46,805 nucleotides of DNA. Source: Minisyncoccota bacterium (lineage in GTDB: Bacteria > Patescibacteriota > Minisyncoccia > Minisyncoccales > Minisyncoccaceae). Each line of letters starts with the position of its first letter. Positions within the stretch are counted from its first letter, which is position 1. This document shows, piece by piece, positions 1 to 46,805 of this stretch. The stretch covers positions 1 to 46,805 of the forward strand of contig JBAZLP010000001.1 of the NCBI GenBank assembly GCA_041650235.1, given 5' to 3'. The position numbers and the translations under genes are program-made. The notes beneath the pieces were generated by a model, which was given only the letters and a program-made list of their open reading frames with translations, searched no databases and was not told the DNA's origin.

Positions 1-348
1 CACTCTCGCGTACAAAACCCTGAGATAATCATATATCTCCGTGATGGTTGCCACGGTCGAACGGGGATTAGAGCTGTGCGCTTTCTGGCTGATCGATATC
101 GCCGGAGACAGACCCTCTATCTCGTCGACGTCCGGTTTCTGCATCCCTCCCAAAAACTGCCTCGCATATGAAGACAATGATTCTATGTATCTCCTCTGCC
201 CCTCGGCAAAAATCGTATCGAAAGCCAGGCTCGACTTACCCGAACCGGACAATCCGGTGAACACGACCATCTTATTGCGGGGAATCTCCAGAGAAACATT
301 CTTCAGATTGTGCTCCCTCGCTCCCTTGATTACTATTTTATCCTGCAT
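1..348 (-). CDS. uvrA: Excinuclease ABC subunit A (UvrA), N-terminal 116 codons only; the gene runs off the left edge
   Basis: Reverse-strand translation from the ATG at 348-346 reads [65 protein letters not shown]... This is the canonical UvrA N-terminus with Walker A GLSGSGKS. It is absent from the ORF track because there is no stop in the window. It starts 1 nt after the uvrB stop. Confidence 0.9.
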
Positions 349-349
349 A

Positions 350-2365
350 TCATTTCTTCTTTATATCCTTCTCTAACTGAACTATCTCATCCCTCAATAT
401 GGCCGCCAGTTCGAACTCCAGCTTCTCGGCCGCTTCCTTCATCTTCTCCTTCTTCTCCTTCAATATCTCTTTCAACGGCCTCGCATCCCCCTTCAGATCC
501 AACTCCAATATCTTCTCCCCGTATCTCCTCGCCTTCAATTTCTTCGTATCCAGCCCGAACTGCTCCAAAATGTTCTTTATATTCTTCTCGATCGTCTTCG
601 GGGTTATCCCGTTCTCCTTGTTGTATTCCACCTGTATCTCCCTCCTTCTTTCCGTCTCCTTGACCGCCCTCTCTATCGACTGGGTGATATTATCGGCGTA
701 CAAGACGACCCGTCCGTTGACGTTCCTCGCCGCCCTGCCGATCGTCTGGATCAAACTAGTCTCGTTCCTCAAGAACCCTTCCTTATCCGCATCTAAAACC
801 GCCACCAAAGAAACCTCGGGAATATCCAATCCTTCCCTCAATAGGTTCACTCCGACGATGACGTCGATCAGTCCCTTCCTCAATTCGGTTATCGTCTCAA
901 TTCTTTCCAAGGTCTTAACGTCGGAATGGAGATACTTGACCTTTATCTTCTTCTTTTCGAGATAATCGGTCAGGTCTTCGGCCATCCTCTTGGTCAAAGT
1001 GGTGACGAGAGTCCTTTCCTTGTTCTTGACCTGCTCTTCTATCCTCTTGATCAAGTCGTCAATCTGGGAATCTCCCTCCTTATCCGTGATGGGACGGATA
1101 ATCACCTCGGGATCTATCAATCCCGTCGGACGGACGATCTGCTCGACTATCTGTCCGCTCTCATTCAATTCTTCCGCTCCGGGAGTGGCCGAAACGTATA
1201 TCTTCTTTCCGGTCAATCTTTCGAATTCGGCGTATTCCAGAGGTCGGTTGTCGTATGCAGACTCCAATCGGAAACCGTAATCGATAAGGGACTTCTTCCT
1301 CGATTTGTCTCCGAAATACATTCCTCCTATCTGGGGGATGGTCACGTGCGATTCGTCTATAACGGTCAAGAAGTCCGGATCGGCCATCCTGAAATAATCG
1401 ATCAGGGTGAAGGGAGGCTCTCCTTTCTTCCTTCCGTCAAAATGCCTCGAATAATTCTCTATGCCCTGGCAGTATCCGATGTTCTCTATCATCTCCAAAT
1501 CGTAATTGATCCTCCTTTTCAATCTCTCATACTCAAGAATCTTCCCTTCCTTCTCGAAGAACTTCAACCTTTCCTCCAATTCCTCCCTTATCCCCTTTAT
1601 CGCCTCCTTCTTAGTCTCTTCATTCAAGACGTAGTGCTTGGCAGCGAAGAGAGCGACCTCGTCGACTTCCCTCAAGACATTCCTCCTGATCGGATCGATG
1701 ACTTCGATCGAATCTATCTTTTCCGAAATCCCTATCTTGTATATGGCTTTCTCGTGGACGGGCATAACTTCCAAAACCTGGCCTCTCAATCTGAAGGTTC
1801 CAAGCAACAAATCTTCGTTCGTCCTCTCGAACTGCAAGTCTATCAGCTTTCTCGCCATCTCCTGGCGGTTGATTTTGTCTCCTTTCTTTATCACGTGCAG
1901 GACTTTCTTGTATTCTTCGGGGGACCCCAAGCCGTAAATGCAGGAAACAGAAGAGACAATTATTACATCTTTCCTAGTCATCAGAGCCTGGGTGCAGGCG
2001 TGCCTCAGCCGGTCTATCTCTTCGTTTATCTGCGCCTCCTTCTCTATATACGTATCAGTGTGAGCCATGTATGTCTCCGGCTGGTAGTAGTCGTAATAGG
2101 AGACGAAATATTCGACGGCGTTGTCCGGGAAGAATTCCCTCATTTCGTTACAAAGCTGGGCCGCCAGGGTCTTGTTATGCGAAATCAGCAGTGTCGGCTT
2201 CTGCACCTTCCCTATGACGTTCGCGATGGTGAACGTCTTACCCGAACCGGTTACCCCGAGAAGGGTCTGCTTCTCCATCCCTTCTTCCAATCCCCGAACA
2301 AGCTTTTCTATCGCCTGGGGCTGGTCTCCTTTCGGTTCAAATTGTCCCTTAAGCTGAAAATCCAT
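350..2365 (-). CDS. uvrB: Excinuclease ABC subunit B (UvrB)
   Basis: ORF 350..2410. Motifs: [18 protein letters not shown], Walker [11 protein letters not shown], helicase motifs ([15 protein letters not shown]) and the C-terminal UVR coiled coil ([11 protein letters not shown]). The start is placed at ATG 2365 (MDFQLKG...), which matches UvrB N-termini. The 15 upstream codons in the track have no support. Confidence 0.95.
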
Positions 2366-2389
2366 AGCTTTTGACCTATGTGAACCTGT

Positions 2390-2398
2390 ATTATACCA
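2390..2398 (-). promoter_or_regulatory. Extended -10 promoter element (TGGTATAAT) upstream of uvrB
   Basis: The minus strand reads TGGTATAAT 24 nt upstream of the uvrB ATG. It is preceded by a hairpin (AAGTCC...GGACTT) after the pilin gene stop. Confidence 0.4.
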
Positions 2399-2455
2399 TC
2401 CAAGTCCCAAAACAACAAGAGGACTTAACTTAGTATCGCTAAGAAAGGAGATAAG

Positions 2456-3445
2456 TCAGTCCTTGAGGCAACGGACGGAAAACCCGTAAGCTGCCGAAAC
2501 CGTACTGCGGTAAACCGTGGCGTAAGAATAATCCAGATTGCGGTTCCAGCCGGACGCCCCGGAAGCCCAAAAGGTCGTGTACGTGGAACGATTATTGAAC
2601 GAACCGGCGGTGCCCCGGTAGCCGGCTCCGACTGCGGTAAAAAGAGAGGCGTTGGTGCCGATGTTTGCATGATTTGTCCAGTGGGTGGTTCCCGCTTCCT
2701 TGAGTTTCAGCCCGCCATTGGTTCCCCTCCAACTAGTCGTGGAACAGGAGATTGAAGAATCGACATATTGTTCTAGGGTGCACCACTCTGCGTCGGTCGG
2801 AACGTGCCATCCGGAAGGACAGAGGCCGTGAGAACTGTTGACGGCGGATAGCTGGTAAACAAGACCGAGTTTGTTCGATTTGATGTTAGTAAGAGTCTCT
2901 TCGGCAGTGTTCCCGATATTGGGAGGATAGCCGTAGTATCCGCTGTCAGCAGACCAGGTTGCGGCATATGTGATTGGTGTTCCGTCCCTGTACTTGGTTG
3001 TCATGAGGTTCTCGGCCATCCAGGTCTGGTTCCCTATTGTGACGGTAGCGTATTTGTTCCCGTCGATGTCAGTTAAAGCTGAATCAGCCATGATGCCATA
3101 TGTGGTACCGTCAGAGGCATATTTGTAGTATTGTCCGTTCGGATCGAGAGGAAGGGTGGGAAGGTTTTCTGCGATGGCTTGAGCGAGAGTGGAACAAGGA
3201 GAAGAGCCCGAGGGGGCTCCGATGTTGCAGATTGTTGATTGGACAGGATAGGTCATCCCGTTTAAGGTGCTGTATATAGTGATGGCTTTCTTTAGTGCAG
3301 AGATATCATTCTTCCTCCTGGCATCGTTAGCGGAAGAAGTCGCTCCGCTCATGGTGACGATGATGAGGCCGGAGATGATGCCGATTATGGCTATCACGAC
3401 AAGGATTTCGATTAGGGTAAATGCTTTTTGTCCAAGCTTATTCAT
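2456..3445 (-). CDS. Type IV pilin-like protein fused to a FISUMP (Fibrobacter succinogenes major paralogous) domain
   Basis: N-terminal prepilin cleavage/methylation motif QKAFTLIEILVVIAIIGIISG. The C-terminal half has FISUMP hallmarks: TIGNQTWMAENL, GWHVPTDAEW, GGLKLKEAGTTHW, FTAVGAGYR, FWAS and a terminal GFSVRCLKD. Confidence 0.75.
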   Translation of the reverse strand: MNKLGQKAFTLIEILVVIAIIGIISGLIIVTMSGATSSANDARRKNDISALKKAITIYSTLNGMTYPVQSTICNIGAPSGSSPCSTLAQAIAENLPTLPLDPNGQYYKYASDGTTYGIMADSALTDIDGNKYATVTIGNQTWMAENLMTTKYRDGTPITYAATWSADSGYYGYPPNIGNTAEETLTNIKSNKLGLVYQLSAVNSSHGLCPSGWHVPTDAEWCTLEQYVDSSISCSTTSWRGTNGGLKLKEAGTTHWTNHANIGTNASLFTAVGAGYRGTAGSFNNRSTYTTFWASGASGWNRNLDYSYATVYRSTVSAAYGFSVRCLKD

Positions 3446-3662
3446 GCTTCTTCTTTAATATGATTAAATGAAGAATGAGAGCTAGGGTAAAAAATATGGC
3501 TCCTCCGAAACATGGTGTCAGGAAGGGGTTTGTTCCGGCCGAACAGCCGACTGTACAAGATGTTTTATTGGAATAAGCAATCCATTCCATGGCAAAATTA
3601 TACCAGGCGAACAAGGTACCAGCCAACAATACGAAGAACTGCGTTAAGATTATTTTTTTCAT
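3438..3662 (-). CDS. Small 2-TM membrane protein with conserved Cys (function unknown)
   Basis: ORF 3438..3749. The likely start is MKKIILTQFF (ATG 3662). There are two hydrophobic helices and a CTVGCS...PCFGG segment. It overlaps the pilin start by 8 nt, which suggests translational coupling. Confidence 0.45.
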   Translation of the reverse strand: MKKIILTQFFVLLAGTLFAWYNFAMEWIAYSNKTSCTVGCSAGTNPFLTPCFGGAIFFTLALILHLIILKKKHE

Positions 3663-3676
3663 ATGTTTATTGTTTA

Positions 3677-4300
3677 TTATTTTTCTCCATGGGAAATATC
3701 TGTGCCGTCCATCTTCTTGTATAACATCTTCTTCAGCCCAACCCACCAATCAGTGAACCTGGTTTTCTTCATTTCTTCGAATATCTCTTTAGCTGATTCT
3801 GTTTCAAGAGCTTTTCCGACGTTATTTATCCAATCCATAGCCAATTCATTGCCGAGATCATAATACTCCTTTGCACTGAAAGCGGCCTCGAGCCAATCCG
3901 CATCTTTGGCAATCACGCCTTCCTTGGTATTTCTTTCTTCTATTTCGTTAAAATAATTAACAATATTTTTGAATTCTTCCGGGAGATATTTAATTTGATC
4001 GGAAAAAGAACTTTTCTCCGCTTCCCTACTGTCTATATACCTGGCGGCCACCCTGTGCAGATCTCCGATCCTCACTTCTCCATTATCATGGAAAACGAGG
4101 ATTGAAGCGACCCTCTCCGGACTCAAATCAGTTCCGTCCTTCTTATTCTCCAAGACGGTCAAAATATACCCGATCTGGGCAGCCCTCAGGGAATGCTCCG
4201 CGACAGAATCGGGATTATCGACTCCGATAAGCTTGAATCCGTTATGCCTCTCCCTTTTCAGGACTCCTATTTCGAAAATATAATTGACTATGTTTTTCAT
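3677..4300 (-). CDS. HD-domain phosphohydrolase (YfbR-like 5'-nucleotidase family)
   Basis: SVAEHSLRAAQIG...VFHDNGEVRIGDL...AKDADWLE gives the H...HD...D metal-ligand pattern of the HD superfamily. Confidence 0.75.
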   Translation of the reverse strand: MKNIVNYIFEIGVLKRERHNGFKLIGVDNPDSVAEHSLRAAQIGYILTVLENKKDGTDLSPERVASILVFHDNGEVRIGDLHRVAARYIDSREAEKSSFSDQIKYLPEEFKNIVNYFNEIEERNTKEGVIAKDADWLEAAFSAKEYYDLGNELAMDWINNVGKALETESAKEIFEEMKKTRFTDWWVGLKKMLYKKMDGTDISHGEK

Positions 4301-4308
4301 ACGCTTTG

Positions 4309-4317
4309 ATTATATCA
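4309..4317 (-). promoter_or_regulatory. Extended -10 (TGATATAAT) 8 nt upstream of the HD-gene ATG; leaderless-type arrangement
   Basis: The minus strand reads TTTGATATAAT-CAAAGCGT-ATG. There is no SD between the -10 and the start. Confidence 0.45.
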
Positions 4318-4483
4318 AATCCTGGCATTAAATAAAATTGACAAAACAATCGATTCGGATTATCCTCATAAACAGAAAAGGGGTAATCATGAAAATCCCT
4401 ATTGTCTACGGAGAACGGCCTATCATTACGGCCAGGGAGCCATTCGAGCTTCCCAAAAATAGAAAAGTGATCGTCGCAAAAGC

Positions 4484-4504
4484 TGGAGAGGAAAAACCTC
4501 TCCT
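4484..4504 (-). terminator. Hairpin terminator after the DHH gene
   Basis: The minus strand reads GGAGAGG-TTTTT-CCTCTCC followed by AGCTTTTG, immediately after the stop at 4508. The T-tract is weak. Confidence 0.4.
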
Positions 4505-4507
4505 TCG

Positions 4508-5668
4508 TCATTTAAAATACTCTTTCAAGCACCCCTCGAACTTCTCTATATTCTCATTCTTTACCGTGAACCCCGCTGCCGGAGGATGCCCCCCGAACAT
4601 GACGAGCAATTCTTTGCAGCTCTCCATCGCCTTGACCGCATCCATCCCCTTGGGAACCCTCACCGTTCCCCGGCTTATCTCTTCTCCTTTCCTGTACAGG
4701 AAAACGGGTTTGTCGAAATGATTGACCAGGCGGGAAGCCACCGCTCCCAAATGCTCCGCCTCCCAAACATGCGACCCTTCAAAGATTATAGGGGAATCCT
4801 TCACGGAAACCCTCTCCGTCAATTCATCGACGAGATTGGCAACATTCCTCTGCTTATCGCGGCTTTCTTCGAAAAGCTCCTCAGCCGTCTCAACGGCTTT
4901 TTTGAAGTCCGGCTCGGTTAGAAAAAGATACGGTTTAGAAACGTGCCCGCTTATCCCCGAAGAATTCAAAGCGCTGTTAATCTTGGCAATCATGTCCCTC
5001 TTTGACAAAAAATCCATCGGATTCAAAAGAGAAAAAATGGCCCGTATCGCCGGCCTCTGGCTGTATTCAACCTTCTCTAATCCTTCATTGATAATCTCTT
5101 CGTTCTCTCCCGTTTCGGGCATCATATCCGAAATGGTGGCCAGAGCCGCCAGCTCAACAAAGCTGTCTTTGAGCATGTCCGACATTTGATCTCCCAAAAT
5201 CTCCTCGGCTAGACGCAAAGCCAGCCCGGCATTGGCGAAATCCTTGAAAGGATATTCATCCGTTTCCTGCTTCGGATCGACCACGATATCGGCATCGGGA
5301 ATTCCTCCGACCGTCTTGTGATGATCGATGACTACAACGGAAAAACCGCTGTTCTTGGCGTCTTCTATCTCCCTGAAATTGGTGATGCCGCAATCAAGAG
5401 TGACTATCAATCCGTTAGAAACTTTTGATTTGATGAATTTAAGAGCATCCGCATTCAATCCGTATCCTTCCGTCTTCCTCTCCGGAGAAAAACAAAGGAT
5501 TGAAACCTGCTTTTTCAAGATTGAGGCGAGATTGTCTATCGCCTCCTTGGCAATCACTATCGATGCCACCCCGTCCAAGTCCGAATCCCCGTATATCACT
5601 ATCTGTTCGCCGTCCTCGACGGCTTTTTTAATCCTCTCCGCCGCCTTGTCTATATTCTTAATCTTCAT
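4508..5668 (-). CDS. DHH/DHHA1 family phosphoesterase (short RecJ-like)
   Basis: Motifs IVIYGDSDLDGVAS, TLDCG, VVVIDHH and C-terminal GGHPPAAGFTV (DHHA1). Confidence 0.8.
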   Translation of the reverse strand: MKIKNIDKAAERIKKAVEDGEQIVIYGDSDLDGVASIVIAKEAIDNLASILKKQVSILCFSPERKTEGYGLNADALKFIKSKVSNGLIVTLDCGITNFREIEDAKNSGFSVVVIDHHKTVGGIPDADIVVDPKQETDEYPFKDFANAGLALRLAEEILGDQMSDMLKDSFVELAALATISDMMPETGENEEIINEGLEKVEYSQRPAIRAIFSLLNPMDFLSKRDMIAKINSALNSSGISGHVSKPYLFLTEPDFKKAVETAEELFEESRDKQRNVANLVDELTERVSVKDSPIIFEGSHVWEAEHLGAVASRLVNHFDKPVFLYRKGEEISRGTVRVPKGMDAVKAMESCKELLVMFGGHPPAAGFTVKNENIEKFEGCLKEYFK

Positions 5669-6860
5669 TATTTTTCCTCTTACTGTTCTCTTCCAGAGCC
5701 GCTATCCCCGGCAAATCTTTCCCGGCCATGAAATCAAGCATCGCTCCCCCTCCGGTCGAAACGTGGTCGAACTGGTTCTCAATGCCCAGCCTCTGGATTA
5801 TCTGCACGGTCTCGCCTCCTCCGACAACCGAAAGGACCTGGCTGTTGATCTGTCCTATCATCTTGGCTATGTCCACAGTTCCCTTGTCGTATGGCTGCTT
5901 CTCGAACCATCCCAGAGGCCCGTTCCAGATGATTGTCTTGGCTTCGGACAAGACCGACTTGTATTTCTCTATCGTTTCCGGTCCGATATCATATATGGCT
6001 TCCTCTCTCCTCAAGGTTCCGACGGCTCCGGTCCTGCTGTACTCCTCGTCAAAATTGATCAGGCCCATTATTCCGTCTACGGGCAGCTGCAGCTTCGGGC
6101 TGGTCAGGTCTATCTTCTTCGCTAATTCCATCAAGCCCTCTTCTTCTTCGTTAATCGAATCCCTGACACAGATCCCTTTGGCGACCAGAATGGAGTTGGC
6201 CACTTTTCCTCCGAGCAAGACATAGTCCGACTTGTCGAGCAATCTCTCTATCACTTTTACCTTGGTCTCTATCTTTGAACCTCCGATGACCGAAACCAAA
6301 GGCCTTTCCGGAGAAATGAGAGCATTCGACAGAACACGCAGCTCTTCATCCAGAAGCAATCCTGGATATGAAGGAATATATTTGGTTATTCCAACAACAG
6401 AAGCATGGGCACGATGGCAGACGCCGAACCCGTCCTCGACGAAAATGTCTCCGAGACGAGCCAGCTCTCTCGCGAACTTATCGTCATTGGCCTCGTCTCC
6501 GGCATAGAAACGGACGTTCTCCAATACGATGATCTCACCTTCCTTCATGGCATTGATCTCCTTCTCAACCGCTTTGCCGATAGTATCGTTCAAAAACTTA
6601 ACGCTTCCTCCGACCAATTCCCAGACCCTTTTAGCGATGGGCCTCAAAGATGAAGCCGGATCTTTCTTGCCTTTAGGGCGCCCGAAATGGCTCAAGAGTA
6701 TGATCTTCGCTCCGTTATCCCTCAGGTATTGTATAGTCGGGACGATCTTCTGAATCTTATAATCAGCTTCGACATTCCCTTCTTCCCCGATCGGAGCGTT
6801 GAGATCGCACCTGACCAAGACCCTTTTCCCTCTGACATCGGCATTCCTTAAATTATTCAT
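5658..6860 (-). CDS. pgk: Phosphoglycerate kinase
   Basis: KRVLVRCDLNAPI, ILLSHFGRPKG, C-terminal GGGETV and STGGGAMLDF. The 400-aa length is typical. Confidence 0.95.
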   Translation of the reverse strand: MNNLRNADVRGKRVLVRCDLNAPIGEEGNVEADYKIQKIVPTIQYLRDNGAKIILLSHFGRPKGKKDPASSLRPIAKRVWELVGGSVKFLNDTIGKAVEKEINAMKEGEIIVLENVRFYAGDEANDDKFARELARLGDIFVEDGFGVCHRAHASVVGITKYIPSYPGLLLDEELRVLSNALISPERPLVSVIGGSKIETKVKVIERLLDKSDYVLLGGKVANSILVAKGICVRDSINEEEEGLMELAKKIDLTSPKLQLPVDGIMGLINFDEEYSRTGAVGTLRREEAIYDIGPETIEKYKSVLSEAKTIIWNGPLGWFEKQPYDKGTVDIAKMIGQINSQVLSVVGGGETVQIIQRLGIENQFDHVSTGGGAMLDFMAGKDLPGIAALEENSKRKNNED

Positions 6861-6871
6861 GTTTTTGATTG

Positions 6872-7165
6872 TTATTTCAATTTATCGTTTTTCAATATTT
6901 TCCTCGCAATTACGAAAATAACCAGCGCCAAGATGATAAAATTAAGAAGCTCTCCCAAAAAAGAACCGTATCTAATGACAACCGGGCCCAGGTTTAAAAC
7001 CGCGCTCTTCCAGTCTCCTCCCGCAGTCAGAGGAGAAAAAAGAGGCATAATCATGTCTTTTACCAGAGAATTAACCAGGCTGGTGCTGGCCGCCCCCATG
7101 ATGAAGGCGATGGCCAGGGAAAATATATTGTACTCCTTGAGGAAGCTTAAAAAATCTTTAAACAT
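6872..7165 (-). CDS. mscL: Large-conductance mechanosensitive channel
   Basis: 97 aa. The N-terminus is FKDFLSFLKEYNIFSLAIAFIMGAA....LVKDMIMPL, with two TM helices. This is the classic MscL layout. Confidence 0.85.
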   Translation of the reverse strand: MFKDFLSFLKEYNIFSLAIAFIMGAASTSLVNSLVKDMIMPLFSPLTAGGDWKSAVLNLGPVVIRYGSFLGELLNFIILALVIFVIARKILKNDKLK

Positions 7166-7169
7166 ATTT

Positions 7170-8519
7170 TTATTTCTTTTCTATCAAAGGAAACTCCAAA
7201 GTGACCTGCGTCCCGACATTTTCCATCGAATCGATCATGATTGTTCCTTTCATCAATTCGATTATCTGCCTGGTGATCCATAATCCCAATCCGGTTCCGG
7301 TGATATCGGCCGTCTTCTCGGTCTTGACCCGGTAGAACTTCTCGAACAGATGCTCCCTCTGCTTGGCCGTCATCCCGATTCCCGTATCTTTGACTATTAA
7401 AACAAGATTTTTGTCCCTGTTCAAGGCCTTGACTTCCACGCTTCCCGAAGGAGTGTATTTGATAGAATTACCGATGATGTTTATCAACACCTGCTTGAAC
7501 CTGTCCTTGTCGGCGTTAATCAAGGCTTTTCCTTCGATGGAACAGGACAGGGCCAATCCTTTTGCATCTGACTGGACCTTCATCTCCTTGACCGTCTCTT
7601 CGACAACGGGCCAGACATCCATCTCTTTCATTTCCATCTTTAACCTTCCCTGCTCGATCCTCGATACGTTCAAAAGGTCTTCGATAAGATTGCCCAGCCG
7701 TTCGGTCGAAACGTTGATGATCGAGAGATAATCCTTGCTTTCGGCCGGAGTGAGTTTATCCGCATCGTTCTGAAGCATCTCTATGTATCCCCTTATAACC
7801 GTGACCGGGGTCCTGAGTTCGTGCGAAGCCATGGAGATGAACTCATCCTTCATTTTATCCACCTCCTTTATCTTGTTATACAGAATAGAATATTCGAACA
7901 GGCGCGAATTGGCAAGGAGGAGAAGGACGATGAAGATGACCGTCAGCAGAAGCATCCAGTATGAGTTCCCTAGAGCCATGGCCAGCTTTGTGTTGATTAT
8001 ATCCGCCGAAATCGTCATCGACAGAAGAGCCTGCTTCTGTCCCGATGAATCCTTGAGGGGCATCACCACCAGCCAGAAAAGGCGCTTAACACTCCCCTCT
8101 TCTTTGTATATCTTCTGGGCTACGGGAAGATCGCTGTTCCAGGCGGTATAATAGTTGAACAAATTTTCCGTCTTCCCTATGCTCCCCTTATCTTTCATGC
8201 TCGCAACCAGCTTGAACGCGTCTCCTTCCCTCTGGAATACGTCCAATGACTCGGTGTCTTCGTTATATCTTCCCCAATTGTCCACGAACGACTGCATCTG
8301 CTCGACTGAAGAGAACTTGTCCGAAAGGCCGGCGTTGACCGACTGGCCTATCCCCACCGCCTTGTCCTGGAGGGATAAATCGATCGTGTTCTTGAAAGAG
8401 TCGGCAAAAATCCAGGTGTTCAAAATGATCACACCTGGAATCACTATCATCAAGGCAATGGAATAAAAAACCTGCTTGTTATCCTTCAAGAACTGCCATT
8501 TTGAATTCCTTTCTTCCAT
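7170..8519 (-). CDS. Sensor histidine kinase (two TM helices, extracytoplasmic loop, HisKA + HATPase_c)
   Basis: H-box FISMASHELRTPVT, N-box IGNSIKYTP and G-boxes DTGIGM and GTGLGLWI. No response regulator is in the window. Confidence 0.9.
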   Translation of the reverse strand: MEERNSKWQFLKDNKQVFYSIALMIVIPGVIILNTWIFADSFKNTIDLSLQDKAVGIGQSVNAGLSDKFSSVEQMQSFVDNWGRYNEDTESLDVFQREGDAFKLVASMKDKGSIGKTENLFNYYTAWNSDLPVAQKIYKEEGSVKRLFWLVVMPLKDSSGQKQALLSMTISADIINTKLAMALGNSYWMLLLTVIFIVLLLLANSRLFEYSILYNKIKEVDKMKDEFISMASHELRTPVTVIRGYIEMLQNDADKLTPAESKDYLSIINVSTERLGNLIEDLLNVSRIEQGRLKMEMKEMDVWPVVEETVKEMKVQSDAKGLALSCSIEGKALINADKDRFKQVLINIIGNSIKYTPSGSVEVKALNRDKNLVLIVKDTGIGMTAKQREHLFEKFYRVKTEKTADITGTGLGLWITRQIIELMKGTIMIDSMENVGTQVTLEFPLIEKK

Positions 8520-8520
8520 G

Positions 8521-11500
8521 TTATTCTGCGAATCTCTGTTTGATTATGAAGAATGCGGCGACGAGTATTAAGACCACGGCCAATCCGGACAGGACGTACA
8601 GCATGAGCATGTTATTGGTCTGGCTTTCCACCTTGGACACGTCGGCTGCTGAAGCAACGAAATCATCGACTGAAACGGCCTGGGCTTCGGCGATGAAGAA
8701 AGGCGTGGGCAATGCCGATTCGACTATCTTTCCCTGATCGTTGTTTACCGCTACGTATACTTCATGGGTTCCATCAACCATCGTCTTGTCGAGATCATAC
8801 GTCCAGTTTCCGTTGGCATCAGCCTGAACGGTCACGACGATCGGCATCGTACTGTAGATGAAGAGAGTGACCACCTGATTAGGCTTGGCTTTTCCTTCGA
8901 ATCTCAAAGCATTCGTCTCTGTGACGGTTTCAACCTTATCGATAGCCAAAGACGCACTCGCCACGGCGGCAACATATTTGGGCTGCTCCAAGGACTTTCC
9001 TTCGGCTATGGCCTTGTCCACTCCGGCTACCTCCGTCTTTATCTTCTTCGCCAGCGGATCCAGCGGATCGGTCCCCAATCTGACTTCTTCCGCGTCGGAA
9101 TATCCGTCGCTGTCGGTGTCTTTCATATTCGGATCCGTCTTGAGACGATTCTCCACATCATCGGGCAATCCGTCTCCGTCTGAGTCGAAAGCTATGGCCA
9201 CCGGAGAAAGGTTCTGCTGAGCTGAAACGGTCGTTGCCGTGCGAATCAAGCTGACTGAAACGCTATCTGCCGCAGCCGAGGTTATAGGAAGGTTCTCAAC
9301 CTTGACTTCTTTTACCTGGGTGACCGGCTGAGATTGTCCCGAAGGAACTGAAACGACCTCGGTCCTGATGGTCTGATTCTTTATATCTACAACGGCTGCG
9401 CTTCCGGCCACTTCGGATAACTTCTCTTTGACGTCCGAAGCGATAACCGTTTTCAAATCTGATAAAATAACATTGTCGATCAAGGAATTACAGCTGTCGT
9501 CGCTCAATCCTTCGCATTTCAACGGTTTTCCGTATTTGCCGAGGAAATACTGCCGGCATTGTTCCTGAGAATTGAGATCACTGTCGCGACAATCGGAAAC
9601 TATCCTCGAATGATACAGATATAATTCGCAATCCTTCCTGGCTGTCCAACCGATAGCGGAACATTCAGCAGGAACTGTTTCCTGTTCGGTCGCTCCCGGC
9701 TCCGTTTCAACAGGAGTCACGGCATAAACGCAATCTCTTGTGACTAAGGGCGACTTCAAAACATTCGAAGAAATGCATATATCGGACAAAGAACATTTCC
9801 TGTACTGGGTCCCTTCGCTTCCGCAAGCGCTCCAGTCTTCGCATTTCCAATCGGCGTCGCTACAAGGCAGTTTACAGGCCTCCTCGACGACGGGATTACC
9901 CGGCGTGCATCCTTCGGGAGACGTCGATGATATGCTTCTCGTTTTCTTACCGTCCTTGCATTCGCTCCATCCCGAATATTTATACGAACAGGCCACGGCG
10001 GTACAGGCCCTCTCCAATGGTTCGTTCAGCTTGTCGATGCATCCTTCGGGATACGAGCTCAAAACCTTGCGGGTCTGCTTCCCGTTGACGCACGATCCGT
10101 ATTCAGAAAATTTGTAGTAACAGCTGGTAGCCGTGGTTTCAGTCTGTTCCTTTTCGGCAACGGTGCATTCCTGTTCCGTTCTCGGAGAAACCTGGGAAAC
10201 TCCCGGACAGTCGTAAGTCAAAGTACAAGGCCTGTACTGCTTCCCGTCAACGCAGACGCTCCAGTTATCGCAAGTCCACTTGTCTGCAGTACACTTGGCC
10301 ACGCACTTGTTCCCGCTCAATGAGTATCCCGAAGGGCAAGAGCAAGAGCACGAAGAAGCGCTCCATGCACCTCCGCTGTTAGCACAATCCGAACCGGTCA
10401 AAGTACACGCCGTCTTGGCCACGCAGCTCCCTCCGCCTCCGAGAGAATACCCGGTCGGACAGGCACAAATGCAACTATTAGAATTCCAGGTTCCCTTGCT
10501 CCATTCGCAGTTATTCTTGTTCTGGGTGTTCAGAGCGGTGCTGGTCGAACAACTGGTGGTGGCATTGGCCACGCATTTGGTCCCGCTCAAAACATAGTTA
10601 GCGGGACAGGTACAGGCACATGTCGTAGAACTCCAAGAACCTCCGCTGCCCGCGCAGTCCGAACTTCCATCATTGGTGCAATTGGAAACGCTGGTCGCAA
10701 TCACGCATTTTTTCCCGTCCAAGCGGAAAGAGGTCGGACACGCACAAGCGCAGGTGGTGGAATTCCACGAACCTCCGCTGCCGGTACAACTCACTCTGTC
10801 TTCGGAAACGCAGGTTGTCGAACCGTAAAGACATTTGTTTCCGCTCAAAAAATACCCAGAAGGACAAGAACAGGAACAGGAAGAAGTGCTCCATGTCCCT
10901 CCGCTGCCCATACATTCCGATCCGTTGTCGGAGCAATGAGCCACGCATTTGTTTCCGCTCATATAGTAATTGGACGGACAGGAACAAGTACAGTTTGTGA
11001 TATTCCACGAACCTCCGCTGCCGGTACATTCAGAACCGAGAGCTCCGGTAAGGGCGCAATAGGTGGCAACGGGAGCATAGACGCAACTCCCTCCGCTTCC
11101 CAGATTGTAATTCGCAGGACAGGTGCAAACACAGGTATCCGAATTCCACGAACCGTTGCTCCATTCGCAGTTATTCTTGTTCTGGGTGTTCAGAGCGGTG
11201 CTGGTCGAACAGCTGGTGGCGACCGTTACCTGGTTGGCCGCGCAAGAAGTGCCGCTCAAAGAATATCCTGTCGGACAAGCACAAGAGCACGAAGAAGCGC
11301 TCCATGCACCTCCGCTGCCGGTACATGATAATCCTGTATCAGTACAAGAAGGCGTAGTCGTATTGTTGGATGTTCCAGCAGTCGAAGAAGTCATATAGAC
11401 GCAACTTCCTCCGCCTCCCAGATACCAATTAGTTGGACACGTACAAGTGCAACTATTCGAATTCCACGAACCGTTGCTCCATTCGCAGTTATTCTTGTTC

Positions 11501-11991
11501 TGGGTGTTCAGAGTATTACTGGTCGAACAATTGGTTGCGCCTCCTGTGACGGTAAAAGTCGCGCTGATTCCCGATCCGTATACATATTCTTTTGAATTGC
11601 CGTTATTATCTTTCAAGACAACCTTCCCCACTTTCCAAGTCCCGTTCTCGGCGCTCGAAGGCATTAAAAGGTTGGCAGACCATTTGCCCGTGTCGTTGGA
11701 AGCGGTAATATCGGAAGAAATCTGGTTCGTATCGGTTCCCGACGGCCCGATTACTTTGACTGAAACCGATTTTAACCCCGACGAATCGTCCGAAGCTGAA
11801 ACTGTAACCGTGAACTGGCTGTTTGCGCTCACCGACGTGGGATAGACGGCCACTCCGCCCAGTTGCGGAGCCGTCGTATCGGTAACGGCGGTCGTCAATG
11901 TTTCGGCGTAAGAGACTATCTCGCCCCCCTTGGTTGCGACAACAACCGCCAATAGAGAGATACAGAGGAACAATGTTATCAGTTTCTTCAT
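8521..11991 (-). CDS. Giant secreted/anchored Cys-rich modular surface protein (1156 aa)
   Basis: It has a signal peptide (MKKLITLFLCISLLAVVVA). Nine six-Cys, EGF-like modules of about 40 aa follow (C..C.GSGG.W....C.C.CP..Y.L.G..C). Next come four W/C-rich TSP1-like modules (WSECKDGKKTR) and Ca-binding TSP3-type repeats (DSDGDGLPDD, DTDSDGYSD). The C-terminal end has an Ig-like domain and a TM anchor (LMLYVLSGLAVVLILVAAFFII). Confidence 0.85.
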   Translation of the reverse strand: MKKLITLFLCISLLAVVVATKGGEIVSYAETLTTAVTDTTAPQLGGVAVYPTSVSANSQFTVTVSASDDSSGLKSVSVKVIGPSGTDTNQISSDITASNDTGKWSANLLMPSSAENGTWKVGKVVLKDNNGNSKEYVYGSGISATFTVTGGATNCSTSNTLNTQNKNNCEWSNGSWNSNSCTCTCPTNWYLGGGGSCVYMTSSTAGTSNNTTTPSCTDTGLSCTGSGGAWSASSCSCACPTGYSLSGTSCAANQVTVATSCSTSTALNTQNKNNCEWSNGSWNSDTCVCTCPANYNLGSGGSCVYAPVATYCALTGALGSECTGSGGSWNITNCTCSCPSNYYMSGNKCVAHCSDNGSECMGSGGTWSTSSCSCSCPSGYFLSGNKCLYGSTTCVSEDRVSCTGSGGSWNSTTCACACPTSFRLDGKKCVIATSVSNCTNDGSSDCAGSGGSWSSTTCACTCPANYVLSGTKCVANATTSCSTSTALNTQNKNNCEWSKGTWNSNSCICACPTGYSLGGGGSCVAKTACTLTGSDCANSGGAWSASSCSCSCPSGYSLSGNKCVAKCTADKWTCDNWSVCVDGKQYRPCTLTYDCPGVSQVSPRTEQECTVAEKEQTETTATSCYYKFSEYGSCVNGKQTRKVLSSYPEGCIDKLNEPLERACTAVACSYKYSGWSECKDGKKTRSISSTSPEGCTPGNPVVEEACKLPCSDADWKCEDWSACGSEGTQYRKCSLSDICISSNVLKSPLVTRDCVYAVTPVETEPGATEQETVPAECSAIGWTARKDCELYLYHSRIVSDCRDSDLNSQEQCRQYFLGKYGKPLKCEGLSDDSCNSLIDNVILSDLKTVIASDVKEKLSEVAGSAAVVDIKNQTIRTEVVSVPSGQSQPVTQVKEVKVENLPITSAAADSVSVSLIRTATTVSAQQNLSPVAIAFDSDGDGLPDDVENRLKTDPNMKDTDSDGYSDAEEVRLGTDPLDPLAKKIKTEVAGVDKAIAEGKSLEQPKYVAAVASASLAIDKVETVTETNALRFEGKAKPNQVVTLFIYSTMPIVVTVQADANGNWTYDLDKTMVDGTHEVYVAVNNDQGKIVESALPTPFFIAEAQAVSVDDFVASAADVSKVESQTNNMLMLYVLSGLAVVLILVAAFFIIKQRFAE
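10481..11536 (-). repeat. Three dispersed copies of a ~78-bp coding repeat inside the giant gene (10481-10558, 11141-11218, 11459-11536)
   Basis: The core ccattcgcagttattcttgttctgggtgttcagag is identical in all three copies. Copies 1 and 2 are identical over 51 bp. Each encodes LNTQNKNNCEWS. Confidence 0.85.
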
Positions 11992-12109
11992 AATGTTTAT
12001 AAAAACACCTCGAAAGAGATGTTAAGATTAACCTTTAATAATGAATTGAATTTTCTCGGCATTTATACATTATTATATTATAAAACAGGTGAAAAAATAA
12101 AACAATACC

Positions 12110-13009
12110 TCAAAAAGAAAATTTCTCTTTCATCGTCTCGAACAGGTAGACGGCCGGATTCCTGGAACAAATAGCATCTATAGCCGAAATATCTTCCGAA
12201 GTCACGCCCTGGCCCTCTTCGGCATTGACCGCGTACATTATATCCATAGGATCATCGGCATGGCCCAGTCCCAAGGCATGCCCCATTTCATGGACAAGGA
12301 CCGAAACCAGCTTCCGTCTGTCATCAAACTGGTAGATATTGATTCTTTGTGAATAAGAATCGGAAATATAGTTTCCCTGCTCGAATTCTTCAAAAGATTT
12401 GCCTAAGTCGTTATATTCCCCGGCGCTGATATTGTATTTCTGAGCGAGATAATCTATCTCCTGCGCTAGCGAGTTTATCTTCTGCACCAGTTCGGCATTG
12501 GCGTCCTCCTTGGCCCTGATTTCGGAAATCAGCTGTTCGGCGTTCTTTTTCTTGTATCCCGACTGGTTATAGCTCAAAACCAAGGCCTTCAGCTCAGCCG
12601 AACTCTTTTCATACAAAGACACGTATTTATCGTATTCCCCCTTTAGATAATCGTAATTGGTCTGGTCGATATCCATGACCTTGCCCAGCTGGTCAAGCTG
12701 GTCCGTAGCTTCCTGGCGGGAATCATAGACCAGATTCATCTTCAACCCTTTTCCCTCCGAATAATCGAAAAGGTTTTTCTTATACGCATCCTCCCATGAT
12801 TTCTCCGCCTCTTTGATTGAGGAAAGGAAAAAATCGGAAGACACTCCGAAGCGGCTATCTATCTCTCCCAGGGAATATTCGATCGGATTCCGGCAGGGAT
12901 TGAAAAAAAGACGGGAATATCCCGACTGCATCTCCGGCCAGAAAAGATAGGCGAAAAAAGCCAGAATTATGATAAAGACGATTTCGAATATCCTTGTTCC
13001 GTAGTCCAT
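12110..13009 (-). CDS. Membrane-anchored zinc metalloprotease, matrixin (M10)-like
   Basis: N-terminal TM helix, then a C-terminal HEMGHALGLGHADDPMDIMY (HExxHxxGxxH plus Met-turn). Confidence 0.75.
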   Translation of the reverse strand: MDYGTRIFEIVFIIILAFFAYLFWPEMQSGYSRLFFNPCRNPIEYSLGEIDSRFGVSSDFFLSSIKEAEKSWEDAYKKNLFDYSEGKGLKMNLVYDSRQEATDQLDQLGKVMDIDQTNYDYLKGEYDKYVSLYEKSSAELKALVLSYNQSGYKKKNAEQLISEIRAKEDANAELVQKINSLAQEIDYLAQKYNISAGEYNDLGKSFEEFEQGNYISDSYSQRINIYQFDDRRKLVSVLVHEMGHALGLGHADDPMDIMYAVNAEEGQGVTSEDISAIDAICSRNPAVYLFETMKEKFSF

Positions 13010-13015
13010 AGATCA

Positions 13016-13024
13016 ATTATCGCA
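13016..13024 (-). promoter_or_regulatory. Extended -10-like element (TGCGATAAT) 6 nt upstream of the M10 protease ATG
   Basis: The minus strand reads TGCGATAAT-TGATCT-ATG. Confidence 0.35.
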
Positions 13025-13058
13025 AAAACAAGGAAATATTTCAACAAAATCATTTACC

Positions 13059-13892
13059 CTATTTCCTGCACTCTTCGAAGCAAGATTTATGCTCTTTTCC
13101 GGAATCGAAGCATTCCTTGACGCAAGAACTTTCCTTCTTCTCGAAATAGAAAATATTTTCGGGGAGATTCTTCTTGTCCGCTCCGAATTTGGATTCGATG
13201 CCCCTGTCCACAGCCGGAAGATCCTTCTTCTCAAATATCCTTATCTTATCCGCCTTAAAGTCATATCCCTCCTTTTTACCCACGGCGACGACGAACTGGC
13301 CCTTCTCAATTTCGGGAACGCCCTCTGTCCTTTCCAGATCCACATTTCTCAACCCCTGAGGTGTCTGAAGGACTATGTATCCTTCCCCTTCTTCGAAAAC
13401 GATTCCGGCTACTCCGCTGTTCCTTACCCCCGTCATCGGATCAAGAAGCATTCTTGCCGGAACCATTCCGCCCCTGGCCTGTGTCTCGATTATCTTTCCC
13501 ACATTGGCTGATGTAAGGACGGCTCCCATAACCATGATGCTGGCGACCATTCCCACGGCCAGATATCCGAACGGCTTCTTATATGAGACATCGCTCTTGG
13601 TAATCAGGTATCCGGACAGGACGATAAGGATGATGAAGGCGACAACCAGAAGATATGGGAAAGATTCAAGGAAAGCGAAGATGCCGAACTTGCCGAAGCT
13701 CAGATACTTCAGATTGTCGGTTTCTTTGAGATAGAAAAGGATGAGATTGAAGAAAAGGACGGAAAGCAAAACAGAAAGGGCGAAGGCCGTTCCAAGTCCC
13801 AGCTTTTCGGCGACAAAGACGTATTTCGACCTGATTTTAACCTGGCCGCTCTTTATCTCCTCCATTATTGATTTTTCCAGCTCATCTTCCAT
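13059..13892 (-). CDS. Multi-pass membrane protein, putative anti-sigma factor (by position only)
   Basis: 277 aa. A short cytoplasmic N-terminus is followed by about 4 TM helices, a soluble C-domain and a CVKEC...CFEEC tail. It overlaps the upstream ECF sigma gene by 11 nt. Confidence 0.45.
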   Translation of the reverse strand: MEDELEKSIMEEIKSGQVKIRSKYVFVAEKLGLGTAFALSVLLSVLFFNLILFYLKETDNLKYLSFGKFGIFAFLESFPYLLVVAFIILIVLSGYLITKSDVSYKKPFGYLAVGMVASIMVMGAVLTSANVGKIIETQARGGMVPARMLLDPMTGVRNSGVAGIVFEEGEGYIVLQTPQGLRNVDLERTEGVPEIEKGQFVVAVGKKEGYDFKADKIRIFEKKDLPAVDRGIESKFGADKKNLPENIFYFEKKESSCVKECFDSGKEHKSCFEECRK

Positions 13893-14448
13893 AGTTTTTA
13901 TTTATTTCTTCAAGATTGTCCTTTATCATCTTCTTCCCTCTTAAAATGAGGGTGCCGACCGTATTCTTTGGTATCCTCAAAACATCGCTTATCTCCTCGT
14001 ACGACATCTCTTCCAGATAGAAGAGGACTATCGGTTCGCGGTATTTCAGATCCAGTTTCCCTATCACCCCTTCCATATCTTTCTTTAAGAATTTCCTGTC
14101 CGCCTCCGTCCCTATATCCGACTTCTCGTCGATCAATTTGTATTCCACGTCGTCTAAAGCAACCCTTCCTTTATTCCTTCTTCTCTTCAGATGGTTGACC
14201 GCCTCGTTATGGGCTATCCTGTATATCCAGGAGGAGAACTTCTTGCTTATATCAAAGCCGTACAGGTTTTTGTACGCTTTGATGAAGACGACCTGGAGGA
14301 TATCCTCGACGTCGTCCGTGTCGCTTATGAATTTGTGCAGATAGCGGGAAAGCTTGTCTTCGTATCTCCTGATGATCTCCCTGTATGACTCCTTTTCTCC
14401 CTTCAAAATCAAAGAAACTATCTGTTCATCGCTCGATTGCTCTGTCAT
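13882..14448 (-). CDS. RNA polymerase sigma factor, ECF (sigma-70 group 4)
   Basis: Region 2 (FSSWIYRIAHNEAVNHLKRR) and region 4 HTH (EMSYEEISDVLRIPKNTVGTLILRGKKMI). Length 188 aa. Confidence 0.9.
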   Translation of the reverse strand: MTEQSSDEQIVSLILKGEKESYREIIRRYEDKLSRYLHKFISDTDDVEDILQVVFIKAYKNLYGFDISKKFSSWIYRIAHNEAVNHLKRRRNKGRVALDDVEYKLIDEKSDIGTEADRKFLKKDMEGVIGKLDLKYREPIVLFYLEEMSYEEISDVLRIPKNTVGTLILRGKKMIKDNLEEINKNYGR

Positions 14449-14494
14449 GACTATATGGTATCACACTTTAATACAACCGATAATCTCTTTTATT

Positions 14495-14520
14495 TCAAAG
14501 GGAAAACCGGCTATTCGGCC
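14495..14520 (-). terminator. Hairpin (CCGGC-CGAATA-GCCGG + TTTTCCCTTT) overlapping the stop of the 131-aa gene
   Basis: Read on the minus strand around the stop codon at 14511-14513. Confidence 0.4.
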
Positions 14521-14906
14521 GGCTTTTCCGTTTTAGGACCAAACATTCCCATGCCTCCCTTACCGTTCTTAAGCATGTTCACATGCTGTTCCTTCATCTT
14601 GTCGAACTGTTCCTGGGTGGTTGCGTTTATCCTCTCTATCTCCTGCTGTTTCCAGGAGTCGAGGGTCATGTTCTGCCATTTGGCCAGTTCCTCAGCTCTC
14701 TTGGATTCCATTTCCGTTTCCTTGGCTTGCACCTGGGTCTTCTGCTCTTCGGTAAGGGTTATCCCGTACCTTTTCTCAAGCTGATCGGCCTGGTTCAAGG
14801 CGTTAGAAGCTATTCCCGAAGATGCCGCCATGGCTGTAGCCAGCCCGAATCCGGAAACGATCAAAGCGGATAAGATGGAAAAGATGATAAGTTTCTTTTT
14901 TTGCAT
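14511..14906 (-). CDS. Secreted small protein, possibly Spy/CpxP-like (LTxxQ motif)
   Basis: Signal peptide MQKKKLIIFSILSALIVSGFGLATAMA. The body is helical and charged, with LTEEQKTQ. The functional call is weak. Confidence 0.55.
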   Translation of the reverse strand: MQKKKLIIFSILSALIVSGFGLATAMAASSGIASNALNQADQLEKRYGITLTEEQKTQVQAKETEMESKRAEELAKWQNMTLDSWKQQEIERINATTQEQFDKMKEQHVNMLKNGKGGMGMFGPKTEKPAE

Positions 14907-14977
14907 ATTGTTTTTATTTATTATCTCGAGGTCCTCTAAAAATTAATACAAGCTTAACGGAAAATTATTTCAAAAAC

Positions 14978-15000
14978 AAAAAACCGGGTCTCCCCGGCGG
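14978..15000 (-). terminator. Rho-independent terminator after the Cys-rich mini-gene pair
   Basis: The minus strand reads CCGGG-GAGA-CCCGG followed by TTTTTTGTTTTT, starting a few nt after the TGA at 15007-15009. Confidence 0.65.
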
Positions 15001-15006
15001 TTTGTT

Positions 15007-15156
15007 TCATTTGTCCTGCTTTTCCTTCTTCTCCGCGCAGCCGCATTGGCAGTCGGAAGGACAAGAACAGCAGTAGATGCAGACGCCCGGCTCGCAGGAA
15101 CATTCGGTTTCGGCGTTCAGAGGCATTCCGCATTCGCACTTTCTTTCTTCTTCCAT
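15007..15156 (-). CDS. 49-aa Cys-rich (11 Cys) metallothionein-like mini-protein; below the ORF-track cutoff
   Basis: Hand translation: MEEERKCECGMPLNAETECSCEPGVCIYCCSCPSDCQCGCAEKKEKQDK. The ATG lies 1 nt after the stop of the upstream mini-gene (TAA-T-ATG), and a terminator follows. Confidence 0.5.
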   Translation of the reverse strand: MEEERKCECGMPLNAETECSCEPGVCIYCCSCPSDCQCGCAEKKEKQDK

Positions 15157-15157
15157 A

Positions 15158-15334
15158 TTATTTTTTCTCTTCGCAGCCGCATTCGCAGTGTCCGTGCTTC
15201 TTGCAGATCATTGACAATCCGACGGCTATGATTATTACCGGCCAGACGATTCCCCAGGCGCTGGCGGAAATATATCCCAGATTCTGGAGAAGGAAGACCG
15301 CTCCTATTACGATTAAGGCGATTCCTAAAATCAT
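15158..15334 (-). CDS. 58-aa two-TM membrane protein with a Cys-rich tail (DUF5668/LiaF-N-like hairpin); below the ORF-track cutoff
   Basis: Hand translation: MILGIALIVIGAVFLLQNLGYISASAWGIVWPVIIIAVGLSMICKKHGHCECGCEEKK. An extended -10 lies upstream. Confidence 0.6.
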   Translation of the reverse strand: MILGIALIVIGAVFLLQNLGYISASAWGIVWPVIIIAVGLSMICKKHGHCECGCEEKK

Positions 15335-15372
15335 ATGTTTTGTATATGTATTATGATTACGACCTTTATAAT

Positions 15373-15381
15373 ATTATACCA
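15373..15381 (-). promoter_or_regulatory. Extended -10 (TGGTATAAT) for the mini-gene pair
   Basis: The minus strand reads CTGGTATAAT, 38 nt upstream of ATG 15334. Confidence 0.4.
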
Positions 15382-15388
15382 GAAAAAA

Positions 15389-15856
15389 TCAGATTGAGAA
15401 AAGATACAAAAATCTCTCCCATTCCTCTATGCATTTATCGGATAAATCGATTACGTCGACGAGCGTCCCCAATTCCTCGATGTCCAACCCGAATCTGTCC
15501 TCCTTCCTTCCGGGATCGTGGTATTTGACGATTGGAGAAGAGATGTTTCCATATTTGTGCTCCACCAGATGATGGGCCGGCTCGTATTTGTCTATCGTCC
15601 TGTGCTTCTGCCTGTTAGCCATATCCTTGCACAATGACAAGGGAAAGCTCTCATTGATGAAGATATCTATATCTCTCTTGCTATACCTGCTTTCGAAAAG
15701 CCAGTCCCTCAGATGATAGCACTGGATGAAAAAGGAGGTGAAAGCGTCTATGGCGCTTTCGATGTTGTCTTCCTTGGCAACCGAAAACCGCTTGATGTCC
15801 TCGGCCAAGCGCTTTATCCTGTCCAGCTGTTCCTGATATGGAAAAACGTATTTCAT
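15389..15856 (-). CDS. Hypothetical cytoplasmic protein (155 aa)
   Basis: Clean ORF whose ATG overlaps the upstream gene's stop (ATGA). I recognise no motif. Confidence 0.55.
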   Translation of the reverse strand: MKYVFPYQEQLDRIKRLAEDIKRFSVAKEDNIESAIDAFTSFFIQCYHLRDWLFESRYSKRDIDIFINESFPLSLCKDMANRQKHRTIDKYEPAHHLVEHKYGNISSPIVKYHDPGRKEDRFGLDIEELGTLVDVIDLSDKCIEEWERFLYLFSI

Positions 15857-16854
15857 TTATTTAAAGCTTCTTCCTTTGCTTTTCTGATGATATCTTCCCT
15901 GTCAAAATCGAATATCTTCCGGCGGAGCTCCTCGGGGAAAATCGCTTCTACGTCCTTCGAATATCCGCTGCCGTCGCCGGGAGCTTCATATGAAAACCTG
16001 CTTAAGTCATAATAGGAAAGCTCATTGGGGTAGCTTATCTTAACCGGCCCCGAAGAACCGCTCAAGACCTTGACCTCTCCATTTTCAACAACATATTCGA
16101 TGCAATGCGCCCAGATATATAGCGGGAACAGCTCTTCTTGGGAAAGATTCTCGGCTACGCAAACATTATCGCTATTTTCTTCGGTTTTCCAGCTGAATCG
16201 CTTCTGGGTTAAAAGGTAATCGGTTATCGCTTTTTCGACATGTTGATTGGGAAAGGCAAAAGGACACTCTTTAAATTCACACTTGGGACCGGTACGACCC
16301 ACATATGATCCGTCTGGACAGAGTTTGGCCTCCTGGGAACACATCACTGTTTGCTGGTTAAAATTCTTCCAGATTAAAAATCCTGAAATGGCGACGATCG
16401 TGACTGCTATCATAAAAAGGCCTAAAAATATCTTCAGAACTCCTTTTCCTCCGTCAACCTGCTTGATGATGATTTTAAAAAACATCAGCCAGAAAAGTAT
16501 GTCTATCAAAAGCATTACGATAAAAACGATGAAAACTACAAAAGCAAACGGATTCCTGTAATTATAAGTATAGTTGGATACCGTTGCGATCAAGATCAGA
16601 TATGGAAAAAAACCCAAAAGGAATCCAACGGATTTTTTAACAAAATCTCCCGCTTTTTTTCCGGAAGAATAACGGTAAAAGAAATAAAAAATAAGGCAGA
16701 TGGGCAGTCCGATAACGAAAATAACGTTTGCGTGAATAAGAACATCTGTCCAGCCGCCTATAAAAACATAATTTATGTTGGAAGCGATGGCAAGCCAAAC
16801 AATGACGTCAAAAAACTTCTTAACCCTTTCTTTGTTTAAAGTTATTTTTTCCAT
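15853..16854 (-). CDS. Hypothetical polytopic membrane protein with an extracytoplasmic C-domain
   Basis: About 6 TM helices. They are followed by the motif CSQEAKLCPDGSYVGRTGPKCEFKECP, which is common in CPR exported proteins. Confidence 0.6.
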   Translation of the reverse strand: MEKITLNKERVKKFFDVIVWLAIASNINYVFIGGWTDVLIHANVIFVIGLPICLIFYFFYRYSSGKKAGDFVKKSVGFLLGFFPYLILIATVSNYTYNYRNPFAFVVFIVFIVMLLIDILFWLMFFKIIIKQVDGGKGVLKIFLGLFMIAVTIVAISGFLIWKNFNQQTVMCSQEAKLCPDGSYVGRTGPKCEFKECPFAFPNQHVEKAITDYLLTQKRFSWKTEENSDNVCVAENLSQEELFPLYIWAHCIEYVVENGEVKVLSGSSGPVKISYPNELSYYDLSRFSYEAPGDGSGYSKDVEAIFPEELRRKIFDFDREDIIRKAKEEALNK

Positions 16855-16872
16855 ATTGAAATAACTTTTCCG

Positions 16873-17034
16873 CTACATCAAAGCGGCGATGAACTTCCCG
16901 ATGTAGTACGGCCAGATGATTATGGCCAATACCCCCTGCCAGAAAGACAGGCCGAGGAAGCCGATCGTGAACAGCCATCCCGCGAACCAGGAAAAGGCTG
17001 TAAAGCTTTCGTTTTTTATCTTTATATCCTGCAT
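16873..17034 (-). CDS. 53-aa small membrane protein (conserved WLFTIGFL...IWPYYIG type); not in the ORF track
   Basis: Hand translation: MQDIKIKNESFTAFSWFAGWLFTIGFLGLSFWQGVLAIIIWPYYIGKFIAALM. The competing 72-aa track ORF (16820..17038) is basic, low-complexity and in another frame. Confidence 0.5.
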   Translation of the reverse strand: MQDIKIKNESFTAFSWFAGWLFTIGFLGLSFWQGVLAIIIWPYYIGKFIAALM

Positions 17035-17046
17035 GCATCTATTATA

Positions 17047-17406
17047 CTACCTCCCTCTATTCTTAATCAACCCCGCAATCAACGGAAGCGCAAATGTTAT
17101 GGCGTAATACGCATAAACATCGGGCTTGTAATAGGAAACCGAATTGAGAAGCTTGATTATGAAGAAATAGTCGAAAACGATGGCAATCAACGCCCAGGCG
17201 AAGGCCAGCTTGAAGTAATATCCGAACGAATCGCCTTTCACTTTCTTGAACAAAACCCAGAGGGCGATGATCGTCCCTATGGGCATGATAAACCAGCCGA
17301 TCTGATTCTGGGGAACGAATGTGAAAAAGACAAAACCCAGAACATATCCGACGAGCCAGAGAATGAATCCCCAACCCAAAGAATCTTTCAATAGTTGTTT
17401 GTTCAT
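17047..17406 (-). CDS. Hypothetical 4-TM membrane protein
   Basis: 119 aa with four hydrophobic helices. It lies in an operon with the neighbouring genes. Confidence 0.6.
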   Translation of the reverse strand: MNKQLLKDSLGWGFILWLVGYVLGFVFFTFVPQNQIGWFIMPIGTIIALWVLFKKVKGDSFGYYFKLAFAWALIAIVFDYFFIIKLLNSVSYYKPDVYAYYAITFALPLIAGLIKNRGR

Positions 17407-17417
17407 GTTTATTAACC

Positions 17418-18392
17418 TTAATATGTCTTAACGCAACGGAAACCCATGTATTCATGGTAGTCGGAAGGAGCGTTGAGGAAATCCAGCGTATATATCCCAG
17501 CCCTGTTTCCGTCTCCCCAGCTCCCGCCCCTCAAGAAAGCTTTTTCCCTCTCGCTGTTCGGCGAAAAAGCCAAGAATAATTTTCCTATGCCGTTTATCGA
17601 TCCGAGATTCTGGTTGGCCGACGATACATTTTCTTTTCCCACTAATCCGTAATCATCCAAAACATTGATCTCATACCATCCGCTATATGGAGGCTGATTG
17701 TTTTGCTTTATTGTATCACTCAACCACTCCCAAGCGTTTCCGGACATATCCCAGACTATGCTTCCGTTAGAAAGATATAGATACCTGGAATTGCTTCCGC
17801 TTGAAGCTCCGTCAAATCCGGAAACGACGTACTTATTGTCCGAATTCCCCCTGAACAGAACATTCTCGTTCCAATTCTGCTTTACGCTCTCGACATCTCT
17901 GGCAATAGCCATCCATTCGTCATTGGTAATCAGATGGTATCCTTCTCCCATGCCCGAGCAGGCGTTTTTCGATTCTTCCTGGGTAATGTTGACTATCGGG
18001 GCTCCGTCGGGCGAAGAAACCGCCGACAAAGTCGTGCAATCCGACCAATTGAAACTCTGTCCTCTCAACAGCCCCTCTTCGTTGGAATAGTCGCCGATAT
18101 TGTCTTTATCGGTATCGCATTTGGCTTCATATGTCATGACGCAGAAATAATTTTTCCCCGACAAAGTTGAATTTTCTTTATCGAAGAAATAAGCGTTGTT
18201 TCCGTTCTTTTCCACCATCGTATATCCGTTCGGGCAACTGGGAGAGGGAACCGGCTCAACGATTCGTTCTTCCGTTTTAACCTGAGTGATGTCCTGCTTA
18301 TAGGTATAAAAATAATCGTAACCCAAAACGACGAGAGACAAAACGGCTATTCCTATCATCAACGCTATGCCGGGAGCATTTTGATTGTCCAT
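17418..18392 (-). CDS. Membrane-anchored FGE-sulfatase (SUMF1/EgtB/PvdO, C-type-lectin fold) domain protein
   Basis: N-terminal TM helix. C-terminal motifs: WDMSGNAWEWLSD, LRGGSWGD, MGFRCV. Confidence 0.8.
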   Translation of the reverse strand: MDNQNAPGIALMIGIAVLSLVVLGYDYFYTYKQDITQVKTEERIVEPVPSPSCPNGYTMVEKNGNNAYFFDKENSTLSGKNYFCVMTYEAKCDTDKDNIGDYSNEEGLLRGQSFNWSDCTTLSAVSSPDGAPIVNITQEESKNACSGMGEGYHLITNDEWMAIARDVESVKQNWNENVLFRGNSDNKYVVSGFDGASSGSNSRYLYLSNGSIVWDMSGNAWEWLSDTIKQNNQPPYSGWYEINVLDDYGLVGKENVSSANQNLGSINGIGKLFLAFSPNSEREKAFLRGGSWGDGNRAGIYTLDFLNAPSDYHEYMGFRCVKTY

Positions 18393-18415
18393 ATTTTTAT
18401 TTATTTATTCACTAC

Positions 18416-18461
18416 ATTATACCACGGAAAAGTTGACAAATAAAATTGTCGATGGTATTAG
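18416..18461. promoter_or_regulatory. Divergent promoter region
   Basis: Minus strand: extended -10 TGGTATAAT (18416-18424), 23 nt from ATG 18392. Plus strand: TTGACA (18433-18438), a 17-nt spacer, then TGGTATTAG (-10 at 18456-18461). An AAGAGGA SD lies 5 nt from ATG 18488. Confidence 0.45.
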
Positions 18462-18487
18462 GGAACCAGCTAATAAAAGAGGATTGC

Positions 18488-18691
18488 ATGGCAAGGAAAC
18501 TGATGAAGCTGGCTATGGCAACAGGGCTCATCGCTCTTGTCGCCTGCATCGCTGTCGAATGGCAGATATTCAATCTATTCCGAAAAGAACTGGGGATGAT
18601 TGTCTTTCTGAGCGGGATTAATATTTTCGTCATTCTGGGCATATCGACCTTCGTCTACGAAAGAGTCTCCCGGAATGTTGTGGAAAATTAG
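18488..18691 (+). CDS. Small 2-TM membrane protein (67 aa), one of only two plus-strand genes
   Basis: MARKLMKLAMATGLIALVACIAVEW... It has its own promoter, an SD (AAGAGGA) and a strong terminator right after the stop. Confidence 0.55.
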   Translation: MARKLMKLAMATGLIALVACIAVEWQIFNLFRKELGMIVFLSGINIFVILGISTFVYERVSRNVVEN

Positions 18692-18692
18692 C

Positions 18693-18716
18693 AAGAGACA
18701 TCTGTCTCTTTTTTTT
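18693..18716. terminator. Bidirectional rho-independent terminator between convergent genes
   Basis: AAGAGAC-ATCT-GTCTCTT followed by TTTTTT on the plus strand. An A-run precedes it, so it also serves rsgA on the minus strand. Confidence 0.65.
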
Positions 18717-18725
18717 GCAAAAACC

Positions 18726-19802
18726 CTATTCGTATTTCTTCAAATCTTCCTTGGCCCTCTTGATGAACTTTCCGAAATTGCGGTCTTTCTCCCTCTTTTC
18801 CAAATCGGACATCTCATAATAGTCGGATTCCTTTTTGATATTCATGTAATTATTGTATCTTTCCTCATCTATCTTTCCTTCTTTCACGGCTTTCAAGACC
18901 ATGCAGCCGGGCTCGCTAAAATGGGTGCAGTTATTGTATTTGCAGCCCTTTCCCAGCTCGATAATATCTTCGAACAGGTCTTCTATTCCCGAACTGACAT
19001 CAGCTAATCCCACTTCCCTTATGCCCGGATTGTCTATGACTATCCCTCCGCTCTTCAAAAAATACATCTCCCGGCTCGTGGTGGTGTGCCTTCCTCTTCC
19101 GCTGTATCCGCTTATCTCCCCGGTCTTGATGGAATCTTCCCCGATCAGCTTGTTGATCAAGGATGACTTCCCCACTCCGGAAGAACCGAGAAAACAATAT
19201 GTCTTCCCTTTTTCTATATACATCCTCAACTGATCGATTCCCGCCTCGTTGAATGCGCTGGTTGAAATGACATCCGCGTTGTCGAATCTTTCCTTTATTT
19301 CCGAAATTATTGCCTCAAGCTGTTCTCCGGGAATCAAATCGGTCTTGTTCAAAATGATGACCGGCCTTATCCCCTGGTCTTTGAGTATGGCGAAATACCT
19401 CTCGAAACGGTTCAAGCTGTAGTCACGGTCCACGGACTCGACAACGAAAGCTACGTCTATGTTCGCTCCGATGATCTGGATGTCTCCCTTGTTCCCGGTC
19501 CTGTTCTTGTCCCCGTATTTCCTCTTTATCACCGTCTTCCTCGGCAATATCCCGTTGATCACGGCCTGGTCTTCCCCCAGTTCGGTTATCATGACCCAGT
19601 CCCCGACGGCCGGATAATCCTCCCTCGACGAAGCGTCGAACATCTGCCTCCCCGTTATCTTTGCCAAGAATCTTCCGTTCTGATTGACGACTTCATACGA
19701 ACCTCTGTGTTCGGATGCAATCCTTGCAACCGAAAAACCCCCCGGTCTCTTGGATTCGAAAAACTGATCATATCCCAAATCTTCTAACCTTAATCCGTTC
19801 AT
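18726..19802 (-). CDS. rsgA: Ribosome small-subunit-dependent GTPase A
   Basis: Circularly permuted GTPase motifs NKTDL ... GSSGVGKSSLINKL ... GRGRHTT ... DNPG. C-terminal zinc knuckle CKYNNCTHFSEPGC. The start is taken at MNGLRLEDLG (ATG 19802). Confidence 0.9.
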   Translation of the reverse strand: MNGLRLEDLGYDQFFESKRPGGFSVARIASEHRGSYEVVNQNGRFLAKITGRQMFDASSREDYPAVGDWVMITELGEDQAVINGILPRKTVIKRKYGDKNRTGNKGDIQIIGANIDVAFVVESVDRDYSLNRFERYFAILKDQGIRPVIILNKTDLIPGEQLEAIISEIKERFDNADVISTSAFNEAGIDQLRMYIEKGKTYCFLGSSGVGKSSLINKLIGEDSIKTGEISGYSGRGRHTTTSREMYFLKSGGIVIDNPGIREVGLADVSSGIEDLFEDIIELGKGCKYNNCTHFSEPGCMVLKAVKEGKIDEERYNNYMNIKKESDYYEMSDLEKREKDRNFGKFIKRAKEDLKKYE

Positions 19803-19825
19803 ATATATAATATATATCACAAACT

Positions 19826-19850
19826 AAAAACCGGCAAAAGTCGGTTTCAG
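19826..19850 (-). terminator. Terminator hairpin (AAACCGAC-TTTT-GCCGGTTT + TT), copy 1 of a 4-member terminator/promoter module
   Basis: Read on the minus strand. It is followed by TGATATATA-TTATATAT-ATG (rsgA). Confidence 0.55.
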
Positions 19851-19899
19851 TTTTAGTTTATATTATGAGACTAATTTGAGGCTTTTTTCTAGTAATGAT

Positions 19900-20493
19900 T
19901 TAATTGGTAAATTTAAGGGTGGAAAGAATTTTATCATAAATTGGCATAAGATATTTATAATCTTCCGTCCTTATCCTATAACTAATTTGGTTCCACTGCC
20001 CCCAATTTATTCCCTCGATGTCTCCAATGTGAATTGCTTTAGAGTAGTATAGAACAGACAAACAAGGAGGGCCACAATGATATTCTTTAGCTTGTTTGTT
20101 GGCAAAAACAACATCTTTAAATGATCCTGATATCTTTTCTGGATTATCAACGTAATCGAATGGGCTATCAGTACCAACATTGACTGGATCGATTGCAATC
20201 CTCATATCTCGCTTATCATTCTCAAAGCCTTTAGGCATTATCTGAATACCATTATCTTCGGGAATAATTAAATGATTTATCTCAATAACCCAATCTGGTG
20301 GATATTTAATTTCGTACTTACATTCTTCATTTTTATAAGTCTTCCAATCGGCCATATCATCTATGGCCGCATTTTCTTTATTTGTATTAAAATTTTCTTG
20401 ACCGCCTTTATTTATTAAAAAATAACTAATAAATCCTATCAAAAAAACAATTAAAAAAGTAGTGACTAATTTTCTATTCATATTCATATTCAT
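19900..20493 (-). CDS. Hypothetical membrane-anchored/secreted protein in an AT-rich one-gene insert
   Basis: MNMNMNRKLVTTFLIVFLIGFISYFLI (signal anchor). No motif recognised. The track ORF start (20526) lies inside the upstream terminator, so the start is moved to ATG 20493. Confidence 0.6.
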   Translation of the reverse strand: MNMNMNRKLVTTFLIVFLIGFISYFLINKGGQENFNTNKENAAIDDMADWKTYKNEECKYEIKYPPDWVIEINHLIIPEDNGIQIMPKGFENDKRDMRIAIDPVNVGTDSPFDYVDNPEKISGSFKDVVFANKQAKEYHCGPPCLSVLYYSKAIHIGDIEGINWGQWNQISYRIRTEDYKYLMPIYDKILSTLKFTN

Positions 20494-20499
20494 ATTGAT

Positions 20500-20536
20500 A
20501 TTATACCACAAATCAAAAACCGGCAAAAGCCGGTTT
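20500..20536 (-). promoter_or_regulatory. Terminator hairpin (20512-20536) plus extended -10 TGGTATAAT (20500-20508) placed 6 nt from ATG 20493
   Basis: The minus strand reads AAACCGGC-TTTT-GCCGGTTT TTGATTTG TGGTATAAT ATCAAT ATG. This is module copy 2. Confidence 0.55.
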
Positions 20537-20542
20537 CCATTA

Positions 20543-21726
20543 TTAAACGAAAGTTATCGCTTCTCCCTTCTTGTTTCCTCTTCCCGTTCTTCCGATCCTG
20601 TGCACGTAGTCATCATATGTGGCCGGGATATCGTAGTTGATGACGTGGCTCACATTGTTTATGTCCAAACCTCTCGCCGCCACGTCGGTCGCAACCAATA
20701 CTTTGACAGTTCCCGCCTTAAAGCAATCGATCGCCCTCTTCCTTCTCGACAGGTTCTTGTCCCCGTGGATCGACTCAGCCATGAAACCCCTTTTGATCAG
20801 AGCTTTGGCGATCTTTTCCACCCCGTATTTGGTCCTTCCGAAAACAAGGACTTTCTTGAATTCTTCCTTGCTCAGATACTCGCAGAGAACATCTATCTTT
20901 TTAGTCGGGTCTCCAACCTTGACTATATCCGGTTGACATTGGCCGATGATTCCTTCTTCTTTACCGAAATCTTTTCCGGATTCTTCAAGAACTGGTTCGA
21001 CAGTTTTTCTATCTCTTCGGGCAGGGTCGCTGAAAAAAGCAGAGCTTGCTTTGCCTCAGGCATCTGTCCTATCAGGAACTTCATGTCCCCGATAAAGCCC
21101 ATGTCGAGCATCCTGTCGGCCTCGTCTAAGACTATCGTCTGGAATGAAGCCATGTTCAGGGCTTTCCTCTGGACCAGATCCTTGATCCTTCCCGGAGTTC
21201 CGATGACGAAATTATTGCTCCTCCTGGTATCCCTCAATTGCCTCCCGATATTCGTTCCGCCTATGCAGAGAAGCGGGAACAGATGCAGCCCGGGAGTGAA
21301 ATCGTTGAATTCCTTTTCTATCTGGAAAGCCAATTCCCTGGTCGGAACGATAATGATGGTTTTGTTCTTCTTGTCCTTTAGGGATTTATTGATCGCCGGT
21401 ATCAAAAAGGCGGCCGTTTTTCCCGTTCCGGTATTGGCTATGCCGACTACATCCCTCCCTTTCAGAATCAGAGGGATTATCTTGTCCTGGATCGGGGTCG
21501 GTTCGCGATATCCCTTGCGGATGATGTTATTCTTCAGCCGGCTGTCTATTTCAAAGTCATCGAACAGGTGCTCCGGGGTATAAACATCGTTTTCGGCGGG
21601 AACCGCTTTCTGGACGAACTTGGCTGTATCTATCCTGGATGCCGAAAAACCTTTCTTTTGAGGAAAGCTCTTCTTGCCGAATCGGGAACGATTATTGAAT
21701 TTTCTACCTTTGAATCTTTTTTGCAT
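20543..21726 (-). pseudogene. DEAD-box ATP-dependent RNA helicase interrupted by a single frameshift near 20926-20935 (pseudogene, programmed shift or sequencing error)
   Basis: The N-terminal ORF carries the Q motif (YREPTPIQ), ANTGTGKTAAF, PTRELA, VLDEADRMLDMGF and SAT. It ends SANVNRI* at 20923. The -1 frame continues directly as PDIVKVGDPTKKIDVLCEYLSKEEFKKVLVFGRTKYGVEKIAKAL...HRIGRTGRG. Confidence 0.65.
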
Positions 21727-21799
21727 ATTATTAAAAAAACGGATCCCCTCCAATACGGAGAATCCGCCCTCGTATCTCAATATCTATGTCCAAACCATA

Positions 21800-22405
21800 T
21801 CATTTTTTTGTCCGTTTGTCAATCTTTTTATCGGCTCTTTTCTTCTTTTCAACCGTCTTTTTAGGCTTCTTCGCCTTCTTCTTGGTCTCGGCTTCGGGAA
21901 GATCATCCTCTTTGGGCTGGCTGGAAGAAGACAATAGCTTGATAATGGTGTCTAATTTGGCATTCAATGACTCAAGCTGATCCTTGTAGTCGGTCTTTTC
22001 CGAAGAACCTCCTTTTTCAAAACATTCTTTGCAATAGACGGCCCTTTCTCCGGTCGGCTTAAAGGGGAGCTCGAAATGCCTTCCGCACTTGTCGCAGACC
22101 GCGTCAAACATTGTCTTATCCTGGAACCTGCGATTTCCTCCGTCTCTCCTTGATCCCGGTCTTTCTCGATTGGAATCACCGCCCCGGCTGTTAAAACATT
22201 GGCTGCAAAAGACCGGCTTGTCTCCTGTCGGCCTGAAAGGAAGTTCGCACCTCTTTCCGCACTCGCTGCACGTCGCCTCATACATCTGAGGCCTTCCCCC
22301 GTCCCGCCTTCCAAAATCTCGCTTTGCGGGGCCCCTCCTCTTGAAATCGGACTCGCTGGCGCTGTTCCTTTTCTCGCGGTCGAAGATATTGTTGAAGTTT
22401 TTCAT
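21800..22405 (-). CDS. Duplicated CxxC-x17-CxxC zinc-ribbon protein with a Lys-rich tail
   Basis: Two repeats: CSECGKRCELPFRPTGDKPVFCSQCF and CDKCGRHFELPFKPTGERAVYCKECF. RG-rich linkers and a KKKAKKPKK tail. The start is taken at MKNFNNIF (ATG 22405), 9 nt downstream of a TATAAT (22415-22420). Confidence 0.7.
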   Translation of the reverse strand: MKNFNNIFDREKRNSASESDFKRRGPAKRDFGRRDGGRPQMYEATCSECGKRCELPFRPTGDKPVFCSQCFNSRGGDSNRERPGSRRDGGNRRFQDKTMFDAVCDKCGRHFELPFKPTGERAVYCKECFEKGGSSEKTDYKDQLESLNAKLDTIIKLLSSSSQPKEDDLPEAETKKKAKKPKKTVEKKKRADKKIDKRTKK

Positions 22406-22495
22406 ATTGGGGCTATTATAGGCCATATCGGGATATAAAGCAAACGAAAAACCGCTAAACAACTAGAATCGATAATCAGCGAGTAAAGAGATTCT

Positions 22496-23239
22496 CTATT
22501 TTGTTAATTCAACCATTAAGCTTTCGAGAGGTATTCCGTTATATTGCTTCTTGCTTATTTCTTTATTTTCGTGCAATATCCTTATCTTAAATCCCGCTTG
22601 TCCTATTTTATCCAAATAATCGTCCTTTAATAGGGCTCCGGCCACGCATCCCGATATCAGGCCTTCGTTATTTCTCTGTTCTTCCGTGAGCTCTTCCAGT
22701 AAAACGATATCCGAAAGATATATTCTGCCTCCCGGCTTCAAAACCCTGTATGCTTCGCTGAACGTCTTGGCTTTATCGGGAGTCAGATTGATGACGCAAT
22801 TCGTGATGATCGTATCAACCGAATTGTCTTCGAGGGGCAGATTTTCTATTTCCCCCAAAATGAATTTCGCATTCTTGATTCCCAGTTTCTTGGTGTTTTC
22901 CCTGGCTCTCTCTATCATCTCTTCGGTCATATCCACTCCGATTACTCTTCCCTTTTCTCCCACTCTTCTAGCGGCTAAAATTGCGTCTATTCCCGCTCCC
23001 GATCCCAGATCCAGGACAACATCTCCTTCTTTTATCTTTCCGAGGGCTAGGGGGTTTCCGCAACCCAGCCCGAGATTAGCCTCTCCGACAATGCTCAATT
23101 CTTCCGCAGAATAACCTATGGTCTTGGAGACATCTTCAGCGTTTTTGCATCCGCAATTGCAACCGCAACCAGAATCGCCTATGGCTATCTTCTTATACGC
23201 GTCTTTGACTATTTTTTTTATTTCCTTGTCTTCTTTCAT
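22496..23239 (-). CDS. arsM: Arsenite S-adenosylmethionine methyltransferase-like (ArsM family)
   Basis: N-terminal Cys cluster GCGCNCGC. Also LGLGCGNP, the SAM motif VLDLGSGAGID, VIGVDMT, NCVINL and a later GC Cys. This is the ArsM-type layout. Confidence 0.7.
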   Translation of the reverse strand: MKEDKEIKKIVKDAYKKIAIGDSGCGCNCGCKNAEDVSKTIGYSAEELSIVGEANLGLGCGNPLALGKIKEGDVVLDLGSGAGIDAILAARRVGEKGRVIGVDMTEEMIERARENTKKLGIKNAKFILGEIENLPLEDNSVDTIITNCVINLTPDKAKTFSEAYRVLKPGGRIYLSDIVLLEELTEEQRNNEGLISGCVAGALLKDDYLDKIGQAGFKIRILHENKEISKKQYNGIPLESLMVELTK

Positions 23240-23295
23240 AATTAATATTTTATTTAAAATAGAACTAGCAATAAATCTCTCGCTACTTTTTTATA

Positions 23296-23328
23296 TTGGC
23301 TCGGGAGGTGGAACGAACTTGGAACCTT
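23296..23328 (-). repeat. tRNA-3'-end-like repeat, copy 1 (island distal boundary)
   Basis: Plus strand: ttggctcgggaggtggaacgaacttggaacctt, immediately 3' of the HIT gene stop. Confidence 0.7.
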
Positions 23329-23330
23329 CT

Positions 23331-23714
23331 TTAGTAATTTCCCTTTCCTGGGATCACATTCCTAACACCACCACGAGGATTTTCCACGTCGCCCTTGTAG
23401 CGAGGTATTAAATGTATATGCAGATGCTGAATTGTTCTACCAGCCGCTTCGCCTTCATTAATGCCAATGTTATAGCTATCTGGATTAAATTTATCATCGA
23501 TTATCAGTCTTGTTTTTTGGAGTAATTCGTAAAAATCAGCAAGCTGCTTACTCGTGAGTTCGAAAAATGACACGATATGGTTTTTTGCAATTATTTCACA
23601 ATGCCCGGGAGTTACAGGAAAATCATCGTATCTTGAAAAGAAACTTTGGTTATCGATAATAATTTTATCGTCTTTTTTCTTTTGAATTTCGCAAAAAAAG
23701 CAGTCTTTTTCCAT
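23331..23714 (-). CDS. HIT (histidine triad) family nucleotide hydrolase/transferase
   Basis: QHLHIHLIPR is the HxHxHxx triad. An upstream CFFC zinc-like motif is present. Length 127 aa. Confidence 0.85.
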   Translation of the reverse strand: MEKDCFFCEIQKKKDDKIIIDNQSFFSRYDDFPVTPGHCEIIAKNHIVSFFELTSKQLADFYELLQKTRLIIDDKFNPDSYNIGINEGEAAGRTIQHLHIHLIPRYKGDVENPRGGVRNVIPGKGNY

Positions 23715-23719
23715 GGTTT

Positions 23720-24022
23720 TTATGACTCATCAAGAATTATTTTATCTTTAAACTTACCCCTTTCCTCTGCCTTTTTATTTTTAATTGCTTCTAATTCTTC
23801 TTTGCTAAAATTCTTGAAATTTATTATGGCATCAATAACTTCTAAGATATCTGCCATTTCTTCAGCGTTTTCGTCTTGTATGAATTCATTTACCTCTTCT
23901 TGCAACTTTTCCTTTAATTTCTGCCAGTATTCTTTGTCGTCGGCAATATGAGTAATGGGAATACTCCCCTTGCTTTTAATTATTTCTGGAATTCTATCTC
24001 TGACTAATTTATTGTACCTCAT
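23720..24022 (-). CDS. MazG-like/PRA-PH-like all-alpha NTP pyrophosphohydrolase
   Basis: YNKLVRDRIPEII N-terminus, with EE..E and EEMADILEV acidic helices typical of the house-cleaning NTP-PPase family. Length 100 aa. Confidence 0.6.
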   Translation of the reverse strand: MRYNKLVRDRIPEIIKSKGSIPITHIADDKEYWQKLKEKLQEEVNEFIQDENAEEMADILEVIDAIINFKNFSKEELEAIKNKKAEERGKFKDKIILDES

Positions 24023-24028
24023 GTCTTT

Positions 24029-24037
24029 ATCTTACCA
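24029..24037 (-). promoter_or_regulatory. Extended -10 (TGGTAAGAT) 6 nt upstream of ATG 24022
   Basis: The minus strand reads TGGTAAGAT-AAAGAC-ATG. Confidence 0.4.
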
Positions 24038-24065
24038 AAAAACCACTTTAATTAAAAGGCGGCTT

Positions 24066-24099
24066 GACGACTCGGAAGATACAACAAGCTTGGAACCTT
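24066..24099 (-). repeat. tRNA-3'-end-like repeat, copy 2
   Basis: Plus strand: gacgactcggaagatacaacaagcttggaacctt, about 30 nt 3' of the hydrolase stop. Confidence 0.6.
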
Positions 24100-24129
24100 T
24101 TTAATTTCAATGCCTGGTTATTAATATAT

Positions 24130-24894
24130 TTATATTTTATTTATCCAGTTATTTAATATTTCCTTAACTTCTTTTAGATGCTTCGGTTTGCTAAAAACAT
24201 GATCTGCATCTTTAATGACATAAAACTTCTTATCACTCGGTAAAGCTTCGTATAAAATTTTCTGATGGCCAACCGGGGTTGATTCATCGTTTTCTCCTGC
24301 AACCAGCAACGTGGGCATGGTTATTTTTCTAACTTGAGTTAAAAGATTATATTTTAATCTATCCTCCATATGCGACCAAGGGATTTTTTTAAAAGTTCCC
24401 GGCTTTGATTTTCTTTCAGAAATTCGCCAACCTGTTCGTTGCCACTCCATTATCGCTTCAGGATTATTCTTAAGAGATAACTCACCGGAAACAACTGTAG
24501 ATAATAAGGAGATGGCTTTAACTTTTTCTGGATGATTTTCGGCATATAATGCTACTGCAATCCCGCCCAAGCTATGCCCGGCTAAAACAAATGGCTCTTG
24601 ATAAAAATCATTGCTTTTTACCCAGTTAATAACGTCTTCCAAGTCTTCGTAGTAATTCGTTGTTGTTGCATTTTCATAGTTCCCGTCGCTTTCACCAAAA
24701 GTATTTGTTGCATCAAATCGTATTGTATTATAATTACGCTCCAAGAAAACTTCTGCGCAAATTTCTATTATTGGCTGATTCTTAGATCCGCCCAGGCCGT
24801 GCATAATAAAAACCAGTCCAACCGGATTTTCTGCCTTTTGAAGTACTACAGATATTTTCTGATTTTTTCTATTCTTAATATATATCTTTTCCAC
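24130..24894 (-). CDS. Alpha/beta-fold hydrolase
   Basis: HGLGG oxyanion region, nucleophile elbow GHSLGG, and late Asp (GENDES) and His (DADHVF). Confidence 0.8.
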   Translation of the reverse strand: MEKIYIKNRKNQKISVVLQKAENPVGLVFIMHGLGGSKNQPIIEICAEVFLERNYNTIRFDATNTFGESDGNYENATTTNYYEDLEDVINWVKSNDFYQEPFVLAGHSLGGIAVALYAENHPEKVKAISLLSTVVSGELSLKNNPEAIMEWQRTGWRISERKSKPGTFKKIPWSHMEDRLKYNLLTQVRKITMPTLLVAGENDESTPVGHQKILYEALPSDKKFYVIKDADHVFSKPKHLKEVKEILNNWINKI

Positions 24895-24910
24895 AAATAT
24901 AACTTTAAGC

Positions 24911-25213
24911 TCATCCTTTAGTTCTAACGTTAATCCCGTTAATTTTTTCGTATTCGCGCTTTTCGTTTTTTGATATCTTTTTTACTATTTCCTCCTCTAA
25001 ATCAACCTTTAACATCTCAGAAAGTCCCATTAAGTATATTGCTACGTCGGCAAGCTCTTCGCCTAAATCGTCTTTCTTCTTCCTGTATGCATCATACGCC
25101 TCTCCTAATTCTCCATAGGTAAAACAAAATTCTTTATTAACATCTTCTGTGTTGAAATTTTTGTTCAATTTATTTTGGAATATTTCCTTTTGAATCTTTT
25201 TTAAATCTATCAT
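24911..25213 (-). CDS. MazG-type nucleotide pyrophosphohydrolase domain protein
   Basis: GELGEAYDAY ... LGEELADVAIYLMGLSEML. The EExxE/EELAD acidic motifs belong to the MazG family. Length 100 aa. Confidence 0.7.
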   Translation of the reverse strand: MIDLKKIQKEIFQNKLNKNFNTEDVNKEFCFTYGELGEAYDAYRKKKDDLGEELADVAIYLMGLSEMLKVDLEEEIVKKISKNEKREYEKINGINVRTKG

Positions 25214-25242
25214 GTTGTTGATTAAAATGCCTTATTATTTTT

Positions 25243-25277
25243 ATTATATCATAAAGCAAAAACCGACAAAAGTCGGC
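25243..25277 (-). promoter_or_regulatory. Terminator hairpin (25258-25277) plus extended -10 TGATATAAT (25243-25251), module copy 3
   Basis: The minus strand reads CCGAC-TTTT-GTCGG TTTTTGCTTTA TGATATAAT. Confidence 0.55.
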
Positions 25278-25283
25278 TCTATA

Positions 25284-25316
25284 TTGGCTCGGAAGATGGA
25301 ACGAACTTAGAACCTT
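25284..25316 (-). repeat. tRNA-3'-end-like repeat, copy 3
   Basis: Plus strand: ttggctcggaagatggaacgaacttagaacctt. Confidence 0.7.
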
Positions 25317-25341
25317 TTTAGATTTAAATGCTAATTTAATT

Positions 25342-25782
25342 TCAATAACAAAAACAATTTTCTAAAAACTTTTTTTGCTCTTTTATCATTTTATTGGGTA
25401 ATTTTTTAAAATATTTGAGCTCACTAGAATTTTCGTCGGGTTGAAAGTTATTGCTAGTTGGCTTAACTTCTATTGCAACACTTACGCTATGGAATTGAAC
25501 ATTTGAACGAATTTCATTCAAAAATTCTATATATCCAAGGAATTTTTTCGGCATTACAATTAAACCAGTTTCATCTTTTGCTATTCTTAATATAGCGTTA
25601 GATATTTTTTCTTTTTTAAAAACTGTTCCACCAGGTAAATGCCAAAAACCTTTACGTGGGTCGATTGCTCTTTTGGTAAGCAAAATCCCTTCTTTAGATT
25701 TTATTATAAGATCTACACAGAGGCGTGGGACCTTGCTGTAAATATCAAAAAAATCTTTTTCACTTAATGGATATTTACTCAT
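25342..25782 (-). CDS. NUDIX hydrolase
   Basis: Nudix box GGTVFKKEKISNAILRIAKDETGL (Gx5Ex7R.xx.ExG; the second Glu position is degenerate). Confidence 0.75.
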   Translation of the reverse strand: MSKYPLSEKDFFDIYSKVPRLCVDLIIKSKEGILLTKRAIDPRKGFWHLPGGTVFKKEKISNAILRIAKDETGLIVMPKKFLGYIEFLNEIRSNVQFHSVSVAIEVKPTSNNFQPDENSSELKYFKKLPNKMIKEQKKFLENCFCY

Positions 25783-25807
25783 ATTTATATTTTATTAATA
25801 ATAAAAT

Positions 25808-25816
25808 ATTATATCA
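25808..25816 (-). promoter_or_regulatory. Extended -10 (TGATATAAT) upstream of the Nudix gene
   Basis: The minus strand reads CGTGATATAAT, 25 nt from ATG 25782. Confidence 0.4.
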
Positions 25817-25851
25817 CGTAAAGAAAAAACAACAAAATATCTGCTTTAGAT

Positions 25852-25883
25852 TTGCTCGGGAAGTGGAACGAACTTGGAACCTT
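25852..25883 (-). repeat. tRNA-3'-end-like repeat, copy 4
   Basis: Plus strand: ttgctcgggaagtggaacgaacttggaacctt. Confidence 0.7.
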
Positions 25884-25935
25884 TTTGGTTCTAAATATCT
25901 TAGAATAAAAAAGAACGAGGTAGTAATCTCGCCTG

Positions 25936-26274
25936 TCATTCATCGAAAACTTTTTTGTTTTCTCTGATCCAAGGAATCACCTCGTCTAATATCTGCGGGT
26001 ACTCCGAAGACGGAATACTTTCTTTTGTTTTCAAAACGGCTATGGTCCACAAGTCGGTCACGCCGCCCAGTCCCATAAAATGAAATCTGATACGGCGGAG
26101 AATGTATAGTATTCCATCCTTTTGAGTGAAGAAATACGTTTCTTTCTCGTCAATGACCTCGCTCGAACTTTCAAATTCGAGATCATTTAATCCGTATTTT
26201 TCTACGAATTCTCCATACTCTTTACCGCGAGTGCTATCGCAAATACCATCAATAATTTCAATTCTGGGTCTCAT
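25936..26274 (-). CDS. Hypothetical protein (112 aa)
   Basis: Clean ORF with its own TTGACA-17-TATTAT promoter (26293-26321). No motif recognised. Confidence 0.55.
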   Translation of the reverse strand: MRPRIEIIDGICDSTRGKEYGEFVEKYGLNDLEFESSSEVIDEKETYFFTQKDGILYILRRIRFHFMGLGGVTDLWTIAVLKTKESIPSSEYPQILDEVIPWIRENKKVFDE

Positions 26275-26322
26275 TTTTATGACTTCGACAAAATAATACT
26301 ATATTTATATAGTATTGTCAAG

Positions 26323-26354
26323 TTGCTCGGTAAGTGGGACAAACTTGGAACCTT
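26323..26354 (-). repeat. tRNA-3'-end-like repeat, copy 5
   Basis: Plus strand: ttgctcggtaagtgggacaaacttggaacctt. Confidence 0.65.
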
Positions 26355-26374
26355 TTTGGTTTCCTAATTTTGGC

Positions 26375-27418
26375 TTATTTGTGGGGAGGATTTTCATAAC
26401 ATAGAAAATCGGCTTCCGCATTACCAATATTTTTAATCCCGTGAGATTGTTTTGGTAATATCCTAACTTGAGGCAATTTATTTAGAAATAATTCATTAAT
26501 CTTTCTCGGTCTATTCCCTTGGTATTTCATTACGGTGGACTTTCCATTAATATTTATTTCTAATTTTCCATTTATTAAATAGTAAATATGTTCGGTGTAT
26601 GGATGCTCGTGAGGTTCCATAATAATATTCGGCTTGATAATAATATATGAAAAAGGAGACTTTCCCTTGAAAGGGACCAAACTAACTCCAGCCACGCCTT
26701 TATAAATTGTTGTTCTTTTGAAATCAGGGATAGAATTCTTTTTTCTTGGCTTAAATCCCCAAGTCCAAACCCTGGACTGAATCCCCTCACTCGGTCTTCG
26801 ATATGGAACTAATAATGATTGAATTGCTTCAAAACCATTTTTCCTTAACTCTGATTTTAAATATTGTGGAGATGTAAAATAATAATCAGCTCTTGAAATA
26901 TATTCTATGTCTTCATTATTGGATGTGGATTCGTTGCTAATAAATAATAATCCTTGCTCTTTCAAAACTTTTTTATTTTCTTTTATAAATTTTTTTACTG
27001 ATAATTTACTATCTAGTAAATGACCAATCAAACCATCTGAAAAAGATAAATCGAAATAATTTTCTTTTAACCCAAAAGGTTTGCTAGCATTTAGGACTCT
27101 AGTTTTTAGTCCTTTATTCTTGGCAAATCCTAGGGCAGATTCACAAACATCAGTTGCTAGAACGTTATGACTCGAGTCTAATAATAATCTTTCTATAAAA
27201 GCGTTACCACATCCGCAACTTAAAATTCTATTACCGGAAGTGTAATTCAATAATTTATTTAAAATTACTATCATTCTTTCTCGGTATTTTTTATGCGATG
27301 TGGATGGAGTCATCGAGTTTCCCATATTTTTTCCGTTTTCCCAGATTTCAAATCTCGTCTTTCCGTTTTCAACTGGAGACTCGTAATACTTTTTAATTTT
27401 ATTAATAGAATTTCTCAT
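26375..27418 (-). CDS. Class I SAM-dependent methyltransferase fused to a C-terminal cupin domain
   Basis: SAM motif I ILSCGCGNAFIE followed by D-V(LATDV). The C-terminal beta-barrel has HEHPYTEHIYYLING...HGIKN (cupin His ligands). Confidence 0.65.
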   Translation of the reverse strand: MRNSINKIKKYYESPVENGKTRFEIWENGKNMGNSMTPSTSHKKYRERMIVILNKLLNYTSGNRILSCGCGNAFIERLLLDSSHNVLATDVCESALGFAKNKGLKTRVLNASKPFGLKENYFDLSFSDGLIGHLLDSKLSVKKFIKENKKVLKEQGLLFISNESTSNNEDIEYISRADYYFTSPQYLKSELRKNGFEAIQSLLVPYRRPSEGIQSRVWTWGFKPRKKNSIPDFKRTTIYKGVAGVSLVPFKGKSPFSYIIIKPNIIMEPHEHPYTEHIYYLINGKLEININGKSTVMKYQGNRPRKINELFLNKLPQVRILPKQSHGIKNIGNAEADFLCYENPPHK

Positions 27419-27442
27419 AGCTGCAAAATTTTCATTGTTTAA

Positions 27443-27480
27443 ATTATATCACAAAACAAAAACCGACAAAAGTCGGTTTT
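27443..27480 (-). promoter_or_regulatory. Terminator hairpin (27459-27480) plus extended -10 TGATATAAT (27443-27451), module copy 4
   Basis: The minus strand reads AAAACCGAC-TTTT-GTCGGTTTT TGTTTTG TGATATAAT. Confidence 0.55.
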
Positions 27481-27484
27481 GGAA

Positions 27485-27517
27485 CTGCTCCGATTGATAG
27501 ACGACATTAGAACTTCT
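27485..27517 (-). repeat. tRNA-3'-end-like repeat, copy 6 (most divergent; keeps the TGCTCCG of the tRNA)
   Basis: Plus strand: ctgctccgattgatagacgacattagaacttct. Confidence 0.5.
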
Positions 27518-27547
27518 TTATTAAAAATTAATAAATAAAATTTAAAA

Positions 27548-29782
27548 TCAAGCCTCAAGAGGAATCTCAATAGATGTTTCTATTTGAATCATACTTAATA
27601 CTTCTTGATGCAAATCAATTGAATCATCTTCTTGCATATCTTCTATAGAAAGAATTATTGAATATGGCTGCTTATAGCCAGATGGCAATCCATTATCTTT
27701 GGATTCGCAAAAAATGTTTAATTCCCAAAAATTTCCTGTATGTTTCATTGTAGAAACCTCTAGTGCTGGATAACACTTAACATTTGACTTTGTGTGAGCT
27801 CCGTCGTCTGAATTACGAGTGCTAAAACTATCTAAATTTTTTTGATCTTCACGTATAAACTGAACAGAAATATTAATCGGATTATACGTTCTTACATTTT
27901 TATGATTAATCGGACTAGAATATACGAGAGTTTTTCTAACCTTTAAGCGTTTCCTACTGCTTCCAGATATGCAACTAGGTATTGGAAATTTAATAGTCTT
28001 TTTTTTATTTATTCCTATCTCGTCTTCGATCACCAAAGTTGAAGAAGAATTTAGTGAATACATTGCCTTTTCTAAATTAGGCATTCCGAATCCAGATAAT
28101 TTCTTTTTCATAGTTTCATTTGTAATGCAATCACATCTTATTGATTCAGCAAAATGGATAAGAAGAGCCTTAATTGTATCTTTATTGTATTCTGGATAAA
28201 AATTATGCAACAAACAGGCCTCATGTAAAACTAATGGTGCCGCAAAACTTGTCCCTGAAGCTTTAGTAAGTTTATCGCTTTGCTTAGATGCCAAATAAAC
28301 ACCATTATATTCACAGCTAAAATCTCTTTTATGATTAGAATCATAATGTACAAAGTCTGGCTTAATAAATGGTACCGCATCTAAATTTGCTCTAGTTATT
28401 ACAACTGGATTTTTAATTTTTGTTATAGAATCAACACTTTCCTGATACGCTATTGATCCTACTGATATATTATTTATACTGTCTGAGGGTGGAATAATTC
28501 TACATATCGGCAGTTTAAAATAATTAGGATATCCCATTGCCTTGACCATCCTTTTTTCGTTTGCCCCCCAATCCCTATCAAAAAGATTACCAACTGAAAT
28601 AAAAAATAAACAATTATACTTATAAGAAAGTTCGTCCAATAATTTAGTTAATTTATCTACTTTTTTTCTATTATAATATATATAATTATTAATTGAAAAA
28701 TTTATTAACATCATTTGATAATTTGCTGCATTTCTCTCAATTGCTTCAATCAGCCTCTCTTCTAATCTTAAAAAATAACCTCCTCCTTCTGATAAATCGA
28801 CTGCTATAACTTTATTATCTTGCTGAATGCTGCCAGTAATATTAAGATGATGGCCACATACGACTAAGCTAGCAACAGCCGTAGCATGATCTTTATTGCC
28901 AGTATGTAACCCTACTTTTCCAACCATTGCCCCTCTAAGAATTACGTGCTGATCATTTACCGCTCCATCAAAGACAAATGCTGGCTCTCCGTTACTCAAT
29001 GGTGGTAAAATATTAAAATCGTCTATATTTCTTTCTAATGAAGATCCAATTAGGGTGTAATCAGGAGACTGCTCTATTTCAATTATTCCTTCATAATTTT
29101 TATGCAAAACTTCCACGTCATTAAACTTCGCTTTCATTCTACAAAAATGTAATAGTTCTGTATTAACTTTTGAAATAAACTTTTCGGGAAATTGCTCTTT
29201 AATAGCGTCGATTTTTGTATTTGCAATATTTTGCTTATCAGCAAACGAAACATCGATAAATACCTCCTGACTTGGATTTGTTTTCATCTTCCTCTTCAAT
29301 TCTTTTTCGATTATTTCTTCAAGGGTTAACGGTTTTATTTCTCTAATTTTTTCGAAATAAGACTTTAATTTCCCTTCCTCTACATAAGCAATGGCTTCAT
29401 CTTGCAAACGTCCAAAATCAGATTTTCCGCCATCTAATGATTTGCTGCTAATTTTACCATAGATAGTTGTGTTTTTTTCTCTATTCTCTTCTTGACGATA
29501 AACCTGTATTCTATATTTCGATAAAAAATCTGGGTTTACGGGACCATAAAATTTAATTTTAATTTCATTGGTTTGCTTATCGGTATCAATTTTAAAGGAT
29601 TCTTCTTTTTTAGAGAAAAAACTGCTAATCCTATTTACACCGCTTAAAACCTTTTGCTGTTGTTTTTCTCTATTAAATTCACCCAATGCTTTAAAATTCC
29701 TCCGTGGGGGAGCAGTATATGTATTCTCGCTGGAAAATAATTGACCAGGAATTTTAATATGTTTATATTTTTTTCTTGGCAT
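27548..29782 (-). CDS. Subtilase (peptidase S8) with a ~270-aa unknown N-terminal domain; IetS-like
   Basis: Catalytic triad contexts AFVFDGAV (Asp), DHATAVASLVV (His) and SGTSFAAPLV (Ser). No signal peptide, so predicted cytoplasmic. The ATG lies 20 nt inside the upstream ATPase gene. Confidence 0.85.
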   Translation of the reverse strand: MPRKKYKHIKIPGQLFSSENTYTAPPRRNFKALGEFNREKQQQKVLSGVNRISSFFSKKEESFKIDTDKQTNEIKIKFYGPVNPDFLSKYRIQVYRQEENREKNTTIYGKISSKSLDGGKSDFGRLQDEAIAYVEEGKLKSYFEKIREIKPLTLEEIIEKELKRKMKTNPSQEVFIDVSFADKQNIANTKIDAIKEQFPEKFISKVNTELLHFCRMKAKFNDVEVLHKNYEGIIEIEQSPDYTLIGSSLERNIDDFNILPPLSNGEPAFVFDGAVNDQHVILRGAMVGKVGLHTGNKDHATAVASLVVCGHHLNITGSIQQDNKVIAVDLSEGGGYFLRLEERLIEAIERNAANYQMMLINFSINNYIYYNRKKVDKLTKLLDELSYKYNCLFFISVGNLFDRDWGANEKRMVKAMGYPNYFKLPICRIIPPSDSINNISVGSIAYQESVDSITKIKNPVVITRANLDAVPFIKPDFVHYDSNHKRDFSCEYNGVYLASKQSDKLTKASGTSFAAPLVLHEACLLHNFYPEYNKDTIKALLIHFAESIRCDCITNETMKKKLSGFGMPNLEKAMYSLNSSSTLVIEDEIGINKKKTIKFPIPSCISGSSRKRLKVRKTLVYSSPINHKNVRTYNPINISVQFIREDQKNLDSFSTRNSDDGAHTKSNVKCYPALEVSTMKHTGNFWELNIFCESKDNGLPSGYKQPYSIILSIEDMQEDDSIDLHQEVLSMIQIETSIEIPLEA

Positions 29783-30893
29783 AATTCTTATAAGAATTTC
29801 TATGTATACCTAATGTTTCTGACATTTTAAGCTTAGAACATCCAGTACTTTCCATTATCCCACAAAGGTCTGATAAGATTTTACGATGTTGTTTTTTTAA
29901 ATTTTTTGGATTTTTGAGATAATCTTCGGTAAACAATGTTTTTACAAAATCAACTAAATCTGTTTCTTTTTTACCTTCTATTAAATTATTAATTACCGTT
30001 TTGTCAAAAAATACTTTTATTTCGTCAACAGTATTAATTTTCAAAGCATCTAAAGCTTCTGTTAAAAACTTTTTTTCTTTATCGCTTATTTTTATTTTAC
30101 TTATTTTTGTTTGAGTTTTATTTATTAAATAATTAAAAAAGTTTTCTTTTTCTCCATCAACCAACTCATCAACCAATATTTTAAATTTAAATCTCCTCAA
30201 AATAGCTGGATCTATAGATTCTAATAAATTTGTAGCAACAATGATTATTTTGTTTCCAGAATTAAAATCTAGAGTTTGTATAATGGAATTTACTATTCTC
30301 TTAAGTTCTCCTACATCATTTTTGTCTGTACGATTTTTTGCGAACGCATCAAATTCATCTATAAAAATAACCGTATTTTCTATACTTTTAAAAACATCTG
30401 CGATATTATGCATTGTTTCGCCAAGTCTAGACGATATAACGTCCGTTATCTTAACATAACTTATATTTTTTTTGAGTTTGTTGGCAATATAGAATCCTAT
30501 CGTTGTTTTTCCACTTCCTGGTGGTCCATAGAGCAAAATTTTATTAAATTGATCTGCAATTTGTGGTACTTTAACCTTTTGATGCAATTTTATAAATTTA
30601 TCTAATTTTGGTTCAATACTTGGAGCTATCCAAATATTTTCTATGTCTAAAAAAAGATTAGAATCATTATTAATTGGATTAAAATTAGACAAACTTGGCA
30701 TAATAGAAGATTTCTCATCTGAATATTCTTCTATGAGATCTAAAAAATTATTATACGATTTATGTCTATTGGCTTTAATCTCTTTTGCTGCGGTTTCTTC
30801 AATAATTTTAACTATTGCCGCTCTATCTCCCTTTAGTCCCAACTCCGCCAATTTTAAAACTAGGTCTTTTTTTGAGTTCATATTGTTATGCAC
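29763..30893 (-). CDS. AAA+ ATPase with a C-terminal Fis-type HTH-like tail; IetA-like
   Basis: Walker A GPPGSGKTT, Walker B VIFIDEFDA, sensor/Arg-finger region ATNLLESIDPAILRRF. The tail is CSKLKMSETLGIHRNSYKNYAKK. The track start 30893 is a GTG, and ATG 30881 (MNSKKDL) is an equally possible start. Confidence 0.85.
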   Translation of the reverse strand: MHNNMNSKKDLVLKLAELGLKGDRAAIVKIIEETAAKEIKANRHKSYNNFLDLIEEYSDEKSSIMPSLSNFNPINNDSNLFLDIENIWIAPSIEPKLDKFIKLHQKVKVPQIADQFNKILLYGPPGSGKTTIGFYIANKLKKNISYVKITDVISSRLGETMHNIADVFKSIENTVIFIDEFDAFAKNRTDKNDVGELKRIVNSIIQTLDFNSGNKIIIVATNLLESIDPAILRRFKFKILVDELVDGEKENFFNYLINKTQTKISKIKISDKEKKFLTEALDALKINTVDEIKVFFDKTVINNLIEGKKETDLVDFVKTLFTEDYLKNPKNLKKQHRKILSDLCGIMESTGCSKLKMSETLGIHRNSYKNYAKKKI

Positions 30894-30928
30894 AATTTGA
30901 TTATACCTTTATAAAATTGTGCAGTCAA
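30889..30928 (-). promoter_or_regulatory. Consensus sigma-70 promoter (TTGACT-17-TATAAT) embraced by a 9-bp inverted repeat (candidate operator)
   Basis: The minus strand reads TTGACT(30928-30923) GCACAATTTTATAAAGG TATAAT(30905-30900) CAAATTGTGCA. The inverted-repeat arms TGCACAATT / AATTGTGCA are at 30889-30897 and 30915-30923. Confidence 0.55.
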
Positions 30929-30995
30929 TAGTTTCCAGCTTTAATTAAGATTTTATTTTTAAATAATCATACTTCTTTAATAACTTCTATTACTT

Positions 30996-31844
30996 GTGGA
31001 TATTCTTGATTATCCACTAATAACAAAAGAAGAACATGATCAAATCCAAATTATACTTGGTAAAAAAGGAAGGCCTCGTCCTAGAACTCATGAATTCCCT
31101 TTTACTGGAATGATAACCTGTGGCGAATGCGGAGCAATGATTACAGCTGAAGATAAAACCAAAAGGCAAAAAAATGGAAATGTCCATAATTACACCTACT
31201 ATCACTGCACAAAAAAGAAAAATCCTAATTGCACACAAAAAAATATCAAAAAAGAATGTCTAGAAAAACAGATTATTGATATTTTAGAATCAATAGAGAT
31301 TCCAAGTGAATTCAAGGAATGGGCTTTAGACGTTTTGAAAGAAGAAAATGCTAAAGAGTTTGTCAATAAAGAAATTATTTTGAGCTCTCAACAAAAAAAC
31401 TATAATTCATGCATCAGAAGAATAAATAATTTAATTGATATGAGGGCAAATGAAGAAATTACAGAGGAAGAATTCTCTAAAAAAAGAAAAGAGCTAACTC
31501 AAGAAAAAGAAAAAATTAAAATTATTTTAGAAAATAGTGATGAGCAAGTTAATGATTGGGCTGAAAAAGCGACACAATTATTTTCATTTGCAGAATTAGC
31601 TAAAACTAAATTTGAAAATGGATCATTAGAAGACAAAAAAACTATTCTTTCTTGTTTAGGTTCGAACCTCTCACTAAAAGATGACAAACTCAGTATAGAA
31701 CTACAAAAACCATTACGTCTAATAGAAAAAGCATCTTTAGAGGTAAAGACTATCAACGAAAGGTTAGAACCTGTTGATTTTAGCTTAGATAAAAGAAAAA
31801 TGGGAGAAATATACTCCCAAAGTCCTATGTTGCTCCGGTGGTAG
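30996..31844 (+). pseudogene. 5'-truncated large serine recombinase (zinc-ribbon + coiled-coil C-terminal part only)
   Basis: It begins at a GTG with ...PLITKEEHDQIQ, then the recombinase zinc beta-ribbon FTGMITCGECGAMITAEDK...YTYYHCTKKK, then a long coiled coil. The resolvase catalytic domain and most of the recombinase domain are absent, with only 100 nt upstream. The last 12 nt overlap the 3' end of tRNA-Asn on the other strand. Confidence 0.7.
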
Positions 31845-31904
31845 GATTCGAACCTACAACCTAATGCTTAACAGGCATCCGCGCTACCATTGCGCCACAC
31901 CGGA
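31833..31904 (-). tRNA. tRNA-Asn (anticodon GTT), 72 nt, CCA not encoded
   Basis: Hand fold: TCCGGTG TG GCGC AATGGTA GCGC G GATGC CTGTTAA GCATT AGGTT GTAGG TTCGAAT CCTAC CACCGGA G. The acceptor stem has a perfect 7 bp, the T-loop is TTCGAAT, and the anticodon loop is CT-GTT-AA. Confidence 0.9.
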
Positions 31905-31914
31905 ATATATCTGC

Positions 31915-31943
31915 AATATACATCAAAACCGCACCATTTTCAA
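31915..31943 (-). promoter_or_regulatory. Promoter for tRNA-Asn (TTGAAA-17-TATATT)
   Basis: The minus strand reads TTGAAA ATGGTGCGGTTTTGATG TATATT. The -10 ends 10 nt before the tRNA 5' end. Confidence 0.45.
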
Positions 31944-31950
31944 CCCTTTT

Positions 31951-33135
31951 TTAATACCCCTCCAACTTCTTCAGATTGCCGTGCTGGCGTATCTTCTCTA
32001 TGGCTTTAGCCTCGATCTGCCTGATCCTCTCTCTGGTAACCCCGAATTCCTGACCGACCTCCTCAAGAGTATGCGTCACCCCGTCGTCCAAACCGAAACG
32101 CATGGAAAGGATCTTCTGTTCCCTGTCCGCCAAGTCCCTGAATATCTCGTCCAAATGCTCCCTCAATAAGGTTCTTCCCGCCGAAGAAGCCGGAGACTCT
32201 ATCTTCTCATCCTTGATGAATTCTCCGAGGACGCTGTCTTTCTCGTCTTCTCCGACTGGAGTTTCCAAAGAAACTGCTTTCTGAGAAATCTTCTCCAGAT
32301 GCCTGACTTTCTCAACTTCTATCCCCATCTCTGCTGCAATCTCCTCTGCCAAAGGATCTCGATCCAATTCCTGCAACAGCTTCCTCTTGGCCTGGGTGTA
32401 TTTGGTCAATGTCTCAATCATGTGGACGGGAATACGGATAGTTCGAGCCTGATCGGCCAGAGCCCTGGTAATCGTCTGTCTGATCCACCAGGTGGCGTAT
32501 GTGGAAAACTTGTATCCTTTCCTCCAATCGAACTTCTCAACCGCCCTGAACAATCCAAGGTTTCCCTCCTGGATCAAATCAAGCAAAGTCAAATTGGGAG
32601 ATCGTCCTATATACTTCTTGGCTATGGAAACGACCAATCTGAGGTTAGCTTCGGCCAGCTTCCTCTTGGCATCCTCGTCCCCCGCTTCTATCCTTTTCGC
32701 CAAATCCTTCTCGTCTCTCGCTGTAATCGGATCGATCCTTCCTATCTCCTTCAAGTACGACTGGATCGAATCTATCTTTCCCGAAGAAACCCTCTTCCTT
32801 CCCTTCTTCTTAACCTCTTCCGTGTCGAGGTATCCCCTGGACTCCCTGACGTCTATGCTCAGCTGTTCCAGCTTGTCGAACATGGAATTAAGCTCCTGGA
32901 TGTTCTGCTCCACGTTGGGGAAGTAGTTCAAAATCTCGGAAAAGGTGATGAACCCCCTTGTTTTCCCCTTTTTGACGAGTTCGTCGAGCTTCTCCGGGGT
33001 TATAACCGAAATCACCCTCTTCTTCCTCTTTAGGGGCTTAATCGCCTTCTTTTTCGGAGCTTTCTTCTTCAGGACCTTTTTCTTCGGTTTCGCCGGCTTT
33101 TTCTTCGAAACCTTCTTTTGGGGCTTCTTCTTCAT
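31951..33135 (-). CDS. rpoD: Primary RNA polymerase sigma factor (sigma-70/RpoD) with a Lys-rich N-terminal extension
   Basis: Region 1.2, region 2 ([16 protein letters not shown]), region 3 and region 4.2 ([28 protein letters not shown]). The N-terminal 40 codons ([19 protein letters not shown]) overlap the dnaG 3' end. An alternative GTG start is at 33015. Confidence 0.9.
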
Positions 33136-34849
33136 TGTTTTTTATTAGCTTATTAAATTTAGACAGAAGTTCCGATACCTCCCCTCCCTCCCTCTCTTTG
33201 ATCTTTATCTCATCAACCAATCTCTCCCTTTCCTCCTTCAGGGATAATCTCTCAATCTCATCCAAGCACTTTTTGAACTCTTTATCAAGCTCTATCTCCG
33301 AATCCTTCAACAATTCCGACTTGATCAACATGTAATTCAGGAAGTTGTCATCGATCGAACCGTCGAGCAATTCTTCCGTTTTGATCGAAGGATTTTCCTT
33401 TATCCTCCCCAATATCTTCGCGATCCGAGACGAAAACGAAGAAATATCCAATCCGGAAACCAATGAAGGATCGATCAATGCTATGGCCAGCATGACCTCT
33501 TCCAGCATCTCCCCCCTCGTCTTCTTCTCTTTCTCGATAGCCCTTGTTTCTTCCGCGGAAACAGCCTCTACTCTCACTTTCTGCATCTCTTTCCTTATGT
33601 CCCCCTCCTTTATCTTAAGGCGGTTCCCCAATTCTTCGATCCAATAGCTCTGTTCTATGTTATTATCAATTTTCTTGAAAACAGGCAAGAGGTCGGAGGC
33701 GATCTTCTTCTTGTCTTCGAACAACTCCGGATCCCTCCCCTTGAAGGCCAGATCGAAATAGAAGCGGTTGATCGGCTTGGCTTCGTTGACCAATGAGGCC
33801 CATTTCTCCGGCCCCTCGATCAAAACTATGTCCGCCGGATCCTTTTCCGCAACCATGGAAATGACCTTGACGTTGAATCCGCTTTTCAAAGCCATGTCTA
33901 TGCCCTTCCCCGTAGCTTTGTTCCCGGCCAGGTCCATGTCGAATGCCAGAACCAGGTTCGATGTGTATCTCTTGATTATCCCCAAATGGATCGGGGTCAA
34001 AGCGGTTCCCGAAACGGCAATACAGTTCTTCACCCCTGCCTGATGGGACATGATGCAGTCGACGTTACCCTCGACCAGGACACAGAAATCTTTCTGCCGT
34101 ATCTCCATCTTGGCTTTGTCCATCCCGTACAGGGCCCGGCTCTTATCATACAAAAGAGTGTTGGGCACGTTCATGTATTTGGACTCCTCTTCCGACTTGA
34201 AGACGCGGCCGGTAAAGCCGATGACCGAAGAATTGAAATCGCAGATGGGGAACATTATCCTCGATCTGAACCTGTCGAAGAACTTCTGGGAATCCTTCCT
34301 TATAGCCAGGCCAGCCGAAACTATATTCTCCCTCGCAAAGCCCTGGCCGATAAGGTAATCGGACAAGCTCTGCCAGGAATTGGGGGCATACCCTATCCTC
34401 CAGTCCCTGATCGTCTCTTCGGTCAATCCTCTCTTCTTCAGATAATCCAGAACCTCCGTTCCCGTTCCGCTCTTTAATTGGGCGGAAAAGAACTTGGTCG
34501 CCCTTTCGTTTAAATCCAATAAAACCTGTCTCTCGCTCTTCATCTTCTCGTAGTCAGCCGAGCCCTTCTTCAACTGGACCCCGGCTTTGTCCGCCAGGAT
34601 CTTCAAAGCATCGACGAACTCGATTCCCTCAATCTTCATCACGAATTTGAAGACATCCCCGCCTTCGTTGCATCCCCCGAAGCAGTGCCACAATTGGCGG
34701 GAAGGAGAAACAAAAAAAGAAGCCGACTTTTCCGAATGAAAAGGACAGCGGGCTCTGTAATTGATTCCCGCTTTCTCCAGCTTGATATATGCGCCGACGA
34801 CATCCACGATGTTCAGGCGCGATTTTATCTCTTCTATGTCAGAACTCAT
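33038..34849 (-). CDS. dnaG: DNA primase
   Basis: CHC2 zinc finger [31 protein letters not shown] motifs ([18 protein letters not shown]). Confidence 0.9.
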
Positions 34850-34858
34850 AATATGCGA

Positions 34859-36118
34859 TTATTGTTTCCACTCTCCAAAAACGAGAGTCATATCGATCTC
34901 TTTTCCGTCCCTCAAAACCTTCAAAGAAACGGAATCGTTGGGATTGTATTTTGAGATCATCTTGGACAAAGTATTCTCCGTCGTCACTTTTTCTTCTCCC
35001 ATTTCCAAAATAATATCCCCTTCCTTCAGTCCGGCTTTCTCGGCCGGAGAACCCGAAGTGACTGCCGGCTCGTCCGCATCGCCCCCCTTTATCAATAATG
35101 CTCCGTAGTCGACGGAAATATTCCTTTCCTTAGCCGACTTGGCGTCCAAAACCACGTATCTCACCCCCATATATGGGTAAGATATCCTGCCCATATTCTT
35201 TACCTGCTCGATATCTTTCTTAGCCTTGTCTATCGATATGGCGAAACCCAAGCTCTGGCCCGAAGAAGCCACGGCCGTATTGATGCCGATCACCTCTCCC
35301 TTCAGATTCAATAAAGGCCCTCCGGAATTGCCGGGGTTTATAGCCGCATCCGTCTGGATAGTGTCTTCAAGCGTTTCCGTCCCTATCGTCGCTCCCGAAG
35401 CGACCAAGGTCCTACCTAATCCGGAAATGACTCCGACCGAAACCGTATTCTCAAATTCTCCCAAAGCGTTCCCTATGGCGATAACGCTCTGTCCGATCTG
35501 GATGTCGGACGCATTGCCTAAAACCAGGGGCTTGAAACTGTCTCCTCCCTGTATCTTCAATATGGCCAGATCCTGGACCGGATCCTTGGCCAAAACCTCA
35601 ACCGGATATTCTTTTCCCGCGCTGTTGATTACCGTATACTCCGCCTTCGCATCGGCGACCACATGCTTGTTGGTCAGAACCAATCCGTCCGAAGAGACGA
35701 TGAATCCCGTTCCCGCTCCGACCTGTTGCTTTTCTGTCCCCGTCTGCTTCTGCTCGGGAATCAAAAAAACATTATCCCCGAAAGGACTGTAGTACTCTGT
35801 CGAATAGACGGGAACCTCCTTGGTAATGACTACCGACACGACCGAAGGGGAATTCTCCTTAACCACGTCGATGACCTTCTGTTCCTGGCTGGTCTGGGGA
35901 ACGTATTCCTTCTCGATCACCTTTTCCGAAACTATGGGCACGCCCGCTTCGACCACCTCCTGCTTCAATTTAAGGTAGAAGACATAGCTCGAAGCCAGGC
36001 CCCCGATCAATCCGGTCAGAAAAACCAATATCAAAAACAATCCCGGGAAAGGGACCTTCTTTCCCGAAGGAGCGCTCAATCTTTTGAAATGTATTTCCGG
36101 CAGTCGGTATATGGACAT
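34859..36118 (-). CDS. htrA: HtrA/DegP-family serine protease (S1C) with a C-terminal PDZ domain
   Basis: N-terminal TM helix. Triad contexts LTNKHVV, DLAILK, GNSGGPLLN. The PDZ contains GSPAEKAGLKEGDIIL. Confidence 0.9.
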   Translation of the reverse strand: MSIYRLPEIHFKRLSAPSGKKVPFPGLFLILVFLTGLIGGLASSYVFYLKLKQEVVEAGVPIVSEKVIEKEYVPQTSQEQKVIDVVKENSPSVVSVVITKEVPVYSTEYYSPFGDNVFLIPEQKQTGTEKQQVGAGTGFIVSSDGLVLTNKHVVADAKAEYTVINSAGKEYPVEVLAKDPVQDLAILKIQGGDSFKPLVLGNASDIQIGQSVIAIGNALGEFENTVSVGVISGLGRTLVASGATIGTETLEDTIQTDAAINPGNSGGPLLNLKGEVIGINTAVASSGQSLGFAISIDKAKKDIEQVKNMGRISYPYMGVRYVVLDAKSAKERNISVDYGALLIKGGDADEPAVTSGSPAEKAGLKEGDIILEMGEEKVTTENTLSKMISKYNPNDSVSLKVLRDGKEIDMTLVFGEWKQ

Positions 36119-36122
36119 ATGC

Positions 36123-36830
36123 TTATCTCTTATCGTAATGGCCGAAATCGTACCTGACCTTCCTTTCCGCCTTTCCCAAGAATCCCATCTTCAGCCCGCA
36201 TTTCAGGTATTTGAACGCTGTCCTCCAGTATCCGTCCTTCTCGTATCGGCGCAAAGGCATGTATATCCTTACCCCCCTTATTATATCAAACTTGCCGTAT
36301 TTGCAAGCCTGGGTCGTGAAGTACACGTCTTCGGCCAGAGTGATGCTTTCGTCGAATCCCCCCACCTTCTCAAACACGTCTTTTTTGACCATTATGCCCA
36401 TGGCTCCCATGGCGAAAGCATTCTTCAATATTATCTGGGGGAAGTTATAGAAAAGGTTGAGGGTCAGGGGATTGAGATAGAAATTGTTCTTCTGGGGAAA
36501 GATATGGAACGAAGCAACTGTCAGATCATTTTCTTTGAAATAATCGACCGATTTCTTTACAAAATTCTTAGGGGCAAATTTCACATCCGCATCCATAAAG
36601 AAAAGGATGTCTCCCTTTGCCACCTTGGCTCCGCTGTTCCTCCCTCTCGCCGGCAGCCCTCCTTTGGTTATTATACAACCGTGCTTGCGGGAAATTTCAA
36701 CCGTCTTGTCCGCGCTCCCTGCGTCCGCGATGATGATTTCGTAATCGTCAAAACCGCCCTTGGATATCGCTTCCAATAACTTAGGCAATCTTTTCTCTTC
36801 GTTCAATGTCGGTATGATTATAGAAAGCAT
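36123..36830 (-). CDS. Family 2 glycosyltransferase
   Basis: LSIIIPTLNEE, ADAGSADKT and the FMDADV (DxD) motif. The start is placed at ATG 36830, just after the upstream stop. The track's 15-codon extension overlaps the upstream gene. Confidence 0.8.
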   Translation of the reverse strand: MLSIIIPTLNEEKRLPKLLEAISKGGFDDYEIIIADAGSADKTVEISRKHGCIITKGGLPARGRNSGAKVAKGDILFFMDADVKFAPKNFVKKSVDYFKENDLTVASFHIFPQKNNFYLNPLTLNLFYNFPQIILKNAFAMGAMGIMVKKDVFEKVGGFDESITLAEDVYFTTQACKYGKFDIIRGVRIYMPLRRYEKDGYWRTAFKYLKCGLKMGFLGKAERKVRYDFGHYDKR

Positions 36831-36831
36831 G

Positions 36832-37827
36832 TTATTCGAATAATTTAACGGCTTCGTTCCAGATGGCCGGATCATTGTTTACCGTCTTCATGTAATACCA
36901 CCACTCGGCTCCCCAGAAATAGAAAGTGTCTATCCCCGTCCTTCTGGCGAAGTCCACATTCTTCTCGAACTGTGCGAGATTCATCGTCTTCTCCTGCTCC
37001 TTAAGGGATGAGTTCATTATCGAATTGGCGCACCACGGCTCGGCCTGAAGCTCCGTCCCGATGACATCCTTCTTGAAGAGCTTTTTCACTATCTCCACCC
37101 GGCGCTCATAGAAGATAGCCGGGAGAGGATACGAAACGTATGCCTTCAGCTGCTGCTGCCAGACCTTCCTGTATGTGGTTATCCCGACTATATCCGCTCC
37201 GGAAACGGAAGAACGGAACCACAGTGAAAGCTCTCCGCTGTCGGTCGTAATCACCGGATGCCCGGGATCGTTCAACTTTACAAAAGCGATTTCCTCCCTC
37301 CAGAAATCCTCGTCGTACCAGGGACAGGCTCCGAACTTGAAAAGAGGCTCGTTCTCGACCTGCCAGCCGGACAAAGACGGAGAATCTTTGTATCTTGAAA
37401 CAACCGTCTTCAGCATCTCCAATATGGCCTTCTGCTGCCCCGCCTTATCCTCGTTCCTCGCCCACTGGGGCAGATGGCATTCCGGCCAGTGAGGCACCTT
37501 CATGCCCACCGCCAGAACGACTTGGGCATCCCTCTTCTCCGCCTCTTTCATTTGCCAGTCCAATTCGTCGAAATCATATTTGCCATCCTCTTTCTCGATC
37601 AAATCCCAATAGACCGCTATCTTCACGTTCTTCGCATTGAGATCGTCCAAGATGGCGAGATACGTCTCCTTGGCGTCCAATTTCAAGAACTCGGTCTGCT
37701 TGACCGAAAAATCCACCCCCCAGGTCATATTCTCCGCGGGACGGGAAAAACCGATGAAGAAATAGCCGATAAAGGCCAGGACCGCTATGAGGACGATCCA
37801 CATGATGTATTTGAAGAAAGGCGTCAT
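36832..37827 (-). CDS. Membrane-anchored clan GH-A (TIM-barrel) glycoside hydrolase-like protein
   Basis: N-terminal TM helix. WQVENEP is the acid/base NEP motif of GH-A families (GH5/GH42-like). The family cannot be assigned by eye. Confidence 0.5.
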   Translation of the reverse strand: MTPFFKYIMWIVLIAVLAFIGYFFIGFSRPAENMTWGVDFSVKQTEFLKLDAKETYLAILDDLNAKNVKIAVYWDLIEKEDGKYDFDELDWQMKEAEKRDAQVVLAVGMKVPHWPECHLPQWARNEDKAGQQKAILEMLKTVVSRYKDSPSLSGWQVENEPLFKFGACPWYDEDFWREEIAFVKLNDPGHPVITTDSGELSLWFRSSVSGADIVGITTYRKVWQQQLKAYVSYPLPAIFYERRVEIVKKLFKKDVIGTELQAEPWCANSIMNSSLKEQEKTMNLAQFEKNVDFARRTGIDTFYFWGAEWWYYMKTVNNDPAIWNEAVKLFE

Positions 37828-37841
37828 TGCCTCCTATTATA

Positions 37842-38729
37842 TTAAATCCCGGCTAAAGAATCAATTCTCTCCCGGTATTCATCCAAACCGATATTCCCCG
37901 AAGATAAAAGATTGTTCAATCCGGCGTAATACTGTTCTTTGATCTTAGAAGTCGGAATCGCTTCGTTGTACATCCTGGCTTCGTCTATCAACCCGGAATA
38001 ATACGATGATGCCGGAGCTCCTCCGACCAAATAAGTTCCCAAAGACAGATTTCCCGACGAATTGTATATTGCCGTAAAGGAATCATCATACGTCTTGGTC
38101 ACGGAAACATCTTGGCCGTCAATATACAACTTCAAAGATCCGGAATTCCAGGTAAATCCGACCAGATGCCAGACATTGTCAAAAGCCGCGACCGAAGAAT
38201 AATATGATTTCCTGTAGCCGGAATCCCAGCTTCCGTTGCTCGACAAAAGAACGACAAATTTATTGGAGGAAATCGATCCGGCCAGCCAAGACCTGTTGTT
38301 GCCCGATCCGTCATAATGGCCCAAAAAATATTTATCCGACTGAGAGCTTCCCTTGATCCAGGCCATCGCCGTCATCTTGGATCCGAAATTGAAAACCGCA
38401 TCATCGGCAATATTGATATAGTCGGAAGACCCGTTGAAAGAAAGGCACGATCCTTGAGGACAATCTGCAGTCACTGTTGTCGTCCCGTGGAGAGTTCCGT
38501 TCTTCCCTCCCCAAGAATCATTAGCATTCCCGTCAAGCTTGTATTCGGCGACCAGATTCATCATCAAAGCATTCCTCAAAGAATTGGAAAACACCTGGCT
38601 CTTGGCAATATTCGCCTTGGCCGTCACTCCGTTCATTGTGACGACAATCAAGCCGGACAGAATACCGATAATGGCTATGACCACCAATAATTCAATCAAC
38701 GTGAATGCCAATTTTACCGATTTCTCCAT
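37842..38729 (-). CDS. Type IV pilin-like protein fused to a LamG/concanavalin-A-like lectin domain
   Basis: The prepilin motif FTLIELLVVIAIIGILSG is followed by LamG_3-type hallmarks (LSFNGSSDYINI, WHLVGFTWNSGSLKLYIDG, IDEARMYN). Confidence 0.75.
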   Translation of the reverse strand: MEKSVKLAFTLIELLVVIAIIGILSGLIVVTMNGVTAKANIAKSQVFSNSLRNALMMNLVAEYKLDGNANDSWGGKNGTLHGTTTVTADCPQGSCLSFNGSSDYINIADDAVFNFGSKMTAMAWIKGSSQSDKYFLGHYDGSGNNRSWLAGSISSNKFVVLLSSNGSWDSGYRKSYYSSVAAFDNVWHLVGFTWNSGSLKLYIDGQDVSVTKTYDDSFTAIYNSSGNLSLGTYLVGGAPASSYYSGLIDEARMYNEAIPTSKIKEQYYAGLNNLLSSGNIGLDEYRERIDSLAGI

Positions 38730-38732
38730 ATC

Positions 38733-39629
38733 TTAAGCGATTAAAATCGCCAATCCCAAAACAATGATAATTATAGAAACTATCTTCTGCAAAACGACCC
38801 TTCTATTCATCTCTTCCTTCAAGACGTTGGGAAGGAAGCAGGAAACGAATACGACCATGAGGAAAAGGAAGACGTACTGGATCCCCTTCATCGAATTCAT
38901 TATGGCGAGATAGGCGACGGGGGCCACGGCAATGGAAAAACTCTGTAATATGTTCGCCGCTCCTCCCGAAGCCTGGGTGATTAAAAACAGCACTCCCGTC
39001 TTCTTGTTCATTCCGTTGTCTTCGGACATTTCTTTCCTGAACCCTTTGTCGAAAAGGAATATCAAAACGAAAATGAAGCTGAATATCCTCATCCAGATGA
39101 ATCCCGGCCAGAAAGCCATATCCAGGAAGACGAACTTGGAAAAAATGAAATCTAAAGAGAAAAGCAAAGACGTCAGAAGCCCTATCTCCAAACTCTTCCT
39201 TGTTATCTTAGGATTCTTGTCGATCGAAATCAGGATGCTTCCGGCCAAAAGGACGATGAAAGCGATTACATTCCTCGTTTCAACGGACTGGAATCCCCAG
39301 AAGACGAGGGAAAGTATCCCTATGAATATCGGCTGGGTCGCTCCGATGGTGGGAACGATCCTCGAAACCTCGAAATTCTCGAGGGCGTAGAAAAGGGCGT
39401 ACAGTCCCGCGACATATACGATCGCTTCGAGGATTATCCAAGCCAGGGTCTGCCCGGAAGGAAGACAGAACTCAACAAAGGGGATCAGGAAAACCGCAAG
39501 GATGCTGAACACCCCCACGAAAAAAGTGTATGATTTCGGCTTAGAAGGCCCGGAGAGGACGATCTTGTCCCCCAATGAAGCGAAAGCGAAAAAGAAATAT
39601 GAAAGGATTATCGATATGAGCCAGATCAT
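38733..39629 (-). CDS. Ten-TM DMT/EamA-like transporter
   Basis: 298 aa with about 10 hydrophobic helices in two similar halves. The family call rests on topology only. Confidence 0.5.
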   Translation of the reverse strand: MIWLISIILSYFFFAFASLGDKIVLSGPSKPKSYTFFVGVFSILAVFLIPFVEFCLPSGQTLAWIILEAIVYVAGLYALFYALENFEVSRIVPTIGATQPIFIGILSLVFWGFQSVETRNVIAFIVLLAGSILISIDKNPKITRKSLEIGLLTSLLFSLDFIFSKFVFLDMAFWPGFIWMRIFSFIFVLIFLFDKGFRKEMSEDNGMNKKTGVLFLITQASGGAANILQSFSIAVAPVAYLAIMNSMKGIQYVFLFLMVVFVSCFLPNVLKEEMNRRVVLQKIVSIIIIVLGLAILIA

Positions 39630-40909
39630 TTTTGTATCTGTTCTTTTATCTTAAACGTTCCCATCTTCTCTCCGGAAATGAATCCTTCCATGGCCATGTC
39701 GGCGAAATACCCTTCTTCAAGCCAATCGTAAAGCCATTCTTTAACATGCTCTATCTCCCTCTGCTCGACCCCGAATCCCGACTTCAAAAGCCAGGCCTTG
39801 TTGTATTCCTCCTGCGATCCGATTGTCGGAGCGATGATTACGGGCAATCCCAAGGCGGCATAGAAAGAAAGCTCCGACGGCTTGGTCCATAGTATGTCGG
39901 TCTTCCTTAAAATCAGATTGAACTTGTCGTAGTATTCTTCAAAACTGCTCCCGTAGACGATTTCTATCCCCGAGCCGATCATCTCTCCCAGTCCCCCGTT
40001 CCTCAGTTCCTTCTCGAAATATTCCTTGATGTTCTTTTTCGTCCCGGCGACGAGGACGATCTTCAGTCTTCCGCCGTATATTATCTTCTTCAATCTCCTC
40101 GCCAGTTCCACCCCTATCTCTTTCTGCGCTCCGGCCCCTCCGACAGCAAAAGTGATCGTCAAAGGATGATTGGACTTCTCGGGGAGCTTTCCCAGCTTCT
40201 CGCGGATGATGAAGTCGTGATTCTTCCTGTATTTGCGGGAGGGGTCCAGGTTGACTATTCTGTTTTTCATATCCTCCAAAAGCACCTCCATATTCTTGCC
40301 TCCGATGTTTTCGATGGGCAATGGATAGCCGGTCATAATGATGTTCTGCTTCTTTACCCCGTACAATCTCAATCTCTGTCCCGTCCTCACATTGGGGGTG
40401 AAATACTTGATGCGGGAATCCTTGCCGCTCGGAGGAGCCCAACTCCTCGAAATGTCGGCATCGCAGATGACGCAGTATATGTCTCCCGGATACTTGAAAT
40501 GCTCGGCCATGAAAGCCGGGTTATGGAAAGTGGAAACGAGAGGGACATTCTTCTTGGATAATCTTTCGATCAGGTCCTTGCCCCAGCCCCGCTTGAACAG
40601 CCCGACCGTCCTTTCCTGGGTGAAGGTTGATCCGCTCATGTCTTTGGAATCGTAGAAATCCTTTATCCTCTGAGTGGCGTCAAAGAGGTTGAAAGCGATA
40701 TTGCCGAAAAGGGGGAACTTCTTGAAACGGGAAATGAATTCGTAGAAATAACGGGAGCTCTCCCAGACCTTCCTGTCCCCTTCGGGTATCCCGGGATAAT
40801 CGTTGGCGCAGACAATCTTCCCTTCTTCGGCGAAGGATTTAAGCGGATAAGCGGTCCTCTGGTGCCCGTATCCCATGTTTATCGAAACTACCCATGCTTT
40901 CTTGTTCAT
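39626..40909 (-). CDS. Putative GT-B fold glycosyltransferase (MGDG-synthase/MurG-like)
   Basis: N-terminal VSINMGYGHQRTA (G-x-GH loop) and a central TFAVGGAGAQKE Rossmann-type loop. The assignment is weak. Confidence 0.4.
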   Translation of the reverse strand: MNKKAWVVSINMGYGHQRTAYPLKSFAEEGKIVCANDYPGIPEGDRKVWESSRYFYEFISRFKKFPLFGNIAFNLFDATQRIKDFYDSKDMSGSTFTQERTVGLFKRGWGKDLIERLSKKNVPLVSTFHNPAFMAEHFKYPGDIYCVICDADISRSWAPPSGKDSRIKYFTPNVRTGQRLRLYGVKKQNIIMTGYPLPIENIGGKNMEVLLEDMKNRIVNLDPSRKYRKNHDFIIREKLGKLPEKSNHPLTITFAVGGAGAQKEIGVELARRLKKIIYGGRLKIVLVAGTKKNIKEYFEKELRNGGLGEMIGSGIEIVYGSSFEEYYDKFNLILRKTDILWTKPSELSFYAALGLPVIIAPTIGSQEEYNKAWLLKSGFGVEQREIEHVKEWLYDWLEEGYFADMAMEGFISGEKMGTFKIKEQIQK

Positions 40910-40927
40910 GCTTCAATTATACCTTAA

Positions 40928-42391
40928 TCAACCCAAAAATTCCAATTCCTTCTTCTTGCTCCTGAAGACGATATAAAGGAAAGGGACGTATAATAAAACA
41001 AGGAAAACAAAAGGAAGTTCCACATTCAATACGGCAAAAGGTACCTGCGAAGAAATATGGACTACCTGGACCAGATACCACAAAAGAATAATCGAAGGAA
41101 TCGCAATCGCCCAGGCCAGGAAAGGCAGGACCATCCCGAACAGAGGAAGAAGCAGTCCCAACGCCATCAATAACGGGGTCATCGGAACGGTCAGTATATT
41201 AGAAACAAGGGAAACGACGGAAAAGTACCCGAAAGAATATATCAAGAGAGGGATGGTAAAGACCTGGGCCGACAATGTCATAGCCAGAAGCTCCCTCGTG
41301 AAATCAAATCTGCTCTTGAAAATAAGATTGAGCCAATTGTTGAAAACAGGCCCGGCAAGTATCAGCCCCAAGACGGCCAGAAAGGATAACTGGAATCCCA
41401 GGTCGAATTTCAACAACAAAGGATTGGATAATAATATGAGGAATGCGGCCAGAACCAATGTCCTTAAATTGAACGATTGCCGGCCAAGTATCTGGGAGAG
41501 GAACAACAGAGAAACCATTATCCCCGCCCGCACTGCCGAAGCCGGCATCCCGACCAGAAACACATACAGGAAGGTGAAAACGATGGCCATGACCTGGGCC
41601 TGCTTCCTCCACAATCCCAAAAACAGCAAAACCTCGAAAAGCATGGCCGAGAATACGACTATATGCGAACCGGAAATGGCGATGATATGTGACAGCCCGC
41701 TCCTGCTCAAATCATCCTTCATCTCCTTATCCATCTTCCCGTCATTGTTCAAAATCAACCCCTCCATGACCGGACTCAGATCGGCGGGAATATATTTCCT
41801 CATCTCTCCTCCCATCCTTTCCTTCAACGAAATGGCAGAAAATACCATCACATCGAAAAGATTTCCACTCTTCCCTTTTTCGATTATGGCAATTTCGGGA
41901 AAATACATCGTCGCCGATATGCCGTCCTTGCTCAGATATCCGGCGTAGTCGAAATTATCTTTTTTTTCCGGAACCTCTATCTTTCCTTTTACAACTATTC
42001 TGTCTTTGAATCCGATCGGAGAATACTTGTCGGTAATCAGGAGAATCCTTCCATATTCCGTATCGACAATCGCTTCCGATTTATTGAATCCCCTCTCGAC
42101 ATCTTTCAAAACGGTTCCCTCAAAAACAACCTCTTCGCCGTTCATGCTGACAAGATGACTCTTCTTAACCAGATAAGAGTGGTAGTCGAGATCGAACGCT
42201 CCGAAGAAGAAAGCAATCAGACAGATTCCCATAACGACGATTTCTTTCTTTTCCCAGAACGCTCCGACGATGATTAATCCCGCAATGCACAAGATCGTTC
42301 CCCAAAAAAAAGAAAAGTCAAAAAAGGAGGCAAACAAAATGCCTCCGACGAAAGAAAGACAGAAATAGATTAAGGCATCCGCACCGCTCAT
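40928..42391 (-). CDS. comEC: ComEC/Rec2 family DNA-uptake channel (DUF4131 + Competence domains only)
   Basis: OB-like N-domain between TM helices. Signature SGLSHIIAISGSHI. Polytopic. At 487 aa there is no C-terminal metallo-beta-lactamase domain. Confidence 0.8.
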   Translation of the reverse strand: MSGADALIYFCLSFVGGILFASFFDFSFFWGTILCIAGLIIVGAFWEKKEIVVMGICLIAFFFGAFDLDYHSYLVKKSHLVSMNGEEVVFEGTVLKDVERGFNKSEAIVDTEYGRILLITDKYSPIGFKDRIVVKGKIEVPEKKDNFDYAGYLSKDGISATMYFPEIAIIEKGKSGNLFDVMVFSAISLKERMGGEMRKYIPADLSPVMEGLILNNDGKMDKEMKDDLSRSGLSHIIAISGSHIVVFSAMLFEVLLFLGLWRKQAQVMAIVFTFLYVFLVGMPASAVRAGIMVSLLFLSQILGRQSFNLRTLVLAAFLILLSNPLLLKFDLGFQLSFLAVLGLILAGPVFNNWLNLIFKSRFDFTRELLAMTLSAQVFTIPLLIYSFGYFSVVSLVSNILTVPMTPLLMALGLLLPLFGMVLPFLAWAIAIPSIILLWYLVQVVHISSQVPFAVLNVELPFVFLVLLYVPFLYIVFRSKKKELEFLG

Positions 42392-42975
42392 CTTTTCTTG
42401 AATAAATTAACAAAGACCATGCCCGAGACGAACCCGCCCAGATGCCCCCAGTATGCGACCGAGGTCTCGACGGCCATGGTCGAAAACAGCTGATAGACGA
42501 ACCAGACAAAGATATAGATGACGGCCGGGGCGGTAAAGAAAAGAGCCCTGATCTTATTCCTCGGAAAGAGGACCAGATACCCGCCTAAGGTCCCCGAAAC
42601 GGCCCCCGAAGCCCCTATAACCGCGGCAGCGGGGTCGCTCATGGCAAGAGCATAGACAATGCCCGCTCCCGCCCCGCAAAGGAGATAAAAGGCAAGAAAC
42701 TTGAGGTGGCCCAGACGGGCCTCCAGATTATCCCCGAAGACCCAAAGAAACCACATGTTTATGACCAGATGCCAGAAACCGGCATGCAAAAACAAGGAGG
42801 TGAAGAGGGTGAAAAACTGCCCGTCCGAAAGCTTCTCCGGAGAGAAACCAAAAATATCGATATAGTGCCCGAGATCGTAAAAGGTCGCCAGAAAGACGAC
42901 CGTGTTTAGGGCAATCAATGAAGCGACGACCAAAGGGAATCCTCCTATTCTCTTTTTGTCTCCCAAAGGGATCAT
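42388..42975 (-). CDS. Rhomboid-family intramembrane serine protease
   Basis: HAGFWHLVINMWFLWVFG (H..xN), GASGAVSG (GxSG catalytic Ser) and a downstream HLGG His. Confidence 0.85.
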   Translation of the reverse strand: MIPLGDKKRIGGFPLVVASLIALNTVVFLATFYDLGHYIDIFGFSPEKLSDGQFFTLFTSLFLHAGFWHLVINMWFLWVFGDNLEARLGHLKFLAFYLLCGAGAGIVYALAMSDPAAAVIGASGAVSGTLGGYLVLFPRNKIRALFFTAPAVIYIFVWFVYQLFSTMAVETSVAYWGHLGGFVSGMVFVNLFKKR

Positions 42976-43682
42976 CTTATCTTGAAAAAATCAAAACCTC
43001 CTTTTATCTCTTCCCCGACTTCCTTGAGCAATTCTTCCTCATACGGCCTGGCTCCGTCCAGCTTGGGATCGATCGTCCCCTTTTCTCCCCTGAAGCCCTG
43101 TAAGAAATATCTTTTTGCCGGAGAAATATCCTTGGCCATCCGGACGACATCGGCCCTCGAATGAATCCCGGGAACGATGGTGCTTCGGAATTCGTAATCG
43201 ACTCCCGAATCCTTTATCAAGGAAACCGACTCCTTTATCTTCTCAATATCGACATCTTTTATTCCCGTAGCGATGGAATATTTTTCCTTGTCGAAAGGAG
43301 CCTTGATATCCATAGCGATATAATCAAGAAGTTTTTGATCGATCAATATCTTCAAGATATCCGGATTGCTTCCGTTGGTGTCGAGCTTGATCAAAAATCC
43401 CATCTCCTTTATCTTCTTCGCAAAGGAAACCAATTCTTCGCCGTATACGGTGGGCTCGCCTCCGCAGATAACACAGCCCTCCAAAGTCCCTTTCTTTCCC
43501 TCGAGGAAATCAAAGAATTCCTTTTCCTTTATCTCCGGCTGCTTCTTTATCTCCGCGGGCAAAACCAATTCCTTGGAATAACAGAAAGGGCAGCGGAAAG
43601 GGCATCCGGAGAGAAAAACCGTGCAAGCTAGCTTGCCCGGAAAATCAACCAAAGTGACTTTTTGCAATCCTCCTATCTTCAT
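42972..43682 (-). CDS. nrdG: Anaerobic ribonucleoside-triphosphate reductase activating protein (radical SAM)
   Basis: MKIGGLQKVTLVDFPGKLACTVFLSGCPFRCPFCYS (CxxxCxxC). The start is placed at ATG 43682, which overlaps the stop of the upstream mini-ORF (ATGA). The track's 50-codon N-terminal extension reads through the 95-bp repeat in the wrong frame. Confidence 0.9.
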   Translation of the reverse strand: MKIGGLQKVTLVDFPGKLACTVFLSGCPFRCPFCYSKELVLPAEIKKQPEIKEKEFFDFLEGKKGTLEGCVICGGEPTVYGEELVSFAKKIKEMGFLIKLDTNGSNPDILKILIDQKLLDYIAMDIKAPFDKEKYSIATGIKDVDIEKIKESVSLIKDSGVDYEFRSTIVPGIHSRADVVRMAKDISPAKRYFLQGFRGEKGTIDPKLDGARPYEEELLKEVGEEIKGGFDFFKIR

Positions 43683-43978
43683 GAAGCTTTGAACTCCTTC
43701 CTGTCCTTGAATTCCTGCTGTTTGCCCTCGTTCCACTGGGACACGGGCCTCAGGTAGCCGACGACCCTTGAATAGACCTCGGTTTCCTGAAAATTCTTCA
43801 AACTCTTGTCCTTCTCGAAGCACTCGTTGCACTTGAAGACCATCTTCTCCTTGCCTTCGGGCAATGAGTATTTCAAAAGCTGGCCGTTCTTGATCTCTCC
43901 TTTCTCATTAACTGAGATCTCTTTTCCGCAATCGTGGCAAACATTGCTTATGTTCATATTTTTATTTCTTATTCGCAT
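43679..43978 (-). CDS. Stand-alone zinc-ribbon + glycyl-radical-loop protein (paralog of the NrdD C-terminal domain)
   Basis: CHDC-x31-CNEC followed by EVYSRVVGYLRPVSQWNEGKQQEFKDRKEFK, identical to the NrdD C-terminal glycyl-radical segment. The start is either 43978 (MRIRNKN) or 43957 (MNISNV, just after the nrdD stop). Confidence 0.7.
   Translation of the reverse strand: MRIRNKNMNISNVCHDCGKEISVNEKGEIKNGQLLKYSLPEGKEKMVFKCNECFEKDKSLKNFQETEVYSRVVGYLRPVSQWNEGKQQEFKDRKEFKAS
43687..43781 (-). repeat. 95-bp direct repeat, copy A (3' end of the mini-ORF)
   Basis: 94/95 identical to 43997-44091. The single difference (43742 c vs 44052 a) is a synonymous Val codon change. Confidence 0.95.
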
Positions 43979-46097
43979 TCGCGAGAGACGTCTTCACTTT
44001 GAACTCCTTCCTGTCCTTGAATTCCTGCTGTTTGCCCTCGTTCCACTGGGAAACGGGCCTCAGGTAGCCGACGACCCTTGAATAGACCTCGCAGGGCTGT
44101 TCGATCGCGCACTTGGGGCAGGTGAAATGCTTGCCAGCGATGTACCCGTGGGTCGGGCAAATTGAGAATGTGGGAGTAATGGTGATATACGGCAGCCTGT
44201 TCTTCTCGAATACTTTCTTGACCAGCGTCTTCACCGTCTCGATGTCCGAAATCTCCTCTCCGATGAACAGGTGCTCGACGGTTCCTCCGGTGTACTTGCA
44301 CTGGATGTCATCCTGCAGCTTTAATTCCTCGAAGATGTCATCGGTGTAGCTGACGGGCAACTGGGTCGAATTGGTGTAGTAAGGAATCTTCTTGGTTCCC
44401 AAAGAAATAATGTCCGGATACAGCTTCTTATCCTTCTGGGCAAGCCTGTATGAGGTGGATTCGGCCGGGGTCGCTTCCAGGTTATAGATGCTGTTGGTCT
44501 CCTTCTGGTATCCGACCAGCTTTTCTCTCATGAAGTCCATCACCTCTAAAGCGAAAGATCTTCCCTTCTTGGAACCGATATCGACTCCCATGAAATTCAA
44601 CAATGCTTCGTTCATTCCGCACAATCCGATCGTAGAGAAATGATTGGCGTAGTACTGGCCCTTAGCCTTCTTCACTCCGGAGAGATAATATCTGGAATAC
44701 GGATACAATCCCTTGGAAGTGAATTCCTCTATCGTTTTCCTCTTTATCTCCAAACTCTCCTTGGCCAGATCCATAATCTTGCCCAATCTGTCGAAGAATT
44801 CTTTCTTCGTCTTGGACAGGTATCCTAACCTCGGCAGATTGATGGTGACGACGCCGATCGAACCGGTCAGGGAGCCCGAACCGAACAGTCCTCCTCCGCC
44901 CCTGTTCGATAGTTCAGTCATGTCCAAACGCAGACGGCAGCACATCGATCTTACGTCTTCCGGCTTCATGTCCGAATTGATGTAATTGGCGAAATAGTTG
45001 ATTCCGTACTTGGCCGAAGCCTCGAACATGGGGTCCAAACTCGGATCATCCCACGGAAAATCCTTGGTTATGTTTATCGTCGGTATGGGGAACGAGAATG
45101 GCCTGCCGCTCTTGTCTCCTTTGATCATGGCGGTATAGAAGGCCTTGTCGAGCATCTTCATTTCTTCGGCGAATTCGGAATAAGTTTCCTTCTGGGGAAT
45201 CCCTCCGATGATCACCGGCTGGTTGGCGAAGACCGGAGACGGCTTCAGATCGAGAGTGATGTTCGTGAAAGGAGTCTGGAAACCGACCCTGGTCGGAACA
45301 GCCATGTTGTACAGGAATTCCTGGATGGCCTGCTCGACGTGATTATACGTCATGTTATCGTAGCGGATAAAAGGAGCGAGCAAAGTGTCGAAGTTGGAGA
45401 AAGAAACCGCTCCGGCTGCTTCTCCCTGGAGAGTGTACATGAAATTCACCACCTGTCCCAAGGCCGCTCTGAAATGCTTGGGCGGCTTAGACTCAACTTT
45501 TCCGATAACTCCTCCGAATCCCTTGAGCAAAAGATCGTATAGATCCCATCCGACGCAGTAGCAGGCAAGGGTGTCCAGATTGTGCAAGTGGATATCGCCC
45601 GATTCGTTGGCTTCACGAACTTCGGGAGGATAGACTTTGTTCAGCCAGTACTTCTTAACAATGTATGAAACTCCGTAGTGGTTCAATCCCTGGAGAGAAA
45701 AGGCCATGTTCGAGTTCTCCTTCACCTCCCAATCCAGCTTGTCTAAGTAATCATTGACCCTATCCACCGCTTCTTCGACCGATGCGGCCGATTCCCTGAT
45801 GACCCTCCTCTGTTCCCTGTATAAAATGAAGGCCTTGGCGGCTACCGCCTCCCCTTCGAGTATCAAAACCTCCTCGACTATGTCCTGGATCTGCTCGACA
45901 TTGGGAATTTCTTCGGCTTTAAACCTCCTGTTCAGTATTTTTAAGACTCCGTCGGCGATCTTCTCCGTCTTCTTTCCGTTTCCCTGCTTCGTGGCCGTGA
46001 TCGCTTTGAAAACTGCGTTGAAAATCTTGTTCGAGTCAAATTCAACAATGTCTCCATTTCGTTTCTGGACTTTGGTGATGTGGTTTTTGAGTTTCAT
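43962..46097 (-). CDS. nrdD: Anaerobic (class III) ribonucleoside-triphosphate reductase with an N-terminal ATP-cone
   Basis: ATP-cone (VQKRNGDIVEFDSNKIFNAV). Body motifs: NLDTLACYCVGWDL, and SMCCRLRL with the thiyl Cys region. The C-terminus is CPKC...C followed by the glycyl radical motif SRVVGYLRP. Confidence 0.95.
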   Translation of the reverse strand: MKLKNHITKVQKRNGDIVEFDSNKIFNAVFKAITATKQGNGKKTEKIADGVLKILNRRFKAEEIPNVEQIQDIVEEVLILEGEAVAAKAFILYREQRRVIRESAASVEEAVDRVNDYLDKLDWEVKENSNMAFSLQGLNHYGVSYIVKKYWLNKVYPPEVREANESGDIHLHNLDTLACYCVGWDLYDLLLKGFGGVIGKVESKPPKHFRAALGQVVNFMYTLQGEAAGAVSFSNFDTLLAPFIRYDNMTYNHVEQAIQEFLYNMAVPTRVGFQTPFTNITLDLKPSPVFANQPVIIGGIPQKETYSEFAEEMKMLDKAFYTAMIKGDKSGRPFSFPIPTINITKDFPWDDPSLDPMFEASAKYGINYFANYINSDMKPEDVRSMCCRLRLDMTELSNRGGGGLFGSGSLTGSIGVVTINLPRLGYLSKTKKEFFDRLGKIMDLAKESLEIKRKTIEEFTSKGLYPYSRYYLSGVKKAKGQYYANHFSTIGLCGMNEALLNFMGVDIGSKKGRSFALEVMDFMREKLVGYQKETNSIYNLEATPAESTSYRLAQKDKKLYPDIISLGTKKIPYYTNSTQLPVSYTDDIFEELKLQDDIQCKYTGGTVEHLFIGEEISDIETVKTLVKKVFEKNRLPYITITPTFSICPTHGYIAGKHFTCPKCAIEQPCEVYSRVVGYLRPVSQWNEGKQQEFKDRKEFKVKTSLANANKK
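43997..44091 (-). repeat. 95-bp direct repeat, copy B (3' end of nrdD)
   Basis: See copy A. Confidence 0.95.
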
Positions 46098-46143
46098 GTT
46101 ATTAACATTCTATACTCCTTAAAAATTGCTGTCAATTTTGACA
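46094..46143 (-). promoter_or_regulatory. nrdD control region: TTGACA-17-TAGAAT promoter, TGTCAA-TT-TTGACA palindrome, and AAGGAG plus a 4-codon uORF overlapping the nrdD ATG
   Basis: The minus strand reads TTGTCAAAATTGACA GCAATTTTTAAGGAGTA TAGAAT GTTAATAAC ATG. The -35 is at 46130-46135, the -10 at 46107-46112 and the palindrome at 46130-46143. The uORF ATG-TTA-ATA-ACA-TGA is at 46094-46108, with its SD AAGGAG at 46115-46120. Confidence 0.45.
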
Positions 46144-46189
46144 AATTTTTAGAAGATTTTATACCGCCCCTCCCGTGAAGAGCCTCTGA

Positions 46190-46805
46190 TTATTCCTGCT
46201 TTTCCGAACTCGTGGCTATTACCGTGACCCGTATCTCATTTTTCGACAGATTGTCGTCGAATGAAGCTCCGAATACTATCTTTGCTCCCGGAGAGGCCTT
46301 CTTTTTGATCATCTCGGCTATCTTTTTAACTTCCGAGAGGTAAAAATTCTTGTTTCCAGATGCGACGTTGAATAAGATTCCGTCGGCTTTGTCCAGAGAG
46401 AACCTGGCTAAAGGAGAATAGAGCGCTTTTTCGACCGCGGAGACCGCTCTTTCCTTGCCTTCGGCCTTTCCTGTTCCGAAGAATGCCGATCCGCTATCCT
46501 TAAGTATCTCCCTTATATCCGAGAAGTCCAGATTCAGTATCCCGGGATTCAATATTACGTTTGAAATGCTCTCTACGGCTTCCTTCAAGAGCTCATCGCA
46601 CTTGCTGAAGGCCTTTTCGACAGACGCTTTCGCGGGAATCAGCTCCTGTAATTTGTCGTTGGGGATGACCACCAGGGTATCGACTTTCTTTTTGGTATCT
46701 TCCATGCTCGCGAGAGCGATCTTCTTCCTCTTCTTGCCTTCAAAGGAGAAAGGCAGAGTGACTATTCCTACGGTCAGGACTCCCAGCTTCTTCGCCGCTT
46801 CGGCT
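46190..46805 (-). CDS. ftsZ: Cell division protein FtsZ, C-terminal ~205 codons; the gene runs off the right edge
   Basis: The frame is open to the window edge: AEAAKKLGVLTVGIVTLPFSFEGKKRKKIALASMEDTKKKVDTLVVIPNDKL... These are the FtsZ T7-loop/C-domain motifs. The track ORF's Met at 46705 is internal. Confidence 0.9.
   Translation of the reverse strand, partial: AEAAKKLGVLTVGIVTLPFSFEGKKRKKIALASMEDTKKKVDTLVVIPNDKLQELIPAKASVEKAFSKCDELLKEAVESISNVILNPGILNLDFSDIREILKDSGSAFFGTGKAEGKERAVSAVEKALYSPLARFSLDKADGILFNVASGNKNFYLSEVKKIAEMIKKKASPGAKIVFGASFDDNLSKNEIRVTVIATSSEKQE

What the first reader, a model, noticed from the sequence alone, without database searches (positions are those of the whole stretch)
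23296..27517. Six degenerate copies of the tRNA-Asn 3' end punctuate the island into six gene cassettes
A ~33-nt motif recurs six times, always in the tRNA's orientation and always just 3' of a gene or gene pair. The copies are at 23296, 24066, 25284, 25852, 26323 and 27485.

Plus-strand alignment against the tRNA:
- tRNA: TGCTCCGGTGGTAGGATTCGAACCTACAACCT
- Copy 4: TGCTCGGGAAGTGGAA--CGAACTTGGAACCT
- Copy 5: TGCTCGGTAAGTGGGA--CAAACTTGGAACCT
- Copy 1: GGCTCGGGAGGTGGAA--CGAACTTGGAACCT
- Copy 3: GGCTCGGAAGATGGAA--CGAACTTAGAACCT
- Copy 2: GACTCGGAAGATACAA--CAAGCTTGGAACCT
- Copy 6: TGCTCCGATTGATAGA--CGACATTAGAACTT

Read on the minus strand, several copies end ...CCGAGCCA, an acceptor-plus-CCA-like end.

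The segments between copies are HIT+MazG-like, hydrolase+MazG, Nudix, a hypothetical gene, MTase-cupin, and finally ATPase+protease+recombinase remnant. This looks like repeated site-specific insertion at the same tRNA site, with each event displacing and then decaying the previous att/tRNA-end copy. Alternatively it could be an integron-like cassette array that uses a tRNA-derived recombination site. I am not aware of either as a described arrangement for such small (0.45-1.2 kb) single-function cassettes.
Basis: partly seen in the sequence, partly recalled or inferred. Interest (0 to 1): 0.7.

Follow-up and report, generated by a model that had tools for sequence, protein, structure and literature searches.

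The report
tRNA-mimic repeats bounding mobile gene cassettes
A 33-base imitation of the end of the tRNA-Asn gene follows each small accessory-gene cassette in this island; the same motif marks cassettes in many candidate-phyla-radiation (CPR) bacteria and most likely serves as the recombination site that stacks cassettes next to the tRNA gene.

Summary
The repeat is real. Five copies (c1-c5) are far beyond chance; the sixth (c6) is marginal by sequence alone.

It is not a decaying copy of the host tRNA end. It is a sharply bounded, strongly conserved 33-nt block, AAAAAGGTTCCAAGTTCGTYCCAYYTMCCGAGC. I found 76 distinct copies in CPR genomes and metagenomes (Paceibacterota, Minisyncoccales, Saccharibacteria). 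Each lies just 3' of a co-oriented accessory gene and before a terminator hairpin and promoter.

Three results tie it to tRNA-Asn:
- Undeleted intermediate copies match the tRNA end at 24 of 26 bases.
- The last copy of at least nine arrays abuts the sequence that directly follows tRNA-Asn in an unoccupied genome.
- A sister strain has a different cassette set starting exactly at the tRNA 3' end.

The far ends of large-serine-recombinase (LSR) islands inserted in tRNA-Asn carry the same 2-nt-short mimic, and one locus shows two such islands stacked. c6 is probably the far end of the LSR/IetAS island.

Best reading: repeated site-specific insertion at tRNA-Asn of recombinase-less cassettes carrying an element-borne att arm. 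This resembles SCCmec accretion and works like an integron. Recombination itself was not shown. It is a new variant of a known kind.

The parts
31832..31904 (-). tRNA-Asn(GTT) gene. It is the head of the array and the presumed primary attachment site (left arm of attB).
   Evidence: ARAGORN. Rfam tRNA, 74 bits. In sister strain L054 the same 3' end is followed directly by a cassette's terminator/promoter module.
30996..31844 (+). N-terminally truncated large serine recombinase (zinc-ribbon and coiled-coil part only). Its last five codons overlap the tRNA 3' end.
   Evidence: Pfam Zn_ribbon_recom only. There are 177 homologues. Full-length relatives carry Resolvase, Recombinase and Zn_ribbon domains and abut tRNA-Asn, -Gln or -Ser.
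27548..30893 (-). IetA (AAA ATPase, 29763-30893) and IetS (S8 protease, 27548-29782) defence pair. It is the cargo of the LSR island.
   Evidence: Pfam. PADLOC: IetA 1.9e-56, IetS 9.2e-55.
27485..27519 (-). c6, a divergent copy. It is probably the far (attR-type) junction of the LSR/IetAS island. It shares CGGAGCA with the host tRNA end.
   Evidence: PWM -16.2 bits, rank 8. 21/35 identity to the consensus against a background of 8.8 +/- 2.6. It resembles the island-end arms in L062 and L065.
27438..27479 (-). Terminator hairpin (CCGACTTTTGTCGG plus a T run) and TGnTATAAT promoter module in front of the methyltransferase-cupin gene.
   Evidence: (families D2, D4).
26375..27418 (-). Cassette gene: methyltransferase-cupin fusion.
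   Evidence: Pfam.
26323..26357 (-). c5, motif copy.
   Evidence: PWM 60.3 bits. nhmmer E=1e-12.
25936..26274 (-). Cassette gene: 112-aa protein with no family match.
25852..25886 (-). c4, motif copy.
   Evidence: PWM 65.4 bits. nhmmer E=1e-13.
25342..25782 (-). Cassette gene: Nudix hydrolase. A 76%-identical copy lies 7 nt after tRNA-Gln in L036 and is followed there by an undeleted tRNA-like copy.
25285..25319 (-). c3, motif copy, followed by the terminator hairpin at 25263-25276 and a promoter.
   Evidence: PWM 49.2 bits..
24130..25213 (-). Two-gene cassette: MazG-like (24911-25213) and alpha/beta hydrolase (24130-24894).
   Evidence: Pfam. Homology with sister strain L054 resumes at about 24901.
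24068..24102 (-). c2, degenerate motif copy.
   Evidence: PWM 27.1 bits. nhmmer E=8e-8.
23331..24022 (-). Two-gene cassette: MazG-like 100-aa protein (23720-24022) and HIT hydrolase (23331-23714).
   Evidence: Pfam.
23297..23331 (-). c1, the terminal motif copy, at the low-GC/high-GC boundary of the island.
   Evidence: PWM 59.3 bits. GC profile.
23275..23296 (-). Remnant of the native tRNA-Asn downstream flank (AATATAAAAAAGTAGCGAGAGA). It marks the original right side of the insertion site.
   Evidence: The same sequence directly follows the real tRNA-Asn in L009 and follows the terminal motif copy in at least 8 other arrays (alignment A2).

Best explanation
**What the motif is.** It is an element-borne attachment-site arm. 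It imitates the last ~33 nt of tRNA-Asn (variable loop, T-arm, acceptor 3' strand), is 2 nt shorter, and has a broken T-stem. It is carried at the 3' end of small, recombinase-less gene cassettes. Each cassette has the order: terminator, promoter, one or two accessory genes, motif.

**How the array forms.** Cassettes, and larger islands that encode a large serine recombinase (LSR), insert one after another at the 3' end of the tRNA-Asn gene. The crossover lies at or next to ...GAGC|A. Each newcomer pushes earlier ones away from the tRNA. The tRNA end acts as the first 'site' of the array, and the last motif copy abuts the old tRNA flank.

**This window, in order.** tRNA-Asn; an LSR remnant plus IetAS island whose far junction is c6; cassettes ending in c5, c4, c3, c2 and c1; then the native flank.

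**Shown**
- The anatomy.
- The conservation.
- The positional equivalence with the tRNA end.
- The strain polymorphism.
- The presence of the same kind of arm at the ends of LSR islands.
- Tandem LSR islands.

**Inferred**
- The small cassettes move by site-specific recombination.
- An LSR acting in trans is the enzyme.
- The exact crossover position.
For: 1. **Conservation.** The profile HMM gave 97 hits at E<=1e-3, which collapse to 76 distinct copies in CPR genome and metagenome contigs. The information block is sharply bounded to 33 nt, and the flanks are unconserved.
2. **Cassette anatomy.**
   - The upstream gene is co-oriented in 59/71 copies, with a median gap of 18 nt.
   - A terminator-like hairpin follows in 56/76.
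   - Spacing is 407-2919 nt, median 738, apart from one 7493-nt gap.
   - Cargo is accessory: hydrolases, GNAT, CYTH, Nudix, Cap15, VanX. About half have no family.
3. **Homology to tRNA-Asn.**
   - Nine undeleted copies match the pattern AGGTTCGAATCCTATCNCCCGAGCAA. The best matches the tRNA end at 24/26 and they occupy the same position as the motif.
   - The three tRNA-Asn genes rank 1-3 of 18 tRNAs for similarity.
4. **Positional equivalence.**
   - L009 has tRNA-Asn followed by ATATGAAAAAGTATCGAGAGAC.
   - The same flank follows the terminal motif copy in the window (c1) and in L001, L003, L004, L010, L018, L027, L041 and L043.
   - In L054 the real tRNA end is followed by a cassette's terminator/promoter module, exactly as a motif copy would be.
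5. **Polymorphism with junctions at the motif or tRNA 3' edge.**
   - L054 vs the window (95-98.5% identical flanks, different cassettes).
   - L004 vs L013 (97.5% identical up to ...CCCGAGC|, then one extra cassette).
   - L054 vs L041 and L006 vs L026.
6. **LSR link.**
   - Relatives of the window's LSR remnant always abut tRNA genes.
   - The far ends of LSR islands at tRNA-Asn carry the same 2-nt-short mimic: L062 22/35, L065 24/35 and c6 21/35 identity to the motif, against a background of 8.8 +/- 2.6.
   - L065 has two LSR elements stacked at tRNA-Asn, with the first element's arm joined to the second's LSR end.
Against: - No recombination event, circular junction or enzyme activity was observed.
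- Most arrays have no recombinase within the 8-14 kb available. Only W, L004 and L031 have LSR fragments. Two tyrosine recombinases lie far from motifs.
- Sequence to the right of the junction is poorly conserved (0.1-0.7 bits), whereas canonical serine-integrase sites have two recognisable half-sites.
- Arrays also occur after other tRNA genes and after groES, so tRNA-Asn is not the only site.
- Some cassette breakpoints are not at a motif edge: window ~24901, and L035 inside the motif.
- Breakpoints at motif edges would also arise from homologous recombination within the shared motif.
- Island-end arms are only 60-70% like the cassette motif.
Confidence: 0.6

Rival explanations
1. **Homology-driven cassette exchange.** The motif, together with the similar terminator/promoter module, is a shared 'handle'. 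It lets cassettes be swapped or inserted by RecA recombination after DNA uptake. No site-specific enzyme is involved.
For: - Every cassette is flanked on both sides by near-identical 33-nt blocks and often by similar terminator modules.
- Breakpoints at motif edges are what recombination inside a shared block would give.
- No recombinase lies next to most arrays.
Against: - 33 nt is near the lower limit for RecA recombination.
- Conservation stops abruptly at both motif edges rather than tapering.
- Array heads are real tRNA-Asn ends only about 70% like the motif, too diverged for homologous exchange, yet the junction is exact.
- The same arm type sits at the ends of LSR islands.
Confidence: 0.15
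2. **RNA-level 3'-UTR element.** The motif is transcribed between the stop codon and the terminator. It acts in the mRNA as a binding, processing or stability signal that borrows tRNA-like sequence. Its association with cassettes is secondary.
For: - It always lies on the sense strand, 2-55 nt after a stop codon and before a terminator.
- Conservation is base-by-base over 33 nt.
- A possible 5-bp stem (GUUCG/CGAGC) encloses all the variable positions.
Against: - There is no covariation, and the predicted stem is only -3.5 kcal/mol.
- There is no Rfam match.
- A 3' half of a tRNA cannot fold alone.
- This reading does not explain why the terminal copies abut the native tRNA-Asn flank, why array heads are real tRNA ends, or why LSR island ends carry the same sequence.
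Confidence: 0.12
3. **The first reader's main reading.** Each copy is the host's own tRNA-Asn 3' end, displaced by an insertion and then decaying by mutation.
For: The same orientation as the tRNA, the order along the island, and the terminal copy at the island boundary.
Against: - The copies resemble the cross-genome consensus, built from other genomes, far more than they resemble the host tRNA.
- They share the same 2-nt deletion and the same extra AAAAA.
- They show about 1.8 bits per position of conservation.
- Independent decay cannot converge in this way.
Confidence: 0.05

Closest known systems
SCC/SCCmec composite islands at rlmH (orfX) in staphylococci, built by the large serine recombinases CcrAB/CcrC
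   Same: - Serine-recombinase elements insert repeatedly at the 3' end of one conserved gene without destroying it.
- The elements stack in tandem.
- Each element is bounded by a repeat of the integration-site sequence.
- Recombinase-less 'pseudo' elements sit in the arrays and are thought to be moved in trans.
   Different: - The target here is a tRNA gene.
- The units are single-gene cassettes of 0.4-1.6 kb with their own promoter and terminator.
- The repeated site is a 33-nt conserved tRNA mimic rather than a 15-18-nt direct repeat.
- The hosts are CPR bacteria, and the same site is shared across phyla.
Integrons (IntI tyrosine recombinase, attI, attC cassettes), especially chromosomal arrays with near-identical attC such as the Vibrio cholerae repeats (own knowledge)
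   Same: - Arrays of small, co-oriented accessory-gene cassettes.
- Each cassette has a recombination-site-like repeat at its 3' end.
- A fixed primary site lies at the head.
- The cargo spectrum is similar: Nudix, GNAT, hydrolases and many unknowns.
- Strains differ in cassette content.
   Different: - No IntI gene is present.
- The motif has no attC-type imperfect palindrome and no GTTRRRY core.
- The cassettes carry their own promoters and terminators.
- The associated recombinase family is serine-type.
- The head site is a tRNA 3' end.
Tandem accretion of integrative elements and integrase-less cis-mobilisable elements (CIMEs) at tRNA or other gene 3' ends, and tRNA-flanked hypervariable islands with repeated partial tRNA copies, e.g. 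Prochlorococcus islands (own knowledge)
   Same: - The insertion point is a tRNA 3' end.
- Repeated partial tRNA sequences lie inside the island.
- Non-autonomous units are flanked by att sites.
   Different: - In those systems the repeats are exact duplicates of the host tRNA end, made by tyrosine integrases.
- Here the repeat is a diverged, deleted and strongly conserved mimic.
- It travels with tiny cassettes and is found at many loci.
pdif modules (XerC/XerD-dependent) on Acinetobacter plasmids (own knowledge)
   Same: Small single-function modules bounded by short recombination sites, with no recombinase of their own.
   Different: pdif sites are 28-bp imperfect palindromes in alternating orientation. 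The motif here is non-palindromic and always in direct orientation.

Membership tests
Integron | An intI tyrosine integrase gene next to the array. | tested here: not met
   The only recombinase at the head of the window's array is a serine-recombinase remnant (Pfam). Among 150 neighbouring proteins in 44 loci, two Phage_integrase proteins were found, 4.6 and 11 kb from any motif.
Integron | attC sites: imperfect inverted repeats (R''-L''/L'-R') that fold as a hairpin, with a GTTRRRY core. | tested here: not met
   The motif has no inverted repeat. The consensus fold gives only a 5-bp stem at -3.5 kcal/mol with no covariation. By inspection of the consensus there is no GTTRRRY.
Integron | An array of co-oriented small cassettes, each with its site at the 3' end. 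| tested here: met
   The cassettes here carry their own promoters and terminators, unlike most integron cassettes.
Large-serine-recombinase integrative element (att sites) | An LSR gene (Resolvase, Recombinase and Zn_ribbon domains) at one end, next to the target gene. | tested here: inconclusive
   The window has only the C-terminal 282 aa. Full-length relatives occupy the same DnaG-RpoD-tRNA-Asn position in L061 and the tRNA-Asn position in L065. L066 shares the synteny but holds only a contig-cut 254-aa fragment. The small cassettes have none.
Large-serine-recombinase integrative element (att sites) | A short identical core shared by the two junctions, and an element-side arm resembling the target-side arm. 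| tested here: met
   c6 and the tRNA end share CGGAGCA. L062 shares CGGAGCAGA. The arms of c6, L062 and L065 are 21-24/35 identical to the cassette motif.
Large-serine-recombinase integrative element (att sites) | Two recognisable half-sites flanking the crossover. | tested here: not met
   At cassette junctions only the left side is conserved. The right side has 0.1-0.7 bits per position.
Large-serine-recombinase integrative element (att sites) | Recombination catalysed by the LSR between these sites. | not testable with these tools
   This needs an in vivo or in vitro assay, or read-level junction evidence.
tRNA gene or pseudogene | A cloverleaf detectable by tRNA models. | tested here: not met
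   ARAGORN and Rfam find only the real tRNA-Asn. The motif lacks a 5' half, and its T-stem cannot pair.
REP/MITE-type intergenic repeat | Palindromic structure or terminal inverted repeats, in either orientation, spread over the whole genome. | tested here: not met
   The motif is non-palindromic. It is co-oriented with the upstream gene in 59 copies against 2 opposite. In the 46.8-kb window it is confined to the island, and it has zero matches in viral contigs.

The most novel reading that the evidence does not exclude
CPR bacteria have an integron-like gene-capture system that does not use an integron integrase. A tRNA-targeting large serine recombinase inserts and excises promoter-bearing single-gene cassettes. 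The 3' end of tRNA-Asn (and, less often, other tRNAs) serves as the fixed entry site. A conserved 33-nt tRNA mimic serves as the cassette site. The same cassettes circulate between CPR phyla.
Probability: 0.35. Interest if true: 0.8.

Novelty: new variant of a known kind. Interest (0 to 1): 0.68.

Why it matters
CPR/Patescibacteria have tiny genomes, and little is known about how they gain and exchange accessory genes.

- **A trackable marker.** A compact cassette system marked by one 33-nt sequence would give a simple, searchable marker for their flexible gene pool. That pool includes defence genes such as IetAS and Cap15 and nucleotide-housekeeping genes such as Nudix, MazG and HIT.
- **A second route to gene capture.** It would show a route to integron-like gene capture that is independent of integron integrases.
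- **A candidate genetic tool.** It would offer a natural, defined docking site (tRNA-Asn plus a 33-nt arm) and a candidate serine integrase for genetic tools in organisms that are very hard to manipulate.
- **A caution for annotators.** Truncated 'zinc-ribbon' ORFs beside tRNA genes are recombinase remnants.

Tried and rejected
- **Known RNA family.** Rfam at gathering and at permissive thresholds gave only the tRNA, a group I intron and LOOT RNAs elsewhere. Nothing matched the conserved tRNA-Asn downstream flank.
- **tRNA-like fold.** ARAGORN is negative. The consensus fold shows no supported structure.
- **Phage origin.** There were zero matches to the motif in 2.9 million viral contigs.
- **Significance of the tRNA similarity from this window alone.** It is weak. 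The profile HMM does not hit the tRNA.
- **sigma-54-like or direct-repeat protein-binding reading of the opposite strand.** I considered this from the sequence. It has the wrong -12 element, and nothing else supports it.
- **Tyrosine recombinase or Xer/dif-type site.** The motif has no dyad symmetry, and no linked integrase was found.
- **IS200/IS605-type hairpin ends.** The downstream hairpins vary freely in sequence, unlike transposase-specific hairpins.
- **Long target-site duplication (CRISPR or casposon-like).** Neighbouring copies are not identical, and the copies differ from the tRNA.
- **LSR relatives at tRNA-Gln, tRNA-Ser and marine tRNA-Asn** (L048, L050, L056-L060). No motif lies within reach. 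These loci show that the LSR family exists without cassette arrays.
- **Organism name** via cluster look-up: no names were returned.
- **Literature search.** It failed six times. Prior description could not be checked, and all comparisons with known systems rest on my own knowledge.

Full report
**1. Setting**

The window holds one tRNA gene, tRNA-Asn(GTT), at 31832-31904 on the minus strand. Between it and about 23300 lies a stretch of 26-37% GC inside a genome of about 45-50% GC. All genes in this stretch are on the minus strand, apart from one plus-strand ORF (30996-31844). That ORF ends inside the tRNA 3' end and has only the zinc-ribbon part of a large serine recombinase (LSR).

- HIT with a MazG-like protein.
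- Alpha/beta hydrolase with MazG.
- Nudix.
- A 112-aa unknown.
- A methyltransferase-cupin fusion.
- An AAA ATPase with an S8 protease. PADLOC identifies this pair as the IetA/IetS defence system.

**2. The repeat in the window**

Read on the minus strand, the motif is AAAAAGGTTCCAAGTTCGTYCCAYYTMCCGAGC.

- A degenerate pattern finds c1, c3, c4 and c5, with none expected by chance.
- A weight matrix built only from copies in other genomes scores c4, c5, c1, c3 and c2 at 65, 60, 59, 49 and 27 bits. The best chance window scores -14.7.
- c6 scores -16.2, rank 8 of 93,542 windows. It is not separable from chance by that test.
- c6 nevertheless has 21/35 identity to the consensus, against a background of 8.8 +/- 2.6.

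Each copy lies after a stop codon. After about 8 nt it is followed by a terminator-type hairpin with a T run, then a TGnTATAAT promoter for the next gene.

**3. The repeat elsewhere**

An exact-pattern scan of one genome per species found the motif in Paceibacterota, Minisyncoccales and unnamed CPR MAGs, and five times in a complete 655-kb Saccharibacteria chromosome. A metagenome scan added 31 loci. Viral contigs gave none.

A profile HMM gave 97 hits at E<=1e-3, which collapse to 76 distinct copies.

- Information content is about 1.7-2.0 bits at nearly every position across exactly 33 nt. It falls to background on both sides.
- The upstream gene is co-oriented in 59 of 71 scorable cases, with a median gap of 18 nt.
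- The downstream gene is co-oriented in 57 of 67.
- A terminator-like hairpin follows in 56 of 76.
- Successive copies are 407-2919 nt apart, median 738, apart from one 7493-nt gap.
- Genes preceding the motif are accessory: hydrolases, GNAT, CYTH, HAD, Nudix, LysE, VanX, Cap15 and LRR. About half have no family.

So the copies are not decaying relics. The motif is a constrained element that travels with small cassettes.

**4. Relation to tRNA-Asn**

Within this window the similarity is weak. Only c1 and c3 beat shuffles, at about 0.01-0.02, and the profile does not hit the tRNA. Comparative data settle the question.

- (a) Nine 'undeleted' copies match the pattern AGGTTCGAATCCTATCNCCCGAGCAA and occupy the same position as the motif. 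They occur after groES in L006, after ORFs in L018 and L036, and 11-19 nt after tRNA-Lys and tRNA-Asp. The best is 24/26 identical to the tRNA-Asn end.
- (b) Of 18 tRNAs in the loci, the three tRNA-Asn genes rank first to third in similarity to both forms.
- (c) In L009 the real tRNA-Asn is followed by ATATGAAAAAGTATCGAGAGACCGG.... That flank follows the terminal motif copy in the window (c1) and in L001, L003, L004, L010, L018, L027, L041 and L043.

**5. Strain polymorphism**

L054 is a 6-kb contig of GCA_028705915.1. It is 95% identical to the window through DnaG, RpoD and the tRNA, and 98.5% identical from the hydrolase to the flank.

Between these two stretches L054 has only the following, in order:

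- tRNA-Asn 3' end.
- Terminator and promoter.
- A 138-aa gene.
- A motif copy.
- Terminator and promoter.
- The hydrolase.

L054 lacks the LSR remnant, IetAS, c6, the methyltransferase-cupin, c5, the 112-aa gene, c4, Nudix, c3 and MazG. The real tRNA end thus plays the role of 'motif number zero', and the variable part starts exactly at ...GGAGCA|A.

Other pairs behave in the same way:

- L004 and L013 are 97.5% identical up to ...CCCGAGC|. L013 then has one extra cassette before the tRNA-Asn-type flank.
- The 138-aa cassette of L054 recurs in L041 after a degenerate motif copy, with homology starting at GCAAATT.
- The window's Nudix cassette recurs, at 76% amino-acid identity, 7 nt after tRNA-Gln in L036.

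Not every breakpoint is at a motif edge. Exceptions are window ~24901 and L035.

**6. The recombinase lead**

The window's LSR remnant has 177 homologues. Many are similarly truncated ~275-300-aa ORFs.

Eleven relatives, twelve loci counting the window, were examined for a tRNA next to the LSR gene's 3' end.

| tRNA at the 3' end | Loci |
|---|---|
| tRNA-Asn | W, L058-L060, L061, L062/L063, L065, L066 |
| tRNA-Gln | L048, L050 |
| tRNA-Ser | L056, L057 |
| none found | L049, L064 |

In L061 the annotated LSR gene stops about 330 nt short of the tRNA, but the intervening sequence reads as further LSR C-terminal coding.

L061 and L066 share the window's DnaG-RpoD-tRNA-Asn-LSR order.

Where the far end of such an island is visible, it carries the same kind of 2-nt-short tRNA mimic:

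- L062: AGGTTCTAACTTCGTCCAGTAGACGGAGCAG, 22/35 to the cassette motif.
- L065: ACAGGTTCGCAGGTCGTTCAACATGCGGAGCAG, 24/35.

c6 belongs with these. It shares CGGAGCA with the host tRNA end and is followed by an ordinary cassette terminator/promoter module. I read it as the far junction of the LSR/IetAS island, which inserted at the head of an existing cassette array.

L065 shows stacking directly. Its order is: tRNA-Asn, a full-length LSR, island, arm, then the C-terminal end of an older LSR remnant. The remnant's reading frame runs on into the arm.

**7. Interpretation**

The simplest account is serial site-specific insertion at the tRNA-Asn 3' end. The inserted units carry an element-side att arm that imitates the tRNA end. 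They are of two kinds: autonomous LSR islands, and small cassettes without a recombinase.

The logic is that of SCCmec accretion at rlmH, and functionally that of an integron. It is not a member of the integron family, because it has no IntI and no attC structure.

Three steps are inferred and not shown:

- The small cassettes move as units by site-specific recombination.
- An LSR acts on them in trans.
- The exact position of the crossover.

The main weaknesses are these:

- Most arrays have no recombinase nearby.
- The right side of the junction is poorly conserved.
- Arrays occur at other sites.

**8. Rivals**

- Homologous exchange through the shared block remains possible. It fits poorly with the abrupt conservation edges and with exact junctions at real tRNA ends.
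- An RNA 3'-UTR role fits the position and strand. It has no structural support and does not explain the tRNA-flank and island-end evidence.
- The 'decaying displaced tRNA end' reading is contradicted for c1-c5.

**9. Limits**

- The literature tool failed on all six attempts. Whether this repeat has been described could not be checked.
- Comparisons with SCCmec, integrons, CIMEs and pdif modules come from my own knowledge.
- Loci were limited to 8-20 kb, so genome-wide co-occurrence with recombinases could not be measured.

Noticed in passing
L054:3385-3610 (sister strain; the corresponding point in the window is between 31870 and 31871): The tRNA-Asn of the sister strain is interrupted in the anticodon loop by a 226-nt group I intron (Rfam RF00028, 90 bits). 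The window's tRNA-Asn has none. L062/L063 have a larger insertion, about 560 nt, at the same place. ARAGORN misses these tRNAs.
   Followed up: partly
window 27548-30893: The AAA ATPase and S8 protease pair matches the IetA/IetS defence system (PADLOC E=1.9e-56 and 9.2e-55). It sits between the recombinase remnant and c6.
   Followed up: yes
window 30996-31844, and homologues P0002-P0120: N-terminally truncated recombinase ORFs of very similar length (~275-300 aa, zinc ribbon plus coiled coil, intact reading frame) recur next to tRNA genes in many CPR lineages and a few other phyla. Either islands decay in a repeatable way, or the fragment has a function of its own, for example blocking further insertion.
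   Followed up: partly
window ~20931 (DEAD-box helicase gene, 20542-21780, minus strand): The window has a 1-nt deletion relative to a 99.87%-identical contig (L051). It splits the 412-aa helicase into a 285-aa ORF. This is a real frameshift or an assembly error.
   Followed up: partly
L009:217-320; also L003:1226-1330, L004:7883-7990, L041, L043: The ~100 nt after tRNA-Asn (ATATGAAAAAGTATCGAGAGACCGG...GGCACTTCTTTTGAAGTGTTTT) are conserved across several genomes and contain two hairpins. There is no Rfam match. This could be a small RNA, a leader, or the right arm of the attachment site.
   Followed up: partly
L004:2812-2926 and L041:11330-11445: LOOT RNA (RF03000) genes lie inside or near the variable regions. 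In L004 the LOOT RNA is next to a rolling-circle Rep-like gene in the island.
   Followed up: no
L052 (Logan contig, identical to window 27471-23299): An independent assembly's contig starts in the hairpin loop after c6 and ends 2 nt short of the 3' edge of c1. This suggests graph branching, i.e. alternative junctions or shared repeats, at exactly these sites in that sample.
   Followed up: no
L009:4937-4995 and L031:2693-2640 (minus): A third conserved right-hand flank (CCAAGTAGTGAGGGGCTCTAGGAGACCGGTTACCGTCAGG) follows motif copies in two unrelated contigs. It is possibly the native flank of another insertion site.
   Followed up: no
L031:795-2443 (minus): A reverse transcriptase fused or adjacent to a trypsin-like protease (a defence-type RT) lies between motif-bearing cassettes and a recombinase fragment.
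   Followed up: no
window 22019-22285: A 93-nt internal direct repeat (71% identity) corresponds to the two treble-clef zinc-finger units of one gene (PF23477). It is an ordinary domain duplication.
   Followed up: yes

Follow-up and report, generated by a model that had tools for sequence, protein, structure and literature searches.

The window analysed here, a stretch of 46,805 nucleotides, comes from a Paceibacterota (CPR) bacterium and carries two genes, ietA and ietS, in tandem on its minus strand. Both open reading frames were found as the original prediction had described them, with ietA upstream and a 20-nt overlap (29763..29782) between them. The ietA product has 376 aa if translation begins at GTG and 372 aa, as in the public gene call, if it begins at an ATG at 30881. 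The ATG is the likelier start, since a GTG start would leave just 7 nt between itself and the -10 box upstream. ietA and ietS are translationally coupled. The promoter upstream of ietA matches the consensus at 11 of 12 positions and is the best site of the region, while the hairpin downstream of ietS is the sole terminator-like site in 27300-31100. Promoter, overlapping genes and terminator show ietAS to be laid out as a self-contained transcription unit. Its features are collected in Table 1.

Table 1. Features of the ietAS locus and its surroundings, in window coordinates.
Feature	Position	Strand	Details
Strain-specific AT-rich island carrying ietAS	23303..31831	.	8.5 kb; comparison with close strains
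Intrinsic terminator-like hairpin	27459..27480	-	followed by T run; downstream of ietS
ietS, S8 subtilase, putative toxin/effector	27548..29782	-	744 aa; PADLOC IetS, Pfam Peptidase_S8
IetS C-terminal beta-sandwich	27638..28045	-	residues 580-715; all-beta in AF2
IetS S8 catalytic domain	28058..28987	-	D272 28967-28969, H299 28886-28888, oxyanion N399 28586-28588, S512 28247-28249
IetS N-region	28988..29782	-	residues 1-265; AF2 secondary structure, conservation
IetS second beta-alpha-beta-beta-alpha-beta module and conserved linker	29051..29263	-	residues 174-244, invariant P240; AF2, Foldseek
ietA, AAA+ ATPase, putative antitoxin	29763..30893	-	376 aa if GTG start
IetA C-terminal three-helix HTH-like tail	29778..29885	-	residues ~337-372, GIHRNSYKNY; AF2, conservation
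IetA AAA+ core	30168..30539	-	residues 119-242; Walker A K129, Walker B D179/E180, sensor-1 N222, Arg fingers R233/R234
Palindrome, operator candidate	30889..30923	.	35 bp, TGCACAATTT-N15-AAATTGTGCA; brackets -10 box
Sigma-70-type ietAS promoter	30900..30928	-	-35 TTGACT, 17-nt spacer, -10 TATAAT
Large serine recombinase remnant	30996..31844	+	C-terminal 275 aa, zinc ribbon and coiled coil, catalytic domain missing
tRNA-Asn (GTT)	31832..31904	-	3' end is the right-hand island boundary

Profile searches assigned both proteins to the IetA/IetS family, as the original prediction of an IetAS-like candidate anti-phage pair had anticipated, with matches running nearly full length. PADLOC IetA (PDLC02196) matches the ATPase with E=1.9e-56 over 97% of the protein (query 11-374, profile 6-370 of 374), and three more IetA models follow (E 2e-46 to 2e-22). 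PADLOC IetS (PDLC02197) matches the protease with E=9.2e-55 (query 131-731, profile 118-730 of 749), as do seven more IetS models, and the length of 744 aa fits a canonical IetS. The top NCBIfam matches are IteA for the ATPase and IteS for the protease (NF042959, NF042956). Both miss the equivalog cut-offs, at 155.6 vs 510 bits for IteA and 159.9 vs 900 bits for IteS; scores this far under the threshold mark the pair as part of a divergent clade and not as orthologous to the reference proteins. Taken together, the pair is very likely an intact member of the known IetA/IetS family, a toxin-antitoxin / abortive-infection module. The family is not new, and standard defence-system annotation would name the pair IetAS.

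IetA is a classic AAA+ ATPase, as predicted. GPPGSGKT (123-130), VIFIDEFD (175-182), VATN (219-222) and ILRRF (231-235) supply the Walker A, Walker B and sensor-1 motifs and the two Arg of the second region of homology that characterise the classic clade, and alignments A3 and A4 show no variation at K129, D179/E180, N222 or R233/R234. About 80 relatives align over full length. The protein matches Pfam AAA (E=4e-27) and, by sequence in the PDB, VAT and Cdc48. Its AF2 model (pLDDT 83) retrieves Msp1, Vps4, Rpt, Cdc48 and FtsHi in Foldseek searches. Pore loop 1 of classic-clade AAA+ translocases is canonically aromatic-hydrophobic-Gly. IetA reads S-R156-L-G-E here and lacks that motif; the residue at the aromatic position is R in 21 of 37 sequences, K in 11, Y in 3 and L in 2, and L or F comes next. 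This exchange of the aromatic residue for Arg/Lys in the clade speaks against threading.

The C-terminal tail of IetA folds in the AF2 model into three short helices (pLDDT 84-92). Against Pfam HTH families it gives sub-threshold matches only (HTH_36, HTH_30, HTH_8, HTH_3, MerR), and it is conserved both in its own clade and in distant IetA partners. The tail had been proposed as a non-standard addition that might define a distinct variant. It falls within the IetA profile match, however, and a plasmid-borne IetA from Komagataeibacter has it too, as do nearly all distant partners examined, those on viral contigs included.

The second protein carries the intact Asp/His/Ser triad that was expected of it, together with the oxyanion Asn. 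D272, H299, N399 and S512 do not vary in an alignment of 36 sequences, some of them from relatives at just 18-22% identity; ~40 full-length relatives share 37-73% identity. IetS scores 51 bits against Pfam PF00082 (Peptidase_S8; cut-off 21.8), and its AF2 model (pLDDT 90, pTM 0.90) matches subtilases in Foldseek with E down to 3e-24. The predicted lack of a signal peptide was borne out by a hydropathy test: a search for a cryptic export signal or hydrophobic segment found none, the maximum 19-residue Kyte-Doolittle value being 1.14. Hydrophilic and strongly basic, the N-terminus carries a conserved basic motif, MP(K)KKYKHIKLP.

Structure prediction also gave shape to the IetS N-region, which AF2 models as a long helix (38-62) and two beta-alpha-beta-beta-alpha-beta modules (71-151 and 174-238). 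Residues 1-271 drew no Pfam match even at an E-value cut-off of 10, and a single-sequence search returned the N-region in just 22 clusters among 1.84 billion representatives. The view that this N-domain is non-standard did not survive comparison with the family: the IetS profile already spans the region from residue 131, total length is canonical, and only residues 1-130 are restricted, at the sequence level, to a small clade of Patescibacteria.

Taken as a whole, the IetS model is structurally most similar to pro-subtilases (Tk-SP 3afg, pro-subtilisin E 3whi, kexin/furin). Foldseek ranks the pro-form ProN-Tk-SP (3afg) first, with 590 alignment columns, compared with 474-492 for other top bacterial subtilase matches, KP-43 and SubHal among them. 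Like these enzymes, IetS in its AF2 model has a beta-alpha-beta-beta-alpha-beta module immediately ahead of the catalytic domain, which a beta-sandwich follows; Tk-SP, KP-43 and furin/kexin are the Foldseek matches with C-terminal beta domains. The module in question is the second one (strand 174-180, helix 184-197, strands 202-207/212-218, helix 220-229, strand 233-238), and D272 follows 34 residues beyond its last strand. In the model, this second module tentatively occupies the prodomain position of pro-subtilases. Unlike them, IetS has no signal peptide, carries an extra N-terminal helix and an additional module of the same topology, and bears no detectable sequence similarity to I9 propeptides, with hhalign giving no alignment between the N-region and propeptide sequences.

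The promoter itself contains a palindrome with half-sites TGCACA-N23-TGTGCA set around the -10 box of ietA. Its left arm lies between -35 and -10, and its right arm extends over the probable transcription start and the GTG codon. The window holds one copy, where chance predicts 0.01. Each of 17 distinct related loci has one exact or one-mismatch copy, in every case at the start of ietA. The -35/-10 geometry is common to aligned relatives, and of the 15 loci whose palindrome has the 35-bp spacing, 13 keep TATAAT or TATACT at a fixed offset. A factor other than IetA is also conceivable as the binder of such a site. Neither 31 viral loci nor three distant loci contain a copy, and the Komagataeibacter locus has the tail and no obvious palindrome. 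In a distant clade whose IetA tail differs in sequence, the promoter palindrome differs as well and reads TTTCAT..ATGAAA. Because the palindrome recurs, usually with the -10 box at the same offset, in 17 relatives, it is a candidate operator and suggests autorepression by the IetA tail. What is new in this locus is this promoter-embedded palindrome shared by relatives, which probably lets the tail control its own operon.

ietAS lies in an AT-rich island, as foreseen: GC falls to 0.26-0.37 between ~23 and 32 kb, against 0.45-0.52 on both sides. Homology to near-identical strains ends exactly at 31832. Strains at 96-97% nucleotide identity share both flanks and carry other genes between the tRNA-Asn and a methyltransferase gene, with ietAS missing at the same site. 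The island contains att-like repeats, and the recombinase remnant that had been noticed beside the pair proved to derive from a large serine recombinase, of which the C-terminal half is left, with a Zn_ribbon_recom domain and 45% identity to residues 253-527 of an intact 527-aa member. None of the remaining island genes is recognisable as a defence gene. By this comparison, ietAS is shown to be accessory and horizontally acquired, at a tRNA-Asn integration hotspot next to a decayed serine recombinase.

The two genes are strictly paired, standing side by side in every related locus examined. In L002, L005, L010, L012, L015 and the plasmid loci L008/L009, an AAA gene immediately precedes an S8 gene and overlaps or abuts it, and the same adjacency recurs in most distant and viral loci. 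Neighbours vary by locus and include GmrSD, TIR, a Vsr/Dcm/HNH restriction-modification set, an EcoRI-like methylase, Mrr and AAA_15/21 ATPases, as well as mobile-type genes (serine recombinases, a tyrosine integrase, a Prim-Pol replication module). Among the loci compared there is no conserved housekeeping synteny: the family profiles match while the surroundings change. Overall, the original prediction was supported as to an IetAS-like candidate pair in a mobile-looking island beside a recombinase remnant, and not supported in reading the tail and N-domain as possible marks of a non-standard variant.

IetAS was reportedly described as an anti-phage system by Gao et al. 2020; for this uncultured host, we know of no phage. 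In studied members, IetS acts as toxin and IetA as antitoxin, no ietA mutant could be obtained, and defence requires protease activity, by a mechanism called unknown as of 2026 (PMC13069673). IetAS works via abortive infection, with the SPbeta yosG product as trigger (bioRxiv 10.1101/2022.08.27.505566). By analogy, we infer that IetS is the toxic effector and IetA the AAA+ ATPase that keeps it harmless. Transferred in the same way, the behaviour of other members would make a phage protein the trigger, and abortive infection or mobile-element stabilisation the outcome.

The locus resembles known IetAS/IteAS systems in gene order (AAA+ ATPase, then a ~745-aa S8 peptidase, overlapping or abutting), near end-to-end profile matches, a cytoplasmic protease with intact active sites, residence in mobile elements or defence islands, and the HTH-like tail seen on plasmid and viral-contig IetA. 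It differs in being ~25-31% identical to plasmid-borne members, in the clade-specific first ~130 IetS residues, in the Arg/Lys of pore loop 1 where the Komagataeibacter IetA has Tyr, and in the TGCACA-N22/23-TGTGCA promoter palindrome, which is almost invariant in its Patescibacteria clade. ietHAS (Liu-DS4) shares the IetA/IetS core and adds a SNF2 helicase (PMC13069673), whereas neither this locus nor the related loci examined in Patescibacteria have a helicase gene with the pair.

A further parallel is TA132/133 of mycoplasma, another reduced-genome host. Compared here by description, its AAA-ATPase of 353 aa and its subtilisin-like protease of 757 aa agree with the pair in two-gene architecture and in size, and they form a functional toxin-antitoxin (PMC8562856). 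Toxicity, neutralisation and the lethality of antitoxin deletion were shown experimentally for that chromosomal pair, whose direct repeats its authors read as recombination scars (PMC8562856); the locus here is known from sequence and has att-like repeats in its island. With type II toxin-antitoxins the pair shares an antitoxin gene in first position, translational coupling, a putative DNA-binding domain and a palindrome over the core promoter. The antitoxin here, however, would be a 42-kDa AAA+ ATPase rather than a small labile protein, and a putative DNA-binding repressor.

Three other accounts of the pair were weighed. It could be a pure addiction module that once stabilised a serine-recombinase element by post-segregational killing and plays no anti-phage role in this host. 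As cited in PMC13069673 and PMC8562856, IetAS was first reported as a plasmid-stability toxin-antitoxin of Agrobacterium pTiC58. Relatives ride on small integrative elements that also carry a serine recombinase and a Prim-Pol replication module. The truncation of the recombinase here, with the genes between it and ietA gone, and the lack of known defence systems elsewhere in the island would fit such a history. Yet family members guard E. coli and B. subtilis against phage, and in L015, the closest intact relative, the pair sits within a cluster of restriction-type genes. Addiction and defence can also coexist. We regard a purely addictive role as unlikely.

Structure raises the question of a housekeeping ATP-dependent protease, in which an AAA+ unfoldase feeds a peptidase in the manner of FtsH, Lon or the proteasome: IetA is structurally nearest proteasomal Rpt, Cdc48, FtsH-like proteins, Msp1 and Vps4, and its gene is coupled to that of the protease. 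Such a function sits poorly with the absence of the pair from strains 96-97% identical, its low-GC setting at a tRNA hotspot, its patchy distribution among mobile or defence neighbours, the tiny N-domain family of 22 clusters, the pore loop devoid of an aromatic residue, and the toxicity of other family members once the ATPase is absent (PMC13069673, PMC8562856), and we consider it very improbable. The same is true, to the point of being barely credible, of an exported protease acting extracellularly with the ATPase as secretion or maturation chaperone. Most characterised S8 subtilases with a prodomain and C-terminal beta domain are secreted, and the best structural matches of IetS (Tk-SP, KP-43, furin) are extracellular or secretory-pathway enzymes. 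Against this stand the low hydropathy and basic, hydrophilic N-terminus of IetS, whose conserved motif forms a structured strand rather than a cleavable signal, and the record of the family as an intracellular toxin (PMC13069673, PMC8562856).

Membership of the IetA/IetS family leaves room for a more specific proposal. Type II antitoxins repress their own operons; here, the C-terminal HTH tail of IetA would bind the 35-bp palindrome around the -10 box and repress ietAS. If transcription or the supply of IetA were disturbed, the balance could shift towards free IetS. IetA resembles protein-threading AAA+ machines and therefore probably acts directly on IetS, for which the basic N-terminus (MPKKYKHIKLP) and the two N-terminal modules would be the likeliest handle or built-in inhibitor. 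Combining these steps, we propose, with somewhat more doubt than confidence, that IetA is a bifunctional antitoxin and HTH/palindrome repressor, and IetS a zymogen-like protease whose N-terminus and tandem ferredoxin-like modules are gripped or remodelled by the ATPase.

The locus adds a compact, divergent IetAS clade from reduced-genome Patescibacteria and offers three testable leads: the promoter operator with the HTH tail, the basic IetS N-terminal motif, and the prodomain-like module. It also exposes a tRNA-Asn hotspot in Paceibacterota at which near-identical strains exchange accessory, partly defence-like cargo. If the combined proposal is true, toxin control would be wired to ongoing transcription and IetA supply, and the near-invariant clade operator, together with the distinct palindrome that accompanies another tail, would offer the first concrete way into the regulation and mechanism of IetAS.

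Profile searches support the ietA–ietS pair as a divergent member of the IetAS family, in line with the original prediction of an IetAS-like pair. The PADLOC IetA profile matched IetA at E=1.9e-56 (query 11–374 vs profile 6–370 of 374) and the IetS profile matched IetS at E=9.2e-55 (query 131–731 vs profile 118–730 of 749), by far the top matches for the pair and with near end-to-end coverage. The top NCBIfam families, IteA (156 bits) and IteS (160 bits), stayed far from their equivalog cut-offs of 510 and 900. Near-full-length matches with scores so far under the cut-offs therefore mark the pair as a divergent member. Pfam recognized AAA and Peptidase_S8 only, and a PDB sequence search with IetS, run at E up to 0.01, came back empty, so sequence detects no solved relative of IetS. 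Plasmid-borne pairs share the architecture at ~25–31% identity, the Komagataeibacter plasmid pair measuring 385 and 739 aa (genes overlapping by 11 nt) and the Agrobacterium pair 310 and 742 aa. Standard annotation would already name the locus IetAS: this member is new and divergent, the family itself known.

Both ORFs are intact and overlap by 20 nt, as predicted (see table). The ATPase motifs lie at IetA 123–130 (GPPGSGKT), 175–182 (VIFIDEFD), 219–222 (VATN) and 231–235 (ILRRF) and are invariant in alignments of relatives. The expected Asp/His/Ser triad is also in place in IetS, where D272, H299, N399 and S512 are all invariant across 36 aligned sequences with identities as low as ~20%. With both genes, promoter and terminator intact, a decayed relic is ruled out.

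Features of the ietAS locus, its island and the IetS protein (nucleotide positions in the window; residues where indicated)
Feature	Position	Strand	Remark
tRNA-Asn	31832..31904		3' end = 31832
Serine recombinase remnant ORF	30996..31844		beside ietA; terminates within tRNA-Asn 3' end
Sigma-70-type promoter	30928..30900	-	TTGACT-17 nt-TATAAT; upstream of ietA; best in region
Perfect 10-bp inverted repeat	30889..30923		TGCACAATTT-N15-AAATTGTGCA; brackets -10 box
ietA ORF	29763..30893	-	376 aa from GTG; 372 aa from ATG at 30881
ietS ORF	27548..29782	-	744 aa
Methyltransferase-cupin fusion	26375..27418	-	
Nudix hydrolase	25342..25782	-	
MazG-like protein	24911..25213	-	
Alpha/beta hydrolase	24130..24894	-	
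100-aa ORF	23720..24022	-	size similar to MazG-like protein; no Pfam match
HIT-family protein	23331..23714	-	
Intergenic module copies	23290-23331, 24061-24102, 25245-25329, 25812-25896, 26316-26357, 27445-27529		
N-terminal strand motif	IetS start		predicted structure
Long helix	IetS residues 38-62		predicted structure
Two beta-alpha-beta-beta-alpha-beta modules	IetS residues 71-151 and 174-238		predicted structure
Short linker with invariant P240	IetS residues ~241-250		lower model confidence
S8 domain	IetS, between linker and beta-sandwich		predicted structure
C-terminal beta-sandwich	IetS residues 580-715		predicted structure

The pair had been proposed as a distinct variant on account of two seemingly non-standard features, the HTH-like ATPase tail and the unassigned protease N-domain; neither sets it apart. 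The tail, GIHRNSYKNY, falls within the IetA profile match and is conserved throughout the Patescibacteria clade. Komagataeibacter IetA carries an aligned counterpart, ISDITGVSRDTIRKY, and HTH-type tails close nearly all IetA-like partners of distant IetS-like genes, IMG/VR viral contigs included, whereas the 310-aa Agrobacterium variant lacks one. Likewise, the IetS profile covers the protein from residue 131 and its overall length fits; only the first ~130 residues are clade-specific. In the AF2 model the tail forms three short helices (pLDDT 84–92), and its Pfam matches, all sub-threshold, were every one to HTH families. The full IetA model (pLDDT 83) matches the protein-threading classic-clade AAA+ ATPases Msp1, Vps4, proteasomal Rpt, Cdc48 and FtsHi. 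Pore loop 1 reads S-R-L-G-E, with Arg or Lys at the usual aromatic position in 32/37 relatives.

The IetS model is confident (pLDDT 90, pTM 0.90). A single-sequence search of 1.84 billion representatives with residues 1–265 yielded 22 clusters, all N-termini of ~745–760-aa proteins or fragments thereof. The top PDB structure match was the pro-form ProN-Tk-SP (3afg, E=3e-24), which aligned over 590 columns vs 474–492 for the other top bacterial subtilase matches, KP-43 and SubHal included; pro-subtilisin E and furin/kexin ranked next. Subtilases carry their inhibitory prodomain where the second N-module stands in IetS. The long pro-form alignment thus suggests, on structural grounds only, that this module may sit at the prodomain position. 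This reading is tentative because Pfam gave only a meaningless Ig_ILCR1 match on residues 1–271 (E=0.049) and hhalign found no alignment of residues 165–262 or 60–160 with six I9 propeptides. Residues 1–12 (window 29751–29782), MP(K)KKYKHIKLP, are near-invariant in the clade, with Y6, H8 and P12 in at least 27 of 29 sequences; AF2 predicts short strands here at high confidence, and some of the codons fall within the 3' end of ietA. These residues are a candidate recognition handle for IetA.

At the promoter, the right palindrome arm covers the GTG codon of ietA; the ATG at 30881 is therefore the likelier start, implying a very short leader, and the public gene call is 372 aa. The pattern TGCACA-N17–25-TGTGCA occurs once in the window vs 0.01 expected. 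In related loci gathered by protein similarity there is one palindrome per locus, in every case at the start of ietA; the 17 distinct versions have the consensus TTnac, then TGCACAAtTtT-N7-TATAAT-aAAATTGTGCA. In 13/15 versions with 35-bp spacing, the offset of TATAAT or TATACT is constant. These loci, with IetA identities of ~40–75%, come from several Patescibacteria lineages: Paceibacterota, Yanofskybacteria, Saccharimonadales and Gracilibacteria. Palindrome and tail together are what one would expect of an antitoxin that represses its own promoter through a DNA-binding tail, a binding that we infer.

The TGCACA..TGTGCA pattern is missing from the 31 viral loci and also from three distant ones, whose IetA tail differs (KSPTTVHRYI) and whose promoters have a palindrome of their own based on TTTCAT..ATGAAA. 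Those palindromes (L029:2600-2740, L030:5300-5436, L031:2700-2840) belong to a distant IetAS clade (IetS 26% identical) and parallel the TGCACA..TGTGCA operator. The Komagataeibacter plasmid ietA encodes the tail, yet its upstream region yielded no palindrome. Two loci have a 34-bp rather than 35-bp form, L021:4947-4980 and L001:6780-6813 (Gracilibacteria); in L001 the central TATAAT is missing and one lies downstream instead. A scan of genome contigs gave one locus only, in a Gracilibacteria genome without long ORFs readable with table 11, probably owing to an alternative genetic code (L001).

The host can be assigned to Paceibacterota because its DnaG is 97–99% identical, in sequence, to proteins so named. 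The original impression of a mobile, AT-rich island was borne out: GC is 0.26–0.37 at ~23–32 kb vs 0.45–0.52 outside, and strains of 96–97% nucleotide identity hold other cargo. Their flanks are common exactly up to 31832 and again leftwards from 23302 or 23262. At this site, L064 (11597-14429) and L065 (8215-11047) carry a 171-aa ORF and a 650–678-aa AAA_15/AAA_21 (OLD/ABC-type) ATPase, L063:3394-5183 three small ORFs, and the more distant L066 yet another gene set. Since relatives hold other genes between common flanks, the 8.5 kb that include ietAS (23303..31831) form a strain-specific island at an integration hotspot. The tRNA-Asn site is a strain-level variable hotspot in Paceibacterota. 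Direct repeats (~25 bp in L064/L065) of the tRNA 3' end plus ~20 nt, CCGGAGCCAATATGAAGATTATCGAGAGA and GGGGAGCCATATGAAAATTATCGAGAAC, flank the island in sister strains. The predicted recombinase remnant proved to be the C-terminal part of a large serine recombinase without its catalytic half, 45% identical to residues 253–527 of the intact 527-aa enzyme in L015, the closest intact relative (IetS 72% identical).

Almost every island gene is followed by a 40–85-nt intergenic module with the core AAGGTTCCAAGTTCGTTCCACYTCCCGAGCCAAT (minus strand), and several copies have a terminator hairpin and TGnTATAAT-like promoter after them. In alignment, the core matches the tRNA-Asn 3' end together with the downstream att sequence of sister strains, which makes the island look like a series of small units that entered one by one at the tRNA and each left a decayed att copy behind. 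Interpretation as an integron attC or cassette array was dropped given this alignment and the lack of a consistent fold. The repeat is absent from all retrieved loci and IMG/VR, and Rfam (E up to 1, 22.5–32.5 kb) found tRNA-Asn only, so it is not a known RNA family. Besides ietAS, the island holds mostly small nucleotide-handling enzymes (23331-27418, all minus strand). PADLOC gave weak domain-level matches only for the eight other ORFs (HIT family model, PDC-S07, mad2), and the island as a whole is not recognizable, from its gene content, as a defence island. Outside it, a 1-nt deletion at ~20930 relative to the 96% identical gene in L063, an intact 403 aa, breaks the DEAD-box helicase gene into two minus-strand ORFs (20923..21780, 20543..20821); the frameshift is either real or an artefact of assembly. 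The longest rpoD ORF (31951-33135, 394 aa) has a lysine-rich start and a 98-nt overlap with dnaG (33038-34849); the true start is probably downstream, because the sister strains' 354-aa rpoD begins after dnaG.

Beyond the recombinase and ietAS, L015 encodes an EcoRI-like methylase, GmrSD-HNH, an Mrr nuclease and an AAA_15/21 ATPase. Elsewhere, ietAS adjoins a TIR protein and serine recombinase, GmrSD and an AAA_15 ATPase, or Vsr, Dcm and HNH genes with a tyrosine integrase; one relative carries it on a small element that also encodes a serine recombinase and a Prim-Pol replication module. Neighbours thus vary and none of the loci compared has housekeeping synteny, which favours the predicted defence role and makes a housekeeping ATP-dependent protease less likely. 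Export of the protease is also less likely: as predicted, hydropathy gives no sign of a signal peptide, neither protein having a hydrophobic segment (top 19-residue value 1.14) and the IetS N-terminus being basic and hydrophilic. An addiction module devoid of a defence role is again the less likely reading. In IMG/VR, 31 viral contigs (L032–L062) encode distant IetS-like subtilases (21–28% identical), most of those checked having an upstream AAA ATPase with an HTH-type tail at its end, which makes IetAS-like pairs a common cargo of phages or prophages.

In published systems, IetS is toxic and counteracted by IetA, and defence needs protease activity, by an unknown mechanism (PMC13069673). Bacillus cereus IetAS acts by abortive infection with a phage protein as trigger (10.1101/2022.08.27.505566), and in mycoplasma an AAA-ATPase/subtilase pair has been verified as a toxin-antitoxin system (PMC8562856). 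By homology, the window locus would work like these family members. The IetA tail would bind the operator and autorepress the ietAS promoter, and IetA may act directly on the IetS N-terminal region. The conserved palindrome and the IetS domain layout offer useful leads for a system lacking a mechanism.

Follow-up and report, generated by a model that had tools for sequence, protein, structure and literature searches.

Oxygen destroys the glycyl radical of both the class III ribonucleotide reductase NrdD and pyruvate formate-lyase (PFL), cleaving the backbone at the glycine. For PFL, the autonomous glycyl radical cofactors GrcA/YfiD of E. coli and Y06I (vs.6) of phage T4 are known, and GrcA is reported to restore the activity of inactive full-length PFL in vivo. 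Both a review from 2026 on glycyl-radical enzymes and a YfiD study from 2021 describe such spare parts for formate lyases only and leave the matter unresolved for other enzymes, which is in line with the statement of the first-pass annotation of the present locus that no equivalent had been described for NrdD. In the NrdD of P. copri, the glycyl-radical domain (GRD) comprises a zinc site and a buried glycine loop, and it is disordered in the inhibited state.

The small protein considered here (below, the mini-protein) consists, by its sequence, of a free-standing four-Cys zinc ribbon followed by an NrdD-type glycyl-radical segment. It is interpreted, with a probability of roughly 0.7, as a dissociable GRD for the class III ribonucleotide reductase, which would serve as a replacement after O2 damage and would be obligatory where the enzyme has lost its own loop.

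The nrdD-nrdG locus and the architecture of the mini-protein

The features located in the window, i.e., the whole 46,805-nt stretch of DNA that was analysed, are as follows.

42972..43682, minus strand: nrdG, radical SAM activase of the NrdG2 type (TIGR02495 NrdG2, 1.3e-57), with its ATG overlapping the mini-protein stop
43679..43957, minus strand: mini-protein gene, 92 aa plus stop (ORF list; start set by 434 homologue clusters; Pfam NRDD match)
43682..43783, minus strand: glycyl-radical segment, residues 59-92, TEVYSRVVGYLRPVSQWNEGKQQEFKDRKEFKAS (identity to NrdD 670-700; match to T. maritima 4coi/4u3e)
43687..43781, no strand assigned: direct repeat copy 1, 95 nt, 3' end of the mini-protein gene (94/95 identical to copy 2)
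43757..43759, minus strand: codon for G67, the predicted radical glycine, in RVVGY (invariant column in both family alignments, A1 and A2)
43784..43957, minus strand: ribbon module (residues 1-58) with the two knuckles CHDC-x32-CNEC and, in the spacer, a predicted beta-hairpin (conservation of the four Cys; AF2 model)
43958..43978, minus strand: in-frame upstream extension MRIRNKN, with an alternative ATG overlapping the nrdD 3' end (homologue starts)
43962..46097, minus strand: nrdD, 711 aa, with ATP-cone, NRDD barrel, own ribbon and glycyl loop (Pfam NRDD 3.7e-192, ATP-cone 1.9e-19; NCBIfam NF006126, 1034 bits)
43997..44091, no strand assigned: direct repeat copy 2, 95 nt, 3' end of nrdD, which codes for the resident glycyl-radical segment (94/95 identical to copy 1)
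46107..46135, minus strand: sigma-70-like promoter match TTGACA-17-TAGAAT, 11/12, upstream of nrdD (a consensus match only)

The first-pass annotation had noticed an ORF at 43679..43978, of 99 aa or of 92 aa from the Met of MNISN, and both its position and its lengths were borne out; it lies on the minus strand. Most homologues are 92 aa long, with conservation starting at MN/MD, and since they begin at the MNISN Met, the real gene is taken to be 43679..43957; the MRIRNKN extension is probably not translated. Between the nrdD stop (43962-43964) and the ATG of this gene lie just 4 nt. At its other end, the TGA of the gene (43679-43681) and the ATG of nrdG (43680-43682) overlap as ATGA, just as had been described. 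The placement inside the nrdD-nrdG operon likewise holds, the gene lying between the two others on the minus strand, and a consensus search gave no promoter or terminator matches between the three genes. To judge by this layout, the mini-protein gene in the window is co-transcribed with nrdD and nrdG and is probably translationally coupled; because no promoter match lies between the genes, it is not visibly stress-induced there.

The four cysteines of the ribbon (C7, C10, C43, and C46 in the 92-aa numbering) were recovered as first listed, but the spacer between CHDC and CNEC comprises 32 residues and not 31. The reported residue-for-residue match to the radical segment of NrdD was found again between residues 60-90 of the mini-protein (EVYSRVVGYLRPVSQWNEGKQQEFKDRKEFK) and NrdD 670-700. 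All four cysteines and G67 are invariant among 113 mini-protein sequences, and the protein has the marks of an NrdD C-terminal domain, that is, a four-ligand metal site and then RVxGY with an invariant Gly. The Pfam NRDD profile (PF13597) matches it at 5.6e-14 through the last 54 profile positions alone (509-562 of 562). Tested against PF13597 and TIGR02487, the mini-protein is without the ten-stranded barrel and the Cys finger loop of NrdD, and its 43.8 bits in NCBIfam fall short of the cut-off of 326.

An HMM of related NrdD C-termini aligned significantly to residues 57-91 alone and left the ribbon unaligned; therefore, the mini-protein ribbon was not copied from that of the resident NrdD, in agreement with the first-pass annotation. 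The formula given earlier for the metal site of NrdD, C-x13-CPKC-x5-C, had to be corrected to C-x2-H-x9-C-x2-C (C-x12-CPKC), the Cys of “x5-C” not being conserved in relatives. In T4 NrdD, the C-terminal Cys are needed for radical generation. What looked like a full-length match between residues 10-90 of the mini-protein and an NrdD from a phage contig (L114) turned out to be a gapped BLAST artefact, and the ribbon of this NrdD is normal and short.

The AF2 monomer model of the mini-protein, of moderate confidence (mean pLDDT 74.6, pTM 0.39), places strands at residues 25-31 and 37-43. A fold search of the PDB with this model yielded no match at E<=0.001 and returned just generic Zn-ribbon ribosomal proteins; it was uninformative because the module is so small and extended. 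In a profile search of PDB sequences, the GRD of T. maritima NrdD was the sole match, and a weak one (E 0.02).

Distribution and conservation of the mini-protein family

The mini-protein belongs to a large family, comprising 434 clusters at 90% identity. The family profile gave 567 matches at E<=1e-10, of which the best 150 clusters (50% identity) were all 42-159 aa long, and 230 of the 269 collected mini-proteins carry the pattern CxxC-x16-56-CxxC-x8-20-[ST]R[VI]xG[YF]. In current annotation pipelines, they pass for fragments of NrdD or for hypothetical proteins. Cys-Cys C-terminal tails occur in 21 of the 230, and one fusion of a mini-protein to glutaredoxin is known in the family. Two tandem copies seen at three loci (L036-L038) were an overlapping-ORF artefact of high-GC DNA, each locus having one copy. 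For the ribbon, comparison of L192 and L193 gave dN 0.021 and dS 0.586, i.e., a dN/dS of about 0.04, a value that comes from this pair alone, synonymous sites being saturated in most other pairs. By its spread and its substitution pattern, the mini-protein family is widespread and under strong purifying selection.

The gene order nrdD-mini-nrdG was found in at least 35 independently assembled genome or metagenome loci, including contigs that carry the very protein NCBI assigns to Minisyncoccus archaeiphilus and that share with the window the synteny FtsA-FtsZ-NrdD-mini-NrdG-rhomboid-ComEC. The GRD of the resident NrdD is perfectly conserved in 35 mini-containing loci, and at 45 loci a related NrdD is present without an adjacent mini gene.

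The two copies of the 95-nt direct repeat in the window, 310 nt apart, are identical at 94 of 95 nt, which is far above chance, and the identical tract of the mini-protein gene and nrdD starts exactly at the EVY codons. Within single genomes, the identity of the mini-protein GRD to that of nrdD is 0.99 in the window, 0.97 in L039, 0.92 in L001, and 0.90 in L022, with a range across assemblies of 73% to 99%; the best orthologous GRD identity between genomes is about 0.75-0.83. Since this identity falls to 73-85% in other genomes, its high value in the window appears to be secondary, and the near-identical repeat is best accounted for as the product of episodic gene conversion between the mini-protein gene and the nrdD 3' end. 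Such conversion answers the earlier worry over the 95-bp repeat. The same repeat could be taken for a very recent duplication or a collapsed/expanded assembly repeat, so that the ORF would be what is left of a tandem duplication or a recombination event at the 3' end of nrdD, or else a 95-bp segment duplicated in assembly. Such an origin has next to no probability for a gene that is represented by hundreds of clusters, recurs in dozens of independently made assemblies, evolves under purifying selection, has a ribbon half unrelated to the nrdD sequence, and elsewhere shows a GRD identity of a mere 73-85%; as far as sequence data allow, it is refuted. The first-pass annotation had also judged the ORF not to be a duplication remnant, and its judgement is upheld by the selection, the invariant Cys4 and Gly, and the occurrence of the same operon in dozens of independent assemblies.

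Mini genes were also found outside the operon, and the neighbourhoods of these stand-alone and phage copies were viewed over +/-4-5 kb. In 23 loci, the gene immediately upstream of the mini gene belongs to the Fur family; the best model for this neighbour is PerR (7.7e-27, below the curated NCBIfam cut-offs) vs. 3e-12 for Fur and 2e-7 for Zur. Rubrerythrin, desulfoferrodoxin, or Fe/Mn-SOD genes follow stand-alone mini genes downstream on the same strand, and such clusters point, circumstantially, to oxygen stress. No conserved neighbourhood was found within +/-4-5 kb of the stand-alone copies of Desulfobacterota. In at least nine phage contigs, mini genes adjoin genes for TerL, portal, and head proteins, which parallels Y06I of T4 and would, by this circumstantial analogy, support a role in rescue or replacement.

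Loop-less NrdDs and competing explanations

The RVxGY motif is missing in 15 NrdDs, and a mini gene follows nrdD in 15 of 15 cases; loop-less operons of the order nrdD-mini-nrdG are among them. Apparent frameshifts just before the GRD led to L058, L075, and L170 being left out of the set of loop-less NrdDs; since L170 is an assembly frameshift, about 14 of the 15 are considered real. The last residues of the loop-less proteins align with the EVYSRVV strand, just before the radical Gly, i.e., about where O2 scission would cut. In 64 complete NrdDs, 103 body columns show no variation, RSMCCRLRL among them, and the full-length examples of the loop-less set keep 103 of 103. Naturally truncated NrdDs retain their own ribbon, as do O2-cleaved ones, the mini-protein ribbon being a second one. 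At these loci, the mini-protein is the sole glycyl loop present. Because NrdDs that are loop-less and otherwise fully conserved were found solely beside a mini gene, the mini-protein appears able to supply the radical loop in trans. The scatter of these NrdDs over the NrdD tree implies at least five independent losses, and in some lineages the mini-protein is evidently an obligatory subunit and not a spare.

Obligatory use, evolved repeatedly in loop-less lineages, could also mean that the mini-protein is a regular, constitutive radical subunit even where NrdD keeps its loop, being accessible to NrdG and swapping in, with O2 damage not being the selective reason. The tight coupling of the three genes, between which no promoter match lies, fits this scheme, as does the reported reactivation of inactive full-length PFL by GrcA in vivo. 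It is nevertheless rated unlikely: perfect conservation of the resident GRD in the 35 mini-containing loci suggests that this GRD is still used, related NrdDs do without an adjacent mini gene at 45 loci, and the PerR/SOD/Rbr/Dfx contexts of the stand-alone copies suggest oxygen stress. The invariance of the radical Gly and its flanking residues speaks, in turn, against a decoy or regulator in competition with NrdD, be it over NrdG or over the GRD pocket, that would throttle or buffer radical formation. This proposal could draw on the exact NrdG recognition segment borne by the mini-protein, on the position of its gene between those of substrate and activase, and on the carriage of mini genes by phages too. 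It fails, however, to explain the catalytically conserved loop-less NrdDs for which the mini-protein is the sole Gly loop, and gene conversion holds the mini-protein GRD identical to a functional one; hence, a decoy is very improbable.

It is harder still to believe that the Cys4 ribbon is the functional part, delivering electrons to NrdG/NrdD in the manner of rubredoxin or handling metal with Fur/Zur, and that the GRD-like tail is a docking peptide. Cys4 sites with such spacing can bind Fe, a Fur-family regulator and rubrerythrin are among the neighbours, and the Cys-Cys tails (21/230) and the glutaredoxin fusion would suit a metal or redox protein. At the same time, the radical loop with its Gly is the best-conserved part of the mini-protein, loop-less NrdDs need a Gly donor, and the neighbouring regulator scores highest as PerR, not as Zur or Fur. 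The interpretation of the mini-protein as a dissociable GRD agrees with the proposal of the first-pass annotation, a rescue or replacement module for NrdD, which is supported on sequence data; its strong evidence is the loop-less NrdDs beside mini genes, and the rest is circumstantial.

Proposed mode of action and comparison with known systems

As a dissociable GRD, the 92-aa mini-protein would fold its own Cys4 metal ribbon and present its RVVGY loop to NrdG, which would install the glycyl radical with SAM. The charged Gly loop would then enter the NrdD barrel by the Cys finger loop RSMCCRL, replacing the resident C-terminal loop. Since the NrdD in the window keeps its own loop, the mini-protein there may act as a cheap substitute, of 92 instead of 711 aa, for enzyme that has been cut at its radical Gly by O2, and it may also serve intact but unactivated NrdD; in related lineages, the resident loop has been lost, which would make the mini-protein the obligatory radical subunit. 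In its broadest form, for which there is a reasonable but lesser degree of confidence, this proposal makes the class III ribonucleotide reductase a two-component enzyme, in which an exchangeable 10-kDa “radical cartridge” charged by NrdG plugs into NrdD as a spare after O2 scission or as the sole radical subunit; phages would carry this cartridge to sustain dNTP synthesis in the host.

If this is true, glycyl-radical enzymes beyond PFL would gain their first spare-part system, the class III reductases a two-subunit form and, likely, phages a new auxiliary gene. It also hints at a way in which minimal-genome anaerobes, Patescibacteria for instance, might keep their putative sole source of dNTPs alive after exposure to oxygen. 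The family makes the spare-part question testable, because it offers a candidate with a predicted partner, NrdD, and an activase, NrdG; the natural “pre-cleaved” NrdDs, such as those of L182 and L187, are ready-made test substrates.

The mini-protein shares with the GRDs of full-length NrdDs (T4, 1H7A/1H79; T. maritima, 4COI/4U3E; P. copri) the metal site, the buried RVxGY loop, and the C-terminal tail, residues 613-645 of T. maritima NrdD being aligned to its residues 59-90. However, it is not tethered to a barrel, its inter-knuckle ribbon is about 30 residues longer (x32 vs. x9-12), and this ribbon is without detectable homology to the resident one. A C-terminal Zn-finger module on a separate polypeptide is also found in the split class II reductase NrdJa/NrdJb of Pseudomonas aeruginosa. 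That system, in contrast, belongs to another class with another chemistry (adenosylcobalamin), NrdJb has no radical residue, and no arrangement of an intact enzyme plus an extra copy is known there.

The comparison with GrcA and Y06I is one of functional kind. Pfam and NCBIfam searches at E<=1 gave NrdD-type models only, so the mini-protein belongs to the NrdD type (PF13597) and not to Gly_radical (PF01228) or GrcA (IPR011140). Unlike that of GrcA, which is disordered, its N-terminal half is a folded Cys4 ribbon; its gene sits inside the nrdD-nrdG operon; and some NrdDs of mini-protein lineages have lost their own loop, making the mini-protein obligatory, which is not reported for PFL. Like GrcA and Y06I, the 92-aa mini-protein is small and stands alone, its C-terminal part repeats the glycyl-radical segment of the parent enzyme, and phage-carried copies exist in both families. 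By the same likeness, it is proposed to be charged by the activase of its parent enzyme and then to replace the C-terminus cleaved by O2.

Gene context and architecture of mini

The protein referred to here as mini, a free-standing zinc ribbon followed by an NrdD-type glycyl-radical segment, is encoded in the following gene arrangement:

43962-46097, minus strand: nrdD, 711 aa, ATP-cone and NRDD barrel (Pfam 3.7e-192)
43679-43978, minus strand: small ORF (mini), between nrdD and nrdG
42972-43682, minus strand: nrdG, NrdG2-type radical-SAM activase (1.3e-57)

Homologues share the Met of MNISN (43957) as start, so the gene was taken to encode 92 aa. Its ATG lies 4 nt from the nrdD stop, and its stop overlaps the nrdG ATG as ATGA, as the first-pass annotation had recognized. 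A strong sigma-70-like promoter match (11/12 to consensus) is located just 5' of nrdD, and no promoter or terminator match was found between nrdD, mini and nrdG; from the overlap, the short gap and this promoter arrangement, the three genes appear to form a single operon with translational coupling. The region 40928-46805 reads FtsZ (cut by the window end)-NrdD-mini-NrdG-rhomboid-ComEC, and the corresponding order, beginning with FtsA-FtsZ, recurs in four contigs with the Minisyncoccus archaeiphilus mini; by this gene order the window belongs with Minisyncoccales-like Patescibacteria.

Mini consists of CHDC-x32-CNEC, 13 residues and EVYSRVVGYLRPVSQWNEGKQQEFKDRKEFK, the last being identical to NrdD 670-700. 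The ribbon and NrdD-identical segment described in the first-pass annotation were thus found in place between nrdD and nrdG; its two Cys knuckles stood, and only spacer lengths, such as x31, had been slightly miscounted. An HMM of NrdD C-termini aligned to mini residues 57-91 only, and the longer Pfam alignment to NrdD reflects a shared CxxC pattern and not ribbon homology; with only the last 54 Pfam profile positions matching, mini falls outside NrdD membership. The AF2 model (113 sequences) was of moderate quality (pLDDT 74.6, pTM 0.39), and shows a beta-hairpin between the Cys knuckles as well as a short helix, an extended stretch around the Gly and a helix at the C-terminus; Foldseek with this model gave no significant match.

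A homology search of the kind that had been proposed, in a 5.8-billion-protein collection, yielded 434 mini clusters, and mini lies downstream of nrdD in dozens of loci. The 120 clusters listed (74-166 aa, most about 92 aa) came mainly from Patescibacteria (Minisyncoccales/Paceibacteria), one of them being named M. archaeiphilus MNSN_06970 in NCBI; database labels are "anaerobic ribonucleoside-triphosphate reductase" or hypothetical. Among 1.84 billion cluster representatives, 4272 matched the mini profile at E<=1e-3, of which 567 reached E<=1e-10; all of the top 150 are 42-159 aa long. Neither the four Cys nor the radical Gly varies among 113 sequences, and the pattern CxxC-x16-56-CxxC-x8-20-[ST]R[VI]xG[YF] occurs in 230 of the 269 members collected. 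Between loci L192 and L193 (L numbers denote the genome and metagenome loci compared), the ribbon has dN 0.021 and dS 0.586, and most other pairs are saturated at synonymous sites, with dN still at 0.07-0.23. Judged by these sequences, the family is real and widespread, and its size, invariant residues, dN relative to dS and shared synteny rule out a duplicate in decay as well as an artefact of assembly.

Mini and nrdD share a 95-nt direct repeat (94/95 identical). Over 93 nt of the glycyl-radical domain (GRD) in 13 genomes with nrdD-mini-nrdG, identity between mini and the same genome's nrdD was 0.99 in the window, 0.97 in L039, 0.92 in L001, 0.90 in L022, 0.85 in L002 (first ~60 nt identical) and 0.73-0.75 in L014, L015, L016 and L034 (third-codon positions 0.42-0.48); orthologous segments of different genomes reached only 0.73-0.90 at best. 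In every case the identical tract starts at the EVY codons, 5' of which nrdD and mini are unrelated. Together with the HMM limit at residues 57-91, this shows mini to combine a ribbon of its own kind with an NrdD-type loop that is episodically homogenized with the resident nrdD loop by gene conversion, in agreement with the earlier view that the mini ribbon is no copy of the NrdD ribbon and that mini is not just a duplication remnant.

Loop-less NrdDs beside mini genes

Scans of species-representative genomes and metagenomes, with ORF and BLAST scripts, gave the following loci.

NrdD loci by own RVxGY loop (GRD+ or GRD-) and downstream mini
GRD+, no mini: 45 loci
GRD+, mini: 35 loci
GRD-, mini: 15 loci, about 14 real (L170 is an assembly frameshift)
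GRD-, no mini: 1 locus (L075, evident frameshift)

In the 14 loop-less loci (L017, L025, L166, L169, L176, L180-L182, L186-L190, L195), nrdD is followed by mini and usually then by nrdG. These NrdDs keep their own CPxH...CPKC ribbon and stop 8-20 residues after it, with tails (e.g. ...TKEYKKV, ...QQKEYAKVL, ...VEIVRKVCC) that align to the EVYSRVV strand, so they end at about the point where O2 is established to cut glycyl-radical enzymes, at the radical Gly. Of the 103 body columns that do not vary among 64 complete NrdDs, nine full-length loop-less NrdDs keep every one, those of the RSMCCRLRL finger loop included, but only 0-3 of 12 invariant GRD columns. Their interspersion with complete NrdDs in an NJ tree of the body implies at least five independent loop losses, all inside mini-containing clades. 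Since class III RNR requires a glycyl radical for activity, mini is most simply read as its source here; in such organisms the enzyme would naturally come in two pieces, the large one resembling NrdD after O2 cleavage.

In L058 (1966-5159), L075 and L170, the nrdD frame breaks just before the GRD, probably through frameshifts or assembly errors; the L058 break leaves a 45-aa GRD-only ORF without ribbon, which could be another kind of split. The nrdD ORFs of L058, L062, L068 and L076 are far longer than normal (1012-1716 aa) with interrupted homology, consistent with intein insertions.

Stand-alone copies

In CPR bacteria, a Fur-family gene (Pfam FUR, 8.5e-23) lies directly 5' of mini in 23 loci; its best NCBIfam models were PerR (7.7e-27 and 1.6e-23), ahead of Fur (3e-12) and Zur (2e-7), with every score below the curated cut-offs. 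The genes that follow mini on its strand encode rubrerythrin and desulfoferrodoxin in L003 and L010, only rubrerythrin in L007, and a small rubrerythrin-like protein with an Fe/Mn superoxide dismutase in 13 loci; NUDIX, Rrf2 and cysteine-desulfurase genes occur nearby. This is the company expected of an oxygen-damage repair factor. Such clusters (L010, 4672-6300; L003, L007, L009, L210, L214, L224, L226, L230, L235 and others) are often flanked by Tgt and SpoU methylase genes as well.

About 36 IMG/VR contigs have a full-length mini but neither nrdD nor nrdG within 5 kb of it. In at least nine (L082, L083, L087, L091, L094, L097, L102, L103, L107), it adjoins terminase large subunit, portal, head-morphogenesis, protease or tape-measure genes, which indicates that real phages carry mini. 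Longer variants (about 110-125 aa), with a conserved N-terminal helix (MTIQRLHELFDENPGK...) before the ribbon, were found in Desulfobacterota (L012, L019, L027, L029, L036-L038), Syntrophales and one Methanophagales MAG (L008), with no conserved gene neighbourhood.

Many Moraniibacteria-type minis (L013-L016, L021, L023, L034) and some loop-less NrdDs (L025, L186, L189) end in Cys-Cys (..ATCC, ..GCC, ..RKVCC); at least two Cys occur in the last 10 residues of 21/230 minis. These tails recall the C-terminal Cys pairs by which class I and II RNRs shuttle reducing equivalents. In one 166-aa protein (P0067, L245:1180-1680), a glutaredoxin-like domain (weak PF00462 match) is fused to mini; its gene, on a 3-kb contig beside a thymidylate-synthase-like gene, may hint at a redoxin link or be a gene-call artefact.

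Proposed function and comparison with known systems

Mini had been proposed as a candidate NrdD "spare part", a reading that the loop-less NrdDs, PerR/SOD-linked copies and phage copies support and extend. We infer that free mini would be activated by NrdG and dock into NrdD, its Gly loop lying beside the finger-loop Cys, and so rescue an NrdD with its loop cut, missing or not activated. The enlarged mini ribbon would be a non-covalent anchor at a site other than the resident ribbon, which persists in cleaved and naturally truncated NrdDs. In T4 NrdD, radical generation requires the C-terminal Cys, which would explain mini's own ribbon. The structure of P. copri NrdD is described as having a GRD with a Zn site, a Gly loop buried in the protein and a tail on its surface; this GRD turns disordered in the inhibited state, as would suit a module that can move out of and into the barrel. 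The probability that mini is a trans-acting glycyl-radical module substituting for the resident NrdD loop is put at about 0.7; O2 damage as selective driver in the window operon, in which mini is putatively co-expressed constitutively with nrdD and nrdG, is favoured somewhat less strongly.

The literature search found no stand-alone NrdD-type glycyl-radical protein, in line with the first-pass annotation. A 2026 review raises spare parts for glycyl-radical enzymes other than formate-lyases as an open question, and a 2021 JBC paper only speculated on them; the mini family makes this explicitly open question directly testable. Like GrcA/YfiD of E. coli, the spare part of pyruvate formate-lyase (PFL), mini is proposed to work as an autonomous glycyl radical cofactor, but it has no PF01228 or GrcA match (Pfam, NCBIfam), lies outside that family and has a predicted folded ribbon where GrcA/YfiD has a disordered N-terminus. 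Phage minis parallel phage T4, which carries the PFL spare part Y06I. Mini would extend this kind of cofactor to class III RNR.
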